IMG/VR virus record: IMGVR_UViG_3300037507_003964
Direction: 5' to 3' (one strand)
Length of the DNA: 64,000 nucleotides
DNA from: an uncultured virus (IMG/VR IMGVR_UViG_3300037507_003964)
Lineage: Duplodnaviria > Heunggongvirae > Uroviricota > Caudoviricetes
Shown: positions 1 through 64,000 of the stretch, piece after piece
Layout of the letters: every line of letters starts with the position of its first letter
Position numbering within the stretch: position 1 is the stretch's first letter
Notes under the pieces: generated by a model
Seen by the model: only the letters and a program-made list of their open reading frames with translations
What the model was told of the DNA's origin: nothing
Databases searched by the model: none
Program-made: the position numbers and the translations under genes

Positions 1-1847
1 GCTATTCTTCCCACATTATTATTTAAAACTCTTGAGGTATCTGCATCAATAATCTTTAGCTTTCCTGTCTTTTGAGCAGTTATCGTCACTGTGCCATAAT
101 CGACACCTTCCTCTTCTGTTTGAATAGTCAATGACTTTTCTGTGGGTGTTGATACAATAGAATAATTGCCATCTAAAGCAGAACCCGTAAATACAATAGT
201 GACAGTTTCGCCGGGGGATAATCCATGAGGTGCTAAAGGTGTGTTTATTGTCACCACCTGTCCGCTTCTTCTGTAAGTCCCTGTAACCACTAAAGCTGTT
301 GCGTCTTTAACATCAATGATCTTAGACTTAATGGGAACGGTGTCAAATAACGGATTAAAATAAAAAAATGTAGTTGAAAGTGTTTCTGGCTCAATTTTGT
401 TAGCGATCTGAAAACTTTGCGTAAATGCAATTCCTGTACTAGGAGTAAATCTTTTTTCAACAATAGGTATCATACTATTACTAATAATTGAATCTTTCGC
501 AGAGTCGATGGCTGCGATTAGCCTAGAAGCAGAAAAGTCATCGCCGAATTGTGTGATATTAGTTGAAAAATAATTTTCGATTGCTGCACGAACAGCGTTC
601 TGAATATCAACCGAGCTATCATTAGTTAAATTTGGATTATACTTTACTGTGTCTTGAATAACAATAAAGAAGATTTCAGGATCTATAAAGGCGGGTGTTA
701 TACCCAGAGCACGCTTTTTCTTAATGTCTGTAACAATCTCCCCCCGGCGTGTCGCTGTGAGAGTTTGATTGGGTTTTGGAAGAATAGAAATGTAGACCTT
801 GCCATACTGCGGAGGATTATTATCTTCCCCTCCCCATACGACCGCTTTATCAATATAATTATATGTGCTCTTTAGATATCCCGAGTAATCACTAGTAGTA
901 ATCAATCTGTTTTGAGATGTAGCAGCACGAGTTGCATTGAATCTAATTTCTTCAGTAGTTTCTTCTGGTTGAGCTCCGGATGACTTTTGTGAAACTGCAA
1001 CTGTTACATCTGAATATCCTTGAATGCTGCCCGATAATGCAAATGTTTGTGACACTTTATCAGAAATATTAGCCTCTTCTCCTGAGGTCACTAAATATTC
1101 GAGAGTCACATTATTGCCTGAACTTAAACCTGCACCTATAATGCCGTCACCAAAATAAACCTCATAAAACCCCTGACTGTTCTGCTCTAAAAAGTAAATA
1201 GCAGACGACCCTGTGAGTGTACTAATATCTCCATCATATCTTGTATAGGCAAAACTTTCAGATGAACTAGAGGATGGCTGCACCGTCACTCGTAATGTGT
1301 TAGTGTCTATATTTTTATTTTGAATAACAAACTTTTCTGCAGGGCCCGGGGTCGCGCCCACTGTAAACTTATTGACAATAAATCTTCCCTCAAAAACTGT
1401 CAAGTTTTCGAAAGAATATGTAGAACCTTCAGGAGTAATTGTCGCAGGTTCAATATTGTAAAAACTATATGATTTTGAATCAATAGTTGTTGTGAACGCT
1501 GTATATCTGTCAATAACTAGGGAAGAAGGAGAACCAATAACACCATTAACTGTTATATTTAGTTTTGCACTTGCAGCTTTTACGCTTCGAGGAGTGTAGT
1601 TAAGCATCTTGGCTAGAGAGACAACTGATTCTCTCTTCACTGCGCTGTCAATAAACACCTCATTGACCGCCATGTTAAGATAGAAGGCGTTATAGTGTGT
1701 GTTATAAGCCAAGGTATCGATAAGAACAGATAAAGACGAACCCTCAAAGTCATAATCAGAAAACTCTGGCTGAGCTTTGAAGAAGTTTTTGATGTTTGTC
1801 TTAATAGCATCAAAATCTAGTTCAGTGACGCGAAGATTTGTAGACAT
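1..1847 (-). CDS. gp6: Baseplate wedge subunit gp6 (3' end runs off the window; missing from the ORF track)
   Basis: Manual translation from ATG at 1847: MSTNLRVTELDFDAIKTNIKNFFKAQPEFSDYDFEGSSLSVLIDTLAYNTHYNAFY..., the typical T4-like gp6 N-terminus; follows gp25. Confidence 0.92.
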   Translation of the reverse strand, partial: MSTNLRVTELDFDAIKTNIKNFFKAQPEFSDYDFEGSSLSVLIDTLAYNTHYNAFYLNMAVNEVFIDSAVKRESVVSLAKMLNYTPRSVKAASAKLNITVNGVIGSPSSLVIDRYTAFTTTIDSKSYSFYNIEPATITPEGSTYSFENLTVFEGRFIVNKFTVGATPGPAEKFVIQNKNIDTNTLRVTVQPSSSSSESFAYTRYDGDISTLTGSSAIYFLEQNSQGFYEVYFGDGIIGAGLSSGNNVTLEYLVTSGEEANISDKVSQTFALSGSIQGYSDVTVAVSQKSSGAQPEETTEEIRFNATRAATSQNRLITTSDYSGYLKSTYNYIDKAVVWGGEDNNPPQYGKVYISILPKPNQTLTATRRGEIVTDIKKKRALGITPAFIDPEIFFIVIQDTVKYNPNLTNDSSVDIQNAVRAAIENYFSTNITQFGDDFSASRLIAAIDSAKDSIISNSMIPIVEKRFTPSTGIAFTQSFQIANKIEPETLSTTFFYFNPLFDTVPIKSKIIDVKDATALVVTGTYRRSGQVVTINTPLAPHGLSPGETVTIVFTGSALDGNYSIVSTPTEKSLTIQTEEEGVDYGTVTITAQKTGKLKIIDADTSRVLNNNVGRI

Positions 1848-2239
1848 TACCTTGTCCTATTAAGAATCGTAGTTACTTTTACAGGATTATCTGAATTTAT
1901 CAAACGAAAGATGACCGTAATAGTTAGATCATTACTGTCTTGCGGAGATGTTACCTGAATATCGAGAATTTCTGCTCGAGGTTCATAGGCGCGTAGAATA
2001 TCTCCCACCGCTTTTCTCGCTAGCTGTATTGTTAGTGGAGTAAAGTTATCAAACAATAGATTATGTATGCCGCATCCAATCTCAGGATGAAAGGGTCTAT
2101 CAAAATTTTTTGTCTGAATAAGATTACGTATCGCACTCCTTACTGCCTCTTCATCTTGTACTTTGACGATGTCAGCAGTTGCGGGGTGAGGTGTAAAGTT
2201 AAAATTAAAGTCTGTGAAGGTGCGTGTGTTTATTGCCAT
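1847..2239 (-). CDS. gp25: Baseplate wedge subunit gp25
   Basis: AVRSAIRNLIQT..RPFHPEIG..LLF..YEPR motif; position next to gp6. Confidence 0.92.
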   Translation of the reverse strand: MAINTRTFTDFNFNFTPHPATADIVKVQDEEAVRSAIRNLIQTKNFDRPFHPEIGCGIHNLLFDNFTPLTIQLARKAVGDILRAYEPRAEILDIQVTSPQDSNDLTITVIFRLINSDNPVKVTTILNRTR

Positions 2240-2250
2240 AAAAGTATTTA

Positions 2251-2568
2251 TTAGCCTCCAGCGAAAACATTCGTTGAACCTTGCGAAATAATATCATTAT
2301 TGGTGTAGGTATCACCAATTCGCCCCATACCCTTTCCGCCAATCTTAACTGTGCTAGATGCTTTGACTAACACACCCGTATCGGTTACTGCACAAGGTCC
2401 CAAAGGATGGGGGGATATTTTATTTCCTATAACAACGATTAATTTTCCATTAGCGTAAACATTATTGCTATTTACCTCTCCTACAGAAGTTGTCCCAGGA
2501 AACCTACACTTAAATCCAAATCCGTTGGGGGATGTCACTTTATCATCTTTTCTGGCTACTGGACGCAT
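2251..2568 (-). CDS. PAAR-domain spike tip protein (gp5.4-like)
   Basis: MRPVARKDD, PHP..C, GRIGD, GSTNVFAGG motifs; downstream of gp5. Confidence 0.88.
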   Translation of the reverse strand: MRPVARKDDKVTSPNGFGFKCRFPGTTSVGEVNSNNVYANGKLIVVIGNKISPHPLGPCAVTDTGVLVKASSTVKIGGKGMGRIGDTYTNNDIISQGSTNVFAGG

Positions 2569-3872
2569 TATCTGCTCCTTACTAATGATTCAATTATACT
2601 TACAGCGTTATTGAAAGAAAAATTAACTGATTGTAAGATTGTTGGTGAGAAAAGAGTACCTCCATCAAACTCTAAATTAAAGACAATTGAAACTTCTTTT
2701 GTAGTTTGAGGGGGTAGAGAAAACTCAACCAACGCACGATAATCTTCTGTTGTGTTAAAGGGAAGTTCTTTTATCGTCCCATCTCGCATTACAAACTTAT
2801 ATGAGGAATCCCCCAAAGCTCCCGTATAAGATCCTGAAACTACAAACTCACTCGAGGATAGTTTAGTGACGGTTATGCCTATGTTACTTAAGTCAGAAAC
2901 ACAGTTCCCGTTTATAGAAACCAAATTGGATCCCGGGTTACCTAGGTCTTCATAAAAGAAAGACAACTTTATACTAAACGGTGTTCTTTCATAAACACCT
3001 GGCATATAAAAAGGAGGATCATATGATATAATAGCGTTAGGAAGCAAAACATTAGAAACTAGTGTCTTTGTGTTAGAAGCCAAATAATCCATCAATAAAA
3101 GTATGTTTGAATAATGTACATTCGATGCGTTAATCAACCCATTTCTATATGACACCATCAAATTTGCATCAGTCCCTAATCTATTCCTTTCTCCACTTAA
3201 AAAGGTGCTACCTGTAATATCACCATAAAGATAATTAGTTTGTACAGCTTGTTGCAAGAAAGCACCCATGGGTCCGCTGGGAGTTAGCCCAACAGACAAT
3301 CTAGAAAATTCATTTGTTAAATCTGTTGATCCTTTAAGGGTATAATGATTTGTACCATCAAAGTATGCAGAACTATTAGCAATATTTCCGCCAACCTGAA
3401 CATTTGATAAAAGTTGTACATTTCCTGACTCTACGATAGGCTTTATGATATAATAGACAACATGCTGGTTTTTTAGTTCGCCGTTAGATCTTCGTTCTAC
3501 ACCTTGTATAATTTGACTTTGATCCAAATTATCTGCACTTGTAATTGATCGACGACCTAATACAGCGGAAGTATCAATTACAAAAGAATGGGTAATATCC
3601 CCCCGATGAAGTATATTAGCGAAAGATGACGGGTTAACACTTCTTAGTTTTTTATTCGTATTTGGTTGCTGTAAAAGGCTTACAATAGTGGCTTCTCTTT
3701 CAGACATCGTTGTAGTCGAAGTCGGAGTTCCATTAGCTGCATATTCAAAAAGAATTCCTATATTCTCAGGAATATTATAGATAAAGGTAGGATTTACTGC
3801 CTCAGATGCTTCATCACCTATAGCAGGTGAAGGAAAGCCAACTAAATCTGTTTTAATAACCGTTAAAGCCAT
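2568..3872 (-). CDS. Hypothetical baseplate-associated protein
   Basis: 434-aa ORF translationally coupled between gp5 and the PAAR gene; no recognisable motif. Confidence 0.6.
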   Translation of the reverse strand: MALTVIKTDLVGFPSPAIGDEASEAVNPTFIYNIPENIGILFEYAANGTPTSTTTMSEREATIVSLLQQPNTNKKLRSVNPSSFANILHRGDITHSFVIDTSAVLGRRSITSADNLDQSQIIQGVERRSNGELKNQHVVYYIIKPIVESGNVQLLSNVQVGGNIANSSAYFDGTNHYTLKGSTDLTNEFSRLSVGLTPSGPMGAFLQQAVQTNYLYGDITGSTFLSGERNRLGTDANLMVSYRNGLINASNVHYSNILLLMDYLASNTKTLVSNVLLPNAIISYDPPFYMPGVYERTPFSIKLSFFYEDLGNPGSNLVSINGNCVSDLSNIGITVTKLSSSEFVVSGSYTGALGDSSYKFVMRDGTIKELPFNTTEDYRALVEFSLPPQTTKEVSIVFNLEFDGGTLFSPTILQSVNFSFNNAVSIIESLVRSR

Positions 3873-6304
3873 TATGCAAGGTTCACAAATTTGTTTCTGG
3901 CGTACACTTTATGGTCTTTAAAGGTCGCTGTGGCTAAAGGATGCCGTTGACCTGTCTTATCAAAGGCAATATGGATCCACGGATTTCTTGCTCCGCCCCC
4001 ATACTCAAGCAGCAACTGCTTATACGGCACATTATCTGCTATCCATTTAATGATCTCAAAGTATTGCGATGGTTGCACAGAAGGAAACTGAATATCAGCT
4101 GCCATACCAGCACCGTGATCAGACACATTAGTGCGTGCGGCTTTATCTAATCTAAATGCATTAGTGACAATCATATCTGGGTATTTTGTCTTAATCTTAT
4201 CTAGACAGTTAACTGCTAAGTTCTTAAGATTGCAAACGATTTGTCCTTGAGTCAAACCTCTTTGTGCTGTAACCTTTTCTTTGACAACTGCAGATCTTGA
4301 TGATAGCTGACCGAGATTAAAAAACTTAGATAGTTGCAGATTGTCAGGAAATACGGTGGTATTAGCAAACTCGCCGCAATCACATTCTGTAGGATCGATC
4401 TGATTATCGAGAGGCTCTGCAGATTCACCCTCAGAGGGTGTAGTTTCCACAATATCTCCATTCTCGACTTGCCTTTGATGTATTTCTTCTGCTCCAGGTT
4501 CACCTGCATCAAGATCAAAAGCATCCTGATTAGTATCAGGTCTTTGTAGAGGATTTACATCAGTCTCTTCTATTTCAAGTGTGTCGGGAGCTGCCCCAAG
4601 ACCATTCGCTGATGCAATACCTGAATTGAAGTTGATCTCACCTCCATCTATCGCCGTGCCACCATCCGCTGCTATTTCAACCATTCCTGCAGCAGTGAAG
4701 TTAACTGAGTCTGCTTTAACATTAAAGGCGCCGCCGGTGATTATATTAGTATCCCCCGCAACATTTAAGTTTAGATTATTGTTAACCGTTGCATTAACAT
4801 CACCATAAACCTGCAAGTCGACTTTATTCTTGACTAGAATTTGTGTAGCACCTTCGACGGTTAACTTGTATGCACCTCGAGTATACAAATAGTTATTGTG
4901 CTCAATTAACTCAAAGTTGTCACCCATAGTTTTTCTAACCATGGTTCCGTTTACGTCTATCTCTATGTAGGTTCCTGCCTTATGATAAACATGAATTCTT
5001 TCTTGGCCAGGTGTGCTATCAAATTCTACCAGGTGGCCACCTTCGGTTTCAAAGGTTTGATTAAATGGATACTTAGCATTATAAGCGGGTTGCGGTTCAT
5101 CCCAAGGATCACCTGTAACTATAGGGACATCTTCTCTAATGCTATTGCGTCTCTTTTGAATAGGTGTTTTGTCAATCTCACCCGCTGCAAGTTTATTGGT
5201 ATCGGGATGATCGGTGTAAGTACATTTTGGAAATTCATTATTGGGATCGGCAAATGGGCGAGGTTGTAAGTCTCCTATATTATTAAGAGAACCTGCAGGA
5301 TCAACATTAGCAGGTATTGCAGACTCAGCAGCGTTTTGTAGAGGCACGCTTGGACCTACAGCCAACGCCCCCACTTCATAATATGTTCTTCCTGTGACTC
5401 CGTTACCGTCTTTATTATCTCTTCCCGCTGCAAAGGATGATGCCCCTCCCGCACCTAAAAGATGTGAAACACTTAATAAACCTGCGACTTTTCCTGGATC
5501 ATCGTTAGATGTTAAAATTCCTTTTCGTTTCAAAACACCATAGTTGAACTTAAGATTTTCAACCATGATAGTCTCTTGTTTCTTACCATTATTAATAAAG
5601 TCGGCTTTTGACTTTAATGCATTCTTTCCTGTCCAATTAGCAGGATTATCCAAAATATCATTAGTTAGTTTTTGATTGTTTCCTACCTTAATATAACCCA
5701 GAGTGGCTAACGCCATCGCACCAAATTGATACTTTCCAACATAACCTAATCTATTTTGAGCATCGTAGTTTTGTTTTCCTCCGGGAATAGAACTTGATTC
5801 TTTTTTCCCAATAGCATTCATTAAACTTTGAACTTGCTCGGGTGTTAGTGGGGGAAGATCGCTTAATCCTTCTTCTACAGCAGGTGTGTCTGATAATATA
5901 GGATTACCTGATCCATCCAGAATAGGACTGCCATCGGATGCTCGTACCACATTGGGAGGATTTGACGCTTGCTGCACTTGAGCAGTTTCACATTTCGGAA
6001 GAGGTGCAGGATTACCGCCAAGTGTACCCATAACCATGGGTTGTTGCATATCATCGCCATCAAGGAAGAATCCCACACACCAGGATCCTGTCATTAATCC
6101 TACGGGGGCTGTTCCTATTCCTGAAATAGCTGCAGAAGTCGTGGGTTGCAATACCATTGCCCAAGGAAGATCTTCTATAGGAAGAATCGAAAGATTGTCG
6201 GTATGGTATCCTATGATCCTCACACGAACACGACCTAGTTTCTCAGGATCGTTTCGATCCTCTACTACACCTACCCACCAATTGAAAGGTTGCTTTAATA
6301 TCAT
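3872..6304 (-). CDS. gp5: Baseplate hub/spike gp5 with lysozyme-like domain and C-terminal peptidase M15-like domain
   Basis: N-terminal OB fold (WWVGVVEDRNDPEKLGRVRVRIIGYH); middle KKESS..YVGKYQFG..SHLLGAGGA; YPFNQTFETEGGH beta-helix; C-terminal SDH....AADI..WIHI. Confidence 0.9.
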   Translation of the reverse strand: MILKQPFNWWVGVVEDRNDPEKLGRVRVRIIGYHTDNLSILPIEDLPWAMVLQPTTSAAISGIGTAPVGLMTGSWCVGFFLDGDDMQQPMVMGTLGGNPAPLPKCETAQVQQASNPPNVVRASDGSPILDGSGNPILSDTPAVEEGLSDLPPLTPEQVQSLMNAIGKKESSSIPGGKQNYDAQNRLGYVGKYQFGAMALATLGYIKVGNNQKLTNDILDNPANWTGKNALKSKADFINNGKKQETIMVENLKFNYGVLKRKGILTSNDDPGKVAGLLSVSHLLGAGGASSFAAGRDNKDGNGVTGRTYYEVGALAVGPSVPLQNAAESAIPANVDPAGSLNNIGDLQPRPFADPNNEFPKCTYTDHPDTNKLAAGEIDKTPIQKRRNSIREDVPIVTGDPWDEPQPAYNAKYPFNQTFETEGGHLVEFDSTPGQERIHVYHKAGTYIEIDVNGTMVRKTMGDNFELIEHNNYLYTRGAYKLTVEGATQILVKNKVDLQVYGDVNATVNNNLNLNVAGDTNIITGGAFNVKADSVNFTAAGMVEIAADGGTAIDGGEINFNSGIASANGLGAAPDTLEIEETDVNPLQRPDTNQDAFDLDAGEPGAEEIHQRQVENGDIVETTPSEGESAEPLDNQIDPTECDCGEFANTTVFPDNLQLSKFFNLGQLSSRSAVVKEKVTAQRGLTQGQIVCNLKNLAVNCLDKIKTKYPDMIVTNAFRLDKAARTNVSDHGAGMAADIQFPSVQPSQYFEIIKWIADNVPYKQLLLEYGGGARNPWIHIAFDKTGQRHPLATATFKDHKVYARNKFVNLA

Positions 6305-7626
6305 TGTCTTGCTGCCAAAGAGTCTTTAATTAATTCCATGACCATCACATGGGTTCTATAGTTTATTTTATGTCTTATCGCACTTACAAGATAAATTCCT
6401 GAGTATAATTGATCTTGTCCTTTATCTGAAACAGCTCCTTTAGGGCTAGTTTCGGGGTAAACAAACTGAACTAAACAACCCGCGAACATATCACTTCTAC
6501 CATGAACAGTTAAATTAATCTTAAAGTTATTCAGTTCGTTTAACTTTGTTGTTCTATTGCCAAATATGTCTTTTACTCTAGTGGGGTAGTTATCTTGTAC
6601 ATCAGAAAACAACTTTGAGTTAGCAGGATATATCTTTGTATAAGTAGACGGATTCCTGTAAGCGTTCAGAGAGAAGTTTGGTACACTAAGATTACCCTCA
6701 GTATGTTTGAATGTGTCATAGCTAGAAGGGTAATCAAATTCTTTGGTTTCATACGCTTTTGTCACAGGATCGTATGCAATTACCTTATTTGCATAAAACC
6801 CATTAGTTGAGTTATTAAGATTATCAACTAAACTTACAACCTCAAAGCTCTGCGCCAAGAATAATTTTTGAAATAAATCATTTGAGTCAAGGGTACCCGT
6901 AGGCACATAAAAATATGAGCCTGCAATTTTATTGCTGTTTTCTGAATCACGTAAGATATCTTCTATACTACCAAAGAAGAATCCTTTTGTACTCTCCCAA
7001 AATAGATAGTCACATGCATTTCCCTCTTGTGGAATAGCTTTTGAGCATAACCAATTCAAACATTTTGAGGGTGACCAGCCCGGGCTAATAAACTTAATTT
7101 TATTCTGTGTTTCAGTAAACAGAAAAGGTGTTTGTGTTTCTTCATCAGGAATAATGTCATCCTCTACAAACTTAACATAGCTTGAGGTTGCAAGATATGA
7201 TGTATAGATTCTTTGCGCCACATCTGATACTAAACCTGAATAAGGTTCAAAGATAGACAAGTTAGAATCATATATTCCTTCAAGGGACATAAAGTGTATA
7301 ATATATGTTTGAGTACTATTGTCTGTAATCGTCTTTTGATCTGTTACAGAATAAACCTTAAAATACTTTCTGAAATATGAATTCAGTTGTGGAGTTCCAA
7401 AACTCATGACAAGAAACTCTTCTCCAATTATGGGAAGTCTAGATAATAAGTTGTTTGAGTCAGATAGCATGATCTGACCATGTAAAAAGTTTGAGAAGAT
7501 ATCTTCGTAAAGATTCAGCTCAATTAAATAGTCATTGAGGTCAACTACGATTCCGTTTGATGATATTAATTTTAAGTATTCAAGATCTACCTGACCTGGG
7601 TAGGTTAATTTTACCATACTATCCAT
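6301..7626 (-). CDS. Probable baseplate hub protein (gp27-like)
   Basis: LYEDIFSNFLHG, YLFWES, YSGIYLVSAIRH motifs of hub proteins; lies between gp53 and gp5. Confidence 0.7.
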   Translation of the reverse strand: MDSMVKLTYPGQVDLEYLKLISSNGIVVDLNDYLIELNLYEDIFSNFLHGQIMLSDSNNLLSRLPIIGEEFLVMSFGTPQLNSYFRKYFKVYSVTDQKTITDNSTQTYIIHFMSLEGIYDSNLSIFEPYSGLVSDVAQRIYTSYLATSSYVKFVEDDIIPDEETQTPFLFTETQNKIKFISPGWSPSKCLNWLCSKAIPQEGNACDYLFWESTKGFFFGSIEDILRDSENSNKIAGSYFYVPTGTLDSNDLFQKLFLAQSFEVVSLVDNLNNSTNGFYANKVIAYDPVTKAYETKEFDYPSSYDTFKHTEGNLSVPNFSLNAYRNPSTYTKIYPANSKLFSDVQDNYPTRVKDIFGNRTTKLNELNNFKINLTVHGRSDMFAGCLVQFVYPETSPKGAVSDKGQDQLYSGIYLVSAIRHKINYRTHVMVMELIKDSLAARQ

Positions 7627-8185
7627 TGATTAACGCCTCAAACTCAGAAACGAAAGCTGATAAAAGTTTAGGTCTCAAAACTCTAATAGTTCGTTTTTCT
7701 TCATTAAGTTTGCTTTCATACGCTAAATTAGTGATAGGATAGGCGCTAGGGTATGTCAATTCTGTTCCAACAACAATACCTGTACCAAACTCATCAACCT
7801 CCCTGTTAATAGTCAGTTGTGTGCTGTCTACCACTGTATCATCATCTGCTGACAGTGTGTGATATTTTACCCCCGATATATTTCCGCTATATTTTGTGTC
7901 TACGAAATCAAACAATTGTGTGTCAGTTAAAGGCCAATCATATCGAGGATCAATAATATCATTTAGCAACATGACCACCCAATGGTATTGGGGGTCGCCA
8001 TACAACTTAAATGATACCGACTCTGGCGTCTCTCCATCTTGAATAGTGTATTCCTCATAGATGGCATAGTTCTCTTTAGTTTGTTGATTAACTGATACTC
8101 TACGAAGTATATCAGAAACAACCTTAAATGTTCTCCCCGAGTCTACAGAATAAGGTATTAGGGGTAGTTTAGAAAAATATGTCAT
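7619..8185 (-). CDS. gp53: Baseplate wedge subunit gp53
   Basis: MTYFSKLP start, YTIQDGETPE..LYGDPQYHWVVMLLNDIIDPRYDWPL motif; start reassigned to 8185. Confidence 0.92.
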   Translation of the reverse strand: MTYFSKLPLIPYSVDSGRTFKVVSDILRRVSVNQQTKENYAIYEEYTIQDGETPESVSFKLYGDPQYHWVVMLLNDIIDPRYDWPLTDTQLFDFVDTKYSGNISGVKYHTLSADDDTVVDSTQLTINREVDEFGTGIVVGTELTYPSAYPITNLAYESKLNEEKRTIRVLRPKLLSAFVSEFEALING

Positions 8186-8186
8186 A

Positions 8187-9359
8187 TCAATAACCCTTAA
8201 CAATTCTCTCTTTAGTTAGAAGTTCAATTTCTTTGAAAGTAAGACTCAAAATAATTTCTGTAGGTGCACCGTCATCAAAAGAAGAGAAAAACTGACTCCC
8301 GTAATCTACTTGCATATCAGTTAAAACACATGTGCTAATTTTATGCAGAAATGTGTTTTCTTCACCTCTAAAGTAGTATTGCATTTCAAACTCAGAAGGA
8401 TACACATAAAACAAACCCCCATCCGATAATTCGGGATGCATATGAAACTTAAACAGGTCAATTATTCTTCGTACATTATGAACTTCAGATTCGCTTTTGG
8501 GAAGAAAGGTATACTTAAAGGAAAATGTTCGAAAGTCAATAGCTTCAAACATTACTTCTTTAAACGGGTTGGTGGCGACTTTTGCCGCTAACTTAATACC
8601 TTGTGTTGCAACTTCTCCCAATTTTAATCCTGCAGAACTTGCAATACTGCCAATAGAGGCCAATCCTGCGAGCGCCGCCTCTTGCATCCTTCCCCCCATA
8701 GATGTTTCTATAGCAGATGATCCACCCAATATACCTGCAAGCATTCCGAAATCAAAGTCTTTATATTTTACTGAATATTTCACGGAGGGTATAGAGTCGA
8801 TAGGAAGCATAATCGCATCAGTGACTCGCATGGGTTCTGAAATTGAAAAGGTATCTGACATTTGCTGCAGACCTGCTATAACAGCCCCAGCACCTGCACC
8901 GCCGGCAGCCCCCAAGGCAAATGCAGCGGTTTTAGATGCTCTTTCAATGGCGATTTGTAATTTATTTGCAGTTGCACCTCCAAGTTTTCCTATAAACTTA
9001 CCCGCAGCAGCTGTTGCTGCACCTGCAGCAGCTCCTGCAGCTATAGCTGTACCAACCTGCCCGGTATTTGCTAAAGTGCTTGATGCTAAACGATTTTGCC
9101 CTGCACTACTTACATCAACATCTACTATGTTTTGTTGCTTAAATTTTGTTTTTCCTCTAGCATTGATGTAGAAAACAATAAAGTGCTGTAAATCTGCTCT
9201 TGAAGAAATGTCCTCAGGGTATGACAAGTCTTTGATAGCGTAAGGACCCGCCGATGACTGTGAAATTGATTTTGGGTTACGATTCTCTTCACCTGCAAAC
9301 TTACCCATCGTTTGCTGTGTATTAAACTGATCGAGAATTCGGTTACTATTGGTTGCCAT
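8187..9359 (-). CDS. gp48: Baseplate tail-tube cap gp48
   Basis: NPFKEVMFEAIDFRTFSFKYTFLPKSESE, YPSEFEMQY, CVLTDMQVDY motifs. Confidence 0.88.
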   Translation of the reverse strand: MATNSNRILDQFNTQQTMGKFAGEENRNPKSISQSSAGPYAIKDLSYPEDISSRADLQHFIVFYINARGKTKFKQQNIVDVDVSSAGQNRLASSTLANTGQVGTAIAAGAAAGAATAAAGKFIGKLGGATANKLQIAIERASKTAAFALGAAGGAGAGAVIAGLQQMSDTFSISEPMRVTDAIMLPIDSIPSVKYSVKYKDFDFGMLAGILGGSSAIETSMGGRMQEAALAGLASIGSIASSAGLKLGEVATQGIKLAAKVATNPFKEVMFEAIDFRTFSFKYTFLPKSESEVHNVRRIIDLFKFHMHPELSDGGLFYVYPSEFEMQYYFRGEENTFLHKISTCVLTDMQVDYGSQFFSSFDDGAPTEIILSLTFKEIELLTKERIVKGY

Positions 9360-9364
9360 GGCGT

Positions 9365-9372
9365 TATAAATA
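9365..9372 (+). promoter_or_regulatory. T4-type late promoter TATAAATA
   Basis: Exact consensus 25 nt upstream of gp4; a divergent AATAAATA variant on the - strand at 9389-9396 faces gp48. Confidence 0.8.
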
Positions 9373-9397
9373 TTTGGTGTAGATTACTTATTTATTC

Positions 9398-9865
9398 ATG
9401 TACCAAGAGACATACAAAGGTAAATATCGAGTTAAAAATCCTGCTAAGTATCGAGGTGACTATCACAATGTCATATATCGGAGTAGCTGGGAGCTTAAAC
9501 TTATGAATTGGTGTGACACAACTCCCGCAGTTCTTGAGTGGGGATCGGAAGTCGCAGTTATTCCTTATGTGTCTCCTGTAGATAAAAAGGTGCATCGTTA
9601 CTTTGTTGACTTCTATATGAAGATTCAAGACAAAAACGGTAGGGTAGAGAAGTATTTGGTTGAAGTAAAACCTAAAAAGTTCACACAAGAACCGGTTAAA
9701 CCTAAGAGGGTTACCAAACAGTTCCTGGAAGAGGTGTTTACTTACGGGGTTAACCAAGCGAAATGGAAGGCAGCGAAGGAATTTTGTGAAGATAGGCAGT
9801 GGAAGTTTGTTGTTTTAACCGAGGATGAGCTAAATATCAATGGCTACAGCAAGAAATCCGTTTGA
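9398..9865 (+). CDS. gp4: Head completion nuclease gp4
   Basis: YKGKY..KNPAKYRGD...IYRSSWE, RYFVDF, EVKP motifs. Confidence 0.95.
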   Translation: MYQETYKGKYRVKNPAKYRGDYHNVIYRSSWELKLMNWCDTTPAVLEWGSEVAVIPYVSPVDKKVHRYFVDFYMKIQDKNGRVEKYLVEVKPKKFTQEPVKPKRVTKQFLEEVFTYGVNQAKWKAAKEFCEDRQWKFVVLTEDELNINGYSKKSV

Positions 9866-10418
9866 AAATTTACGTTTCACCGGCAAAGATCAAGAGGCAT
9901 CGGTGAATTGGTATCGTGAGCGCATTAAAGACCTAGGCACGGCACCATTCAAACCCACTAATCTTATGTCTAACGATGATTTACTAGTGAATAGAATCGT
10001 TCCTGGGCAGCTTTATTTGTATTATTACGATCCCAAAACAAAAGAAACTCTCCCTTACTATGATACATTCCCCTTGGTGTATCCATATAAACGAATACAG
10101 GGAGGGTTTATGGGGTATAATCTTCATTATCTGCCCCCCGTTTTAAGGTTTAAAGTCATGGGCACCTTGTTAAATATACAAACTTATGGTACACGCGAGG
10201 AAAAGAAGATACTTTATTCTTATGGTGTTCTAAATGCAAATGAAGTGGATAAGTATTACTCCCCTTGTATCAGAAGGTATCTCACATCACAAGTGCGTTC
10301 AAGGTTTTTGAGGATACCTGCACAGGATTGGTTATCGGCTGCTGTACTTCCAACAGAAAGATTTGCAAAAGCTAGTGCAGCAAAAATCTGGAAAGAATCA
10401 CTGGATAAAATAAAATGA
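9840..10418 (+). CDS. gp2: DNA end protector gp2
   Basis: YDPKTKETLPYYDTFPLV, GYNLHYLPP motifs. Confidence 0.93.
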   Translation: MATARNPFENLRFTGKDQEASVNWYRERIKDLGTAPFKPTNLMSNDDLLVNRIVPGQLYLYYYDPKTKETLPYYDTFPLVYPYKRIQGGFMGYNLHYLPPVLRFKVMGTLLNIQTYGTREEKKILYSYGVLNANEVDKYYSPCIRRYLTSQVRSRFLRIPAQDWLSAAVLPTERFAKASAAKIWKESLDKIK

Positions 10419-11071
10419 CATTTTCAGTAAGTCAATTTCAAGCTGCAGTTGCTAATCGCGGGTTAGCGAGACAAAATAGATTTCAGGTCATCATCCCCAA
10501 TATGGGTTCCGGCGCTGATGGTGAACTGTTTATATTGTTTTGTCAGGCGGCAAGTTTACCTGGAGCAACTATACAAGTAAAGAAACAAAATTTGTTTGGA
10601 CCTACGTACATACGACCCGCTAATATTAACTATGGCGAACAACTTTCATTAAGTTTTTTATGTGATAAAGACATGATTGTTAAAAGGGGGTTTGATGAGT
10701 GGGTACATCAAGTCATCAATAAATCGTCATTCACAGTTGCTTACCAATCAAGTTACGCAAGAGATGTGATAATTCATCAACTAGATAATGCAGAAAAAGT
10801 TGTTTATGGGATAAAACTAGTTGGAGCTTTTCCTATTTCAATGGGAGCGTTATCGTTAAGTCAATCTGCAGTAGATAGATTTCACATTCTTCCAATAACC
10901 TTAGCATATAGGTATTGGGAATATCACGACTCAGACTTTAATTCTGCAACCTTCAACCCTACTACCACAGCATCACAATTCGCAACCCGCCCCTGGAATT
11001 CAAGACCTGCACCCACACCAACAACTTCACAACAGGAACTGGGGCAAATAAGTGATTTTTTTGGAGCTTAA
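10415..11071 (+). CDS. gp54: Tail tube initiator gp54 (gp19-like fold)
   Basis: GLARQNRFQV, CQAASLPG, YRYW motifs; gp2-gp54-gp26 synteny. Confidence 0.8.
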   Translation: MTFSVSQFQAAVANRGLARQNRFQVIIPNMGSGADGELFILFCQAASLPGATIQVKKQNLFGPTYIRPANINYGEQLSLSFLCDKDMIVKRGFDEWVHQVINKSSFTVAYQSSYARDVIIHQLDNAEKVVYGIKLVGAFPISMGALSLSQSAVDRFHILPITLAYRYWEYHDSDFNSATFNPTTTASQFATRPWNSRPAPTPTTSQQELGQISDFFGA

Positions 11072-11084
11072 AGGATGAAACATA

Positions 11085-11780
11085 ATGTTACCAAAACTTG
11101 ATATACCCACATTTGAACTTATTATCCCATCAACTAAAAAGAAACTAAAATATCGCCCCTTTCTAGTCAAAGAGCATAAGACACTCTTGATGATGAAAGA
11201 CGCAAGCGATAGTGAAATTTCTCGCATCGTTCAAGAAATTGTTGACATATGCACCTTCAATAAACTAAAAGGAGATGTGCCTAGCTTTGATATTGAATAT
11301 ATTTTTGCAAAGATTAGAGCAAAGTCAATAGGTGAAAAAGTTGATTTGATTGTGTCTTGTAGAAATTGTGAAAATAAAATACCTTACAAAATGGATATCG
11401 ATAAACTAGATGTAGAAATGTCCGACGATCATACTCAAAAATTTATGATAAACGATAATGTTGGTGTTGAAATGAAATATCCTAAGTTTAACATAAACTT
11501 GTATGCTTTAATCGATGAGGGAACCGAAAAGTATTTCAGTGAGATTGGTAAGTGTATTAAAGCCATTTATACAACTGATGGTAAGTATTTCGAGATTGGT
11601 GTTGATGATGCAGAAGAATTAGATGAATTTTTATCATCGATGACCTCAAAACAGTTTGAAAAAGTAGAAAATTTCTTTTTAACAATACCTAAGCTATTAC
11701 ATAAGATTGAGGTGATGTGTGAGGCTTGTGGGACGAAAAATGCAGCGCGAGTGGAGGGCCTCTCAAATTTTTTTGTCTGA
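11085..11780 (+). CDS. gp26: Baseplate hub assembly protein gp26
   Basis: MLPKLDIPTFEL..PST...KYRPFLVKE, IRAKSIGE, CxxC pairs, EGLSNFF end. Confidence 0.92.
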   Translation: MLPKLDIPTFELIIPSTKKKLKYRPFLVKEHKTLLMMKDASDSEISRIVQEIVDICTFNKLKGDVPSFDIEYIFAKIRAKSIGEKVDLIVSCRNCENKIPYKMDIDKLDVEMSDDHTQKFMINDNVGVEMKYPKFNINLYALIDEGTEKYFSEIGKCIKAIYTTDGKYFEIGVDDAEELDEFLSSMTSKQFEKVENFFLTIPKLLHKIEVMCEACGTKNAARVEGLSNFFV

Positions 11781-11797
11781 GTCTCGCAAGAGACTCA
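11753..11797 (+). promoter_or_regulatory. Putative programmed -1 ribosomal frameshift signal
   Basis: GGAGGG (11753-58); in-frame slippery heptamer A-AAT-TTT (11765-71); 6-nt spacer; 8-bp hairpin TGAGTCTC-GCAA-GAGACTCA (11778-97). Confidence 0.8.
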
Positions 11798-11977
11798 CTA
11801 GAAAACTTCTATAAAACAAACTTTGCCTTAATGCAATATCATAAGTATTCTTTGAGTGACATTGAAAATATGTTGCCGTGGGAACGTGAAATTTACCTTA
11901 TGTTACTAATCGAACACATTCGTGAGGAAAACGAACGAATGAGAGAACAGGTCGCCCAAAGAAGGATGCGAAGATGA
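11771..11977 (+). CDS. gp51: gp51-like hub assembly catalyst, probably made as the -1 frameshift extension of gp26
   Basis: SLENFYKTNFALMQYHKYSLSDIENMLPWEREIY motif; no ATG precedes the conserved region; frame is -1 relative to gp26. Confidence 0.8.
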   Translation, partial: FCLSLARDSLENFYKTNFALMQYHKYSLSDIENMLPWEREIYLMLLIEHIREENERMREQVAQRRMRR

Positions 11978-13851
11978 AGGAAAGAAAAAACTTAGCTGCG
12001 CTCTTGAAACCTAAAACAGGTGAGGGTCTAGATGCAGCATATGAAACCACCAAAAACGTACAAGAGTCGGGCCCCTCTACAGAAGAGAATATCAAGGATA
12101 TCAAAAAAGATATTCGTACTATGTCTGCTGATACTAAGGTTTTGGTTAAAGAAGCTAAGTCTAGCAACAAGATACTCAAAAGTATCGAAAAATCTTTAAC
12201 ACAGCCAAAACCTGATACACCTATAGAGCCCGTTCTTGCAGCACCCTCAAAAGTGGCTGTAGCACCCGTGCAGCTCAAACCTTCTGAAGATAAGAAGGAA
12301 GAGGGGAATGCAAATATTGCTTCAAATATTGGTGTGGGGGCCCTTGGGGGTGGTGTAGCAGCTGCGGGTGCTGTAGGCTTAAATGTGGCAGGAGAAGCTC
12401 TGAGTAATGTAGGATCTCGTGTTAGTACATTCTTCTCTAATATGGTATCAGGAAATGCAAGACCTGGTTTATCACAAGTTTTAGATGAAGAAGAAAGATT
12501 ACAAAGAGAGGCAGTTGAAACAGTTCCTACAAGAGAGATGTTTGAGCAGGATGTGCAAAGACAACAAGCTGAAGCCAATCAAGGCGCTGATTACGCCATG
12601 GCGACACAGACATTAGCAGCAGCAGGCATTTCACCCGTATCACCTGAAGGTCCTATCAGACCTGGGGGTAGGACAATGCAACCTGTTGAGTATGAACAGG
12701 CAGCACAAGCGCAAGCAGCAAGAGAAGCTGTGCAACGAGGAATGCGTCAAAGGACTCGAGGCGGTGGGTTGTCTGAACCTAGGATACCTACTGTCGAACA
12801 AGCTGCTCAGCAACCTGAATCACAAGTCGAACCCAGCGAAACAACTCAGATTAGTTTTTCAGAAGCAAAGTTTGCAGAGGCTGATCCTGAAAATTATAAA
12901 AGGTTTGTGGATTTTAGAAAGCAACGGTACAATGAAATTAAAGAAGAAGAAAAGAAAAAGGGATTTAGTGATTCTATAGCTAACGACATTGCTGAACCTA
13001 AAGCTAGAAAAGAAGCAATCATTAAATTTAGAAAAGAGATTGAAGCTGCAGCTGCTGGAGCAGTTAAAACTACTCAAAAAGGTCAAGAAAGTGGTCAACC
13101 ACCTGCACCTGTAACAACATCACCTGTTGGTCAACAACCTGTAACAACATCACCTGTTGGTCAACAACCTGCATCCTCTAGACTAACACGTGTTGAACAA
13201 ACCTCTTCTTTTGATGCTGCAAAACTAGCTGATGAAGATCCTGAAACACATGCTAAATTTGTTGCAAGGCAGCGTGAAATCGTTAAGGAAAGAGAAGCTG
13301 AGCTAGAAAAAAGAACAGATCTATCACCTATGGCTAGAAATGTTGAAAGACAAAGGATTCAATCACAAGCATTTCAAACTGCAGCGAGAGAGTTCACCCC
13401 ACAAGCAGCACAGGTAGGTGCAGCAACAGTTACAAGAACAGAATCTGGTGCACAATCCACATTGCAAGTGACTCCCACACCAACACAAGGAACACCATAT
13501 TCACCGGCAAGTCGAGAAAGTGTTTCGCAATCCGTGTCAGGAGTGATAATACCTAGAGAGGACATTGATAGGCGCACCCAGCAATTGCTACAAAATAATC
13601 CTTATAAAGATGACCCTGCAGTAATGATTGATGCTCGTCAAGAAGCTGAGATGGAATTGAAAGCAGAACGACTTAAGACATTATCTGCCGAGAATAAAGA
13701 TTTGGGTAGAGAATCATTGCAACCCTCTACCCAACCTATTGTCATTCAAAGTAACAACAATATGAGCACGCAAACCTACACGCCAGTGCCTGCACAACCA
13801 AGAGTTGATTCTTCGTTCACCAGGCACCAGCAAAGGAATACAGCTTTTTAG
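11974..13851 (+). CDS. Putative tail length determinator / tape measure (gp29 position)
   Basis: Long low-complexity helical A/Q/E-rich protein after gp26-gp51; C-terminal PIVIQSNNN...PR.DSSF pattern typical of this position. Confidence 0.55.
   Translation: MKERKNLAALLKPKTGEGLDAAYETTKNVQESGPSTEENIKDIKKDIRTMSADTKVLVKEAKSSNKILKSIEKSLTQPKPDTPIEPVLAAPSKVAVAPVQLKPSEDKKEEGNANIASNIGVGALGGGVAAAGAVGLNVAGEALSNVGSRVSTFFSNMVSGNARPGLSQVLDEEERLQREAVETVPTREMFEQDVQRQQAEANQGADYAMATQTLAAAGISPVSPEGPIRPGGRTMQPVEYEQAAQAQAAREAVQRGMRQRTRGGGLSEPRIPTVEQAAQQPESQVEPSETTQISFSEAKFAEADPENYKRFVDFRKQRYNEIKEEEKKKGFSDSIANDIAEPKARKEAIIKFRKEIEAAAAGAVKTTQKGQESGQPPAPVTTSPVGQQPVTTSPVGQQPASSRLTRVEQTSSFDAAKLADEDPETHAKFVARQREIVKEREAELEKRTDLSPMARNVERQRIQSQAFQTAAREFTPQAAQVGAATVTRTESGAQSTLQVTPTPTQGTPYSPASRESVSQSVSGVIIPREDIDRRTQQLLQNNPYKDDPAVMIDARQEAEMELKAERLKTLSAENKDLGRESLQPSTQPIVIQSNNNMSTQTYTPVPAQPRVDSSFTRHQQRNTAF
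13107..13171 (+). repeat. 30-bp in-frame tandem duplication (PVTTSPVGQQ x2)
   Basis: ACCTGTAACAACATCACCTGTTGGTCAACA twice, plus a partial third copy. Confidence 0.95.
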
Positions 13852-14762
13852 TCGTCGTTTGCCAGCTTAGAGAAGTAGTTCAATGACTCATTGTCATCAT
13901 CAAAGTTTACTTCTTCACGCTTAACAGGTTTGGTTTGCACAACTGCCTTAGGTTTAGCTTCAACCATAGGTGCGCTATCCAGTTCGATTTCTTCAGCGCG
14001 CTTTTGAGGTGCTGCATCACCCATGAGAACAGCATCAAGACGACGCTTGAGTTCATCGTAGGTTTTGAATCGAGCAGGATCACTAAACGCCTTAAGTGAA
14101 TGTTGCTTTTCCCAGATTGCAGCGATATCATCATCGCTTGATGCAATAGGAGAAGGTGCAGCAAATTCACTCTTGTCGTAGTTGCGATATCCCTCGACCT
14201 TGCGAATCTTCAGCTTGAAGTTTGCGCCGTTCCAGAAATCAAACGGGTTGAGAGGGTCCTCATCTTCGAACTGAGGATCTGCAACATCTTTGATCTTGTC
14301 GAAGATTTTCTTACCAAAGCGATACAGGAACACTTTGCCATCATTGTCAGGGTTGCCAGGATCAGACACCACCTGAATGTTTGCAATGTAGACAAGGTTA
14401 CGCTTCTGTTTGCGAGCAGTGTTCTTATCGTCATCGCTTCCGGTGTTCCAAAGACGATTGTTCAGTTCGCTGACAGGATCAGGCAACCCAATCGTGGTCA
14501 ACGAATCTTCGATGTACCACTTGCCTGTAGGACCTTGGAATCCATGATTCCAGATACGAACCCAAGGAAGATCCTCACCTTTGGGGGGAGGAAGGAATCG
14601 AATGACTGCGTAGCCATTGCCTGCCTTGTCAACAGTTGGTTGCCAGAATCGATTATCTTCGTTGGAGTTGCTCTGCGGTTTAGAGATCTTCTCAACCTCT
14701 TTCATAAGGTTTTCAAAGCCGCCGCGAGATTTTTTGAGGTCAGAAAGTGAAGTGAAAGTCAT
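13848..14762 (-). CDS. gp32: Single-stranded DNA-binding protein gp32
   Basis: DKAGNGYAVIRFLP, HGFQGPTGKWYIE, GANFKLKIRKVEGYRNYDKSEF; acidic tail. Confidence 0.97.
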   Translation of the reverse strand: MTFTSLSDLKKSRGGFENLMKEVEKISKPQSNSNEDNRFWQPTVDKAGNGYAVIRFLPPPKGEDLPWVRIWNHGFQGPTGKWYIEDSLTTIGLPDPVSELNNRLWNTGSDDDKNTARKQKRNLVYIANIQVVSDPGNPDNDGKVFLYRFGKKIFDKIKDVADPQFEDEDPLNPFDFWNGANFKLKIRKVEGYRNYDKSEFAAPSPIASSDDDIAAIWEKQHSLKAFSDPARFKTYDELKRRLDAVLMGDAAPQKRAEEIELDSAPMVEAKPKAVVQTKPVKREEVNFDDDNESLNYFSKLANDD

Positions 14763-14800
14763 TTGTGTTTCCTTTGTATGAAGTTGTATGAAAAAGTATG

Positions 14801-14989
14801 TTATCGTATTTTCGTTTTGTTTTGTTTGATCTCATGCTCAAGATATTCATCAAACGCATCATCATCAAACGAATCGACATTATGAATGACCTTTCGGTAT
14901 TTGTCAATGATTCGCTTATTCTTTTTTACCTTTTTGATCCTTCGAGTATCACCGTACTCATCATTATACCGCCTTGTATCGCCCATGTT
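14801..14989 (-). CDS. Small hypothetical protein
   Basis: MGDTRRYNDEY... with AGGAG RBS; packed between neighbours. Confidence 0.55.
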   Translation of the reverse strand, partial: NMGDTRRYNDEYGDTRRIKKVKKNKRIIDKYRKVIHNVDSFDDDAFDEYLEHEIKQNKTKIR

Positions 14990-14994
14990 GAACT

Positions 14995-15204
14995 TTATTG
15001 CTCCTTTTTCTTTTCTACCACAATGTAAGGCCACCGAGCAAGTTGATCTGCGATCTGCGCTTGATTCTGTGCCAACTTTATTAGATACCTGTGTGTCTCA
15101 CGAATAGTTTCTGCAACAGTAAGATACCGTTCATGTATATCCGTGACTTCGCTTTCAAGTCTAGCTAACTTCTTTTCAAGATAATCGCTCTCTAATGATT
15201 CCAT
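14995..15204 (-). CDS. Small coiled-coil hypothetical protein
   Basis: 69-aa ORF overlapping the end of gp59. Confidence 0.6.
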   Translation of the reverse strand: MESLESDYLEKKLARLESEVTDIHERYLTVAETIRETHRYLIKLAQNQAQIADQLARWPYIVVEKKKEQ

Positions 15205-15781
15205 GATACTTTTCCTTATCGATCTTTAGAAAAGGACTGTACTTGCGAATCAAGCGCGAGATATCAGGCCAGACTAAAGTTTCTTCTATTTCTCGGTCGA
15301 ATTTGTCTGTGAACTTATAGAGCTTGTTCAGAACCACAAGAGTCTCAAGATTGATCTGGCGACTCATGTAACCCTTGATTATATATGGGTGCTCTGATTT
15401 TTGTACAGCAAACACGACTTCGGGATTGAAGGTATCGATCTCAAGATTGTCAAGGATGATACGAAGGTCCATACGAAACATGTAGGATAATGACTCGATC
15501 TTGCGCTTCCAGGCAGTGTAGGTTTGCTTTGCATCTGCATCAAAGACGCCACCCCAACGATTGCCCGAGACAAAGTTTGACACAAGGAAGTTGATGATCT
15601 CCTCATCGCTAAAGGTCTTAGCCATCTTACTGATAGCATAGAGGTCTCTTCGTTTCATAAACGAATCACGAGACGCCTTTACGCGACCTTTTTGTTGCAC
15701 GATGTTGTAGGAGTCAGTAGTGAAGTGTAGTTTTAATGCCAAGTAACAGCGATATGCTTCAAAGGCATCCATGGTGTTCAT
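15176..15781 (-). CDS. gp59: Helicase loader gp59
   Basis: FEAYRCYLALKLHFTTDSY, ETLVVL, KYSPFL motifs; 33-59-32 synteny. Confidence 0.92.
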   Translation of the reverse strand: MNTMDAFEAYRCYLALKLHFTTDSYNIVQQKGRVKASRDSFMKRRDLYAISKMAKTFSDEEIINFLVSNFVSGNRWGGVFDADAKQTYTAWKRKIESLSYMFRMDLRIILDNLEIDTFNPEVVFAVQKSEHPYIIKGYMSRQINLETLVVLNKLYKFTDKFDREIEETLVWPDISRLIRKYSPFLKIDKEKYHGIIRERLS

Positions 15782-16032
15782 AGCGGTAGTTTACCTGCCC
15801 TAGGTTTGAAATAGTTTCTTTCTTCAGCCTCCGCTTGTATCTTTTCCTTCAAGGACTTGTTTACAAGCGACTTGATTGATTCTACATCAATGTCTGCTTG
15901 TTCGCAATACTCTATGACTGCATCCATGTAAGAAAGTTTTTTTGCAGAGACTAGTTCCTCGATGTAAAGTGAAAACTCATTGGCGGAGGTGAACTTTTTG
16001 GAGATGATAAACTGGTCGGTGATTTGTTCCAT
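15778..16032 (-). CDS. gp33: Late transcription coactivator gp33
   Basis: FSLYIEELV....SYMDAVIEYCE...LKEKIQAEA...KLPL. Confidence 0.92.
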   Translation of the reverse strand: MEQITDQFIISKKFTSANEFSLYIEELVSAKKLSYMDAVIEYCEQADIDVESIKSLVNKSLKEKIQAEAEERNYFKPRAGKLPL

Positions 16033-16033
16033 A

Positions 16034-16393
16034 TTACTTAAACAGAATGAGTGCTAGAAAAACAGCGTTGACAATGAAACCCGCACCTATGGTCAGAATG
16101 TTAACCGTGTCTCGAAGGATCGCTGCTCGAACAAAGAAGGTGATCAACGCTGCCCAAATGAAAAGAACAAGGTCAAGAGGAGGCATCTTATCAGTCACAT
16201 CTGCCATGATTGCAAGATATGTGGGAATGAGCGCACCCTGCAAAACCACCAAGCCGATCCATCCGATAGACTCCGCTGTGCTGGGGCGAAGTTTGTGATC
16301 GAGAAAGTGTTTGATACTTCCTTTTATAGCCGAGAGTATTCGAATGACCTTTTCTGACTTAGTTTCAGTCTTTGTAGAAGATGTGTTTTCCAA
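16034..16393 (-). CDS. Membrane protein with about 3 TM segments
   Basis: Three hydrophobic segments; coupled to the cell wall hydrolase gene. Confidence 0.65.
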   Translation of the reverse strand: MENTSSTKTETKSEKVIRILSAIKGSIKHFLDHKLRPSTAESIGWIGLVVLQGALIPTYLAIMADVTDKMPPLDLVLFIWAALITFFVRAAILRDTVNILTIGAGFIVNAVFLALILFK

Positions 16394-16898
16394 TTTGTAT
16401 TACCCTTTTCTTGTTCCAGCGTGGATTGACATAATTTGCATGATAGTATAGAACATCTTCCTTGATTATGTCAAGGCGAAATCCCTCGAGTAAAACTTTC
16501 TTTGCGACTGCCTCACTTTCCTTATAGGTTGCGGCGTGAAGGGGCCGTATGCGCGCTCGGGAGTCACAATACCAACTGAACTGGCAGATGACTTTGTTAT
16601 AGACAATGTTCTTTTCATAGATAACAGCGCAAAGGTCAGAAGGAAAATGGTTTGACTTTGATCTGTTGATGGTCACCTGTGCGACTGCAACCTTCCCCTC
16701 AAAGGGTTCATTGCCTGCTTCATAGTAAATATTCTTTGTGAGACAGTCGAGTTCACGCTCACGCTGTGCCATTGTGATAGGTTGTGCTGGCTTTTCAATT
16801 TGCGCCTCAGCAAACTTATGATCAACCAGTTTATCGAAGTGTTGCCAAAAGTAAAACCCCATGATGCAAATAAAAACTATTCTTAAAAAAGTCATCAC
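16365..16898 (-). CDS. Cell wall hydrolase (SleB/CwlJ Hydrolase_2 family), candidate endolysin
   Basis: CLTKNIYYEAGNEPFEGKVAVAQVTINR, CQFSW, YYHANYVNPRW, IGKHIFY; N-terminal hydrophobic anchor. Confidence 0.9.
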   Translation of the reverse strand: MMTFLRIVFICIMGFYFWQHFDKLVDHKFAEAQIEKPAQPITMAQRERELDCLTKNIYYEAGNEPFEGKVAVAQVTINRSKSNHFPSDLCAVIYEKNIVYNKVICQFSWYCDSRARIRPLHAATYKESEAVAKKVLLEGFRLDIIKEDVLYYHANYVNPRWNKKRVIQIGKHIFYKD

Positions 16899-17239
16899 TC
16901 ACCATTTTTATTCCCCGACCTTCCTCTATTTACAACATCAATAATATCTTCTTTGTTCTTTTCAGCGTTAGAGAAAACTCGAGCAATTAGAGAAAGGACC
17001 CCCCATGATAGAAAGCCAATAACAAATCCAAACATCAGATATACATCCATGGTTGGTGTAGCATCAAACCATTCTACCAATGGGGGTGAAAAGATGATGC
17101 CGGTCCCGGTTGATATTCCACCTCTAAGTGTGGCGTCTAGAATGCTTCTAGGTTTGATATATGACATGAGAGCTAACCCCCCAATCAAACCTCCCAACCC
17201 CGCCATGATTTTAGCAGTTAGAAATCCAGGTTCCGGCAT
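16895..17239 (-). CDS. Holin-like membrane protein
   Basis: Three Gly-rich TM segments and a charged C-terminal tail; directly upstream of the hydrolase. Confidence 0.55.
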   Translation of the reverse strand: MPEPGFLTAKIMAGLGGLIGGLALMSYIKPRSILDATLRGGISTGTGIIFSPPLVEWFDATPTMDVYLMFGFVIGFLSWGVLSLIARVFSNAEKNKEDIIDVVNRGRSGNKNGE

Positions 17240-17248
17240 AATCGATCC

Positions 17249-17686
17249 TTAGAAAGACATTCTGACCCCTGCGGTAAAGATGCCGCCACGGAAATCAGTC
17301 TTTGATTGAATGTCCCAGTTGTAAGTATAGTCGACTACAGCTGAGACACCTTTGAAAAGAGGCACAGAAACTTCAACACCTGTATTACCCACGCCTCCAC
17401 TTTCTTTGCCAGCAACGTCGGTGCTAATATAACCCAATCCCGCATGGGGGGTAACACCAACTCGCCAGACTTTGAATTCCCTGCCAACAGATGCCCCAAT
17501 GGTAGCGTATTTGTCTAGCACACCACCAGCCTCTGCAGAAACCTTAAGGCCTGCAACTGAAGTGCCTGCTGACAACACATAAAGGGTATCATCTACATTA
17601 CGATCACGACCCACCGACAGGCCTACCTCAAGCGCGTTTGCACTAAAAGCGACTGCACACAACGAAGCAATAACAAGTTTCTTCAT
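17249..17686 (-). CDS. Outer-membrane beta-barrel protein (OmpA/Ail/Lom-like)
   Basis: Signal peptide MKKLVIASLCAVAFSANA, alternating amphipathic strands, terminal Phe (GVRMSF); AGGAG RBS. Confidence 0.8.
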   Translation of the reverse strand: MKKLVIASLCAVAFSANALEVGLSVGRDRNVDDTLYVLSAGTSVAGLKVSAEAGGVLDKYATIGASVGREFKVWRVGVTPHAGLGYISTDVAGKESGGVGNTGVEVSVPLFKGVSAVVDYTYNWDIQSKTDFRGGIFTAGVRMSF

Positions 17687-17747
17687 AAGATCTCCTTGAA
17701 TTAGACGGGTATTCTTTGCGCTGGGAACCCGCCGAAACCCCATAACT

Positions 17748-17755
17748 TATTTATA
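17748..17755 (-). promoter_or_regulatory. Late promoter TATAAATA for the OMP/lysis genes
   Basis: Exact consensus about 60 nt upstream of the OMP start. Confidence 0.75.
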
Positions 17756-17756
17756 G

Positions 17757-18066
17757 TGTCAGTTGATTCTGTTGCCAAGTCCAACTGACAAAACTCCGTC
17801 CTAGCTTAAGCTGCTAGGGCAAAACGCTCATCGTTTGCTGCGTTTATTTTGATTTACTTTTAACGACTCTCTGTGTCGGACTGTCTGTTTTCCTACTCTT
17901 TGCCCTGTCGAAACCAGGTCAGGCCCATCAAAAGCACTCTGGCGTCTCCTCTATCCAGATTTGATGTATACGTATCTAGAAAATACACATGGACGGTGCT
18001 TTTGGTGGACCTGGGCGGAATCGAACCGCCGTCCAGAACACCTTTTGGTCAACTTCATACAGTCAT
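17757..18066 (-). ncRNA. ssrA: Circularly permuted (two-piece) tmRNA
   Basis: Acceptor piece ends GGACGGCGGTTCGATTCCGCCCAGGTCCACCA (CCA at 18003); intervening loop 17927-18002; coding piece starts GGGCCTGACCTGGTTTCGAC at 17926; G3-U70 pair; tag ANDERFALAA* at 17838-17806. Confidence 0.93.
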
Positions 18067-18069
18067 AAT

Positions 18070-18141
18070 CACACTTTGTTTGGATTCGAACCTTGTTCTA
18101 GTATTGTCTATCTGCGCTTCCCACAGTGCTGACAAAGTGTG
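18070..18141 (-). ncRNA. Degenerate tRNA-like element
   Basis: 72 nt closed by a 10-bp stem CACACTTTGT/ACAAAGTGTG; contains D-arm-like CAGCACTGTGGGAAGCGCA and T-loop GGTTCGAATCC. Confidence 0.45.
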
Positions 18142-18149
18142 TTACTTAT

Positions 18150-19121
18150 TTATTTGACTTGCTTATTAATCATTTGCTCAACAGTCATACCGACCACATT
18201 GTGTCCTCCGAAGATGGTGCCCACTCGCCTATCAGCGACAATCTTAAGATTGTTTTTATAGACACTATCGGGTAGAGGAACATACTTAACCTCTCTTGAG
18301 ATTTTGGGTGCATTCGCCATATAGAATTCAACAAACCTACGCACCTCAGGCCTATCGAGTGACTTTACAGACACATAAATGAAGATAGGTCTGCTAAGAG
18401 GGTTGTAAGTTCCATCCATCACAGAAGTTTCACTAGGTGGTGTAGGTTGCCCAGAGGCGTTTACAATAGACACTGATTGAAGTTTGTCTTTATGCTCCGC
18501 ATAGTATGCAAACCCAAAGTAACCTAAGCTATTAACATCTCGACTTACACCTAACACAAGAACATTATCATCTTCTGATGCCGTGAAGTCACCCCTACTA
18601 GCTTTGCTACGACCGACGATTGCCTCTGTAAAGTAATCAAAAGTTCCTGAATCAGTTCCAGCACCGAACAACTTTAATGGTGCATTGGGCCAAGCGGGAT
18701 TTATTTGATTCCAATGAGTAACCTTTCCTTGTGCAGCGGGTTCCCAAATCCTTTTAAGTTGTGCAACAGTCATTGTTTTTGCCCAAGTGTTCTTGGGATG
18801 AATAACAACAGTCAATGCATCAAAGGCGACAGGAAGTTCTAGAAACTCTATGCCTGTTTGTTTACATGCTTGAATTTCTGATTCTGAAATAGGACGACTT
18901 GCATTCTGTACATCAATCTCACCCCTACAAAATTTCTTGAACCCGCCTCCTGTTCCCGATACACCCACGGTGACCTTAGTTTTTGTTGCCTTCTGATAAT
19001 CTTCTGCAATACCTTCTGTTATAGGAAACACGGTACTTGAACCGTCCACTCTTACAGTTTGAGCTTGTGCAACAGTTACAAATCCAACAGCAATCGCTAG
19101 TAAAAAATTATGAACTCGCAT
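18150..19121 (-). CDS. pstS: Periplasmic phosphate-binding protein PstS
   Basis: [41 protein letters not shown]; signal peptide; GGAGG RBS. Confidence 0.95.
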
Positions 19122-19166
19122 ATGACCTCCTTTTGTTAGTGTCATATTTTATCTATATATTTAACT

Positions 19167-19184
19167 GTTACAGATGGATGACAA
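19167..19184 (-). promoter_or_regulatory. Pho box (PhoB site) upstream of pstS
   Basis: TTGTCAT-CCAT-CTGTAAC matches CTGTCAT-N4-CTGTCAY with 11-bp periodicity; followed by an AT-rich -10-like region. Confidence 0.8.
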
Positions 19185-19186
19185 AA

Positions 19187-19723
19187 TCACTTATTTATGT
19201 AATGAAGGTATGTTATTGCAAAATGGTTGGTTGATCCTTTCGTGTGTTCGATAGCAAACGGGAACATCCATGTTGGGGGGAAAATTAGAACGGAGCCTGC
19301 CTTCGGTCGCACACTTTTCTCAATAGTTGGGAAGAGGATTTGCCCATTGAACTCATTGAAAAAAATCATTACAGTTAGATAACGCTTTGCAGACGATTGT
19401 GAGTTAACATCCACATGAACATCAATGTAGTCCTTGTCTTGCATTTTGATTACATGAACTGCCTCAAAACCTTCGATTTGTGGAATCAGAGGCACTTCAA
19501 CTTCATTAAAGTATTCTTGGGCAAGATGAAAAGCTATGGAAGAAAGGAGCGTATCATCTTCTGTCCAGTTTGGCAACCCGTGAACACTTTTGGCACGATA
19601 CGCATGTGTTTCATCAATAATTTGAAGTAGGGTCTCTTGATCAATTTTGGTGATAAAATTTTTACATTCTTCATCTGTCAAAACTTCATCATACCCTTTA
19701 ATATAATTCTCAACAAGTTTCAT
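19187..19723 (-). CDS. 2OG-Fe(II) oxygenase
   Basis: HVD motif, RYL..., PKAGSVLIFPPTWMFP, TYLHY. Confidence 0.8.
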   Translation of the reverse strand: MKLVENYIKGYDEVLTDEECKNFITKIDQETLLQIIDETHAYRAKSVHGLPNWTEDDTLLSSIAFHLAQEYFNEVEVPLIPQIEGFEAVHVIKMQDKDYIDVHVDVNSQSSAKRYLTVMIFFNEFNGQILFPTIEKSVRPKAGSVLIFPPTWMFPFAIEHTKGSTNHFAITYLHYINK

Positions 19724-20022
19724 TAATTTCCTCGTGTTTGTTTAGATATTGGGCGCATGTCCTTTCCTTCAACAAGCGCACAAGTCATGTCATGTTCATT
19801 TGTTATTGTAATCGTAAAATTATCGTTCGTCAATCCTTTCCATACAGTCACAATAAGTTTTTCTGAACTCATACCGACCATCAGGGGCTGTTCTTTGAAC
19901 TCACGAACTAAAACCTTAATGACTGAGTCAGTCGAAGCACAAGGTACCTTTATAATCAGCTCCTGCTGGGACAGGGCAGGTATCGAGAAAGTCATCAAGA
20001 AAGTTAGGATTAGCTTTTTCAT
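19723..20022 (-). CDS. Hypothetical exported protein
   Basis: Signal-peptide-like MKKLILTFLMTFSIPALS; two Cys. Confidence 0.6.
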   Translation of the reverse strand: MKKLILTFLMTFSIPALSQQELIIKVPCASTDSVIKVLVREFKEQPLMVGMSSEKLIVTVWKGLTNDNFTITITNEHDMTCALVEGKDMRPISKQTRGN

Positions 20023-20677
20023 ATAAGTCTCTGTAGTGTAAAAGTTGGGGGGTGAAGTTGTTACGCTTCTCTACAAATACTGCGGGTTCATCAGATTCGT
20101 GAGCAATGATCACGACCAGTTTGTTGATGGGAATGCCTACCAATTCTTCGTACATAATAGCATAGGCAGCACATTGCATAAAATAGTGGTCGATATCTTC
20201 TTTGCGCTTTCTCCTTGAAGATGTCTTAAAGTCAATGACACTCAATCTGCCGTTGTGTTCTGCAATACAATCAACAGTTCCTGCAAGACGAAGATGGTTA
20301 GAATACAGTCGTTGCTCTTGGCAATGAATGTTATTGATCTCATGTAGAAGGGGGATGATAGGTTTGAAAAGTTCCTTGGTGAACAAAGACACTTCGGGTG
20401 TAAATACTTCTTCGTTCTTGAGATACTTCTCACAGAGAGTATGAATTCTCGTGCCGCGCTGACCCGCAGACGCTGCAATATAGTTGGCGCGTTTGTTGCC
20501 TACACGCTTTCTCCAGGCATCAATCGCCTCTCTTGTATGCTCGGACAAGATAGTTGTAACAGAAGGATATTTTTTTCCTTCAGGTGTTACATAGATTCTC
20601 TTGCCCGTAGCGCGATTCGTTACTTGTTTCAGTTGTGGGATTGAAGGCAACCCCTGTGCATATCGAAAGTTTTGCAT
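19928..20677 (-). CDS. PD-(D/E)XK exonuclease (Cas4-like phage exonuclease)
   Basis: YPSVTTIL, RGTRIH, AGTVDCIAE, IDFKTS, QCAAYA motifs. Confidence 0.88.
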   Translation of the reverse strand: MQNFRYAQGLPSIPQLKQVTNRATGKRIYVTPEGKKYPSVTTILSEHTREAIDAWRKRVGNKRANYIAASAGQRGTRIHTLCEKYLKNEEVFTPEVSLFTKELFKPIIPLLHEINNIHCQEQRLYSNHLRLAGTVDCIAEHNGRLSVIDFKTSSRRKRKEDIDHYFMQCAAYAIMYEELVGIPINKLVVIIAHESDEPAVFVEKRNNFTPQLLHYRDLYEKANPNFLDDFLDTCPVPAGADYKGTLCFD

Positions 20678-20841
20678 AGCTTCTCATAGCGAATAAGAGG
20701 TAATTATAACACAGCAGTCGAGCACTCTATATGGATGTGACGTTGGAAAGTTTCCCACGATTTTAATTAAGTTTGCTCGCTATTAGGTTTATCATCGCCC
20801 GTTATCTTTCCCATCACGGGCTCCTCACCTCTTCATCAAAT

Positions 20842-21579
20842 TCAGCTATTGTTGTCCTCGTAAGCAAGCCTTGCTAGAATGAACTGCTTCACTATGTCAG
20901 AACGGACAATGTCCTCAGTAGCGAACTCTACCATTCTGAAGGTGGGCATCATCTTAGCGATGGCGATAAATTTCTTTAGGCCTGACATGTCTTGTTTCTT
21001 GCACAAGTCAGTCTGTCTAAAGTCTCCGCAGAAGATGATCTTGGTGTTAACACCCACCCTTGTCATAATCGTATTGATCTCAGCGTCAGTTAGGTTCTGG
21101 CACTCATCAACAAGGACCACACAATTGTCAAGTGTGATTCCCCGGAGGAAGGAAGTGATCAGAAAGTCAGTGACTCCTTGTTCTTCTAGACGCTGATAAG
21201 CATCAGATCGACCAAACAAGTTGCTGCATATTTGTATATATGGTTCTTTGTATACTTCAGTTTTCTCTTTCTCATCGCCAGGTAGGTGTCCAATCTCACG
21301 ACTTGGCACAGCGGATCGAACAATCACAACCCTGTCTAGATTATTACTTTTGTCTAGCACTTCCTCGAGGGCTTTGTAAAGTGCTATGAATGTCTTACCT
21401 GTTCCTGCGACTCCATGTAGCATCATAAAGGATTCCCCTTGCTTATAAAGTTCAAAAAACTTCTTCTGATTCTCAGTCAAAGGGGATATCACATCCATGT
21501 CATCAAGACGAATCTTTAGACGGTTATGTGATAAGGTCAATTGAGGTTGACGGTCTTGTTTTTCTTGTCTTTTTGCCAT
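20842..21579 (-). CDS. phoH: PhoH-family ATPase
   Basis: HGVAGTGKT Walker A, IGHLPG, LRGITL, DECQN, GDFRQTDL, DIVRS; start reassigned to 21579. Confidence 0.93.
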   Translation of the reverse strand: MAKRQEKQDRQPQLTLSHNRLKIRLDDMDVISPLTENQKKFFELYKQGESFMMLHGVAGTGKTFIALYKALEEVLDKSNNLDRVVIVRSAVPSREIGHLPGDEKEKTEVYKEPYIQICSNLFGRSDAYQRLEEQGVTDFLITSFLRGITLDNCVVLVDECQNLTDAEINTIMTRVGVNTKIIFCGDFRQTDLCKKQDMSGLKKFIAIAKMMPTFRMVEFATEDIVRSDIVKQFILARLAYEDNNS

Positions 21580-21589
21580 ATTGCCCTCT

Positions 21590-21622
21590 AAAATAAAAAA
21601 GGACAGCGATGCGTTGCTGTCC
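21590..21622 (-). terminator. Intrinsic terminator-like hairpin between fmdB-like gene and phoH
   Basis: GGACAGC-N8-GCTGTCC followed by TTTTTTATTTTT. Confidence 0.65.
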
Positions 21623-21656
21623 CTCTGGTTGATACTGATAACTTTAGCAGTAACCA

Positions 21657-21920
21657 TCAGTGCCTTGATAGTTTATTGTGCAAGTTACTTTTTGGCTGTG
21701 AAGATCCGATCTTTGAAAGCACCTCCCTAAATCCATTGTCGATTGTTCTTACACCCAAACGAACGGGGTCTCCTACTCCAGGAGTTCCAATCATAAGGGT
21801 GGTGGTTGTTTGTCCGCAGCTAGGGCAAGGTTCACCCTCTGGGACTTTTCTGTCTGCGATAGATCGCATCTGAGTGTTGATCTCAGAACAAGATGAGCAT
21901 TGGTAATCGTATAGTGGCAT
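21657..21920 (-). CDS. FmdB-family zinc-ribbon protein
   Basis: MPLYDYQCSSC...CPSCG; CATAAATA late-promoter variant at 21926-33. Confidence 0.85.
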   Translation of the reverse strand: MPLYDYQCSSCSEINTQMRSIADRKVPEGEPCPSCGQTTTTLMIGTPGVGDPVRLGVRTIDNGFREVLSKIGSSQPKSNLHNKLSRH

Positions 21921-21928
21921 AAACTTAT

Positions 21929-22492
21929 TTATGCATTTTGCAAAGTGTACCAAGAGGGTACGCCCCTCACCTTCCAACTCGCCAAATGCTGCTTTCCTCC
22001 ATTGTAATAGTTACGATAGGAAGCGATAGAATCGCCGGGTACCTTATATGTATCAGGCATGGCGGGGGTTGGTTGCGAAAAAGAAATTACCCCTCGAGTG
22101 GGGTTAAGGGCAACAGGAGGCAAATACAAAGCATGCAGCAGATCACTAGATTCTACTTTGTGAACTTTACCATACCGCAAGGTGTATTCTTTGCAAAGGT
22201 GGTGAAGTAACTGATGCAACCAGCAATAGTTTTCGTAGGATTGCCTTACCCAAACAGCAGAAGGATGATTGATATGAGTAGCACTATACAGAACACCATC
22301 ACGATCATCGGGAAGAGAATAATAAGTACGCTTCCTATTAAGTTTAGAAAGACCCACAACCCGACGACCATCAAGAACCCTATGAGCAGTAGAGAGAAGC
22401 TGAGCATATTCAAGCACCATCTTTACAGTATGTTTATCATTGTGCATTGCAGCGCACTGTTCAGGGCTATGAGATAAGTAGAAGATATTCAT
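21929..22492 (-). CDS. Pyrimidine-dimer DNA glycosylase-like protein (DenV family)
   Basis: MNIFYL...DKHTVKMVLEYAQLLSTAH, THINHPSAVW, YRNYY motifs. Confidence 0.8.
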   Translation of the reverse strand: MNIFYLSHSPEQCAAMHNDKHTVKMVLEYAQLLSTAHRVLDGRRVVGLSKLNRKRTYYSLPDDRDGVLYSATHINHPSAVWVRQSYENYCWLHQLLHHLCKEYTLRYGKVHKVESSDLLHALYLPPVALNPTRGVISFSQPTPAMPDTYKVPGDSIASYRNYYNGGKQHLASWKVRGVPSWYTLQNA

Positions 22493-22767
22493 TCTATGTA
22501 GCTTTGTTCAACTGAGTCTAACACCGACTTAATAAGAGACCTTCCTTTGTCAGAAAACAGGTCACTGTCAAGCGCTTTCTCAAGACATGATATTACATGG
22601 ATGGGATCAACTTCAACCAAATTGTAGTTGTTGACTTTATGCACCACATCGCCAAATGCGTTTATGGCAATGATCGCCAACAAGATCTCCTCATCGGTAT
22701 AGAAGGAAATCTTAAAAGCGACAGGCCTGTTACTTCGGTATGGGAACTTAATTATCCTCGCTGACAT
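22489..22767 (-). CDS. Hypothetical protein
   Basis: 92-aa ORF coupled to neighbours. Confidence 0.6.
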   Translation of the reverse strand: MSARIIKFPYRSNRPVAFKISFYTDEEILLAIIAINAFGDVVHKVNNYNLVEVDPIHVISCLEKALDSDLFSDKGRSLIKSVLDSVEQSYIE

Positions 22768-23197
22768 CTGTGATTTGTTCTAGTTTTCTGTCATCGTCCC
22801 ACTCAAGAAGATAGGCATTGTCTGTATCGTAAATTTCTAAATATTCTTTCTCGCTGATGACCCGATGGGAGACAATCGTCTCAGTTAGGTGTTCTTGTGA
22901 CAGTTCGTTCGCATTATCACAGGTCACCGTATCGAGTGCCCACTCAGATTTCCCTTTGGGGACTCGAACAGCATACCTTATTCTGAACATAGAAACCGTC
23001 TCAACTAGAACGATTTCTGTCTCACGAACTTTAGACAAAATAAAGCTCCCGTCCTCGTTGTCTTTCCAATTGAGAACATCACCTTCACCCCAATCCAACT
23101 CATTTAGAAGATCTTGAGGCAATGGAAGGACTGCATCTCCATTGGGCGCTTCTTTCACTTCAACCGTAAAGCTCTTGAGTTTGGCGTTGTCGCTCAT
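22748..23197 (-). CDS. Protein with N-terminal AbrB/MazE-like DNA-binding domain
   Basis: GDAVLPLPQDLLNELDWGEGDVLNW swapped-hairpin signature. Confidence 0.7.
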   Translation of the reverse strand: MSDNAKLKSFTVEVKEAPNGDAVLPLPQDLLNELDWGEGDVLNWKDNEDGSFILSKVRETEIVLVETVSMFRIRYAVRVPKGKSEWALDTVTCDNANELSQEHLTETIVSHRVISEKEYLEIYDTDNAYLLEWDDDRKLEQITDVSEDN

Positions 23198-23301
23198 TAC
23201 GAAAATTCCTTTTATAAAGTTTTGCAAGGGGGACCTTGCGCTGTTTATACAGACCAGAAGTCAGAAGATCAAAAGCGATAGGGTCGCGTCTTTTTACTTT
23301 T

Positions 23302-23616
23302 TTAGTGGACATAGTGGCATTGCCGGGTTGATCGAACATACCGACCGTAGGCATCATACAGAGGGATGGTTACACATTGCCTTCGAGGGGGCGGAGCATA
23401 GTAATGACCTCCATAAGCTACTCGAGGGGGCGGTGCATATTGAACTGCAGGGGGTGCATAATAAACAGGTGGCGGAGGAGTTGCAGGTTCAGCAGTTGCA
23501 CGACCAATAAGGAATCCCCCCGCAATCGCCGCAAGAGCAGCTTGTTCTACAGGTCCCCAAGCGTTTGCTTGAAATGAAGCGACTGAAATTGCTATTGCAG
23601 CGATGACTTTTTTCAT
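23302..23616 (-). CDS. Pro/Tyr-rich exported hypothetical protein
   Basis: Signal peptide MKKVIAAIAISVASFQANA, glycine zipper, PPPVYYAPP repeats. Confidence 0.7.
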   Translation of the reverse strand: MKKVIAAIAISVASFQANAWGPVEQAALAAIAGGFLIGRATAEPATPPPPVYYAPPAVQYAPPPRVAYGGHYYAPPPRRQCVTIPLYDAYGRYVRSTRQCHYVH

Positions 23617-23795
23617 TATTGATCCTCGTAGCTGTAAGCAGCGTGAAGGCCTTCCATATGTGCTACCCAAGCGGCAAACTCAAGGTCCTCACGCTCTTTT
23701 TCTTCTTTGAGACGCTCAAGCAAAATCTCAGCGTCCCGCTGGCGAAGGAGATCTGTGATCTCCTGCAGTAGAATATTTATATTTTCGTGATTCAT
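23616..23795 (-). CDS. Small hypothetical protein
   Basis: MNHENINILLQE...; coupled to neighbours. Confidence 0.55.
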   Translation of the reverse strand: MNHENINILLQEITDLLRQRDAEILLERLKEEKEREDLEFAAWVAHMEGLHAAYSYEDQ

Positions 23796-23998
23796 TTCGA
23801 TTCCATATCCCAAACTTTAGAACTGAGAAGAACATCGATATGATGCTGTTGCTCTTTTGCAGAAAGTTGTCCGAGCAGCTGAATCGCCAGCGACTGCAAG
23901 TACCCCGCCGTAAAGGCATAATCGTTCTTGCGTGTAGCCTGCTTAGCAAAATTTGAGACAATCATATCAAGCTGCTCACGGGTCATCTTCTTAGCCAT
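23792..23998 (-). CDS. Small early hypothetical protein
   Basis: MAKKMTREQL... with GAGG RBS directly after an early promoter. Confidence 0.65.
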   Translation of the reverse strand: MAKKMTREQLDMIVSNFAKQATRKNDYAFTAGYLQSLAIQLLGQLSAKEQQHHIDVLLSSKVWDMESK

Positions 23999-24029
23999 GT
24001 CGTTTCCTCTCAATCAATCGACAGAATCA

Positions 24030-24111
24030 ATTATACATGACTCAGCAGAAAGTGCAACCGGAATTTTCCCTCTGTTGTTTTGATACAACAAAGTGTTGTT
24101 TTTGTGCAACA
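24030..24111 (-). promoter_or_regulatory. Early promoter cassette with two palindromes
   Basis: TTGCAC-N16-TATAAT (24057-24030); palindromes at 24073-90 and 24094-111. Confidence 0.75.
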
Positions 24112-24468
24112 CTAGATTCTCTCAATATCTTCCTCGTCACAGGCCTGGCCATACTGAATTTCTATAATTTTCAGGGGAATACTAGAGTGATTTTCAAGTT
24201 TATGCCACTCGTTTTTTTCAATCTTGATAACGTCAAACTTTCGGTAACGACCTTTTAGCAACATGATATTTTTGTCATCATGTTTCTGATGGGTCCATAG
24301 AGTAGCAAAGCCATCAGCAACCAACCAAAGTTCGCTTCTGTGAGCGTGTCTTTGCATACTTAATGCCTTGCCGGGTTCTACATAAAGTTCCTTCACCTTA
24401 ACTTGTGAGTTAGGTTGGTGAAGAACGGTATAGTACCCCCATGGGCGCCTTGTAATTTCTTGTTCCAT
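24112..24468 (-). CDS. Cupin, mannose-6-phosphate isomerase type II C-terminal-like
   Basis: RPWGYY, VKVKEL, LSMQRHAHRSELW, IIEIQYG..CDEEDIER. Confidence 0.88.
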   Translation of the reverse strand: MEQEITRRPWGYYTVLHQPNSQVKVKELYVEPGKALSMQRHAHRSELWLVADGFATLWTHQKHDDKNIMLLKGRYRKFDVIKIEKNEWHKLENHSSIPLKIIEIQYGQACDEEDIERI

Positions 24469-24476
24469 ATGATCTC

Positions 24477-24671
24477 CTACATATAATCGCCGCCAGAGAA
24501 CCACATTAAGTAATTATATACCCGCTCTGGGTTTTGCTCAAACACAGCAATTGGGGTTTGCAGATCGAATCCCTTATTTGGCCTGTTCCACCAATCGTCT
24601 ACAAGGTTCTTGCCCACTAGTGCGGTTAGTAAAGCATCACATCTCAACTTTAGGTTTTCTTTTGTCTTCAT
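24477..24671 (-). CDS. Xre/MbcA/ParS antitoxin C-terminal-like protein
   Basis: DDWWNRPNKGFDLQTP..V..YL pattern. Confidence 0.6.
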   Translation of the reverse strand: MKTKENLKLRCDALLTALVGKNLVDDWWNRPNKGFDLQTPIAVFEQNPERVYNYLMWFSGGDYM

Positions 24672-24814
24672 TTTGATGCCATTAGGTAAAGCCCTACATT
24701 CGAGAAGGCGTACCCACCAAAGGCGATAAGCATGCCTATGTTGCCCTTGATGCCTTGCTCGATAGCAACATACAAATATATAAGCCCGACTAAAAGTATA
24801 AGATTAGCACTCAT
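24668..24814 (-). CDS. 48-aa two-TM membrane protein (not in ORF track)
   Basis: MSANLILLVGLIYLYVAIEQGIKGNIGMLIAFGGYAFSNVGLYLMASK; ATGA-coupled to the next gene. Confidence 0.65.
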   Translation of the reverse strand: MSANLILLVGLIYLYVAIEQGIKGNIGMLIAFGGYAFSNVGLYLMASK

Positions 24815-24826
24815 GTTGCATCGCAA

Positions 24827-24834
24827 TATAAATA
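24827..24834 (+). promoter_or_regulatory. Late promoter TATAAATA on the + strand
   Basis: Exact consensus upstream of a 32-aa + strand ORF. Confidence 0.65.
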
Positions 24835-24882
24835 ATGAAGGGACACAATCCCAACCATGTTAAACAACCCAAAAGGTGCGCC

Positions 24883-24981
24883 ATGTTAAAATTTCTAAAA
24901 GCTGTTTTCGAAGGTGTAGTTGAAGGTCGTGCTCGTAGAGCCCAATTGAATCTACAGTCACGCAGATTCATCACCGACTAA
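24883..24981 (+). CDS. 32-aa Arg-rich small protein (not in ORF track)
   Basis: MLKFLKAVFEGVVEGRARRAQLNLQSRRFITD; AAGGTG RBS; fills the intergenic gap; stop overlaps the convergent gene's stop. Confidence 0.55.
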   Translation: MLKFLKAVFEGVVEGRARRAQLNLQSRRFITD

Positions 24982-25772
24982 ATCTCAAGAAGTTGGTATG
25001 TGTAAGGGTCATCTTCTTGTAGCCCTCGCTCATATCCCACATATCCCCTCGGGTTTGCAACTACACGGGTTTCGGCTACCATGTAGTCAAACTCTGAGTG
25101 GGTATGACCATGCACCCACAATTTGATCCTAGGCCTATCTACGATAAAGTTTTCCAAGTCGCTTCTGTAGGCACCATTCATATGCACATCCCGCTCGTAT
25201 TTTGGTTTTACGCTTTTATGGCTGGGTGCGTGATGCCCGACTACAACTACCGGCAGATCAGGATGAGCGTCATAAAACTGCTCAATCTTCTCAAGCGCTT
25301 GCTGATGCTCAAACAAAGTGTCAAGAGCAGTTAGTCGCCTACCCTTTAAAGAATTCTTAATGATACGGTAGTCATTCATCGCTCCTTCTGCGACCAACAT
25401 TGAATGAGAATCCTGACGATTGAAGTCACTCCAAAGCGTAGCGCCGATAAACATCACCCCTTTGATGATTCTAAACTCCCTCTCTAGGAAGTGAATGTTA
25501 GGATACTTATCAAGTTCAGTTTTCAGAATCTGATAAGAGGTACAGATGTCTCCATTGTAATGCTCATGGTTGCCCATGATGTAAACCACATCTCGAAACT
25601 GCTCTGAACATTGTCTGAAAAAGGTGTGGTATTCATTTCCACTCCTCTCCCGCAAGAACCCCGCGGCAACACAGATATCACCCGCTAGAAGTAGAACCTC
25701 TGCACCTGCATCATTGTTGACTGGGAGTTGTCCAAACTCAAGATGGACATCTGACATTAGGGCGAGTTTCAA
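24978..25772 (-). CDS. Calcineurin-like metallophosphoesterase
   Basis: SDVH, AGDI, GNHEHY, HHAP, HGHTH motifs. Confidence 0.92.
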   Translation of the reverse strand: MKLALMSDVHLEFGQLPVNNDAGAEVLLLAGDICVAAGFLRERSGNEYHTFFRQCSEQFRDVVYIMGNHEHYNGDICTSYQILKTELDKYPNIHFLEREFRIIKGVMFIGATLWSDFNRQDSHSMLVAEGAMNDYRIIKNSLKGRRLTALDTLFEHQQALEKIEQFYDAHPDLPVVVVGHHAPSHKSVKPKYERDVHMNGAYRSDLENFIVDRPRIKLWVHGHTHSEFDYMVAETRVVANPRGYVGYERGLQEDDPYTYQLLEI

Positions 25773-25963
25773 AGGGGTACCTCACTATATGCATTGACAT
25801 AAACATGAACTTGCTTATCGGGATATGCTTGCTCGTTTGCCCGTCGAATCAAGTCAACAGGAACCTGATCAAGGGTAGGCCACACACCCAGGATAGTCTC
25901 TTTGACAGGACGATTGAGTGTGTCCATAAGTTTCACACCCACGATATAGCGAATTGAAAACAT
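25769..25963 (-). CDS. Hypothetical protein
   Basis: 64-aa ORF coupled to the next gene. Confidence 0.5.
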   Translation of the reverse strand: MFSIRYIVGVKLMDTLNRPVKETILGVWPTLDQVPVDLIRRANEQAYPDKQVHVYVNAYSEVPL

Positions 25964-25968
25964 CAGTT

Positions 25969-26241
25969 TTATTCCTTAACATCACGCACAGAGGTAATTG
26001 ACTCATAGAGGTTCTCGAACTCTTCATGCTCCTCTACTTCTTGCGTGAAGTTTTGGGAATGATAAACCTTCGCCATGCGCCTAAAGGTTTTCTTGCTGAT
26101 CTGGAACTTGTCGCAGACATCTTTGATAGCTTCTTTGATGTAATCTCGTTCTCCCTCGATTCGTGTCATTGAGTTCGAGATTTCTTGCAGCGCCTCACGA
26201 ATTTTCTTTCGGTCGGCGGGGTTACTAAGCATAACACTCAT
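25969..26241 (-). CDS. dsbA: T4 DsbA-like dsDNA-binding protein
   Basis: KKIREALQEISNSMTRIEGERDYIKE...RRMAKVYH..NF; start reassigned; downstream of rnh as in T4. Confidence 0.8.
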   Translation of the reverse strand: MSVMLSNPADRKKIREALQEISNSMTRIEGERDYIKEAIKDVCDKFQISKKTFRRMAKVYHSQNFTQEVEEHEEFENLYESITSVRDVKE

Positions 26242-26242
26242 T

Positions 26243-26629
26243 TCATCTCCTTCTTTCACTTGATCCCAAAGTCTTGGGGTCGGTATCATCAGTAATATAT
26301 TGGTAACCCCCTTTATTGTAAGCGATGGCGACTCGCTTACTTTTTGCGATAATTTCTTCTCGCACTTCAGGAGGTTGCTTTTGTAGATTGAAAGGATCCA
26401 TGATACTCTTGACTGCAAGAGCACCTGTGGTGCCACTATCTACACTAGGAATTCTCGAGGCGCCGGTGTCACGCCTATACGCCTTAGGCGCCGATGTTGC
26501 GACGAAACCTTTCTTTGGTTTTTGACCAGAAGGATTTACACTTCGCAACCAGGCCTCGTATTCCTCGATCTCTTGGCGGGTCTTGCGGTTCGCTTTTTTG
26601 GAAGGTTTTGTGTTTGTATAGATCAGCAT
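26243..26629 (-). CDS. Conserved T4-like hypothetical protein
   Basis: MLIYTN..., IPS, AIAYNKGGYQYITD; sigma70 promoter TTGACA-N17-TATGAT upstream. Confidence 0.7.
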   Translation of the reverse strand: MLIYTNTKPSKKANRKTRQEIEEYEAWLRSVNPSGQKPKKGFVATSAPKAYRRDTGASRIPSVDSGTTGALAVKSIMDPFNLQKQPPEVREEIIAKSKRVAIAYNKGGYQYITDDTDPKTLGSSERRR

Positions 26630-26683
26630 GCCAGCTCTCTTTCAAATCAACCTTGTCGATCATATCAAAGTCAGAACTGGCTG

Positions 26684-27184
26684 TCAAGCGTTTTTTCGGG
26701 GGCGCCCTCGTGCTTTTTTAACTTCCTGTTGTATTTCTACAACAGCAGGTGCTACGGGAGGTGGTAAGAGTCCAGGAAAAGTTTCTCGCACCAACTCCTC
26801 GGTCACAGCAGTGTAAAGTTCAGTCAATCGCTTGTCTTTGATTGCACATACAACCTCAGCCTCTTTGAGGTTAATACTTTCAAGCAACTGGATGAATAGC
26901 GACTCAAGTTTGATCTTGTGAAGGTTGGGGGGCGGAGTGATCCAAGTATAGAACCTACGCATCTCTCTATACAGATTAGTCTCTGCCAATCCCAATGGTG
27001 GCGCCTTGTCTTTGTTGTAAGGGGGTTCACCTTCCGGCAACTTCATTTTAATGGCAGGATCAAAGTTGATACGAAAGACATCCTGTAGGATAGGTGAATT
27101 GTGCTGAATGAGAATCGCTTTTCGCTGTTCAAGCGTTTCAGCTTTCTGCACACGATCAAAAATTTCAGGAATTAGTAAGCGCAT
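26684..27184 (-). CDS. Conserved T4-like hypothetical protein downstream of rnh
   Basis: LPEGEPPY, NLYREMRRFY, ESLFIQLLES; TATAAATA at 27284-91. Confidence 0.75.
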   Translation of the reverse strand: MRLLIPEIFDRVQKAETLEQRKAILIQHNSPILQDVFRINFDPAIKMKLPEGEPPYNKDKAPPLGLAETNLYREMRRFYTWITPPPNLHKIKLESLFIQLLESINLKEAEVVCAIKDKRLTELYTAVTEELVRETFPGLLPPPVAPAVVEIQQEVKKARGRPRKNA

Positions 27185-27185
27185 G

Positions 27186-28064
27186 TTAAAACTCCGATAT
27201 AAGTTCAAGCATCTGCTTCATGCGATGCTTCATAAAGTAGTTCAGTAGTTGACTACGATCTTTTTGTGGTTGGGACACAAAGGTATTTATAATACTTTCT
27301 TTGATATCCCGGTCAATGCAAGTAAAGTCAACTAGTGCTTTGTTGCGCTGATAGTTAGTATGAAAGGTTGAATCGGACGGCATGGTGTTGGGATCTCGAA
27401 TCCACTCCTCGAGTTTCTTGGTGAGGATGGGTTTCTGCCTGCGACCTTCCACTAAGCAGTTATCATCAGACAGGATATTGGGGATCCCGTCTCCCGTATC
27501 TCCTCGAATGATATGCTCGATAACATAGGACTCTGGAGACCTTTCGGGTTTGACAAACTTCTTCTGAATGGGGCTGTACTGTGCCACATTCCTGTACTTT
27601 TGCAGTTGAATGAAGTCATGGTCACCCGAGATGATCAGGAAGGGGTTGGGTTCCTCAAGCATACCTGACAAGTCATTGGTTTGCGACCACTCAGCAAGTG
27701 CAGCAATGATATCGTCAGCTTCTGCACCTTCCACACGGATAACAGGATAGGGAAAGACAGCGTTCAGTTCCTCACGGACAGCAGACAACGCCTCGAAAAT
27801 CGCACTCCAGTCGTATCCCGACTCCTCTCGATCCCGCTTCCTATTCGCCTTGTATTGAGGAAAGATTTTGCGACGCCAATAGTTTTGCCCGTCACAAGCA
27901 AGAACTAGATCGCCATACTTTGCGCCAAACTTATTCTTGTAACCTCGAATAGTATTGATGATCATATGGCGAATCAGAGGCAGGTTGATATCTACATCCT
28001 TTCTGCCGCCGAGTTCAGCCATCAGGTTTGAGATGGCGGTTTGACTGTAATCTACAACTATCAT
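27186..28064 (-). CDS. rnh: RNase H / 5'-3' exonuclease
   Basis: MIVVDYSQ, YWRRKIFPQYKANRK, EADDIIA, SGDHDFIQLQ, GDTGDGIPN. Confidence 0.95.
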   Translation of the reverse strand: MIVVDYSQTAISNLMAELGGRKDVDINLPLIRHMIINTIRGYKNKFGAKYGDLVLACDGQNYWRRKIFPQYKANRKRDREESGYDWSAIFEALSAVREELNAVFPYPVIRVEGAEADDIIAALAEWSQTNDLSGMLEEPNPFLIISGDHDFIQLQKYRNVAQYSPIQKKFVKPERSPESYVIEHIIRGDTGDGIPNILSDDNCLVEGRRQKPILTKKLEEWIRDPNTMPSDSTFHTNYQRNKALVDFTCIDRDIKESIINTFVSQPQKDRSQLLNYFMKHRMKQMLELISEF

Positions 28065-29119
28065 TTAATAGCCCTTACGATTAGCGTGTCTGCATTAAGG
28101 CGACCATTAGGTTGTGAGTCAACTGCCTTGATGCCGTCCATGAACTTTCTTAGTTGCACTTTGCCTGCTTTGAGAAGGTCCTGTAGAACGATTTCTGGTT
28201 TACGAACTGTCTTTTGCACACTCTGCTCTGGTTCGTAGTTCTGCAGCGTAGTGCCCTTGACTTGAATGCCTGAGGAACTTTCGGTGCGATATACAGCGAG
28301 CTTTCTCGTCTTGGTGTTGAACACCCACACCTGCATAGCACCCACGATCTCGGTAGGTGACACAGAAGTGATCTTCAGCTGGTCATCCTGTGACTTGTAC
28401 TTGAGATCCTTAACTTGCAAAGTAGGTGACTTCACTTTCTTAGCACGGGGCTTGCGATTCGCTTTCTTGAATGCAGAATACTTCTCTGCCTCTTCCAGGA
28501 ACGAAGCAAGTCGCTTAGCGAAGGCAACCAAATCTTTCTTCTTGAAGTTTGAGTATCCCTCAATCAGATCCTTGTCTTTACCTTCGAGCACCTCAATAGG
28601 TTCACGTAGTTTGCTCTTGACCCATTCTCGAATCTCATCGCTGGATGCCTGTGGCATCTCATTCTTTTTCATATCGTCAAGCAAGGAGAATGGCGTCTTG
28701 GGATCTTTCGCCAGGTTGTCAATGACTCCTTCTAGCTCGCCAATGTAGGCAGCGATACGATTCTGAGTAGCTTCCTGAATGTTGACCTTGGGCGCCGTGA
28801 CAATCTTCTGCACCTGTGGCAATGGTGTCAGTTTGTTAAGGTATCGGTTCAATGCCCGCTGATGATCAGTAGAAAGTTGTGCTCCTTTGAGCATCACACG
28901 GCAAACCCAACCCATGGTCAGATTGACTTCGCTATCCGTCAACGACCGAATAGGAATGTTGTGCTTCTTGCAATAGTCCTCAATGTACTTCCGTGCATCC
29001 TTTCGGTCCTTCTCAAGGTTGAACCAATTGAAAGCTAGCAGAAGTTTAAGCTGATATTCATCATCACCAAAGATAATCTCGGCGGCTACAGGTTCAGAGC
29101 TTACAACTGCCTTATTCAA
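28061..29119 (-). CDS. Conserved T4-like hypothetical protein
   Basis: IVGAMQVWVFNTKTRKL, VKGTTL, KTVRKPE, NGRLN motifs; upstream of rnh. Confidence 0.75.
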   Translation of the reverse strand: MNKAVVSSEPVAAEIIFGDDEYQLKLLLAFNWFNLEKDRKDARKYIEDYCKKHNIPIRSLTDSEVNLTMGWVCRVMLKGAQLSTDHQRALNRYLNKLTPLPQVQKIVTAPKVNIQEATQNRIAAYIGELEGVIDNLAKDPKTPFSLLDDMKKNEMPQASSDEIREWVKSKLREPIEVLEGKDKDLIEGYSNFKKKDLVAFAKRLASFLEEAEKYSAFKKANRKPRAKKVKSPTLQVKDLKYKSQDDQLKITSVSPTEIVGAMQVWVFNTKTRKLAVYRTESSSGIQVKGTTLQNYEPEQSVQKTVRKPEIVLQDLLKAGKVQLRKFMDGIKAVDSQPNGRLNADTLIVRAIK

Positions 29120-29402
29120 GTGTAAACCTCAATTGTTTGATTGAATCAAACCGAATGCTGCGCCATTCGCCAATCTCAGTATCAACGACCGAGACAACCT
29201 CATCATTCGGGGCTCGGGTTCTTCCCGTCTTGTTGCCACTTACAGGAATAGCATTTTCCTTAAGCGTAGCTTTCATCACTCGCTCAGTTCCATCTGCTTT
29301 TGTAAATGTAATGGTAACAACCTCAGTTGCCAATAGACCCTTAAGCCAAGTTTTGAGCGCCCCGCGCTCGTACTCAGTCATCGTATCCCACTTAGTATTC
29401 AT
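29112..29402 (-). CDS. SH3/WYL-like beta-barrel protein
   Basis: ITFTKADGTERVMKATL...VVDTEIGEWRSIRFDSI. Confidence 0.7.
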   Translation of the reverse strand: MNTKWDTMTEYERGALKTWLKGLLATEVVTITFTKADGTERVMKATLKENAIPVSGNKTGRTRAPNDEVVSVVDTEIGEWRSIRFDSIKQLRFTLE

Positions 29403-29665
29403 TATTTCACTCCAAAGTGTTCTTTGACTACTTCCTTGAAGTCGTACAGGGCTTCTTTCCCCGCATCATCGTCAAGGTATCCCAAACTGATGATCTGGTC
29501 GCCAATCAGGTCAAGGAATCGCTGCACCATGAGGTTGGAAAAAGTTTCCATCTCCTTGTCATATTGTGATGCCCAATCAATGATTGCACCATGAGGTTTC
29601 CAGGGCTCATCCTCCCAAAAGATAAACCCTGCACGCTTAGCAACTTGTAATATATTGTCGTTCAT
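29402..29665 (-). CDS. Hypothetical protein
   Basis: 87 aa ending KEHFGVK. Confidence 0.65.
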   Translation of the reverse strand: MNDNILQVAKRAGFIFWEDEPWKPHGAIIDWASQYDKEMETFSNLMVQRFLDLIGDQIISLGYLDDDAGKEALYDFKEVVKEHFGVK

Positions 29666-29671
29666 TGTACC

Positions 29672-29986
29672 TCACTGGGTGTTAAGGGCCGGACGAAGTT
29701 CAGCGATAAGTTCGCGCTCACGGGCATGGACCTCAGACTTGCCACGCACGACCTCGACGACCTGATAGGTGAAAGAGTCGGGACCGAACTTGCGGATCTC
29801 CTTGCAGAGTTTCCAGTCGAGGCCTTCGGTCAAAGCACGCCGAACATGCTTCTGCCAACGAATCTTGACAGCACGCAACTTAGCTTGCCCGATGGCGGCA
29901 GTGATGCCGATATAGGACCTACCATTGGCAGAGTTGGTGAGCTGGTAGATAACATGGTTTCTGTCGGAGCGCTTTTTTCGATTCAT
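29672..29986 (-). CDS. Stand-alone GIY-YIG domain protein
   Basis: VIYQLTN...YIGIT, RWQKH, RERELI..PALN. Confidence 0.8.
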   Translation of the reverse strand: MNRKKRSDRNHVIYQLTNSANGRSYIGITAAIGQAKLRAVKIRWQKHVRRALTEGLDWKLCKEIRKFGPDSFTYQVVEVVRGKSEVHARERELIAELRPALNTQ

Positions 29987-29992
29987 GCTTAC

Positions 29993-30051
29993 ATTATACA
30001 GGAACTGGATAGAATGTCAAGAAAAGTTTTAGATGTTGTTTTTATGCAACA
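29993..30051 (-). promoter_or_regulatory. Early promoter cassette
   Basis: TTGACA-N16-TATAAT plus palindrome at 30034-51. Confidence 0.85.
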
Positions 30052-30206
30052 ACAGCGGAGTGGTAGATGTTATCAACAGCAAACTGAGGATAGAGGTCGT
30101 CCATGATCTCATAGGCTTCGTCTAGATCCGAGGCCTCGATCTCTATGGTCAGAACCTGATTTCCAGGCAATTCTTCAGAGGTGTATTCAACAATGTAGGT
30201 ATTCAT
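30042..30206 (-). CDS. 54-aa acidic early protein (not in ORF track)
   Basis: MNTYIVEYTSEELPGNQVLTIEIEASDLDEAYEIMDDLYPQFAVDNIYHSAVVA; has its own promoter. Confidence 0.7.
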   Translation of the reverse strand: MNTYIVEYTSEELPGNQVLTIEIEASDLDEAYEIMDDLYPQFAVDNIYHSAVVA

Positions 30207-30237
30207 CTTTCTTCCAATCAATCATTCAACATAAACA

Positions 30238-30288
30238 ATTATACAGGAACTGGAAACTTTGTCAAGAGGGTGTTGTACAAAAACAACA
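30238..30288 (-). promoter_or_regulatory. Early promoter cassette
   Basis: TTGACA-N16-TATAAT plus palindrome at 30271-88. Confidence 0.85.
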
Positions 30289-30297
30289 CTCTTTCTC

Positions 30298-30456
30298 TCA
30301 GTCAACCAGACTTACTTCAACATCAGCCAGAACAATCGCAACTTCCCAAGCTTTTTTTGCTTTGAATGCCTTTGCAGCTGCTAGTTGTGCAGCGTAGCTA
30401 GTTGCAGCCATTACTACAATTTTCTGACCGCGGTAGAAAGCAACATAATTACGCAT
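30298..30456 (-). CDS. 52-aa early protein (not in ORF track)
   Basis: MRNYVAFYRGQKIVVMAATSYAAQLAAAKAFKAKKAWEVAIVLADVEVSLVD; AAGGA RBS; has its own promoter. Confidence 0.7.
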   Translation of the reverse strand: MRNYVAFYRGQKIVVMAATSYAAQLAAAKAFKAKKAWEVAIVLADVEVSLVD

Positions 30457-30489
30457 CTTTTTCCTTGTTTCAATCACTCAACAGAATTA

Positions 30490-30573
30490 ATTATACAGGA
30501 ACTGGCAAGATTGTCAAGAAAAGTTTTAAGTGTTGTTGTATCGACACAACACCTGTGTTGCACAGAAACAACA
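30490..30573 (-). promoter_or_regulatory. Early promoter cassette with two palindromes
   Basis: TTGACA-N16-TATAAT; palindromes at 30534-51 and 30556-73. Confidence 0.85.
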
Positions 30574-30978
30574 CTAATTTCTGAGGGTTTTTAGGTGAGA
30601 ACCGTGGATTTTGCAGTAGATGAGGTTGTTGTACCACTGGTCGGGGTGCTCGAGGACTCGATTATCGATCTGTTCCCGAACCTCTAGGTAGGATAGTTCC
30701 CCCTTACCGAAGCATAGGTGAATGATCTCACGCTTGAATTTTTCTTCTCCAAGTCGAACAACATCACCTCTAAGTTCCTCGGATGATGACCAATACTTCT
30801 TCCAATCAGATTCTGTTTTGACTCGCTTGACCTTTCCCTTGACTTGCTTTCGACGCATAGACCAGAACAACTTCTTGCCGATGTATCGCCGCCCTGTCTC
30901 GAGACAAGTTATCATGTAGACAAATCCAACTAACTTCTCATTAGGACCTGGGTACTCCTGTCCTTCATATAGCCACAT
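30574..30978 (-). CDS. Seg-like GIY-YIG protein
   Basis: GFVYMITC...YIGKK, SDWKKYWSSS, FKREI, WYN. Confidence 0.8.
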   Translation of the reverse strand: MWLYEGQEYPGPNEKLVGFVYMITCLETGRRYIGKKLFWSMRRKQVKGKVKRVKTESDWKKYWSSSEELRGDVVRLGEEKFKREIIHLCFGKGELSYLEVREQIDNRVLEHPDQWYNNLIYCKIHGSHLKTLRN

Positions 30979-30990
30979 ATTGACTCCAAA

Positions 30991-31143
30991 TCAATATGTA
31001 TCGTCATCTTCCTCATCCTCTTCATCATCTAGGCCTGCACTACAGAATGGGCAGAACATCACTTCATAGTAGGATCGGTCAAGGTCGTGTCTTATCTTAA
31101 AGATGGCATCACATTCGGAGCAGGTATAAGACTTTGATTGCAT
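30991..31143 (-). CDS. 50-aa zinc-ribbon protein with acidic tail (not in ORF track)
   Basis: MQSKSYTCSECDAIFKIRHDLDRSYYEVMFCPFCSAGLDDEEDEEDDDTY. Confidence 0.75.
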   Translation of the reverse strand: MQSKSYTCSECDAIFKIRHDLDRSYYEVMFCPFCSAGLDDEEDEEDDDTY

Positions 31144-31574
31144 AGTAGAGGTTCCCTCTTTCGTTTTTCTGCCTCATACACTCGCAACCTTAAGTCAGAG
31201 CTGCTGAATGAGTGATCTCGGCTGTTGTAATAAATTTTTATGCCTCGGTCAACACAGATTGTTTTTCCTGTGAACTCCTTGTCCTCATACTCTTTACCAA
31301 GAATGCGGACATCAATAGGAAGGGTCTTGAGCAGATCCTCGAGTTCTTTCTCGGTACTATAGATCACAACTTCATCCACATATCTACAAGCACGTACTTG
31401 TATTTGTCTCTCGACAATGCTTTGCACAGGTTTGTTCTTCGATGTGCGGTCAATGGTGGGATCTGTTTGAATGCCCACAATCAACTTATCACATTGTCGC
31501 TTAGCTTCTTCGAGCATAACTACATGACCTGCATGAAACAGATCAAAGGTAGAACAGGTGAATCCTGTAATCAT
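31092..31574 (-). CDS. Cytidylyltransferase (TagD/glycerol-3-phosphate type)
   Basis: GFTCSTFDLFHAGH, RDHSFSSS. Confidence 0.88.
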   Translation of the reverse strand: MITGFTCSTFDLFHAGHVVMLEEAKRQCDKLIVGIQTDPTIDRTSKNKPVQSIVERQIQVRACRYVDEVVIYSTEKELEDLLKTLPIDVRILGKEYEDKEFTGKTICVDRGIKIYYNSRDHSFSSSDLRLRVYEAEKRKREPLLCNQSLIPAPNVMPSLR

Positions 31575-32044
31575 ATCTTCCTCACTTCAATTTTGCATTT
31601 TTCCAAGAATCGTATGCCATCCTCATTGCGATAACTGTTACGGTAAAAAACACTATTAACACCAGACTGATATACCAACTTAGCACAATCAAGGCAAGGG
31701 GCATGAGTAACAAACAAAGTAGAACCAAGACCAGACTCTGTAGACCTCGCCAACTTAGATATAGCATTTGCTTCAGCATGAAGGACCTCTGCTTTTGTTT
31801 TAAGGTGTGTTATCTGCATGAGGTGCTCAGGACCGCCATTGTCAATAACATAGGTTTCAGTCTTTGTCACTTCATCTTCGCAGTTGTTGTCCCAACCTGC
31901 AGGCATTCCATTGTAACCTATACTTATAATTCTGTCATCCTTCACCACGATAGCCCCAACTTGAAGTCTCCGAGCGTGAGACAACTTTGCATATGTTTCG
32001 GCGACTTGCATGTGGGCCTGCATCATCCTTTCATTCACTAGCAT
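31571..32044 (-). CDS. cd: dCMP deaminase
   Basis: GYNG, HAEANAI, PCLDC motifs. Confidence 0.93.
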   Translation of the reverse strand: MLVNERMMQAHMQVAETYAKLSHARRLQVGAIVVKDDRIISIGYNGMPAGWDNNCEDEVTKTETYVIDNGGPEHLMQITHLKTKAEVLHAEANAISKLARSTESGLGSTLFVTHAPCLDCAKLVYQSGVNSVFYRNSYRNEDGIRFLEKCKIEVRKI

Positions 32045-32444
32045 CTCCATAACTTACATTGCCATGTTCATCTTCAAGGATCAGAGGACCTGTGAAGTAT
32101 GTGTCTGTGTAAGACAGTCTCCACCCATCTTCCTCAAGTTCCTTATGATCCATTTCGTCTAGGCGAATACGATATTCTTCAGGAATGTTATCAGAGTAAC
32201 GATAATCAGCCCAACAACCGTCATCCGCATCGTAATCCTGTACATCTTCTAGATCCTCATAAACATTAAACCCATGTTCATTTTTCAAATCAATATCGGG
32301 AGGTGTTTCAGACTCAAAGGTACAATGGGCCCAACGCCAACCCGTTTCTCTTTCTATCCACATCTTCTCGCCATTCTCTTCTTTGAACCAGTTTTCAACA
32401 TCACAGGCGGACTTTTTGTATTGCGGCGACAGTTTGTAACGCAT
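32031..32444 (-). CDS. Acidic hypothetical protein
   Basis: MRYKLSPQYKKS...; AGGAG RBS. Confidence 0.7.
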   Translation of the reverse strand: MRYKLSPQYKKSACDVENWFKEENGEKMWIERETGWRWAHCTFESETPPDIDLKNEHGFNVYEDLEDVQDYDADDGCWADYRYSDNIPEEYRIRLDEMDHKELEEDGWRLSYTDTYFTGPLILEDEHGNVSYGDASE

Positions 32445-32452
32445 AATAACTC

Positions 32453-33448
32453 CTAAGCTGCTTTGCCCCACACCTCTTCCCAAGATCCTGACAATGCTCC
32501 TTTTGCATAGTCAGTAGCTTTGTTCTCAAAGAAGTTCGTATGAATCGGGGCGTTGATAATTTCCTCAACCCAAGGGAGAGGATTCTTTTTAACTTTCATT
32601 ATGCCCTTGAGGCCCAAACTAATAAGGCGGCGATCAGCAATATAACGAATATAGCGTTTAACATCATCAGCAGATAGATCAGGCATACCGCCCATCCTAA
32701 ATGATAGATCAATAAAACTATCTTCGAGTTCAACCATTCTTGTTGCAAGAGTGTAGATTTGAGATTTGAGATCGTCGTTCCAAATTTCTCTATTTTCTTC
32801 CACATATGTTCTAAACAGTTTGATCATGTTTTCGGCATGCATTGTCTCATCAACAATGCTCCAGGTTACAATCTGCCCCATGCCCTTCATCTTTCCATGG
32901 CGCGGAAAGTTCAACAGCATGATGAAGGAACTAAATAATTGCATCCCTTCTGTAAAGGCACTAAACAAGGCGATGTTGCGAGCGATGCTTGTAGTATCAA
33001 CTTTCATGTTCAATGGATCGTTTAGATATTCGTGCTTCTTACGCATCTCATCATACTGCATGAACTCGTTGTAGGTTGTTTCAGGCATGCCTAGCGTCTC
33101 AATCAGATGACTGTACGCCGCAACATGTAGAGCCTCCCGGGCAGCAAATCCTAGCAGCATCATACGCACTTCAGGTTGGGGGAAGTGAGGAAGATAGTTT
33201 CCCACATACCCGCCTGCTACATCTATGTCCCCTTGTGTGAAGAAACGAAAGATGTTCGTTAGAAAATACTTCTCATGTTCAGTCAGTTTGTTTTTCCAAT
33301 CCTTCACATCTTCGATCATTGGAACTTCGGTATGTAACCAATGGGCCTGTTCGTGAGCTAACCACGCATCATAGGCCCAAGGATACGAGAAAGGTTTGTA
33401 GCTTGTTCTACTATCAGTTAGTTTTGCTTTTTGTTTTTTGGGTGCCAT
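32453..33448 (-). CDS. nrdB: Ribonucleotide reductase class Ia beta subunit
   Basis: FFTQGD, REALH..AYS, EGMQLFSSF, DETMH, NFFE. Confidence 0.96.
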   Translation of the reverse strand: MAPKKQKAKLTDSRTSYKPFSYPWAYDAWLAHEQAHWLHTEVPMIEDVKDWKNKLTEHEKYFLTNIFRFFTQGDIDVAGGYVGNYLPHFPQPEVRMMLLGFAAREALHVAAYSHLIETLGMPETTYNEFMQYDEMRKKHEYLNDPLNMKVDTTSIARNIALFSAFTEGMQLFSSFIMLLNFPRHGKMKGMGQIVTWSIVDETMHAENMIKLFRTYVEENREIWNDDLKSQIYTLATRMVELEDSFIDLSFRMGGMPDLSADDVKRYIRYIADRRLISLGLKGIMKVKKNPLPWVEEIINAPIHTNFFENKATDYAKGALSGSWEEVWGKAA

Positions 33449-34100
33449 ATGTTTTCTCCTTTTGGGTTTCATACATTACATCATCGGTATTGCCTAACGC
33501 CCATTTGGGATTCGTTTCTACGCGATAGGTCTTTGTACAAACCTTGAAGTCAGGGAACAGCAGTTTGGGCGGGTTAGATGCTGCATCAAGAAACAATGTC
33601 CGATTGTTGGGTTGTGCGGCATACTGTCCGTTGTCTAGTTGAATGAAGTTAAATGACTTATGATCCTCAGGCCATTCTGCATAAGTGGTATCAAGTGTAT
33701 TGGGATCACTAAATCCGTTGTCAACCGTGAACAAATATTGCCCAGAATACCATTGCTTGTCTTTTGCAAAAAACTTCGCAGTTAGATTTCCTAAGAATGC
33801 TTTCTTGATCACAGTAACATCATGACTAAAACAATCCCAAATCTGTAAACTGTCTAGCGATAAAAATTTTTCAGTTTCTAGATCCTCGTTCCGAGACACA
33901 TACGCATGAAGGGGTAGCTTATCGTACACAGCCCCGTAGTTGGGCAAGTATGATTCAATTCGAAATGCCTGACCTCGAATAGATTTGATGCTTACCCAAA
34001 TACAAGGTTCGTATTCACCATGACCTCTTTGAAAGTCATAGAGAAACTCCTTTCTAATGTAGCAATGGATAGGAGGAAGATTTGCTACCAAGTGCGCCAT
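33414..34100 (-). CDS. Conserved hypothetical protein in the nrd cluster
   Basis: 228-aa ORF (MAHLVANLPP...QYAAQPNNR) between trx and nrdB. Confidence 0.75.
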   Translation of the reverse strand: MAHLVANLPPIHCYIRKEFLYDFQRGHGEYEPCIWVSIKSIRGQAFRIESYLPNYGAVYDKLPLHAYVSRNEDLETEKFLSLDSLQIWDCFSHDVTVIKKAFLGNLTAKFFAKDKQWYSGQYLFTVDNGFSDPNTLDTTYAEWPEDHKSFNFIQLDNGQYAAQPNNRTLFLDAASNPPKLLFPDFKVCTKTYRVETNPKWALGNTDDVMYETQKEKTYGTQKTKSKTN

Positions 34101-34339
34101 TATTGTTTAACCCACTGCTTGATTTTTTCTGAACTGTGAACACCAACCAACCTTGCAATTTCTTTTTCTTCAAACAAAACTAAAGTGGGCACAGAACGAA
34201 TACCAAACTCAATAGCCATTGCATCATGCATATCGATATCAACTACTTCAATTGGAATGTCTAAGTTTGCTGCTTCTAAATTTTTCGCTAGCGCTTTGCA
34301 AGGTTGACACCAAGATGCTGTAAATCTAATTAGTTTCAT
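34100..34339 (-). CDS. Thioredoxin
   Basis: WCQPC active site, IRSVPT. Confidence 0.92.
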   Translation of the reverse strand: MKLIRFTASWCQPCKALAKNLEAANLDIPIEVVDIDMHDAMAIEFGIRSVPTLVLFEEKEIARLVGVHSSEKIKQWVKQ

Positions 34340-34378
34340 CTCACTTCCTGTGTTAGTTGTAGGGTGTTTACATTAATA

Positions 34379-34951
34379 TCATTTATGATTTGAATCTTTG
34401 CCATTTCTTTTTCGGGTATATGGTTTCATCCCCCTTACGTAACCCTCAGGAATTGTTTCATGCGGATACAAATATAAATTATCGACCCCGTTGTTATACC
34501 ACGTCCTACCTTTTACAAAACTATTATTTAAAAATGGATTTTTTTCTGGAAACTTTTTCATCGGATTTTCTTCTGATGACATTCTAACAAATGCTTTTTT
34601 TCTAGAATTTTCACTTTTTCCTGGATTTTCTATTTTTGAATGCCATCGTTTAAATTCTGAATAATGAGTCTTAATGTTGTGAACCATCTTAGATGTTAGC
34701 TTTCTATTGCCGTGGGGGTCCCTTAGCATGCACAAAAAGGCGTAATGAATTTTAGGTTCTTTTGGATAGATTTTTGTGAGTAGCCAATGTGCAAGATAAT
34801 GTTCTCGATATGTAAGAATAACTAAATTATCGCTGTCATCAGTTCCTCCTAAACATTTAGGTAAAATATGATGTTTTTCACAGTATTCTGTATGTTCTAA
34901 CCTAGATTTTCTTGTCTTTATAATATTATTATAGAGTTTTAAATAGTCCAT
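34379..34951 (-). mobile_element. Free-standing HNH homing endonuclease
   Basis: EKHHILPKCLGG.D..DNLV.LT.REHYLAH; AT-rich; own TATAAATA promoter at 34973-80. Confidence 0.88.
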
Positions 34952-35013
34952 ATACCCTCCTTTGTTATGGACTATTTATATCCTTCACAAGTTTCAATTA
35001 TCTGCGAAGGATA

Positions 35014-36810
35014 CTATTCGCAGGCTAAGCAAGCATCACCTTCTGCAAGTGCCTTCAAATCTAGTTCTTGAATAACTTCTCGTTCGATCTTCTTAGAGAC
35101 TTTATCTGCTTTTCCGATCTTTTCTGAACGGCAATAGTATAAAGTCTTGAGTCCTTGTTTCCATGCTTGAAAGTGTACAGCGTGAAGATATTTTATGTTA
35201 GCGTCAGGCCTGAAAAAGAGGTTAAGGGATTGTGCTTGGTCAATGTAACTTTGTCGGTGACTTGCGTGCTCCACAATCCAGCGCTGGTCAATCTCCATAG
35301 CCGTTTTGAATACGTCCTTTTCCCAGTCAGATAGTATGTCAAGGTGCTGTACTGATCCGTCGTTAGCAATGATACTTGACCAGATATCTTGATAATCCAA
35401 TCGTTTGTCTGCATCACACTTCTCCTTGATGATTGCGTCTAAGAACTTATTCTTGTTTAGATGAGCACCCGAGAGGGTGTCCTGTCGATAAGCATTAGCA
35501 CGATAGGGCTCAATTGAAGGACTGGTGTTGCCCATGATGATACTAGAAGATGCGTTAGGAGCAATAGCAAGCATGTGGCTAAACCTTTTACCGGTACCAA
35601 CAGCGTCAGGTGCCTCACCTCTCTCCTTTCCAAGTTCGATGTTTGCAACATCTAGACCTTCGCGGATGTGTTTGAACATCCTACGATTCGAACTGATTGC
35701 AAGAGGTGACTCCCAGGGAAGGTTTTTCTTGTGCAAGTATGCATGAAACCCCAAAGCACCGACTCCGATAGAACGCTCTCGCATCGCTGAATACTTTGCC
35801 CTTTGCACAGGTTCGGGGGCATGATCAATAAAGTATTGTAACACATTATCTAGCATTTCTGCAATGTCCCGCAAAAAGTTTTTATCATTTTTCCACTCAT
35901 CAAAGTATTCGAGGTTGACAGATGACAAACAGCAGACAGCAGTACGATCTTTGTCAGTGGGTAGAATGATCTCGCTACATAAGTTTGACTGTTTGATAGA
36001 CAGACCCAACTTTTTTTGAAACTCAGGCATCTGACTATTGCTGGTGTCAATAAAATGTAGATAGGGTTCACCTGTGTGCATACGCATCTCAAGAATACGC
36101 TGCCAAAGCTCCTTAGCAGAAACTTTATCTCGAACTTGACTGTTGTGTGGATCTCTCAGCTCCCATGTATCATCACAGTTAGGATCAAGCATGCACCTTT
36201 CAATGATCTGCATGAAGTTGTCGGTGATGTTTATACCATGATGCAAGTTCAAACAACGCATGTTCTGGTCGCCCGTCGGTTTCCTCATTTCGAGAAAAAT
36301 AAGAATATCAGGATGACTGATATCAAGATAGGCAGCGTAAGAACCTCTCCGAGTCCTGCCTTGCCTGTACGCCAACGAAGATGCATCATATGTCCTAAGA
36401 TGAGGCATAACCCCAACTGACTTATCGTCAGCAGAACGAATTCCAATTCCGATACCAATACCGCCTCCTAACATTGAGAGCCAATTTACTTCCGCCAAAC
36501 AATCGACCAGACCCTCTGCACTATCGTGTAGATAAGGGAGAAAGCATGATATAGGAAGGCCGCGACTGCTACGCCCAAAACTGAGAATGGGAGTAGAATA
36601 ACTGAGCCAATGACGACTGCTGTACTCATATAACCTTTGAGCATGTTCCTGCGAGGAAGAGAATACTTTTGAGACATAAGCAAACCTTTCTTGTGGTGAG
36701 TTTTCATCATCACGCATGTAAGATTCACGGAGCCTTTTTAACCCTAGGTCATCAAAAAGGGAATCTCTTGAAAAGTCTACAGCAACCCGATGCACAATAT
36801 TTGTACCCAT
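35014..36810 (-). CDS. nrdA: Ribonucleotide reductase class Ia alpha subunit (no ATP cone)
   Basis: PISCF, SNLCSEI, AIAPNASSS, KTLYY, C-terminal CLACE. Confidence 0.96.
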   Translation of the reverse strand: MGTNIVHRVAVDFSRDSLFDDLGLKRLRESYMRDDENSPQERFAYVSKVFSSSQEHAQRLYEYSSRHWLSYSTPILSFGRSSRGLPISCFLPYLHDSAEGLVDCLAEVNWLSMLGGGIGIGIGIRSADDKSVGVMPHLRTYDASSLAYRQGRTRRGSYAAYLDISHPDILIFLEMRKPTGDQNMRCLNLHHGINITDNFMQIIERCMLDPNCDDTWELRDPHNSQVRDKVSAKELWQRILEMRMHTGEPYLHFIDTSNSQMPEFQKKLGLSIKQSNLCSEIILPTDKDRTAVCCLSSVNLEYFDEWKNDKNFLRDIAEMLDNVLQYFIDHAPEPVQRAKYSAMRERSIGVGALGFHAYLHKKNLPWESPLAISSNRRMFKHIREGLDVANIELGKERGEAPDAVGTGKRFSHMLAIAPNASSSIIMGNTSPSIEPYRANAYRQDTLSGAHLNKNKFLDAIIKEKCDADKRLDYQDIWSSIIANDGSVQHLDILSDWEKDVFKTAMEIDQRWIVEHASHRQSYIDQAQSLNLFFRPDANIKYLHAVHFQAWKQGLKTLYYCRSEKIGKADKVSKKIEREVIQELDLKALAEGDACLACE

Positions 36811-36821
36811 ACGAATCCCTA

Positions 36822-37193
36822 TTACTTTGTTAAAATTGTTTTAATATCTGGAGGTGAATATGTATCGGGTTTCAAAACCTTGCCATCTTCTCGTTTGATT
36901 AGCTTGCCATTGATACACTTAGACATGTTTGATCTTGCGACTTCATCCCAAACTTTCTGCAATGGGATACCCAATGAGTGGCACAAACCTTCAATAACCC
37001 AAATGAGATCTGCACAAGCATCTGCTGTTTCAACCATATCAAATTTTCTTATCGCCATTGCCAGCTCAAAAAATTCTTCTTTGATTAAATCGTGATACAT
37101 CATAGCTTGCTGCGTGAAGGTACCCTGTAATTCATCGCTTACAGTGTGTTCAGCTGCAATCATAAAGTTTTTTACATCATCTCTTGTATTCAT
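36822..37193 (-). CDS. All-alpha NTP pyrophosphohydrolase (MazG-like superfamily)
   Basis: LIKEEFFEL, ETADACAD, EVARSNMSK, DGKVLKP. Confidence 0.85.
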   Translation of the reverse strand: MNTRDDVKNFMIAAEHTVSDELQGTFTQQAMMYHDLIKEEFFELAMAIRKFDMVETADACADLIWVIEGLCHSLGIPLQKVWDEVARSNMSKCINGKLIKREDGKVLKPDTYSPPDIKTILTK

Positions 37194-37876
37194 TATTGCT
37201 CCACAAAGGTTTGCATTAGGGGAAAGATACCTGCAATGACCTTCGCACATTCTTTTGCAATGTCTGCATGTTCTTTCTGTGTCCCATTGCCGCTTCTAAG
37301 TTCAATGTAATGTACCCATGATCGTAATGTGCCATTCATATACAGGCGAGAGATAGTATTGCCTTCAGGCAGAACAGCCCTCGCCTGTTCTTTTGCTATT
37401 CCCTTTGATACTGCCCATTCATATACATTCTTGGCTTCAGTAATAACTCTAGTTTGCATCTGCTCCCATTGGTAAGCGATCTGCCTGTTTTTGTCGTCTG
37501 TCAAATCAAGAGAGACAGAGTTCTGTCTGTTCTTGTTGTCTTGATATCTTGCTTCTCGTAAAATGAAATCCAATTCCTTGGTGGGGTCCGCATACCGTTG
37601 ACTGAATTCCTGAAAGCTAAAACTTCTATGGCGAAGAATTTGTCTAGCGATATCTCGGGTAGTTTCAATCTCGAGACAGGCGGAGACCATTTCAAGGGGG
37701 CTCCAGTGCTTGTGTTTGACAAGGTAATGAATAAGTTTCTCAGACGTTTCGGTGTTAAACTGGTTTGAAGGATTGGACACACGGGCACAATACGCAATGA
37801 GTTCCTGTATGGCATAGAGACCTTCCTTCTGAATATCTGCTGAGGGCTTTGAATAACTAACTAATGTAACTTTCAT
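37193..37876 (-). CDS. thyX: Flavin-dependent thymidylate synthase
   Basis: HWSPLEM, RHRSFSFQEFSQRY ThyX motif. Confidence 0.95.
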   Translation of the reverse strand: MKVTLVSYSKPSADIQKEGLYAIQELIAYCARVSNPSNQFNTETSEKLIHYLVKHKHWSPLEMVSACLEIETTRDIARQILRHRSFSFQEFSQRYADPTKELDFILREARYQDNKNRQNSVSLDLTDDKNRQIAYQWEQMQTRVITEAKNVYEWAVSKGIAKEQARAVLPEGNTISRLYMNGTLRSWVHYIELRSGNGTQKEHADIAKECAKVIAGIFPLMQTFVEQ

Positions 37877-37877
37877 G

Positions 37878-38132
37878 TCACTCCCACTTATCGGTTTGCT
37901 CAAAACTAAGTTCTTGAATGGTTTTATCTTTAAATACTTTTCGAGGATTGCCACACATATGACACTTTGGATTACCACAGTTCATCACATGATGCTTGTG
38001 GTACCTATGAGGTTCCGTTATGTAAGTGTCGGGAGTGTGGTTTGTCTTTGCTATTTGTATTTGTCGTTTGATTGCTGCTTGTTCTTGGTGAAGTCGTCTC
38101 GACCTCCTCTCTTTAGTTTCTTCGTCGCTCAT
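37878..38132 (-). CDS. Small His/Cys-rich hypothetical protein
   Basis: HKHHVMNCGNPKCHMCGNPR. Confidence 0.65.
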   Translation of the reverse strand: MSDEETKERRSRRLHQEQAAIKRQIQIAKTNHTPDTYITEPHRYHKHHVMNCGNPKCHMCGNPRKVFKDKTIQELSFEQTDKWE

Positions 38133-39154
38133 TAGCACCTCTTCCAAGTAAAGAAGTTTGCCTTTGCCTGCAAATCTGCACAGGCGTTCTTGTCTATAAT
38201 CGACTTAACTTGTGCTTTTGTTTTTCCTGCAAGTATGAGATCGTTAATGTCTTTCTCTTTTTGACTCTGAGGCCAGATCACAATCCGATAACCTTTTGCA
38301 ATCAGATCATTATATACCTTACATACTTCCTTGTTGCGAGGTTGATTGTCAACTATGACTGTCATGTCCTCTTTCTTGAAAGGTAGGAGTTCAAGTTTAT
38401 TGAATCCTGTACCTGATACTGCAATGCAATTATCTATAAACAAACTATCGATGGGGCCTTCTACCACATAGATATGCTTTGACTCATCAACTACATCCAT
38501 ACCAAACACTAGCAACTCGTCGCTTTTGATTTTGACTGTTATATATCGGAGCTGCTCATCTCCAAGTGCACGACAAGTCATTCCCGATAGCTGTAGATCC
38601 TTCGTGTAGAAAGGTAGCACCAGTCGAGGCTCTTCTGACTTGATTCGATCCTTCATCTTCTCAGAGATCTGCTCTATGTTCTTGATGTTGTCAATGAAGA
38701 ATAGTCGAGGCAGAACATCATCAGGAATCTTTCGCTTTGCACAAAACTGCCGGGCGATATGATCCTCAGGCAGTTCACTCACACGATCTAGCAAAGAATC
38801 AAGAATGGTTTTCTCTGTTTTGACTACAGGCTCTGTGAACTTGAACTGAGGATCCTTATGTGCCTTGTTAGGAGCAGCACCTGTTGCATATCTTTCTAGA
38901 GCATACTGTGCATACAGTCCTTGATCGGTTTGCTTTAGAAAGGTCCCAAAGTGGATGGATACACTACAGTTGTGACACTTCATGAACATGTCACCTTTCA
39001 TTCTAAAGAAGTACCCTCGCGCTTTATGTTTCTTTGATGCCGAGTCTCCGCAGATCGTACAACGAAAGTTAAAAAGGTAATCAGACTTCCTCTTGAACAA
39101 CGGAAGTCGATTTGCAATAAGATTGATATACTTTAGATCAATGTACAGCGACAT
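38132..39154 (-). CDS. gp61: DNA primase gp61
   Basis: NFRCTICGDS..KARG, KCHNC Zn finger, VEGPIDS, DNQPRN, KDIND. Confidence 0.95.
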   Translation of the reverse strand: MSLYIDLKYINLIANRLPLFKRKSDYLFNFRCTICGDSASKKHKARGYFFRMKGDMFMKCHNCSVSIHFGTFLKQTDQGLYAQYALERYATGAAPNKAHKDPQFKFTEPVVKTEKTILDSLLDRVSELPEDHIARQFCAKRKIPDDVLPRLFFIDNIKNIEQISEKMKDRIKSEEPRLVLPFYTKDLQLSGMTCRALGDEQLRYITVKIKSDELLVFGMDVVDESKHIYVVEGPIDSLFIDNCIAVSGTGFNKLELLPFKKEDMTVIVDNQPRNKEVCKVYNDLIAKGYRIVIWPQSQKEKDINDLILAGKTKAQVKSIIDKNACADLQAKANFFTWKRC

Positions 39155-39205
39155 GATAGGCCTCCTTGAAACCTATCATATAACATAATCAAGATGAATG
39201 CAATG

Positions 39206-39529
39206 CTACTTTTTCTTGGCTGTTGCTTTTTTCTTAGTAGGAGCACGCTTTTTCTTAGGTTCAGGAGCAACTTCTACAGTAGGTGCTTGAACAGTGACAG
39301 TAACTTCAGGTGCAGGCTCTTTAGTTTCTAACTTAACTTCTTGCTTAACGGGAAACTCTGCAGGGGGAAGAGGTGCGGGTTCTGGTTTTTTGACTTCCTC
39401 TGGTCGAATGAACATAGGAGTCACAATGATATCCGGCTGCTTTACAGGCTCTGGTGCAGGAGCAACAGGTGCAGATTCAATTTTGGGTCTACCGAAAAAG
39501 TAGTTACTTAATTTTTGCAAGAAGTTCAT
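39206..39529 (-). CDS. Pro/Lys-rich hypothetical protein
   Basis: Low-complexity 107-aa ORF. Confidence 0.6.
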   Translation of the reverse strand: MNFLQKLSNYFFGRPKIESAPVAPAPEPVKQPDIIVTPMFIRPEEVKKPEPAPLPPAEFPVKQEVKLETKEPAPEVTVTVQAPTVEVAPEPKKKRAPTKKKATAKKK

Positions 39530-40058
39530 TTGGTCTCTTCCTTCTAATCACAGTTGGTTTTCTACGAACCGGCGGGTCATCGGGAGGCAATCCTGCTATT
39601 CCGCCAGTAACAGCAGCATTGTTCGCGGGAGCTCCACCCAAAGCAGCATCCTCTAGGAACTGTTTGAATGTTTTTTGATATTTATCCGTAAGGAACTGCT
39701 CCACAAGAGTTGTGTCATGGGGCTGAGTAAGTGACTCTAGAAACTGCGACTCAAGATCGACAGGTTCTTGTCCTTTCTCATAATTTTCACGAATCAAAGC
39801 TAAAGCCGCTGCAAATGATAGAAACTTTTTATTTTCAATTGGAACTTTTTCAATAATTCTTTTTAACCGAAACACTAAGCGATGTAGGAGTGTATAAGCG
39901 TTACGCTCTTCTGTTGTCCTTAGCTGCGATGTTCTCTTTAATAACTTACCTTTAGCGTCAATAATTCCCAATCTAAAAGCGTCTGTCTTGTCAAAGGGGG
40001 TGACAAGCATTCTTAGGATACGGTAAACTATTGCAGCGTCTATAAATCTGTTAGGCAT
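39504..40058 (-). CDS. Conserved T4-like late hypothetical protein
   Basis: YRILRMLVTPF..TDAFRLGIIDAKG; internal KTFKQFLE. Confidence 0.75.
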   Translation of the reverse strand: MPNRFIDAAIVYRILRMLVTPFDKTDAFRLGIIDAKGKLLKRTSQLRTTEERNAYTLLHRLVFRLKRIIEKVPIENKKFLSFAAALALIRENYEKGQEPVDLESQFLESLTQPHDTTLVEQFLTDKYQKTFKQFLEDAALGGAPANNAAVTGGIAGLPPDDPPVRRKPTVIRRKRPNELLAKIK

Positions 40059-40441
40059 TATATTCTTCTGAGTGTGTTAGCAATTTCCATATCTATAGGA
40101 ATGTCTGACTCATTGACATTATAATACAGAACTACATTTTCAGGCATGATGTTTAGAAAAACTAAAAAAGTTTTTAGTGATGACCAATAAACTCTATCCA
40201 TTTTATAGAATAACATGTTGACAGATGCTTCAGGACCAAAAAGGTTGTTAATAATGATGATGTGATTAAGAATCAATCTATCTTTGAGACCCTTGCCTGC
40301 ATTATATCTACCCAGCAAGCGCTTAAGATACTTGAACCTTTTCATATCCTCATAAAACTCAGACAGTCCCTTACACCCTGAGTTGTCATAGTGTTTTATA
40401 GCATACATTAAAAAAGTATCTTCAGTCAAGTCAAAAGCCAT
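40058..40441 (-). CDS. Conserved T4-like hypothetical protein
   Basis: FLMYAIKHYDN...EFYEDMKRFKYLKRLL...RLILNHII. Confidence 0.78.
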   Translation of the reverse strand: MAFDLTEDTFLMYAIKHYDNSGCKGLSEFYEDMKRFKYLKRLLGRYNAGKGLKDRLILNHIIIINNLFGPEASVNMLFYKMDRVYWSSLKTFLVFLNIMPENVVLYYNVNESDIPIDMEIANTLRRI

Positions 40442-40442
40442 T

Positions 40443-40712
40443 TTACCAAGTGCTAATAGCTACCCTCTTCCATACATTAGCAGAACCTGTGTAATCTGCA
40501 GTGCATATGTAGATGTAGTTAGTGTCAAATGCAATCATACCTTTCTTATCACCTGCTGCACCAACACTAGCGGCAGGCGCTGTTTTCACCTGCGTTATTG
40601 CTGCAGTTAAATTGCCTGCAGTAATCTTTCTGCTGTTTCCTCCAGAAACTACATAGAGTAGATCGGAAGAAACAACAGAATTTGTTGCAGTTTGTTCAGT
40701 TAACTTGGGCAT
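40443..40712 (-). CDS. Small virion structural protein (fiber/decoration-like)
   Basis: G..GMIAFDTNYIYIC...WKRVAISTW motif seen in fiber proteins. Confidence 0.6.
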   Translation of the reverse strand: MPKLTEQTATNSVVSSDLLYVVSGGNSRKITAGNLTAAITQVKTAPAASVGAAGDKKGMIAFDTNYIYICTADYTGSANVWKRVAISTW

Positions 40713-40714
40713 CT

Positions 40715-41290
40715 TTAGGCAGCGTTATCACGCACATCAGCGTCGTCGCTAGCGTCAATCTGCAGATTACCTGTAGTTGGTGACAATGAAAGATTAGCAG
40801 TGTCATCACGGTTAAAGTTCTTGGACATTGCAACCAATGTCTCTGTCTTAACACGGCGTGCACCGAAACCATCAGTGTAGACAATCTGATGCATCCAACC
40901 TGGCTGGTTGATGTTGTTTGCCTTGTTCATCGTGTTAGCAGCTTCGTTGCTGTCCACACCATAAATCTTCTGAATGGTGTAGGCATTGCCTCTTACATTC
41001 TCAACCACATTGATCACTTTAGGACCTTGCTGAACATTGGCTTTTCCATTTGCTGTGGAACCGCCGTAAGCAGTCGTAAGGTTCAATGCAACATTTGAAA
41101 TAACATTCTGTACATAGTACTTAACTGTACTATTGCCGGTAACAGCTCCGAAAACAAAGTAGTCGCCAGGTTTAACTTCATTCAAGAAAATAGTGGCGTT
41201 ACCTGTTGAATTAGCAACAGCTCTGCTACCACTGGTAACAAGAACATTTGCTGTTATTTGTTTTGAGTCTAATTTGCCCCAACCTGACAT
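40715..41290 (-). CDS. Probable virion structural protein
   Basis: MSGWGK, YGVD..EA, PGW, RVKTETLVAM motifs. Confidence 0.65.
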   Translation of the reverse strand: MSGWGKLDSKQITANVLVTSGSRAVANSTGNATIFLNEVKPGDYFVFGAVTGNSTVKYYVQNVISNVALNLTTAYGGSTANGKANVQQGPKVINVVENVRGNAYTIQKIYGVDSNEAANTMNKANNINQPGWMHQIVYTDGFGARRVKTETLVAMSKNFNRDDTANLSLSPTTGNLQIDASDDADVRDNAA

Positions 41291-41321
41291 TTCTGTCTCC
41301 TTGTCTTAATATTCTGATAGC

Positions 41322-42383
41322 TTACGCTTCGTTAGTATCTTCAGGGGCTGCTTTGCCCATGTTTTGAGTAACTTTCTGATTGCCTTTGTAAGTTACCTTA
41401 CGGCGAAGACCTGTGCCTTTATCCACATAGACATAGTATGGTTGACCTTTATAGTCCTTTCCCATATCTTCAATCCTGTGTCCTGCCTTACGAAGTCTCT
41501 GAACAGTGTCGTTCATATCAGAGAGAGCTTCAGCCTCTGCAATGAAGGCAAGATCATTGTTTCTGAAGGCATCTTCCATCTCGCTGATTATATATTGCTG
41601 ATCTTCTTCTGAAAGTTCAGAGAATGAATTGCATTCAGCAATAGTTAGGGCAGCTTTGATAAAGTCTTGGTAAGAAGGATGTTCAGGCAGTGCAAAGTTT
41701 AGATTTTCGATAAGCTCAAAATCTTCATTCTTCTTCTTATCTTCAGTTGGCTTAGGTGCAGTTGGTGTAGGTTTAGGTGCAGGTGGAGCTTCTCTACGCC
41801 CACCGAGATCCAGGTAAGATGAACCGCGGGTAGAACCGTATCTACCAATACGCTGCATTGCACTGTAGGGTCTGCCTTCAGACACAGTTTCATCTTCTTC
41901 CTTCACACCCGCCTCATCAACCTGTTCAGCTTCTTCTTTCTTTAAACCACCACGAGCTTCGGCGGATTTTAGCATATCGATACGGTCACGATAACCTGCA
42001 ATACCTGGCTTAATATCTTTAGCAGCGGCTTTCTCGCCTGCTGTAGGATTAGGAATATGTTTCATTGTAGTTTTAGCTTGGCGTGATTGGTATTGTCTGT
42101 CTTTACGATCAGCATCTAAGTCGCTCATAGCGCCTTCCGCCACACCTTGCTCACCTAAAATATCTTTTAGTTTTGCAATATCCTCATCTGAAAGAGAGGA
42201 TTCGTTCTTTGAAGATGCGATAGCTGCACTGATTGCTTTTCTACGCTTGTGCAGATACTTGTCTGTAGTGTCCACATCGCGGTCATTATCAATGTCTTTA
42301 TCTTCCTGACCGACAGGATCCAGCTTAACAGCTGCTTCTTGCGTGAGCACTTTGCGTGCTTCTTCGAATAATTGTCTGCTCAT
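41322..42383 (-). CDS. Modular late protein, probably capsid-internal
   Basis: LDPVGQEDKDIDND.DVD..DKYL..RRKAI module; QGVAE, VDE, VSE junctions. Confidence 0.65.
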   Translation of the reverse strand: MSRQLFEEARKVLTQEAAVKLDPVGQEDKDIDNDRDVDTTDKYLHKRRKAISAAIASSKNESSLSDEDIAKLKDILGEQGVAEGAMSDLDADRKDRQYQSRQAKTTMKHIPNPTAGEKAAAKDIKPGIAGYRDRIDMLKSAEARGGLKKEEAEQVDEAGVKEEDETVSEGRPYSAMQRIGRYGSTRGSSYLDLGGRREAPPAPKPTPTAPKPTEDKKKNEDFELIENLNFALPEHPSYQDFIKAALTIAECNSFSELSEEDQQYIISEMEDAFRNNDLAFIAEAEALSDMNDTVQRLRKAGHRIEDMGKDYKGQPYYVYVDKGTGLRRKVTYKGNQKVTQNMGKAAPEDTNEA

Positions 42384-42398
42384 ATATTCCTCTATGTG

Positions 42399-43301
42399 TT
42401 AGCAATTCCAGCGGCGTAGAGCCTTGTTGATTGGGGAGTCAGGATCTCTTGAATTTTTTGCACTTGTAAGGCGACTCTTCATACCTTTCATTCTGCGGCA
42501 AAATGATAATCTTCTTTTTGCTCTTTTCCCTTTGGGATTCTTTTCAGTAACAGCAGTTTGTAAGTTTGAACCTGGGTTCTCACGGCGATATGCCTTAACT
42601 GCAGCGGGACTCAATCCATCTGTTTTATCCTGACGATTGACTTTTTGCCAATCTTCATCAACCTTTGCTTCTGTCATTTCAGAAGTCATATAGTTAGCAA
42701 CGGTTGAGATGTAATCTTCTGCAAGGGTGATTTTGGATTGAACCCATTCTGGTAGATTGTCAGCATCATCAAGCATATCATGCACCCTCTTAGCGTTTGC
42801 TATGATAGAGCGCAAATCAGATTTAGCCATATCACCTTCACGGTCATATTCACCTTCATCGTACTTGTCTTTAACTGCTTCTGTTTGCTGTTTACGCTTT
42901 TTCCAATATGAGTCTGGCTTGATAGGCGACTTGCCTTTTATTGGAGGGGTTCCTTGCTTAAATCGTTTGAGTGCCTTTTCATACTCAGGATCATCTGATT
43001 TAGCTTCCGCCACACCCTGCTTCTTGAGAATAGCAAGGGCGTCTTTTTCCATCTGCTTTACGGTAATAGATTTACCTGGTGCTTCCTTACCTGTGAAATA
43101 ATCAGAACCTTTTTTATCTCTTGAACCATAGGTGCTGTGACTTACTTTGCCATCACGACCTGGTTGTGGTGCCGACTTATCCATTTCATCTAATGTTTCT
43201 TCTTTAACACAAGAACCTTTAGAGTAAGCTGTCTTTCCTGGCGCAGGTTTATACCCGGGCCAGCATCTTTCTTGTAAATAATCTTTGAATGTTAAAGGCA
43301 T
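42399..43301 (-). CDS. Modular late protein, probably capsid-internal
   Basis: MPLTFKDYLQE leader; CWPGY..SCVKE, EGDMAKSDL..LPEWVQSKITLA, SFCRRM..ALRRWNC modules; CATAAATA at 43320-27. Confidence 0.7.
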   Translation of the reverse strand: MPLTFKDYLQERCWPGYKPAPGKTAYSKGSCVKEETLDEMDKSAPQPGRDGKVSHSTYGSRDKKGSDYFTGKEAPGKSITVKQMEKDALAILKKQGVAEAKSDDPEYEKALKRFKQGTPPIKGKSPIKPDSYWKKRKQQTEAVKDKYDEGEYDREGDMAKSDLRSIIANAKRVHDMLDDADNLPEWVQSKITLAEDYISTVANYMTSEMTEAKVDEDWQKVNRQDKTDGLSPAAVKAYRRENPGSNLQTAVTEKNPKGKRAKRRLSFCRRMKGMKSRLTSAKNSRDPDSPINKALRRWNC

Positions 43302-43327
43302 AAAAACTCCAATAAGTATTATTTATG

Positions 43328-44476
43328 TTATCTTGATTTTAATCTTTGTTGTTGGAGTTTGCGAACTTTTGTCATTAGCTTTTGAGCGAGGATGGTTTGA
43401 ATACCCATCTTTTGTAATTGCGCGAGTCTTTGTTCGAGCATATCTTTTTCTTGTGGAGACAGATCTTCTCTGTTTCTACCTTTCAAGAATCTCCGAGATA
43501 GCAATCTCCTTGCCGCCATCTTAGCTCTGTTTTCCAGCTGTTGTGTACTCGCAGGTCTGTTAAGTTTAAGTTTTCTTGCTATACCCCTTTTCGTACCTGT
43601 TCTGGCGAAGTCTCTGGCTTTTTTCAAACGGGTAGCAGGAGACAGAGCTTCTTTTACCTCTTCTTCCTCCTCTTCCTCTTCTTCATCAAACAAGTCTACA
43701 AGGTCATCCCCTTGTAAAGTGTTGACCATCTTATCTAGCTCGTCGTCTGAAAGATTTTCTTCTTTTGCTTCTTCGTGAAGATCTTTGTCTGCAGTATGGT
43801 AGGTTTTACCTTTGGTGATGTAAGAGTTGACTCTTGCCATACCCCATTGCTGTGGAGTTGTTCCCGGGCGGTGACCTGTACGCCAAGCAGCCATACCTCT
43901 AGCATAGACTTTTCTTAGTGTACCTATAGATATTCCTGACTTGGCTGCTTTTGCAGCGAGGCCTTTATCAGCAGCTTCATCAATCTGTACAAACTCTTCT
44001 GCTTGTACATCCTTGACACGCTCAAGCCCTTTATTTCTGCGAGCTAACAGATTTTTTGCTATGTCTTTATACTCGCCGCTTTCAGCTTCGGGTTCTAACT
44101 GTTTGACCTCAGCTTCAGCTTTTTTCTTGTAAAGCTGCTTTGCTTTCATGCTTATCTCATCAAGCTGGTAAGATTCCTCAACCTCTCCCGTTGCTGATTT
44201 CGGAGCATGTGTGAAAGGTAAATCAGCAAAAGTAGAATCATCATGTCTTGCTAACTTTGCCATTATCTGAACATGTGACTGCATGTATGCTGCGTGGTTA
44301 TCAATATCATCCAGCTGTGTCAATGCATCATGCGCCTTTGAGAGATAGAATGTAAAGTCATGGATGTCTTGCTGTGTAGCAAAACCATTTTGCTGAGCGT
44401 GTTTTTCGACACCCAAATAGGCGTCAGTTGCTCTTAGAGCAATGTCAATTAGATCTTGGCGAAGGACTGTATCCAT
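43328..44476 (-). CDS. Modular late protein, probably capsid-internal
   Basis: GLAAKAAKSGIS.GTLRKVYARGMAAWRTGHRPGTTPQQWGMARVNSY module between LDE/IDE sites; acidic linker. Confidence 0.7.
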   Translation of the reverse strand: MDTVLRQDLIDIALRATDAYLGVEKHAQQNGFATQQDIHDFTFYLSKAHDALTQLDDIDNHAAYMQSHVQIMAKLARHDDSTFADLPFTHAPKSATGEVEESYQLDEISMKAKQLYKKKAEAEVKQLEPEAESGEYKDIAKNLLARRNKGLERVKDVQAEEFVQIDEAADKGLAAKAAKSGISIGTLRKVYARGMAAWRTGHRPGTTPQQWGMARVNSYITKGKTYHTADKDLHEEAKEENLSDDELDKMVNTLQGDDLVDLFDEEEEEEEEEVKEALSPATRLKKARDFARTGTKRGIARKLKLNRPASTQQLENRAKMAARRLLSRRFLKGRNREDLSPQEKDMLEQRLAQLQKMGIQTILAQKLMTKVRKLQQQRLKSR

Positions 44477-44477
44477 A

Positions 44478-44915
44478 TTACTTTCCTACTGAGCGTAAAA
44501 ACCACGCATGTTTTTGGTGTGCTTGAATGCGATCTTGAAGGAAGTTAGAAATACCTAACTCTCCGTGATCCTCAGCCATCTTATAACCTGTCATCAGCGT
44601 CGCCAGAACCTTGTTGTTGTCTATAAAGAGGTTCCTTGACATTATAACAGGTGACGGTATAGTCTCATCTTCTACTACATTTGTTAAGTCTTTCAAGCGG
44701 GTTAAAGTACCAGGTGCGAATACATCAAGTGTCCGTATCTGTTCAGCAAGTTCATCAATAGAGCCGAACACTTCTTCATAAATTTCACCAAACATTTGAT
44801 GAAACTCATAAAAGTCAGGTCCTTCTACATTCCAATGATAGTTATGTGCTTTCAAGTAGAATGCAAATGAATCTGCTAAACATACCTTTAGTTGATTTGC
44901 CAATTCTTCTTTCAT
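44478..44915 (-). CDS. dps: Dps / ferritin-like protein
   Basis: KAHNYHWNVEG..F..FH..F...YEE....IDELAEQIR, KHAWFL. Confidence 0.92.
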   Translation of the reverse strand: MKEELANQLKVCLADSFAFYLKAHNYHWNVEGPDFYEFHQMFGEIYEEVFGSIDELAEQIRTLDVFAPGTLTRLKDLTNVVEDETIPSPVIMSRNLFIDNNKVLATLMTGYKMAEDHGELGISNFLQDRIQAHQKHAWFLRSVGK

Positions 44916-46045
44916 TATAAACCTAAGTATTGTTTGAATTGCATTTTACGAATGTGCTCGGGTTTTGCTTCGATACCTGATGAAACTGCAGAATGTAATT
45001 TTTTTGTGCTTTGCATCATCTTCATTTCAACATCACTTTGAGGGCCAATTAGTTTGGTGAAAGCTGCATATGCCTTGGGACATATATCAAAGTTTTGTGT
45101 CTTTATATTGAGGTAAGTTATCTGTTTGCTCGGAGAGTTCATCTCTGCAATCGCATCTTTCTGTTGTTTGTTCATTAATAAAAATGGAATTTTCATAGTT
45201 TCTTCTCCAAACCTTTCTCTGTACCTCTTGGTGTAAACTGACTCTTTTGTTTTTGCACCCACATCTCCTGGTGCTGGCGTATACGCAGCAGGATTATTGT
45301 CATCCATCGCGCTAGTTCTTTCCCAGTGTGCCTTTCTAGCAACTTGTGTGCTGTGTGAAAGATTACCCGAGTATTTCTTCGACAATCCAGAACGATTTCT
45401 TCTGTTCTTCTTATAAGCACCCGAACTTGTTCTATATTTATTTTCCTGCAACCATGCTGAAAATGACTCAGCAAGGTTCATGCCCCCTCTAACATCATCA
45501 AACAACTCCTTTGCGTGTTTCTCCTGAACATGAGAAGGGACACCCTTCTTGAATTCATTGAAGTCATTGTTCTTAGCATGTTCACGCATTTTTGACGCCG
45601 ACATACCCTCTACACCTTCTGCATCAGGATCTCGTTCTCCTGCAGATACAACTTTGATTGACTTGAAGTTATACAGTTTGCCTTTACCCTCACCGTTGTA
45701 CTGATGTAGCTTATTTTCATATTCATCAACACGATCAGATCCTCCCACCATAATCAAATGATGAGTGCCTGATTTATGTAACTTAGCTGCATGCTGTAGG
45801 AATGTGGGGTGCTCAGAAGATGATACACTCAGTCTAGTATTGGGGAAGAAGCGTTTACCATGCTTCAGTTTTTGTTGGGGACTCAGAGGATTTTTGTTTT
45901 TCTTGTCTTGAGTGTGTGACAAGACGATTAGATGATCAGCTTTATGATCAGAGGCAAGTTCTTTTACTTTGTTGACAAGTTTCTCATGCCCAACCGTTGG
46001 CGGATTCATACGCCCAAAGGCAAAAACTGTTGTTTTTTCTTTCAT
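44915..46045 (-). CDS. HIGH-superfamily nucleotidyltransferase with C-terminal modules
   Basis: FGRMNPPTVGH, VGGSDRV, SAGERDPDAEGVEGMSASKMR. Confidence 0.85.
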   Translation of the reverse strand: MKEKTTVFAFGRMNPPTVGHEKLVNKVKELASDHKADHLIVLSHTQDKKNKNPLSPQQKLKHGKRFFPNTRLSVSSSEHPTFLQHAAKLHKSGTHHLIMVGGSDRVDEYENKLHQYNGEGKGKLYNFKSIKVVSAGERDPDAEGVEGMSASKMREHAKNNDFNEFKKGVPSHVQEKHAKELFDDVRGGMNLAESFSAWLQENKYRTSSGAYKKNRRNRSGLSKKYSGNLSHSTQVARKAHWERTSAMDDNNPAAYTPAPGDVGAKTKESVYTKRYRERFGEETMKIPFLLMNKQQKDAIAEMNSPSKQITYLNIKTQNFDICPKAYAAFTKLIGPQSDVEMKMMQSTKKLHSAVSSGIEAKPEHIRKMQFKQYLGL

Positions 46046-46046
46046 A

Positions 46047-47195
46047 TTATGCCTTTGAGAACCTAGGATTGTTCAGAATCTGATGCGAAACTTCTTTTGG
46101 TACTAATTTAGCAACAGGTCTTAGTCGTCTTTGCTGATCCCGCTTAAGAAGGACTACACCTTCTGTGTCTGCTGCCTTTCCATCAATCTTTGTGTCCATA
46201 TCGGTGTGTTTGATACCCTTTAGGACATGCTCAGTGCCTTTTGAAAGGTGATGGTTGATCTGAAGCGTGTTCTCAAAGGCACTACGATTCTTCTCAACAT
46301 GATCAGCCATACTTCTAAACTTGTTAATATGTGTTGCTTTGGCAGCTTCTGTTTTAACAGTACCTGCCTTCTTAACACCCTCTTCTTCCAAATGTGCTTT
46401 GTATCCATCTACTGAAGGTGTGGTTCCCTTCCTTGTAGTCCTATTCATATAGGTGGTAAAATGAGGTTGGTGTTCTTCAGTAAGGTGAGTGTGGTCAGGT
46501 TTTGATCCCATAAGAGCCTTTGCTTTCTGCAAATGCATCTCTGTTGCTTTCCTATCTTTTTCTGCATATGGATGCTTGTTTGGATCAAAGTCAAGATTGG
46601 GTTTGAAAACTTCTGAGTGCTGTGCGATAGCACCCTTTGACGGTTTGTGTGCTATACCATTTGTTATTTCAGTATGAACTGCTATGCCCAACTTTGCAGG
46701 TGTTTTTACCTTATACTGTAGTCGGTTTGCATGTGCAGTAACAGTTGCACCCTTACGAATACCCTTATCATGCTCAGTGTAGAGTAAGTCACCTTGAACA
46801 GTATGACCTTTATTGACAATATGGTGAGCGTGTTCTAGGACATTCTTCATAGATGCTGCATAGGAGGGTGCATGTCCAAAGTGCTCATCTATTTCTTCTT
46901 CTGTTCTTGCTACCACTCCGCGCCCATGACGGTGTTTGTCAGAGACGAAAGGACCTTTTTCATCATGTCCCACAACAACAGAAGCACCTCCATCTACCTT
47001 ATGACTAGCAACAACTGAAGTTGGCTGACCCGTTCTAAGTTTATGAAACTCATGGATTAAATTGACGCCGTGTTCATGCCCAGGTCCTGGAAGTTCGTGA
47101 GGAAGGTCCTTGGCGTGTGTAAGATGTGACAATAATGCGGCATCCACAGATGTTTTAGTTTTAGCTTCTGTAAGGTAAGATTTTAATGATAGCAT
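46047..47195 (-). CDS. His-rich late hypothetical protein
   Basis: MLSLKSYLTE leader; HLTH, KVDGG, QGDLLY, EGVV, KLV motifs; TATAAATA at 47218-25. Confidence 0.7.
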   Translation of the reverse strand: MLSLKSYLTEAKTKTSVDAALLSHLTHAKDLPHELPGPGHEHGVNLIHEFHKLRTGQPTSVVASHKVDGGASVVVGHDEKGPFVSDKHRHGRGVVARTEEEIDEHFGHAPSYAASMKNVLEHAHHIVNKGHTVQGDLLYTEHDKGIRKGATVTAHANRLQYKVKTPAKLGIAVHTEITNGIAHKPSKGAIAQHSEVFKPNLDFDPNKHPYAEKDRKATEMHLQKAKALMGSKPDHTHLTEEHQPHFTTYMNRTTRKGTTPSVDGYKAHLEEEGVKKAGTVKTEAAKATHINKFRSMADHVEKNRSAFENTLQINHHLSKGTEHVLKGIKHTDMDTKIDGKAADTEGVVLLKRDQQRRLRPVAKLVPKEVSHQILNNPRFSKA

Positions 47196-47220
47196 AGCTT
47201 CCCTTGTTATGACTTTTTAT

Positions 47221-48453
47221 TTATACTATTTCGTTCCAACCAAGGATTGCACCAACGTCTGCACCCGGGGTATCTGTCAAAACACCGATTGTAAGAATGT
47301 CTGATACTCCATCAATCGTTCTACCTAATTGAAAGTTGAAATCGTCTAATGATCCAAAACTTAATGACCCACCTTTCGTGCCTGTAACAATATATCCTGA
47401 ATTCAAATTTGTACCCCCAGACATACTAGTAGCTGAGAAATCATATTGTACAGAACTACTCTCAGAAACATTTGCCCAGTTATTACCAGGTAAAGATGCA
47501 TTTAGTCTTATTTGATATTTGTAGCTAGCATTATTTGTAACACCCAGAACATCAGCTACGTCAGGTAGTATAATAGAATCTAATCTATCTGGTTTTAGTC
47601 TTATACTAAGTACAGGATATGTCACATTTGCGCTGGGAAGGTCACGAAGATTAGAAAAATCTCGTCCAACGGAATAGTTTAAACTTCTTGCTTGAAATCC
47701 GCCTTCGCTGTTCACTGTGCTGCAAATCTGGCGCATTTCACTTGCAGTCGCAGTAGTTCCTGTATTTTCAAGTTCATATCGAATCGGTAAACATGCAGTG
47801 GTCATATAAGTTGAATCAATAACATTTTCATTATGAAATGTGTGAGCTATAATAAATTCTCCCGCCGCCACAAACCCACATCGAACATCCCCTACACCTA
47901 ACCACTCAATGTCTATCCAAAAAATATTAGATTTTGTAGGATCTAGAATTATACCCGAGGCACCGTTTCCATCAAATGTGTCGCCATCCCAAGTAGATTG
48001 CACAAATCTACGTGTATCACTCACTGCCCCACTTGTTTTTGATCTTAACACAAAAGCCAACTCAGTTCCATTTGCCTCAAAATAAATTCCATTTTCAGCC
48101 CCAAAGTACCCAACTCTTTGCCTTAAATTACTTTGAAGATCACTGAAGGCAAAACTGTTCAGTGTTAGCAACGACTTCCCTGGTTGATAGGCAAAAACTC
48201 TTTTTGATTCACGTATAACTTTGTCGCCAGAGGCTGTTGTAGTTTTTAAAGACAATGAACTTTCATCAATATTATATTGAGTCGTTGCATTTCCTAATAG
48301 TTTAGTATCAAATTTTCCGTTTTCCTGATAACGTAGTTGACATTCGAAAAGTGTAAATGGGTTCGATACTCGTAGCCGTTGAAATGCGTCAAGGTGTTTT
48401 TGTTTAAACGATACTCTATCTTCAAATAAATGTGACATTATACTATTCTCCAT
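47221..48453 (-). CDS. Probable virion structural protein (beta-sandwich)
   Basis: DAFQRLRVSNPFTLF, YQPGKS, EWLGVGDVRCGF, LPIRYE. Confidence 0.7.
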   Translation of the reverse strand: MENSIMSHLFEDRVSFKQKHLDAFQRLRVSNPFTLFECQLRYQENGKFDTKLLGNATTQYNIDESSLSLKTTTASGDKVIRESKRVFAYQPGKSLLTLNSFAFSDLQSNLRQRVGYFGAENGIYFEANGTELAFVLRSKTSGAVSDTRRFVQSTWDGDTFDGNGASGIILDPTKSNIFWIDIEWLGVGDVRCGFVAAGEFIIAHTFHNENVIDSTYMTTACLPIRYELENTGTTATASEMRQICSTVNSEGGFQARSLNYSVGRDFSNLRDLPSANVTYPVLSIRLKPDRLDSIILPDVADVLGVTNNASYKYQIRLNASLPGNNWANVSESSSVQYDFSATSMSGGTNLNSGYIVTGTKGGSLSFGSLDDFNFQLGRTIDGVSDILTIGVLTDTPGADVGAILGWNEIV

Positions 48454-49202
48454 CCATTTCTATTGACAAATGTTAGTGACCCCCAATCGATTGCAAGGTT
48501 AGCAGCGTTCTTACCGTCTATGTATAATCCATCATTTGTTCTAATTGTAATCCAACGATTTATTCCTGCACCACAATTTCCTGATTCGTCTTTGACTATT
48601 ACAGATCTACCTGGTGCAGGGGAAGCGGGAAGATACACAGTTACCTTGCCTGCGTAGTTCACTCCGATGTAATAGTCCTTTCTACCTGCTGTGTAAGAAG
48701 CTGAGGTCACAGAGACCGTCTGCTGTGACAGCGTAGAGATATCTCCTGCTCCGCCACCAGGACCAGTTGCGGATATCTTTCCTACCCACTGCTCAAGGAA
48801 CTTGATTTTTTGCTTTACTTCACGCAGATCAGTTGGTTCTGGCACAGAAGGTTGCTGGAATGAGTTCTCCTTAAGTTCCTTCTCCGCCTTGTGGATCGCT
48901 TGCACAGACTTGGCGATCAGGTCAGGTTTGGGTAGCGGCTCACTCTCGGTGGTTAGCGCGGGATCTGGGTTTTTAATTTGGCCGATCTGTGCCTCGGTAA
49001 GCGCACCTTCGTCTGCTTCGTAATGTGGCAGAACCTTAGTGGCGGGCTCAAAGATTTCTCTAGCAGCCTTCGACACCGACTCCTTCAGCGCTGCTTGCTG
49101 TTCTTCGTACCGTTTAATCTCTTCTACTAGCAAGGAGTCAACATGTTGACCCATCTGCATAGCAAATTTAACTAAAAGTTTTTTCTCTTTAATAGATTGC
49201 AT
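48438..49202 (-). CDS. Probable structural protein
   Basis: GPGGGAG linker; DYYIGVN..TVYLP...VKDESG C-terminal domain. Confidence 0.65.
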   Translation of the reverse strand: MQSIKEKKLLVKFAMQMGQHVDSLLVEEIKRYEEQQAALKESVSKAAREIFEPATKVLPHYEADEGALTEAQIGQIKNPDPALTTESEPLPKPDLIAKSVQAIHKAEKELKENSFQQPSVPEPTDLREVKQKIKFLEQWVGKISATGPGGGAGDISTLSQQTVSVTSASYTAGRKDYYIGVNYAGKVTVYLPASPAPGRSVIVKDESGNCGAGINRWITIRTNDGLYIDGKNAANLAIDWGSLTFVNRNGWRIV

Positions 49203-49230
49203 TGACGATTATTGACAAGGTGTGTAAAAT
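49202..49230 (+). promoter_or_regulatory. Possible antisense sigma70 promoter
   Basis: TTGACG-N17-TAAAAT on the + strand, facing the - strand late gene 49260-50255. Confidence 0.45.
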
Positions 49231-49259
49231 TGCTTTGTTGTGAATGATGGGTAAAAGGA

Positions 49260-50255
49260 TCAATGTCCTAATCGTCTTTTCATTTCATTAGCACCTTCAT
49301 CTGTTCCTATATGAACATTTGATTTAGCTAGCTTCTTGATACTAAATTGTGCTGTTCGAGAATTTGGGTTTGATGCTTGTTTCTGGCGAACTCTAAATTT
49401 GCCCACACCCTCCATTGCAGGAAGTCCTAATTTATGTCTATCTTTGGTTTCGCTTTTTCCTGCACGGTATGTCCCATGCGAATCAATATGTATCACATCG
49501 ACATGATGGTCACGCATGTAAGCGTGTGCAGGATGTAGGGATGTTTCATCTGAGTGAAATCCTGTTTTATTAACTGTACCAGGAGGCTCTGTTTCGTTCA
49601 GGTGGGCAATAAGTGACTTCTTTTTGCCTCCCACCGAAACAGTTGCTTTTTCTATTGCTGCAGCGTACTCAGGGCGCTTTGCTCGTGCTTCGTCACTGAT
49701 ATGCCACTTTTGTGTCTTGGGGTGTCTTGTTAGAGTAAGCTGACCAAAGGCAGTTGTTCGAATGTCAGATTTGTGCTCACCTTGAATATCTTCACCTTTA
49801 GCATTAGCGTTAAAACCTTCCGACCCTCTAATTCTTTTCTTAGTTGGGCCTCGCTTATCGATCAGGTGAAAGTCATTGCCTGCAGTAAATCCCGCAGACT
49901 TTCCTTCCATCAATCCATGACCCCTTAAGTGATCTGCTAGTTGACCTTCTTGTACGAGGCCTCTATTCTTTGCTACTACTGGTTTGTCCAGTTTGCTGAC
50001 AGGAATCTTGACCTTAGTTTTTCCAGAAGAGACTGTTACATGATGTTCGCCATCTTCTTCATGATGGGCATGAAGCGTAACAGAAGTGCCTGCTTTCAAT
50101 CCACCTGCATCAGAAGCAAGTGTATGGGTATCAGTTCCTGCTTTAGCTCCGCCTGGCAGGTATGGTTGAATATATTTGTTCACCTGACGCGCAGCATCGG
50201 CACCTGAACCTCTGATTTTTGCTTCTTGCAAATAGTCTCTGAATCCTAATCTCAT
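49260..50255 (-). CDS. His/Lys-rich late protein, probably capsid-internal
   Basis: MRLGFRDYLQE leader; TATAAATA at 50278-85. Confidence 0.7.
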   Translation of the reverse strand: MRLGFRDYLQEAKIRGSGADAARQVNKYIQPYLPGGAKAGTDTHTLASDAGGLKAGTSVTLHAHHEEDGEHHVTVSSGKTKVKIPVSKLDKPVVAKNRGLVQEGQLADHLRGHGLMEGKSAGFTAGNDFHLIDKRGPTKKRIRGSEGFNANAKGEDIQGEHKSDIRTTAFGQLTLTRHPKTQKWHISDEARAKRPEYAAAIEKATVSVGGKKKSLIAHLNETEPPGTVNKTGFHSDETSLHPAHAYMRDHHVDVIHIDSHGTYRAGKSETKDRHKLGLPAMEGVGKFRVRQKQASNPNSRTAQFSIKKLAKSNVHIGTDEGANEMKRRLGH

Positions 50256-50291
50256 ACAGCCCCCGAGTAATTTTTAATATTTATAAAAACG

Positions 50292-50314
50292 AAAAAGGCG
50301 CCGAAGCGCCTTTT
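50292..50314. terminator. Bidirectional intrinsic terminator
   Basis: AAAAAGGCGC-CGAA-GCGCCTTTT (TTCG loop on the - strand); separates early from late genes. Confidence 0.88.
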
Positions 50315-50334
50315 CTAGATCAGATTAGAACTGA

Positions 50335-50574
50335 TCAGCGAAAGATCTGAGTCCCTGCAACTGCGTGGGCAACAGAGATCATCTTACGGCTAGGAGCGCC
50401 GAGACGATAGCTGGTGCCACGGGAAGTGGTATTGGTATAGATGGGATACCCTTCTTGGCGAAGTTCGCAAATGCGCGCAGCAAGCGAGCGAACGCCGAAC
50501 TGACGGGCAGTGGTTTCGGTCAGAACCTGACCAGATTGCAGGGCTTTGAGAACAGCTTGGGTTTGAGGTTTCAT
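50335..50574 (-). CDS. Winged helix-turn-helix protein
   Basis: VLKALQSG..LT...A..FGV.SLAARICELRQEGYPIYTN. Confidence 0.8.
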   Translation of the reverse strand: MKPQTQAVLKALQSGQVLTETTARQFGVRSLAARICELRQEGYPIYTNTTSRGTSYRLGAPSRKMISVAHAVAGTQIFR

Positions 50575-50594
50575 ATGACACTCCGATTATAAAG

Positions 50595-51026
50595 TTAGGC
50601 GACCAGTTTCTTGAGTTCTTCGACAAGGAGATCGTCGCTCATGCTCTCCACATCCGTCTGCAGGACAACCTTGGGCTGACGGACAGCCTTTGGTTGCTTC
50701 GGCTTCGCTGCTTTCCCAGCAGTGACTGCTTTCGCCGGTTTAGGTGCTTTGGGTTGCTTAGTCACGCTACTAGTAGCACCAGTTTTCTTAGCGTAAGTTT
50801 CTTCGATAACATCTTTGAAGCGCTGGAAGCGTTCGATCTTAAGCAGTTCTTCGCAAACTTCTGCTTTGGTCAGCTTACGATCAAACTCAATCAGATCGAT
50901 CTCGGTGTGCTCTTCTTTGATCATCATCTTGATCCGAGTGACCATATCACCCTGACCGACTCGAACTTTGAACTGACCGATACGCTTCGAGATACCACCA
51001 AAATTGTATTTTGCTTCATTACTCAT
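50595..51026 (-). CDS. Hypothetical protein with Lys/Ala/Pro-rich tail
   Basis: FKVR, H.EIDLIE..K.E; TTGACA-N17-TACATT upstream. Confidence 0.7.
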   Translation of the reverse strand: MSNEAKYNFGGISKRIGQFKVRVGQGDMVTRIKMMIKEEHTEIDLIEFDRKLTKAEVCEELLKIERFQRFKDVIEETYAKKTGATSSVTKQPKAPKPAKAVTAGKAAKPKQPKAVRQPKVVLQTDVESMSDDLLVEELKKLVA

Positions 51027-51077
51027 CACAGGAACTCCATGTCAAAGATAATAATGTACATCAAAAGGAAGGGCTTG

Positions 51078-51173
51078 TCAAGCGAAAAGTGAACCTAAAA
51101 ACAACAAAAGTATAGGAATAGTAAGGACACAAACCGCACCCACAAACTCTAGAAAGTATTCAAACTTGCTCAT
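51078..51173 (-). CDS. 31-aa single-TM protein (not in ORF track)
   Basis: MSKFEYFLEFVGAVCVLTIPILLLFLGSLFA; TAATG-coupled to the upstream gene. Confidence 0.55.
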   Translation of the reverse strand: MSKFEYFLEFVGAVCVLTIPILLLFLGSLFA

Positions 51174-51583
51174 TACTTCACCAGTTGGTAAGGTTTGTTC
51201 CACTTGCCGATATTGATATCAACATACCAACCTACATTGAAATAGTCGGTTTGAATGTCGGAATGGTCATGGTTACCTGTCATCATCGCAGCATGCACTT
51301 CCTTGATGAAAGCGAGGGCGCGACCTTTGAACTGATCCTTGAAGTGATAAGGATTCACATCCAGATGATCCTTAGCAGGGGTAAACCCGTTGCGAGTATA
51401 CCAGGTGCTCGCAGAGACCGTCTTGTTGTAGTTGTCAATGAAGTCGATTCTGCCCTGAGACACATTCAGGACCAGAGTCGAATGACCCCGAACCGCCAGC
51501 GTCGCTTTGACGCCATACTTCTGGCAGATCGCTTTGATCCTGGGGGACAGGGACTTCTTCAGATCTTGGGAGACGTATGCCAT
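51173..51583 (-). CDS. Conserved early hypothetical protein
   Basis: MAYVSQ..K, DHSDIQTDYFNVGWYVDINIGKWNKPY. Confidence 0.75.
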   Translation of the reverse strand: MAYVSQDLKKSLSPRIKAICQKYGVKATLAVRGHSTLVLNVSQGRIDFIDNYNKTVSASTWYTRNGFTPAKDHLDVNPYHFKDQFKGRALAFIKEVHAAMMTGNHDHSDIQTDYFNVGWYVDINIGKWNKPYQLVK

Positions 51584-51607
51584 GGTGTTTTTCCTGTAAA
51601 CAATAAA

Positions 51608-51880
51608 TTAGTGAAGGTCAACCTGCACCTGCCGGAAACCAAAGGCGTCAGTGACTAGGCCTGTTGTCAAAGTCCTACCCATATTGGCGTCAACAGTTCG
51701 CAGACCCACCAACTGGTCAAGGGCGCGCCACACAGACAGTCGAGCATCCGAGGTTGCGAAGCAATCACTCATTTGCTGAACAGTAATAACCATGCCAACC
51801 TCAGCGCCATCTTTGGAGGTCAAGATGAACCTGAATTTCTGGCTATTGGCTAGACCCCTGACAATTTGCTTAGTACGCAT
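51608..51880 (-). CDS. Early hypothetical protein
   Basis: MRTKQIVRGLANSQKFRFIL; GAGG RBS after a promoter cassette. Confidence 0.7.
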   Translation of the reverse strand: MRTKQIVRGLANSQKFRFILTSKDGAEVGMVITVQQMSDCFATSDARLSVWRALDQLVGLRTVDANMGRTLTTGLVTDAFGFRQVQVDLH

Positions 51881-51914
51881 CTTTCTTCCTCGTTTCAATC
51901 AATCAACATAAACA

Positions 51915-51985
51915 ATTATACAGGATCTAGAAACTTTGTCAAGTGTTGCAAAAATGCAACAAATTACTGTTGTTTTTCTGCAACA
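51915..51985 (-). promoter_or_regulatory. Early promoter cassette with two palindromes
   Basis: TTGACA-N16-TATAAT; palindromes at 51944-61 and 51968-85. Confidence 0.85.
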
Positions 51986-52206
51986 TGCAAGCGCCAGCGC
52001 TTTCCGCGACCAGCGGGCACCTGTACCATACTAACCTCATGCCCTTGCTGGCGAAGAATATCTGCTGCTTGGGCATACTCGGCGTACATCCACCCCCAAA
52101 CTTTCAAGCTACGCCGACCATCGACCAGCTTATCATTGAAAATTGTAGAACCACGACCACTAATCGTTCGAATAGCAGAAGCAACTTTGAATGTCTGAGT
52201 AATCAT
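51964..52206 (-). CDS. Early hypothetical protein
   Basis: IFNDKLVDGRRSLKVWGW; GGAG RBS. Confidence 0.7.
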   Translation of the reverse strand: MITQTFKVASAIRTISGRGSTIFNDKLVDGRRSLKVWGWMYAEYAQAADILRQQGHEVSMVQVPAGRGKRWRLHVAEKQQ

Positions 52207-52220
52207 TACACTGTCTCCAA

Positions 52221-52283
52221 TTAAGCGTAAGAAACCAGTTCATCGGCGAGAGCGTAGACATCAGCGTGAGAGACATATGCCAT
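52221..52283 (-). CDS. 20-aa micro-ORF (not in ORF track)
   Basis: MAYVSHADVYALADELVSYA; GAGG RBS directly after an early promoter. Confidence 0.55.
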   Translation of the reverse strand: MAYVSHADVYALADELVSYA

Positions 52284-52318
52284 GATTCTTTCCTCGTTTC
52301 AATCACTCAACAGAATCA

Positions 52319-52400
52319 ATTATACACCTTCTAGCGAGAAGTGCAACCACTTTTTTCGGGTGTTGTTTCAATGCAACAAAGGTGTTGTTTTTTCACAACA
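52319..52400 (-). promoter_or_regulatory. Early promoter cassette with two palindromes
   Basis: TTGCAC-N16-TATAAT; palindromes at 52361-78 and 52383-400. Confidence 0.8.
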
Positions 52401-52620
52401 TGAAACGCTGCAAGATTTCGTTACTTTCACGGTAGCTCTCATCCTCCTCGAGGTCTTGGTCAATCATCTCCAGCAGGAGCACATGCAGAAGCACAACTGC
52501 ATCCTGCTGATCCTTAAGGTTAAGTGTGTCTAGCCAGGCGTCTAGATCTGTGCGACTGCTAATCGTCCACATGATATCGAGGAGTTCCTTCTGTCGCTTG
52601 GTAACGCCTTCAATTCTCAT
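52393..52620 (-). CDS. Hypothetical protein
   Basis: 75-aa ORF. Confidence 0.65.
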   Translation of the reverse strand: MRIEGVTKRQKELLDIMWTISSRTDLDAWLDTLNLKDQQDAVVLLHVLLLEMIDQDLEEDESYRESNEILQRFML

Positions 52621-52996
52621 GGGTGATCTTTTTGCTTACTGCTTGTGAGTGCTTGCAGGTCCTGCGGTAAGAAAATCCCGTGCAGGTGCAAGAAATTTTG
52701 CCACCAACAGCGCTGACAATGTACGACTTGCCCGTAGACTTGCTGGTGACTCGAAACTGCCTTGTGCTCGAGGTGTCAACAGAGACAGCAGATCCCGATA
52801 CAATCTTGAGTTCAACCACTCGAGAGATATCAATGACCGCTTTGGGGAAGTCAGGATTGCCCGTAGCAACAGCAAACTGAGAGGGGGTTAACCACGGCAT
52901 GCGAGGAATGACTGTGCCTCGAGTGGTGTACTCTCGAGACCCATGATACTGAGTCCTCACCATGATTGAAGAACCGACTGACGGCATAGAACGCAT
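52610..52996 (-). CDS. SWIM zinc-finger protein
   Basis: CTCTGFSYRRTCKH; TTGACA-N17-TATGAT upstream. Confidence 0.78.
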   Translation of the reverse strand: MRSMPSVGSSIMVRTQYHGSREYTTRGTVIPRMPWLTPSQFAVATGNPDFPKAVIDISRVVELKIVSGSAVSVDTSSTRQFRVTSKSTGKSYIVSAVGGKISCTCTGFSYRRTCKHSQAVSKKITHEN

Positions 52997-53042
52997 AGAA
53001 CCTCCTGACATGCCATCATCATAGCGAAAGATAAGTTCATTG

Positions 53043-53696
53043 TCAAGAGAAATCTTTTATGGTGGGTAACCAAGTGTTGGTTTTTCGCAACAGCTCTTCA
53101 CGTATATGCACCCATCTTGCCCCCCGGAACGCCTTTTTATAGGTTTTCCACACCGCTAACTGGTTGTATTTACTGATATTATTTAGTATAATTTGCGGGT
53201 TTTTGTCGGGGTAGTGAAACTTGATTTCCATGGCTAGGTCGTGGGCGTAGGCGTCGATCTCATCCATGTTGGCAAAGTATTCAAGCGTTCTTATTCTTGT
53301 CTTTGATGAGCATCTAACAAAGTTCACTACCTTAGCGTAGAAACGATTTTCGCCTCGCTTAGTAAACTGATACTTATGCATCATCTCATGCTGTAGAGTC
53401 TGATTGAGGAGGAAAAGGAATCTCTTCTTCCTGTTGGGAGTAAAGTTTATTAGGTTAGAGGGATTTAGATGAACGATGATGCTGATAGGTCTTTTGACCC
53501 TATAGGGATCAAACTCCCCTCCTATCTTAAACGGGGTTCTAGATGTAAACCTAAAGTCATAGATGACTTCTATGCCAGCACCGAAAGGGCTGATCATCCG
53601 CTGCGTCTTTTCTAAGAAAAGTTCAGCAGTTACTTCTCCTTGCATCCATTCTGTATTTTTATTCAACCTTCTCCAGATTCGTCTACCTTGATACAT
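53043..53696 (-). CDS. HExxH zincin-like protein
   Basis: QHEMMHKYQ...Y...DEIDAYA; TATAAATA at 53723-30. Confidence 0.7.
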   Translation of the reverse strand: MYQGRRIWRRLNKNTEWMQGEVTAELFLEKTQRMISPFGAGIEVIYDFRFTSRTPFKIGGEFDPYRVKRPISIIVHLNPSNLINFTPNRKKRFLFLLNQTLQHEMMHKYQFTKRGENRFYAKVVNFVRCSSKTRIRTLEYFANMDEIDAYAHDLAMEIKFHYPDKNPQIILNNISKYNQLAVWKTYKKAFRGARWVHIREELLRKTNTWLPTIKDFS

Positions 53697-53725
53697 AGCT
53701 TTCTCCTGAAGGTTACTTAAACTAT

Positions 53726-55108
53726 TTATACCTTGAAGCCAGAAAAGTCCCTTTGTGATTTTTTGTTTAGAGTCTCGATACTGAGAACAGGTCTAGATTC
53801 ACCCATGTCAGAGACACCCCTCTGAGCAGAATCTTCTAGATCATACAACTTCATCTTGCTTCTATCTACACCGATCAGAAATCTCTTGTTTGCAGACGGA
53901 TCGTTGTATCTATTCTTTAGTTGCTTGACCATCAACTGACCTAGCTTCTCTAATTCTTCTGTGCTGATAAGTGCAAACATGAAGTCGGCAGTCGCAGGCA
54001 AACCAAACGATTCTGAAGTATCTGTCAGTTCAACATCAGTGTTGCCATATCCTCCTCGAGTTGTCTGTGTTGCAGACACGATAGGAATATTGTGCTCAAC
54101 TGCTAGGCCTCGAAGTTCCTCGGCAATCGACTTCACCATCATGTAACTATTGATGTTGCTGTTTGCTTTGAATCTCGAACTTGCACAGATGTTCAAATAG
54201 TCAACGAACAGAATGTCAGGTTTGAAGTTTCGCTTGAGAGATAGTTCATTCAAAAGTGACTTGAAGTGACCCACATGTGCTGATGCAGTAGGATATTCCT
54301 TAATGATTAGTCGACCTTGAGTCTTGTTGGTGATCTTCTTGACACGATTCTCAAACACATTCTTAGGAAGATCCTTCAACTCGTCAATCGCTGTATTCAT
54401 TAGGTTCGCATCAATACGCTCTGCGATTCTTTCTTCTGCCATCTCAAGTGTGATGTACAAAACATTCTTGCCTTGTTCGAGACAACTTGCTGCCACATGA
54501 CACATGAACAAACTCTTGCCCACCCCGGTTCCTGCAAGACAGATATTAAGCGTCTTTCGAGGCAACCCACCATTGGTTATGGTGTTAAAGTATTGCAGAT
54601 CAAAAGCAAGTTTGTCCTCTACTTTATTGTAGAAGTCATATCTTGCCAAGGCATCATCGATATAGTCGTGACCCACTGAGGTATCGAAACAAGTTCCCAA
54701 TGCCTCTTGCAGCAAAGTAGGAATGGCATCCTTTGCATGAACTTTGTCTCGTCCGTCAAGAATGCCTATGGATGCTACGATTGCATTATAAACTGCACGA
54801 TCTTTACAATACTTCTCTGTCTCATTGACCAACCAATCAAGGTTAGGATCAGGTTCACCAAAGGTATTGACAATACCCATCACCTCGCTGAAGTTATCTT
54901 CAGCAATCGTCTTGTCATTATGAAAGGCGATCTCGATTGCATCCTTTGTGGGCAGCGAGTTGTAGGAGTTAATGAACTCAGATATGTGTTTGAAAATTAT
55001 CTTGACATTGGGGTCTGTAAAATACTCTTCTTTGAGAAATGGAAAGACCTTCCTCATATACTTTTCATTGTACATGAGGTTGTTCAGAATAGTATTCTCA
55101 ATTGCCAT
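53726..55108 (-). CDS. gp41: Replicative helicase gp41
   Basis: LAGTGVGKS, ITLEMAEERIAERIDAN, VDYLNIC, TSESFGLPATAD, QLKNRY. Confidence 0.97.
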   Translation of the reverse strand: MAIENTILNNLMYNEKYMRKVFPFLKEEYFTDPNVKIIFKHISEFINSYNSLPTKDAIEIAFHNDKTIAEDNFSEVMGIVNTFGEPDPNLDWLVNETEKYCKDRAVYNAIVASIGILDGRDKVHAKDAIPTLLQEALGTCFDTSVGHDYIDDALARYDFYNKVEDKLAFDLQYFNTITNGGLPRKTLNICLAGTGVGKSLFMCHVAASCLEQGKNVLYITLEMAEERIAERIDANLMNTAIDELKDLPKNVFENRVKKITNKTQGRLIIKEYPTASAHVGHFKSLLNELSLKRNFKPDILFVDYLNICASSRFKANSNINSYMMVKSIAEELRGLAVEHNIPIVSATQTTRGGYGNTDVELTDTSESFGLPATADFMFALISTEELEKLGQLMVKQLKNRYNDPSANKRFLIGVDRSKMKLYDLEDSAQRGVSDMGESRPVLSIETLNKKSQRDFSGFKV

Positions 55109-55385
55109 TAGTTTCCTTGTAATCTTCGATTGCTTTTGACAGTATATCAGAAATGATCAGTTGAAACAACTCCACAAAGTTAGATTTGTCAAAATCTTCT
55201 TTGACCATACCATCAGGAAAGTTTACGATATGAAAGTCAACTTGCAACTCGCCAGATGTGTCATCCTTGAACTCAACCCCCTCAATCTGAATGACTGCAT
55301 CCTTGTACTCGCCTTGAGTGATTTCTACACCCCAACTAGCATTACCAACTGCCCAGGGGCGATATAGTTCATTAAGCGTTGTCAT
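55098..55385 (-). CDS. Hypothetical protein (gp40 position)
   Basis: Lies between uvsX and gp41. Confidence 0.6.
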   Translation of the reverse strand: MTTLNELYRPWAVGNASWGVEITQGEYKDAVIQIEGVEFKDDTSGELQVDFHIVNFPDGMVKEDFDKSNFVELFQLIISDILSKAIEDYKETNGN

Positions 55386-56421
55386 ATTCTGCCTCAATAT
55401 CTTGTGTGGTTACATCCTGCATGATTGCACTTGTTGATACCTTGAACTTATTTTCAACATAGGAGTTGAACTCCTTTGAGGTCAGAATGGGCAACCAAAA
55501 TTCTTTGTTGTTGGTATCTGCAAGACGATACTTCTTGTCCTCTCCTGCCTTTGCATACCAACCATTGCTGGGTTTAGTTACGAACCCCCCATCTAGTGCA
55601 ATGTCAAGAAGTCCCGACCATTTGCTGATGCCCCCGTCAAAAGAAACTTCAACAGGCAACTTTGACTTCTCACGAACATACCTTGACTTCTCTACATTGA
55701 TGATAAAGTTATATCCTGTCAGTTCAGTCCCGTCTTTCTCTTGTTGACGACCGATAATGAAGATGTTGTCTGCAGAATAGTAAACACCTGTACCGCCCGA
55801 CACCACATCCTTGGGATACAACCCAATCTCTTTGTAGGTATGATTGACCACGACCATAGGAATGTCCTTGATGGTCAAGTGAGGAGTCACCATACGAAAC
55901 AATGACTTCAGTTGTTTTGCTCGAGACATATCTGCAACTGATTTGCCCTCAAGCGCATCTTCGACTTCTTTCTTGGATGCTAGATTTCCAACCGAATCCA
56001 CAATAACCATAATGTGATCGCCCCGGTTAATACTAGAAAGCTGCGCCATAGAATCATGTTTTAGTTGCTCCACATCCGTGATAGGGGTATGAATGACACG
56101 CTCGGTATTGATACCAAACGAATCGAAATACGACTGAGGTGAACCGAACTCTGAATCATAGAAAAGAACGACTGCATCCTCGTACTTGTCTAGATACGAC
56201 TTTGCCAACATTAGTGCAAACGCCGTCTTAAAGTGTTTTGAGGGTCCTGCAAAGACAGTCAATCCTGGGGTCAGGCCTCCCGTCAAACTACCTGACAATG
56301 CCACATTGAGAATGGGCACAGGCGTCTGAATCATATCCTTCTTGTTAAAGAACTTTGACTCAGACAACACCGCTGTTTCTTTGATAGTAGAGTTCTTCTT
56401 AAGTTTTTCTAGCAATGACAT
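55372..56421 (-). CDS. uvsX: UvsX RecA-like recombinase
   Basis: AGPSKHFKT, YDSEFG, DSVGNLASKKE, VNHTY. Confidence 0.97.
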   Translation of the reverse strand: MSLLEKLKKNSTIKETAVLSESKFFNKKDMIQTPVPILNVALSGSLTGGLTPGLTVFAGPSKHFKTAFALMLAKSYLDKYEDAVVLFYDSEFGSPQSYFDSFGINTERVIHTPITDVEQLKHDSMAQLSSINRGDHIMVIVDSVGNLASKKEVEDALEGKSVADMSRAKQLKSLFRMVTPHLTIKDIPMVVVNHTYKEIGLYPKDVVSGGTGVYYSADNIFIIGRQQEKDGTELTGYNFIINVEKSRYVREKSKLPVEVSFDGGISKWSGLLDIALDGGFVTKPSNGWYAKAGEDKKYRLADTNNKEFWLPILTSKEFNSYVENKFKVSTSAIMQDVTTQDIEAEYDNA

Positions 56422-56430
56422 TTGGTTTCC

Positions 56431-58911
56431 TTATGCAAAAAGATCTTCTAGTGTCGCCTGTTGCTTTGCACTCCATCCCATACCACCCAGGATAGTTTCA
56501 AGTGGTTCAATAAACGACTTCTGAAACATTGTATTGTAGTCGATGAATTTTGTCAATCCCAACTCATCGGGCAATCGACTTACGAAAGCGATACAGTTTT
56601 CTCCGATGGGGTTAGGTTCCTTCAAGTACAGAAACTTTATCTTGTCCCCCTCTTGGATGGGTTCATACTTCTTTTCGAGTTTGTGCTTCTTCACATGAAA
56701 GTTGTATAGCAATGATCCTCGCACATGCATGGGAGTCGCCTGTTTATAGATGTTCGCAGGACAACCATACTTCTGCAAACCATTCACACCTCGAGGAAAG
56801 GCAATCTCGTGTGCCTTAAGTTTTTTGAAGTCATCCTCAACCTTCAGGATGTAACTTTGTAGTTGATTCTGTGTTGCTGTAAGTGCAAGACGAACTGCCT
56901 CACGCAGTGCCTCTCTAACAGGTTCAGGAGTCGATGACTTTACAATCTCGAGTCCCATGACCTTTAGTTTAGGTTCCTTGTACCTGACTCCTTCATTGTC
57001 ATAGACATTCAGCGCATAGCGTTTCTTCGCAACCCAAATGCCACGATCTGCAATTGCCTCACGCTTGAAGTAGATCTTCTTCTCGAATGCATTGACATAG
57101 GATGCCATGCCATCACAAGAATCGTTAATGACCTTGACGATCTTCTCTTCACAGATTTTGTCTAGAATTTCGATCAACTTCTCTTTAGGAAGATTTGAGT
57201 AGAACTTTTTGACTAGAGGATCGAGTGTGATATAGCAACTGTCTGTATCGCTGTAGAAAGAATAGTCAAAGTTTTTTGTTCCGCAAACTTTGTTAAGGTA
57301 TTCGTTAAGTGCCTTACCTACTCTCTGGATTATATATTGACCTGTGAGCGTGATACCTTCTGCAATCCGATCATCATAGAATCTAAAGTATTCGTTGCCC
57401 CATGCACCAAACAGCGAGTTCAACTGAATCTTTCTAGCCATCTGAAAGTTGTTGTACTTCGAGATATCTTTCTGATGTTTCTTATCTTTAGTTTCCTCGT
57501 ATTGCTTTTGAGCAGCAATCATTGACTTCTTGTATCGCTGTCTGTCATCAAACAACTTCTGAACGATCTCAGGAAACAATCCTTGCTTGTCTCGACGGTA
57601 GAAGTATCCATTTGCCGCCATGCAATCGTCATCGTTCAAATCAAAGGTATGGTGCACCATTCCGTCAATCGTTGTATCGAATGTCTTTCCTCGAACCATT
57701 GTCTCAGGAGACATGTTCCATTGCATGATGATAGAAGGATACAGAGAAGTTGCATCGAAAGAAACTACCCAATCATACTTTCCGGGAACTGGTTCCTTAA
57801 CGAAGGCACCAATGATTTGCCTACCGCGCCTTGACTCATCCCGCTGATGAACCACAACCCCTTTGTTCCAGCAATGATTGTACAGAATACAATCCCAAGT
57901 TCGCACTGCCGAGAACACATCATTGTAGTTACACTTGGCATCATACGCCATAGTGATGATGAGTTCAATGAGTCGCAGTTTATCTTCTAGTTGGTCGACT
58001 AGTTCAACATCAACCACATTGTACTCTACGAATCGTTGCCAGTCATTGCGGTAGAACTCTCGAAAAGTATCATACTCATGGGTTAGCTTTTGCTTACCCA
58101 ATTCGACCTTTGCGATATGATCTAGTTTGTCTGATTCTTGTCGTGTGTAAGTAAACTTCTTGTAGAGATCGAGATAGTCAAGAATCGAGATGCCTAGAAT
58201 GTCAAAGGCGATAACCTGCCTACCCATGCGCTCGAATGACTTGTCATTGATAACACCCCAAGGAGACAGGCGCCGAACCGCACTCTCGCCCAAGACCTTT
58301 TCGATCCGGCGAATTAGGTATGGGATATCAAACACCTCGCAATACCAACCAGTCAGAATGTGAGGATAGTCCTGTTGGATTAGCAAGACAAACTTTTCAA
58401 GCAGATCGCGCTCATCCCGACACTGTACATACTGGTGATTTTCCTGCTTCACCGTGAAGGGTTCACATCCAAAGGTGATAAGTTCCTTACTATTTGCATT
58501 CTGCAAAGTGATGAGAAGGACTGCCTCGATGGGATTAGTTACATCAGGAAATCCATGCTCAGCAGATGTCTCAATGTCAATCGAGTAGATAAGCAACTGA
58601 GACATGTCGAACTGTATCTCATCAGGATAGTTCTCTGAGATGTATTGATAGGCAAAGTTCTTGTTGCCGTAGATTTCAAAGTTCTCTACTTCAGAATACT
58701 GCTTGATGAAATCTTTAGCTTCGTTGATATCACCGAACTCGATTCGCTCAAGATAGTCGCCAAACAGAGACCTGAACTCTGTTTTGTTCTTGCCCTTGAC
58801 AAAGAGAGATGGTTTGAAAGGAACCTTAGTGGTTGTCTTATGTCCTTTCACAATGCCTCGAAATAAAATCTTACTGCCATACTGCAAGACATTAGTGTAG
58901 AAGTTAGACAT
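56431..58911 (-). CDS. gp43: Family B DNA polymerase gp43
   Basis: DIET exonuclease, SFDATSLYPS, KIQLNSLFG, YSDTDS, KKRYA. Confidence 0.98.
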   Translation of the reverse strand: MSNFYTNVLQYGSKILFRGIVKGHKTTTKVPFKPSLFVKGKNKTEFRSLFGDYLERIEFGDINEAKDFIKQYSEVENFEIYGNKNFAYQYISENYPDEIQFDMSQLLIYSIDIETSAEHGFPDVTNPIEAVLLITLQNANSKELITFGCEPFTVKQENHQYVQCRDERDLLEKFVLLIQQDYPHILTGWYCEVFDIPYLIRRIEKVLGESAVRRLSPWGVINDKSFERMGRQVIAFDILGISILDYLDLYKKFTYTRQESDKLDHIAKVELGKQKLTHEYDTFREFYRNDWQRFVEYNVVDVELVDQLEDKLRLIELIITMAYDAKCNYNDVFSAVRTWDCILYNHCWNKGVVVHQRDESRRGRQIIGAFVKEPVPGKYDWVVSFDATSLYPSIIMQWNMSPETMVRGKTFDTTIDGMVHHTFDLNDDDCMAANGYFYRRDKQGLFPEIVQKLFDDRQRYKKSMIAAQKQYEETKDKKHQKDISKYNNFQMARKIQLNSLFGAWGNEYFRFYDDRIAEGITLTGQYIIQRVGKALNEYLNKVCGTKNFDYSFYSDTDSCYITLDPLVKKFYSNLPKEKLIEILDKICEEKIVKVINDSCDGMASYVNAFEKKIYFKREAIADRGIWVAKKRYALNVYDNEGVRYKEPKLKVMGLEIVKSSTPEPVREALREAVRLALTATQNQLQSYILKVEDDFKKLKAHEIAFPRGVNGLQKYGCPANIYKQATPMHVRGSLLYNFHVKKHKLEKKYEPIQEGDKIKFLYLKEPNPIGENCIAFVSRLPDELGLTKFIDYNTMFQKSFIEPLETILGGMGWSAKQQATLEDLFA

Positions 58912-58931
58912 AGGTTCTCCAAATGAAGAAA

Positions 58932-58946
58932 GGCAGCAAAGCTGCC
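58932..58946 (-). promoter_or_regulatory. Hairpin just upstream of the gp43 RBS (operator or terminator)
   Basis: GGCAGC-TTT-GCTGCC, then TTTCTTCATTT-GGAG-AACCT-ATG. Confidence 0.5.
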
Positions 58947-58950
58947 AAAA

Positions 58951-59028
58951 TGGTGGGCCCCCTGGGAGTCGAACCCAGCACCAATGGATTATGAGTCCAC
59001 TGCTCTAACCAACATGAGCTAGAGGCCC
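58951..59028 (-). tRNA. tRNA-Ile2 (CAT, lysidine type)
   Basis: GGGCCTCTAGCTCATGTTGGTTAGAGCAGTGGACT-CAT-AATCCATTGGTGCTGGGTTCGACTCCCAGGGGGCCCACCA; Ile2-like body, encoded CCA. Confidence 0.85.
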
Positions 59029-59032
59029 GATA

Positions 59033-59117
59033 TGGTGCCCGAAACCGGATTCGAACCGGTACGCTTTTTGAGCGGCAGATTTTAAGTCTGCTGTGTCTAC
59101 CTTTCCACCACTCGGGC
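59033..59117 (-). tRNA. tRNA-Leu (TAA)
   Basis: GCCCGAGTGGTGGAAAGGTAGACACAGCAGACT-TAA-AATCTGC, long variable arm, GGTTCGAATCC, CCA. Confidence 0.93.
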
Positions 59118-59122
59118 ATAGT

Positions 59123-59230
59123 TCACTTAGAAGGATTCAGCATGAACTTTTGTAGAAGTTGCTGTGCTTCCTTCGTATCCTTTACCTCATCATTATAGTC
59201 GACCTTCATGGTTCTGACCATAACATCCAT
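59123..59230 (-). CDS. 35-aa small protein (not in ORF track)
   Basis: MDVMVRTMKVDYNDEVKDTKEAQQLLQKFMLNPSK. Confidence 0.45.
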   Translation of the reverse strand: MDVMVRTMKVDYNDEVKDTKEAQQLLQKFMLNPSK

Positions 59231-59286
59231 ATTGAACTTTAGGAAGTAAGAGTCTTTTTTATTACTTTTAGCTGACAAGTCAAAAT

Positions 59287-59517
59287 TCATTCTACCACCT
59301 CATAGGTAACCTCGTAACCGCCTTTACGCTCTGTAACCCAATCATCATGTCGCTCGTAGTCGCCTTGATTGATAAAGTCGAGAGCATCCCAATCATCTTC
59401 ATCGAGAAGTTGCTTAAAGTTTTCTAGTGATTCGAATTGGTCAATGATTTCTTCTTCATCCAATTCGTAGGTGAACTCACTAACGACTGTATGGAATTCT
59501 TTTTTGATAATTTTCAT
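59287..59517 (-). CDS. Acidic hypothetical protein
   Basis: 76 aa; coupled. Confidence 0.65.
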   Translation of the reverse strand: MKIIKKEFHTVVSEFTYELDEEEIIDQFESLENFKQLLDEDDWDALDFINQGDYERHDDWVTERKGGYEVTYEVVE

Positions 59518-59909
59518 TAGCTAAACTCCCTCGCTGAAAAACTGTATCCTTCTTCATCATCCCAATCATATTCGGGATTGAACCAAGTGTGCCCATACTT
59601 ATCCGGCTTTCTACCTTCATCATTGTGAATCTGGTTCTTACGCCCACGATCATTTACAAAATTTGGAGACTTTTGATTCTCAATGTATTCCACAAACCAA
59701 TCGTAGTCGATTCGTTCACGATACTCGTCCATGATGATCTTGTCTTTCAGAAATTCTTTCCATTGTTGCCAAGAGACAAGACGTTCTGGTCGATAACCTT
59801 GAAACGAGAATGCCCAACCAAATGAAGATTTGCCGATATGATACTCTTCATCATACCGGTCACAGCATTCACAGTGGTTAGAAGCAACATAATAATTAGT
59901 TCCCATCAT
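59517..59909 (-). CDS. Hypothetical protein
   Basis: MGTNYY..CECC..HIGKSSFGWAFSF..EFS phage family pattern. Confidence 0.72.
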   Translation of the reverse strand: MMGTNYYVASNHCECCDRYDEEYHIGKSSFGWAFSFQGYRPERLVSWQQWKEFLKDKIIMDEYRERIDYDWFVEYIENQKSPNFVNDRGRKNQIHNDEGRKPDKYGHTWFNPEYDWDDEEGYSFSAREFS

Positions 59910-60097
59910 TCAACTCCAAAATGTTTCTTAATCTTACGCAAAAGGTCGACTCGTTCCATATCCCAACCCAACTGCTTTGTAGCCATAACAACATTACTGC
60001 CGGGACGATCTATCATATCTTGACATTGCTGTGCATGGCGAAGTTGCACATCAATCATACCTTCAATAAGTTCAATTTCTCGTTCTGATAAGGTCAT
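59906..60097 (-). CDS. Hypothetical protein
   Basis: 63 aa ending KKHFGVE. Confidence 0.62.
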   Translation of the reverse strand: MTLSEREIELIEGMIDVQLRHAQQCQDMIDRPGSNVVMATKQLGWDMERVDLLRKIKKHFGVE

Positions 60098-60573
60098 TCT
60101 CCAATCCTTTCTTTATACTCTTTCGTGGGAGTGTAGGGAAAGGTCACCGGGACACGACTTTCAATACTGGTAAAATGACTCTTATATCGTTCACCAGTTT
60201 CCTCATCAATTCGCCAATCATAGAACACGATACCATCAATGTCATATGCTCCATTATTATCTTTGAACACATGACTACACCGTTTGTTCTGAAACAGCGG
60301 ACCATTGTCTCGGCCACCATATTCACTTACGTCATGCCATTCCCAATCTTCACCAGTCAGTGGTGCAAGCGGCTTAAACAAGGCTAACTTAGAAAATAGA
60401 TTAACAGTATAAGGTGCAGAGGAACCAGAATGCCCTTCATTTTCAAAAACTGCAAGAAGCCCTAAAACATGCAGACAAATATCTTTCTGCATCTCATCTT
60501 CAAATTGATTATTCTCATCTACCCAACCTGCTGCACGGAACTCAGCCCATGCATGTCTCTCATAATTATTCAT
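60094..60573 (-). CDS. Conserved phage hypothetical protein
   Basis: EGHSGSSA, PLAPLTGEDWEW, QNKRCSHVFK, VTFPYTP. Confidence 0.75.
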   Translation of the reverse strand: MNNYERHAWAEFRAAGWVDENNQFEDEMQKDICLHVLGLLAVFENEGHSGSSAPYTVNLFSKLALFKPLAPLTGEDWEWHDVSEYGGRDNGPLFQNKRCSHVFKDNNGAYDIDGIVFYDWRIDEETGERYKSHFTSIESRVPVTFPYTPTKEYKERIGE

Positions 60574-60968
60574 ACTCTGTGACTCCCCATTGCATAAAAT
60601 TTGTTTACAGCATCTTCACCAAGCCCATGAAACTTAGCAAATGCTTTGAGTAAATCCGATTCATGTTCAGCATCATAAATTGCATTGTGAATATCTAGAT
60701 AGCCTGCGCACTGAGCAGGCATGTATGCTTCTGGTCCAAAACCAAATACATTATATAGCACATAGCGATAAGTACCCTTTTGTTTGATTTCACCATCAAG
60801 GATTCGGCGTGACACTGCACAGAAGGCCATCAGTTGCTGATCTTTAGAGAGAGAATTCCAATATTCTTCCTGTTCCTTCTCCATCGCATCAATCACTATT
60901 TGAAATTGTTGCCTTAACTCTGACAATTCTTCCAATGCCTTTTCAACACCGTCATTCTCTTCAGTCAT
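60570..60968 (-). CDS. Hypothetical protein
   Basis: GTYRYVLYNVFGFGPEAY..GYLDIHNAI. Confidence 0.7.
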   Translation of the reverse strand: MTEENDGVEKALEELSELRQQFQIVIDAMEKEQEEYWNSLSKDQQLMAFCAVSRRILDGEIKQKGTYRYVLYNVFGFGPEAYMPAQCAGYLDIHNAIYDAEHESDLLKAFAKFHGLGEDAVNKFYAMGSHRV

Positions 60969-61311
60969 ATTTTGGCTCCTTAATCGCAGGCTTTCTTCGC
61001 AGGAATTCGTTAAGTTTACTTTGCCAGTTGGAATAACAATGCCTTACGCCAACTGTAATTCTTAGGTAAGGCAAGATAGCGCCGACATATAGTTCATTTG
61101 GGTCTAGTCCTGCATCTACACCAAACGAAAAGTGTTCCATCGTCCAAACCTGGAAGATCAGCCAATGAACACTCCAATTGTTTGAGTTCCACTCATCACC
61201 TTCTCGATAGTGCCACCGAGGCACCAATGGGCATACATCATTACACCACCACTTATGTAGTGGATAATGTTCCCACCATTCTTTATCTCTATAGGGTTTT
61301 TCTTCACTCAT
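60961..61311 (-). CDS. Trp-rich hypothetical protein
   Basis: Coupled ORF. Confidence 0.62.
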   Translation of the reverse strand: MSEEKPYRDKEWWEHYPLHKWWCNDVCPLVPRWHYREGDEWNSNNWSVHWLIFQVWTMEHFSFGVDAGLDPNELYVGAILPYLRITVGVRHCYSNWQSKLNEFLRRKPAIKEPKYD

Positions 61312-61682
61312 TCTTTTCTTCCCCATGCAGATACTTTCACCTGCGTAATAATATCATGAATATCAGAACGGTCTAGCCAAGTGCCAACAAATTCTACCTG
61401 TGGATTACTAAAACCTTTTAGCACTTCTGGTCCTGATACATATCGAAACCTACGGTCTAACCCCTTTTCTCTGTGATATGTTCTAAACTGTTCATGTGTT
61501 CCTGCAACAATGAAGATAGGATGTTCTCTAACAACAGATTCAGTTAGTTGCCTCGAATGTTCGTTATAACCACACTCATAAATTCGTTCAAGCAACAAAC
61601 GAAGTGAATCTGCTTCTGGGTATCCACCTTGAACTAAACCAAGAATTGCTTGGTCTACTACTTCTTCTTTATATGATTTCAT
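61308..61682 (-). CDS. Hypothetical protein
   Basis: Coupled ORF. Confidence 0.62.
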   Translation of the reverse strand: MKSYKEEVVDQAILGLVQGGYPEADSLRLLLERIYECGYNEHSRQLTESVVREHPIFIVAGTHEQFRTYHREKGLDRRFRYVSGPEVLKGFSNPQVEFVGTWLDRSDIHDIITQVKVSAWGRKE

Positions 61683-61909
61683 TTTCTCGGATCCATTCCG
61701 CCATCACTAACAATATCAGTATAACATGAATTTTTTTTGTTCTGCAACCATTTGATAGCTTCTTCCCAACCTTCTTGGAAAGTCTGCCAGTGGTCTTCTA
61801 GAGCATCACTGACGTACTGCCCGTCTGGCCTTCGTCGTAGCCCGTGACCCGTTGCTCTAAGCGACAAATAAGTTACTTCTTCAAACGCTTTGCGAATTGG
61901 ATCCGTCAT
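61679..61909 (-). CDS. Hypothetical protein
   Basis: MTDPIRKAFEE...DIVSDGGMDPRK. Confidence 0.6.
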   Translation of the reverse strand: MTDPIRKAFEEVTYLSLRATGHGLRRRPDGQYVSDALEDHWQTFQEGWEEAIKWLQNKKNSCYTDIVSDGGMDPRK

Positions 61910-62237
61910 TTTGTGTTCCAATTTGTTTCTTCAGTTTTTTAATTTCTGCTTTGAGCCCACGATTCTCATACTTTGCCCAACCCAAATCATCCTGCATCTT
62001 TCGCATCTGTTCAGCAAAGTCACGGTCAGCAGGTGTTAGGTTTTCTTCTGGTGTGATAATGAACTTACCTGCGTCCCAGTCAAAACCCATACCAATGTGT
62101 TTGATCTTAACTGTAGGATGAGCACCTACAGTAGAATATGGAAGTTTAATTTGAATGACAACTTCTGGATCTTCACGCACCATTCGTTCTTCATTGTGAT
62201 GAGCATTCACCAATCGATGTAGTTCACTGAGTTTCAT
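61881..62237 (-). CDS. Hypothetical protein
   Basis: GFDWDAGKFIITPE; coiled-coil end. Confidence 0.65.
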   Translation of the reverse strand: MKLSELHRLVNAHHNEERMVREDPEVVIQIKLPYSTVGAHPTVKIKHIGMGFDWDAGKFIITPEENLTPADRDFAEQMRKMQDDLGWAKYENRGLKAEIKKLKKQIGTQNDGSNSQSV

Positions 62238-62446
62238 TACCATTGATCCTTTTCAAGCCATTCTTCAGCATCTTCAATGTTATCGAAAATTTCACCATGT
62301 TGACGGTACCGATCTTCACATGGACCACACACAGCCTGATATGCAATGGCTTTATTCCCTTCGCGGTCATTTGCTTTGGTCATAACATTATGCACATGAT
62401 AAAAGTCATCAACTTCATGCCCACATGATAGCACAATGTTACTCAT
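62237..62446 (-). CDS. Small Zn-binding-like hypothetical protein
   Basis: CGH...CGPC. Confidence 0.62.
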   Translation of the reverse strand: MSNIVLSCGHEVDDFYHVHNVMTKANDREGNKAIAYQAVCGPCEDRYRQHGEIFDNIEDAEEWLEKDQW

Positions 62447-62676
62447 TTGTCAACCTCAAACCAGTTACTAATATGTTGTTTAGCACCAACGGCTCCATAT
62501 GATTGTTCCTTAAGCCCATGGGTAAGCAATCCAACTTCAGCCACTTCACACATTCGCATACATTCTCGCACAATCAACTCGGCGAACTTTACAGGATCCA
62601 GTTCACCTGCAACATAGTCACCGTTGCTTTCCAGCACTAGTGCTTGATCATAAAGTTCTCGAATTCGTTCGTTCAT
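62443..62676 (-). CDS. MNERIREL-family small protein
   Basis: MNERIREL...FAELIVREC...WFEV. Confidence 0.7.
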   Translation of the reverse strand: MNERIRELYDQALVLESNGDYVAGELDPVKFAELIVRECMRMCEVAEVGLLTHGLKEQSYGAVGAKQHISNWFEVDK

Positions 62677-62677
62677 T

Positions 62678-62887
62678 TTATCGTCCCACTGTTTGAATAC
62701 GCAGGTTCAGTGCTTGTTCAGCATCAACCAAAGCATCTACACGATTGATCAGTTCTCTATAATCAGGTCTTAGGTGACGACGATGAGTTAGTCGGCGTTC
62801 CAATTCTGCACAATCGACTAAATGATCCCGCAGACCTTTGAGGGCACTGACTAGATCGTCTCGTGTGTCAAATGTTAGATCGCTCAT
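62678..62887 (-). CDS. Hypothetical protein
   Basis: MSDLTFDTRDD... Confidence 0.55.
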   Translation of the reverse strand: MSDLTFDTRDDLVSALKGLRDHLVDCAELERRLTHRRHLRPDYRELINRVDALVDAEQALNLRIQTVGR

Positions 62888-63027
62888 CACACAAACTCCC
62901 AAAACAATTTCGGATTCATTTTACGGCGTTGGGTCCAATAGGGAATTGCCCAAGCAAGATTAGTCTCAATCACAATAGGGGTCATTTCACACATAAGATT
63001 CTGTTTACGACTTGCATACACTTTCAT
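62887..63027 (-). CDS. Small early protein
   Basis: MKVYASRKQ...; AAGGAG RBS after a promoter cassette. Confidence 0.6.
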   Translation of the reverse strand: MKVYASRKQNLMCEMTPIVIETNLAWAIPYWTQRRKMNPKLFWEFV

Positions 63028-63063
63028 CAACACAAACTGCTCCTTGTCATTCACTATACCGAT

Positions 63064-63122
63064 ATTATAGCAAAAAGCGGTATACCTGTCAAGCAAAAGT
63101 TAAGTGTTGTATTCGTGCAACA
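63064..63122 (-). promoter_or_regulatory. Early promoter cassette
   Basis: TTGACA-N17-TATAAT plus palindrome at 63105-22. Confidence 0.82.
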
Positions 63123-63386
63123 CTATTCAGAACCACTGTCGGGGCTTGTTTTCCCATCAGGTCCACTAATGTCATACCGACCACCACATTTGCCACAGTA
63201 GAACCAAGACCAACCAAAGCCATTGTCGTGGTATTTACCGCCTCGGTGTCCTTCAAGAAAACAATCACGAAGCAATTGTTTCTTAGCAGGCAAGTAGACA
63301 GTATTGTCATACTCAGCCAGGAGTTCTTCCATCTTTAGTGCCCTAGCACGATCAATCTCACCTCGACGTTTCCAAATGTCACTCAT
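63123..63386 (-). CDS. Hypothetical Zn-finger-like protein
   Basis: C...GH...CGKCG. Confidence 0.62.
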   Translation of the reverse strand: MSDIWKRRGEIDRARALKMEELLAEYDNTVYLPAKKQLLRDCFLEGHRGGKYHDNGFGWSWFYCGKCGGRYDISGPDGKTSPDSGSE

Positions 63387-63546
63387 ACTTAACGCCCATA
63401 TGGTTTAGAATACGCATACAGTCATCGCTTAAACATTGATTAGCACATTCCCTAACAATCAACTCGGCGAACAATTCTAAATCAATATGCACATTGTAGA
63501 ATTCATTATGGGATTCTTCAGCAAGTTCTCGAATTCGTTCGTTCAT
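63379..63546 (-). CDS. Second MNERIREL-family protein (not in ORF track)
   Basis: MNERIRELAEESHNEFYNVHIDLELFAELIVRECANQCLSDDCMRILNHMGVKYE. Confidence 0.68.
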   Translation of the reverse strand: MNERIRELAEESHNEFYNVHIDLELFAELIVRECANQCLSDDCMRILNHMGVKYE

Positions 63547-63887
63547 ACATCATCCTCGCCACAAAAAACTTTTGTAAGGTCAGCAATGTTATAACCTTTC
63601 AAGCTTAGTTTGCTTCTTGCCGGAATATTACCTCGCACATATTCATACTTGACAAACTTTCCCAAGCCTTCATCAATTTCTTTCACAGTCTTTCCATGCC
63701 ATACTTTGCCAAGAATGTATTTGACTTTTACCCACTTTACGTTGTTCTCAGGAGTACCTGAATACTCGCTTTTAAAACTGTAGTAATCACTGTGACCTCC
63801 ACCCATAGAAACAATATTTAATGGACGGCACCAATCTTCTGGATCAATAACATCATTGTCTTCAAGCATTTGAATGGAGATCATCAT
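63543..63887 (-). CDS. Hypothetical protein
   Basis: MMISIQMLED...DWCRPL. Confidence 0.62.
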   Translation of the reverse strand: MMISIQMLEDNDVIDPEDWCRPLNIVSMGGGHSDYYSFKSEYSGTPENNVKWVKVKYILGKVWHGKTVKEIDEGLGKFVKYEYVRGNIPARSKLSLKGYNIADLTKVFCGEDDV

Positions 63888-64000
63888 TCGACTCCGAAAT
63901 GTTTCTTTAGGTCCTCGATGCATCGACGGACTTCCATGTCCTCGCGGTTCAGGTCGCCCATGTACCGCTTCTGAACTACGCCGATAGCCTCATTTACGAT

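Follow-up and report, generated by a model that had tools for sequence, protein, structure and literature searches.

What is a tmRNA gene split into two permuted pieces doing in a phage, and where does it come from? These questions are raised by a locus on the minus strand of a 64,000-nucleotide stretch of DNA from an uncultured virus (IMG/VR record IMGVR_UViG_3300037507_003964), which is referred to here as the window. The initial annotation of this locus proposed that the phage supplies its own ribosome-rescue RNA, and that the permuted form is either a marker of the host lineage or the outcome of an independent permutation in the phage.

A two-piece tmRNA in a phage is in itself of an already published kind, since Buchholz et al. 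(2022; PMC9004378, excerpted text) report such genes: ARAGORN assigned the two-piece form to 53 of 133 unique phage tmRNAs and to 17 of 47 related contigs, and a two-piece ssrA is described in the myophage Melnitz. Nawrocki et al. (2025; PMC11915505, excerpted text) give 79 curated phage tmRNAs and used 101 beta-type seeds. In the literature we found nothing on cargo in the spacer of phage tmRNA genes, nor on the structured RNA that adjoins the gene in the window (element X), which may be listed in two catalogues (PMC10690425, with 10,006 viral RNA candidates, and PMC5737381). Both the spacer as a slot and X go beyond the literature found, in which the nearest case is a single tRNA-Ala in a spacer (excerpts of PMC11915505).

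A two-piece tmRNA gene in a T4-like phage

Among the 46 window ORFs scanned, those flanking the tmRNA gene include homologs of T4-like baseplate, tail tube, gp32, gp59, gp33, gp41, UvsX and gp43 proteins. The gene is phage-encoded, as had been claimed, and judging from these homologies the window is part of the genome of a T4-like myophage. For gp33 and gp43, the nearest cultured phages are cyano- and pelagimyophages, at 50% identity or less, and the virus record closest to the window (G001), a fragment of 21 kb, does not include the tmRNA region. The position of the gene is conserved among viruses, with an exonuclease gene on one side and SleB-like and gp33 genes on the other; among 32 distinct loci with any neighbour match, these were found 28, 24 and 18 times, respectively.

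The features of the locus are collected in Table 1. On the minus strand, the CCA end at 18003 precedes the mature 5′ end at 17926, and the two are separated by an intervening segment (the spacer) that is closed by a 7-bp helix (18002-17996 with 17937-17931; an eighth pair would be a C-A mismatch). The 3′ strand of the acceptor stem occupies 18013-18007 and is followed by the discriminator A and an encoded CCA; the stem is of 7 bp and contains the alanine-specifying G3-U70 pair, and the T stem is of 5 bp. Helix 2 is formed across the two pieces, by 6 bp between 18064-18059 and 17884-17879. In all of these points (permuted order, 76-nt segment with its closing helix, acceptor stem, and helix 2), the structure first proposed is present in the window.

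The same holds under ARAGORN, which calls a permuted tmRNA at 17715-18095, and under the Rfam models. The tmRNA_permuted model (RF04321) matches over its full length with 126.8 bits (cut-off 47, E 2e-24), as does the beta_tmRNA model (RF01850) with 122 bits (cut-off 84, E 1.3e-36), while the standard, alpha and cyano tmRNA models give no listed match in the scan of the region. None of 100 shuffles of the region folds as well as the region itself (z -2.5). Helix 2 reaches at least 6 bp in 103 of 121 relatives, as against 337 of 605 mismatched pairings. The G3-U70 pair is found in the genes of all 121 distinct viral spacers considered and an encoded CCA in 120 of them, counts in which the letters of the 3′ strand are partly fixed by the search patterns. 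We conclude that this is a genuine and intact beta-type two-piece tmRNA gene in a T4-like phage.

Table 1. Features of the tmRNA locus, in order of transcription (window positions).
Feature	Position	Strand	Basis
PstS-like phosphate-binding protein gene, upstream neighbour	18150..19145	-	homology
T4 late-promoter-like octamer overlapping the pstS stop, 5 nt before X	18147..18154	-	one mismatch to consensus
Element X, 72-nt conserved structured RNA	18070..18141	-	10-bp closing stem, D-arm-like hairpin, hairpin with 5-nt loop, T-loop closed by 2 pairs
Acceptor piece: helix-2 strand, T arm, 3′ acceptor strand, discriminator A, encoded CCA	18003..18064	-	ARAGORN, Rfam, sequence; 5′ end putative
Intervening segment, 76 nt, 7-bp closing helix, 60-nt interior	17927..18002	-	sequence, folding, homolog searches
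Coding piece: 5′ acceptor strand with G3, D-loop equivalent, helix-2 partner, hairpins, tag frame	17758..17926	-	Rfam, folding; 3′ end putative
Hairpin in coding piece	17878-17864	-	sequence
Tag reading frame, most likely AANDERFALAA-stop	17806..17841	-	ARAGORN, UA context
Stop hairpin in coding piece	17818-17800	-	sequence
Terminal hairpin of coding piece	17789-17758	-	sequence
T4 late-promoter octamer immediately behind the terminal hairpin, oriented towards the following gene	17748..17755	-	consensus match
Second tmRNA-3′-hairpin-like module, leader of next gene	17705..17742	-	also in two other phages
Small outer-membrane beta-barrel-like protein gene, downstream neighbour (lead only)	17249..17686	-	sequence features

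The second 3′-hairpin-like module follows the late-promoter octamer and is part of the leader of the downstream gene. L023 is arranged in the same way and L048 has a similar copy, with five viral matches in total, and the module is either a relic of a 3′-end swap or a leader element. The product of the gene that follows has a signal-peptide-like start and beta-barrel features; its look-alike clusters are nearly all viral, and scans with Pfam and PHROG returned no match for it. This gene precedes holin-like and SleB-like genes.

Several other genes of the window may be recorded here. Upstream of the tmRNA, the interval 21657-18150 (-) holds PhoH-like, PstS-like and 2OG-Fe(II) oxygenase genes, which are host-metabolism genes (phosphate, iron), and a ferritin-like gene at 44915-44478 (-) is grouped with these. 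Genes for tRNA-Leu(UAA) and tRNA-Met(CAU) are located at 59117-58951 (-), directly upstream of the DNA polymerase gene, and a Tad3-like Thoeris inhibitor gene is located at 60573-60094 (-; PF25185, E 1e-32).

The tag and the role of the tmRNA

The tag frame begins with two tandem Ala codons, at 17841 and 17838, and its stop is at 17806. The tag had been read as ANDERFALAA from 17838; the frame, the stop and the ALAA end of that reading stand, while its start is probably one codon short. A UA at -5/-4, the context described before the resume codon of E. coli (PMC4236655, excerpted text), is found for the first Ala codon but not for the second, and relatives have it at the same spacing in 93 of 114 viral and 19 of 24 bacterial cases. 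Given that only 17841 has the context seen in relatives and in E. coli, it is more likely to be the resume codon, which would make the tag AANDERFALAA; this is also the reading of ARAGORN. The window frame combines this resume context with a hydrophobic ALAA end. As noted at the outset, the tag is of a type typical of Betaproteobacteria, and it is encoded by one-piece genes of the bacterial order compared below as well. Extra residues at the start of the tag recur in phage frames (AAND- and ANEV...ANEERF- in L048 and L291; 17841-17836 in the window), apparently through short duplications of the resume region.

The phage likely uses this RNA for ribosome rescue. No SmpB was found among the 60 window ORFs scanned with Pfam, the window being part of a genome, or in four near-complete records of related phages, and we therefore assume that SmpB would come from the host. 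That phages of this kind appear to bring no SmpB would also suit a tmRNA that competes with or replaces that of the host, by tying up SmpB, by surviving host-directed cleavage or by altering the set of tagged proteins. Buchholz et al. raise selective tagging as an option (PMC9004378, excerpted text), and the tag-less form of phage DS6A inhibits the host tmRNA (excerpts of PMC11915505 and PMC4131195). The tag frame in the window is intact, however, and its relatives keep ALAA-type ends under codon change, as normal tagging predicts; we regard competition as possible but unlikely, and rescue as the preferred reading. Since cultured phages carry the same type of gene (see below), the question of why phages carry a tmRNA becomes testable.

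The spacer as a slot for exchangeable content

A 20-nt pattern identified 59 viral loci, 56 of which were called permuted, and a second search pattern at least 120 viral loci. Permuted genes could be parsed in 169 of 244 viral records, yielding 133 distinct spacers with a median length of 81 nt and a maximum of 211 nt; 121 of these are of at least 45 nt. The 24 distinct spacers of bacterial beta-type genes are bare hairpins of 23-42 nt.

Among the 121 longer viral spacers, the closing helix is of at least 7 bp in 108 (4.3 expected), and all 11 of its in-register pairs exceed each of 500 partner shuffles. What the helix encloses is highly variable: the 121 interiors fall into 88 families, and the spacer family is shared by 7 of 49 phage pairs whose tmRNA cores are at least 90% alike. 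A complete mini-ORF is present in 23 of the 121 spacers, as against 2.9 expected when the conserved ends are kept. Rfam scans of 20 spacer loci gave no match besides tmRNA and tRNA. The contents of some spacers are found just upstream of the tmRNA in other phages (those of L021 in L020, L052 in L018, L058 in L026, and L334 in L286), and those of the L048 family also occur in the tRNA arrays of L224 and L238. Only these named cases are counted, as 17 spacers were scored as having a homolog elsewhere than in a spacer, several of them through matches to incomplete, unparsed spacers (L292, L278).

From these comparisons, we conclude that in phages the spacer probably constitutes a helix-clamped slot with exchangeable content. 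With such a slot, phage small RNAs and mini-genes can be looked for, and their ends defined exactly, simply by reading between the CCA and the mature 5′ end. Separate RNAs in a tmRNA spacer are likewise reported by Nawrocki, Petrov and Williams (2025; PMC11915505, excerpted text), who describe an intact tRNA-Ala in one spacer and a repeat in another; those cases are described there as unique and come from cellular assemblies, whereas spacer cargo is the rule in phages and includes mini-genes and RNAs other than tRNA.

The window's own spacer is less telling. Its closing helix is of 7 bp, as against a median of 11 bp, and its interior has no open frame of note and folds with a z of -0.76, with 47 of 200 shuffles folding as well. 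Two viral and one metagenome pattern scans recovered identical copies (L010, L036, L351) or chance matches (real loci in 2 of 2, 2 of 41 and 0 of 8 cases, respectively), and BLAST against the collected loci returned nothing besides identical copies below E 0.05. Given that it folds no better than shuffles and that no non-identical homolog was found, this particular spacer may be inert. By eye, it could form a pseudoknot.

Some spacer contents deserve separate mention. In seven spacers (L058, L038, L243, L277, L288, L293 and L270), an ORF has its stop beyond the mature 5′ end, and cutting would leave a nonstop message that the tmRNA itself would tag. Two families of hydrophobic peptides of 22-25 residues are encoded in spacers (L049, L282, L321, L316 and L279; L052, L261, L296, L307 and L361), with the ribosome-binding site and the stop built into the closing helix. 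Other stem-closed, conserved-looking elements occur upstream of the tmRNA (L014, L024 and L055; L025, L032 and L035), and those that were scanned have no Rfam match.

Element X

Upstream of the acceptor piece in the window lies X, whose core is identical at 60 of 60 positions to the spacer content of L033 and at 59 of 60 to that of L013. In L013, X is inside the spacer, with nothing upstream of the tmRNA, while the gene order is that of the window (pstS, tmRNA, holin-like, SleB-like, and gp33 at 84%). An 18-nt pattern places X in 62 viral loci, or 37 distinct segments: 26 copies have a tRNA gene on either side, 5 follow a tRNA gene and 1 precedes one; a tmRNA lies downstream of X in 10 loci, a tmRNA spacer encloses X in another 10, and the remaining 10 copies are elsewhere. 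The X-bearing spacers belong to both beta- and alpha-type tmRNA genes. A search from the 3′ half of X also gives 62 loci, and the 5′ 18-mer is unchanged in 53 of them; hence, the conservation of X is not a product of the search pattern.

An alignment of 32 copies has 93.9% of its cells paired, and both partners vary in 11 of the 17 pairs, a level that none of 500 shuffles attains; kinship among the sequences may, however, produce an excess over shuffles in the absence of selection. The closing stem accounts for nine of these 11 pairs; of the other two, one is a three-way covarying pair in the short hairpin and the other, which changes in a single sequence, flanks the T-loop. X runs in the order of a tRNA, with a D-like arm containing GG, a stunted middle arm and a canonical T-loop, and the GG of the D-loop and the T-loop motifs are nearly invariant. 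RNAalifold prefers a hairpin that excludes the T-loop, and both folds of the 3′ half are compatible with the data. As the core is nearly invariant, its proposed fold draws on one well-supported pair, one single-sequence pair and likeness of motifs.

We considered whether X belongs to a known class of RNA. ARAGORN makes no call in 18141-18070, and no tRNA or other Rfam family matches there at E up to 10. As a tRNA, X was rejected: its T stem is of 2 bp, its stem with the 5-nt loop of 2-4 bp, and its 10-bp closing stem lacks a CCA. YrlA, a Y RNA (Chen et al. 2014; PMC4201824, excerpted text), resembles X in that it is small, has both a D-like and a T-like arm without being a decoding tRNA, and is found in phages. 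In YrlA, the T arm precedes the D arm, the Ro60 motif GNCGAAN0-1G is present and the gene lies beside that of Ro60 (PMC4201824, excerpted text). In contrast, X has its arms in tRNA order, its 5′ strand lacks the motif and no Y RNA model matches it, and it was rejected as a Y RNA; no TROVE-type (Ro60) match was found among the ORFs scanned within 4 kb of X. It was also rejected as a riboswitch, given that no riboswitch model matches even weakly and that there is no glnA match at or beside the tmRNA gene.

X is absent from cultured phage records, and most tmRNA loci are without it. A covariance model of X, in which the closing stem was off by one column, recovered from 97 sources known X copies and weak tRNA-like matches only. 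Our best guess is that X is a tRNA-shaped decoy released by host tRNA processing. Because it is compact, nearly invariant and shared among alpha-type and beta-type phage genes and tRNA arrays, it can be made and tested directly.

Small stable RNAs are also found in the tRNA clusters of other phages, such as species 1 and 2 of T4 and the small RNAs of T5, and ride on tRNA-type processing. Palindromic elements in the two-piece ssrA of Rickettsia were reportedly described by Mao et al. in 2009. Both are leads, and X and the spacer cargo are likened to them by description, not by sequence.

Candidate promoters, RNA data and a working model

The gene is flanked by two octamers that, from their consensus, we take to be of the T4 late-promoter class. 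There are 13 members of this class in the window as against 6.5 expected by chance, and in 31 of 117 viral tmRNAs the hexamer core is found in the 30 nt that precede the start, as against 3 in a control interval. A scan for sigma-70 promoters found none near the start of the gene. Among assembled contigs of RNA run X1, one of 151 nt is identical to 17677-17827; in run X2, a 288-nt contig is identical over 18078-18135 with other flanks, and one further contig joins 17937 to 17996 with unknown letters between them. All three may stem from DNA or from other phages, and contigs of this kind cannot show RNA ends.

We propose the following model, which starts from what was observed: the gene anatomy, the family scores, the covariation of the helices, the turnover of the spacers and the occurrence of X in several settings. 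The tmRNA would be a member of the betaproteobacterial permutation lineage that has long resided in T4-like aquatic phages. A single precursor, probably transcribed from the late promoter at 18154-18147, would contain X, the acceptor piece, the spacer and the coding piece. The closing helix of the spacer would bring the two acceptor strands together, upon which host RNase P would cut at 17926 and 3′ tRNA processing would expose the CCA at 18003. Processing by RNase P and tRNase Z has been proposed for bacterial two-piece genes (PMC3985003, excerpted text). The two pieces would stay paired, be charged with alanine and bind host SmpB, and ribosomes stalled on broken mRNA would be freed by addition of a tag ending in ALAA. 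Cutting, charging and tagging of the phage tmRNA are modelled on what has been published for bacterial genes; use of the promoter, release of X, the job of X and any job of the window's own spacer are more conjectural parts of the scheme.

In the same model, both X and the spacer would come free as RNAs closed by a stem, and because the spacer would be cut out with fixed ends, it could be used as a slot for small RNAs and mini-genes. Phages would swap these among the slot, the upstream position and tRNA arrays, and X would need just its own closing stem and a processed precursor. As a best guess, X would present a tRNA-elbow-like surface that binds a tRNA-handling protein. As a whole (a working two-piece tmRNA, a spacer that serves as a swap slot, and X as a tRNA-shaped passenger), we consider this model likely to be right.

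A further-reaching reading would make the spacer a general expression slot, out of which the tRNA-processing enzymes of the host would free small RNAs and mini-mRNAs whose ends are fixed. X would then belong to a large arsenal released in this manner, and would mimic a tRNA elbow so as to lure defence nucleases that cut tRNAs, or other host proteins that bind them; this may be so, and at present we doubt it.

A more sparing reading is that the tmRNA is functional while the spacer contents and X are productless passengers trapped by recombination, with selection acting only on the closing helix. Contents do turn over fast, several of them also lie just upstream of the tmRNA in other phages, and the window spacer has neither a homolog nor excess folding. 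Nevertheless, across four settings the stem of X has been remade by compensatory changes around a nearly invariant core, the search from the 3′ half of X bears out this invariance, and mini-ORFs are eight times commoner than chance. We judge this reading quite improbable, and prefer a slot whose contents, X among them, would have uses of their own.

X might instead be a cis-acting processing or regulatory signal, for example one that sets where the acceptor piece begins or one that responds to a ligand. Its position 5 nt before the acceptor piece in the window, and at a similar distance in L197, L200, L216 and L241, would fit such a role, as would the two exclusive folds possible for its 3′ half and the riboswitch that sits at the Melnitz ssrA (PMC9004378, excerpted text). 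The presence of X in spacers, between tRNAs and away from any stable RNA gene, its absence from most tmRNA loci and the lack of even weak riboswitch matches make this highly unlikely, and we retain X as a passenger that would act after its release.

Relation to bacterial and other phage genes

The two-piece tmRNA of Betaproteobacteria was reportedly treated by Sharkady and Williams in 2004. With the bacterial beta type (RF01850, RF04321), the window gene shares the permuted order, the break point, the G3-U70 pair, helix 2, the reduced 3′ part, the type of tag and the closing helix. It differs in that it resides in a phage, encodes its CCA, has an extra Ala codon at the start of the tag, has a spacer of 76 nt rather than 23-42 nt, and is flanked by late-promoter-like octamers.

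Two-piece tmRNAs had been said to occur in alphaproteobacteria, some cyanobacteria and a small betaproteobacterial lineage (Dechloromonas). The betaproteobacterial lineage extends beyond Dechloromonas: beta-type genes were seen in Azonexus, Thauera, Accumulibacter, Propionivibrio and Georgfuchsia, as well as in a further group of Burkholderiales. In this second group (G067, G177, G178 and G196; loci L510-L513), the gene lies beside ispH in G067, and 4 of 61 genomes in the family of G067 carry a beta-type two-piece gene with no standard gene above the cut-off. In the three of the four that could be parsed, the cores are 73-77% identical to phage cores and 70-72% to those of Rhodocyclales. Judging from these identities, a phage-to-host replacement of the tmRNA is possible in this group. 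The boldest form of the expression-slot reading given above would have the two-piece genes of some Burkholderiales, namely this group, delivered by phage.

Could the permuted form mark the host lineage, as a recent capture from a Rhodocyclales-type host? The match to the beta model and the type of tag are as such a capture would have them, and among the best 120 PstS matches there is a named Betaproteobacteria bacterium, at 68%. However, the core of the window tmRNA is 68-71% identical to its best bacterial match and 89% to its best phage match, and a strong permuted match is present in just 4 of 151 genomes of the order, a tally that includes one unpublished genome (G028). Furthermore, beta-type genes are found in cultured phages recorded on unrelated hosts. 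BUCT-ZZ01, recorded on Synechococcus elongatus, scores 94.5 bits with the beta model, and Marzo and DLP6, both recorded on Stenotrophomonas maltophilia, score 94.6 and 103.7 bits, all above the cut-off, which was passed by none of 14 control genomes, S. elongatus included. The tmRNA of Stenotrophomonas is itself a one-piece gene. Given the low identity to bacterial genes and the presence of the beta type in cultured phages of unrelated hosts, the gene is a poor host marker; a recent capture is very unlikely, and host lineage should not be read from a phage tmRNA.

The other origin initially offered, an independent permutation in the phage, would agree with phage cores that are diverse and far from bacterial ones and with a phage monophyly that is not rejected (see below), and is extremely improbable given that phage genes break where those of Rhodocyclales do, likewise begin at helix 2, and have the same consensus for the helix that closes the spacer and the same reduced 3′ part, that the beta model fits from end to end, and that the window core is 66-71% identical to permuted genes as against 58-62% to one-piece genes of the same order. 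We retain descent within the betaproteobacterial permutation lineage.

In AU tests on 181 columns, neither phage monophyly (p 0.387) nor monophyly of the bacterial permuted genes (p 0.504) was rejected, so that the direction of transfer is not given by them. A quick tree placed the window inside a well-supported set of 47 phage rows, a set that the careful tree did not star. Three long-branch rows, the cyano-type rows, L509 (mis-parsed) and L512 (no parse) were left out of the tree.

The nearest described systems in phages are the ssrA genes of Melnitz (on Methylophilales) and of HTVC008M and Mosig (on Pelagibacter). Like the window, these are T4-like aquatic phages with a two-piece gene upstream of the late-transcription coactivator gene and with a second structured RNA adjoining it (PMC9004378, excerpted text). 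The Melnitz gene is of the alphaproteobacterial type and has a glutamine riboswitch, whereas that of the window is of the beta type and its neighbour belongs to no Rfam family; the excerpted passages of that report do not discuss spacer contents. Among cultured phages with beta-type genes, Marzo, DLP6 and BUCT-ZZ01 have cores that are 64-69% like that of the window and helix-closed spacers of 57, 31 and 111 nt, respectively; X was not found in them, and the gene is annotated in Marzo only.

It should also be noted that two contigs classed as viral, L005 and L050, have 64% G+C and carry genes that group with those of Rhodocyclales; these are probably host DNA or the edges of prophages. Unannotated two-piece tmRNA genes were located in four cultured phages, at L505:2330-2687 in BUCT-ZZ01 (ON615601.1), L507:704-931 in DLP6 (KU682439.2), L508:697-1026 in BUDD and L509:704-998 in QDWS359. 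Three of these four are overlapped by called hypothetical ORFs, and the spacer of QDWS359 looks tRNA-like by eye.
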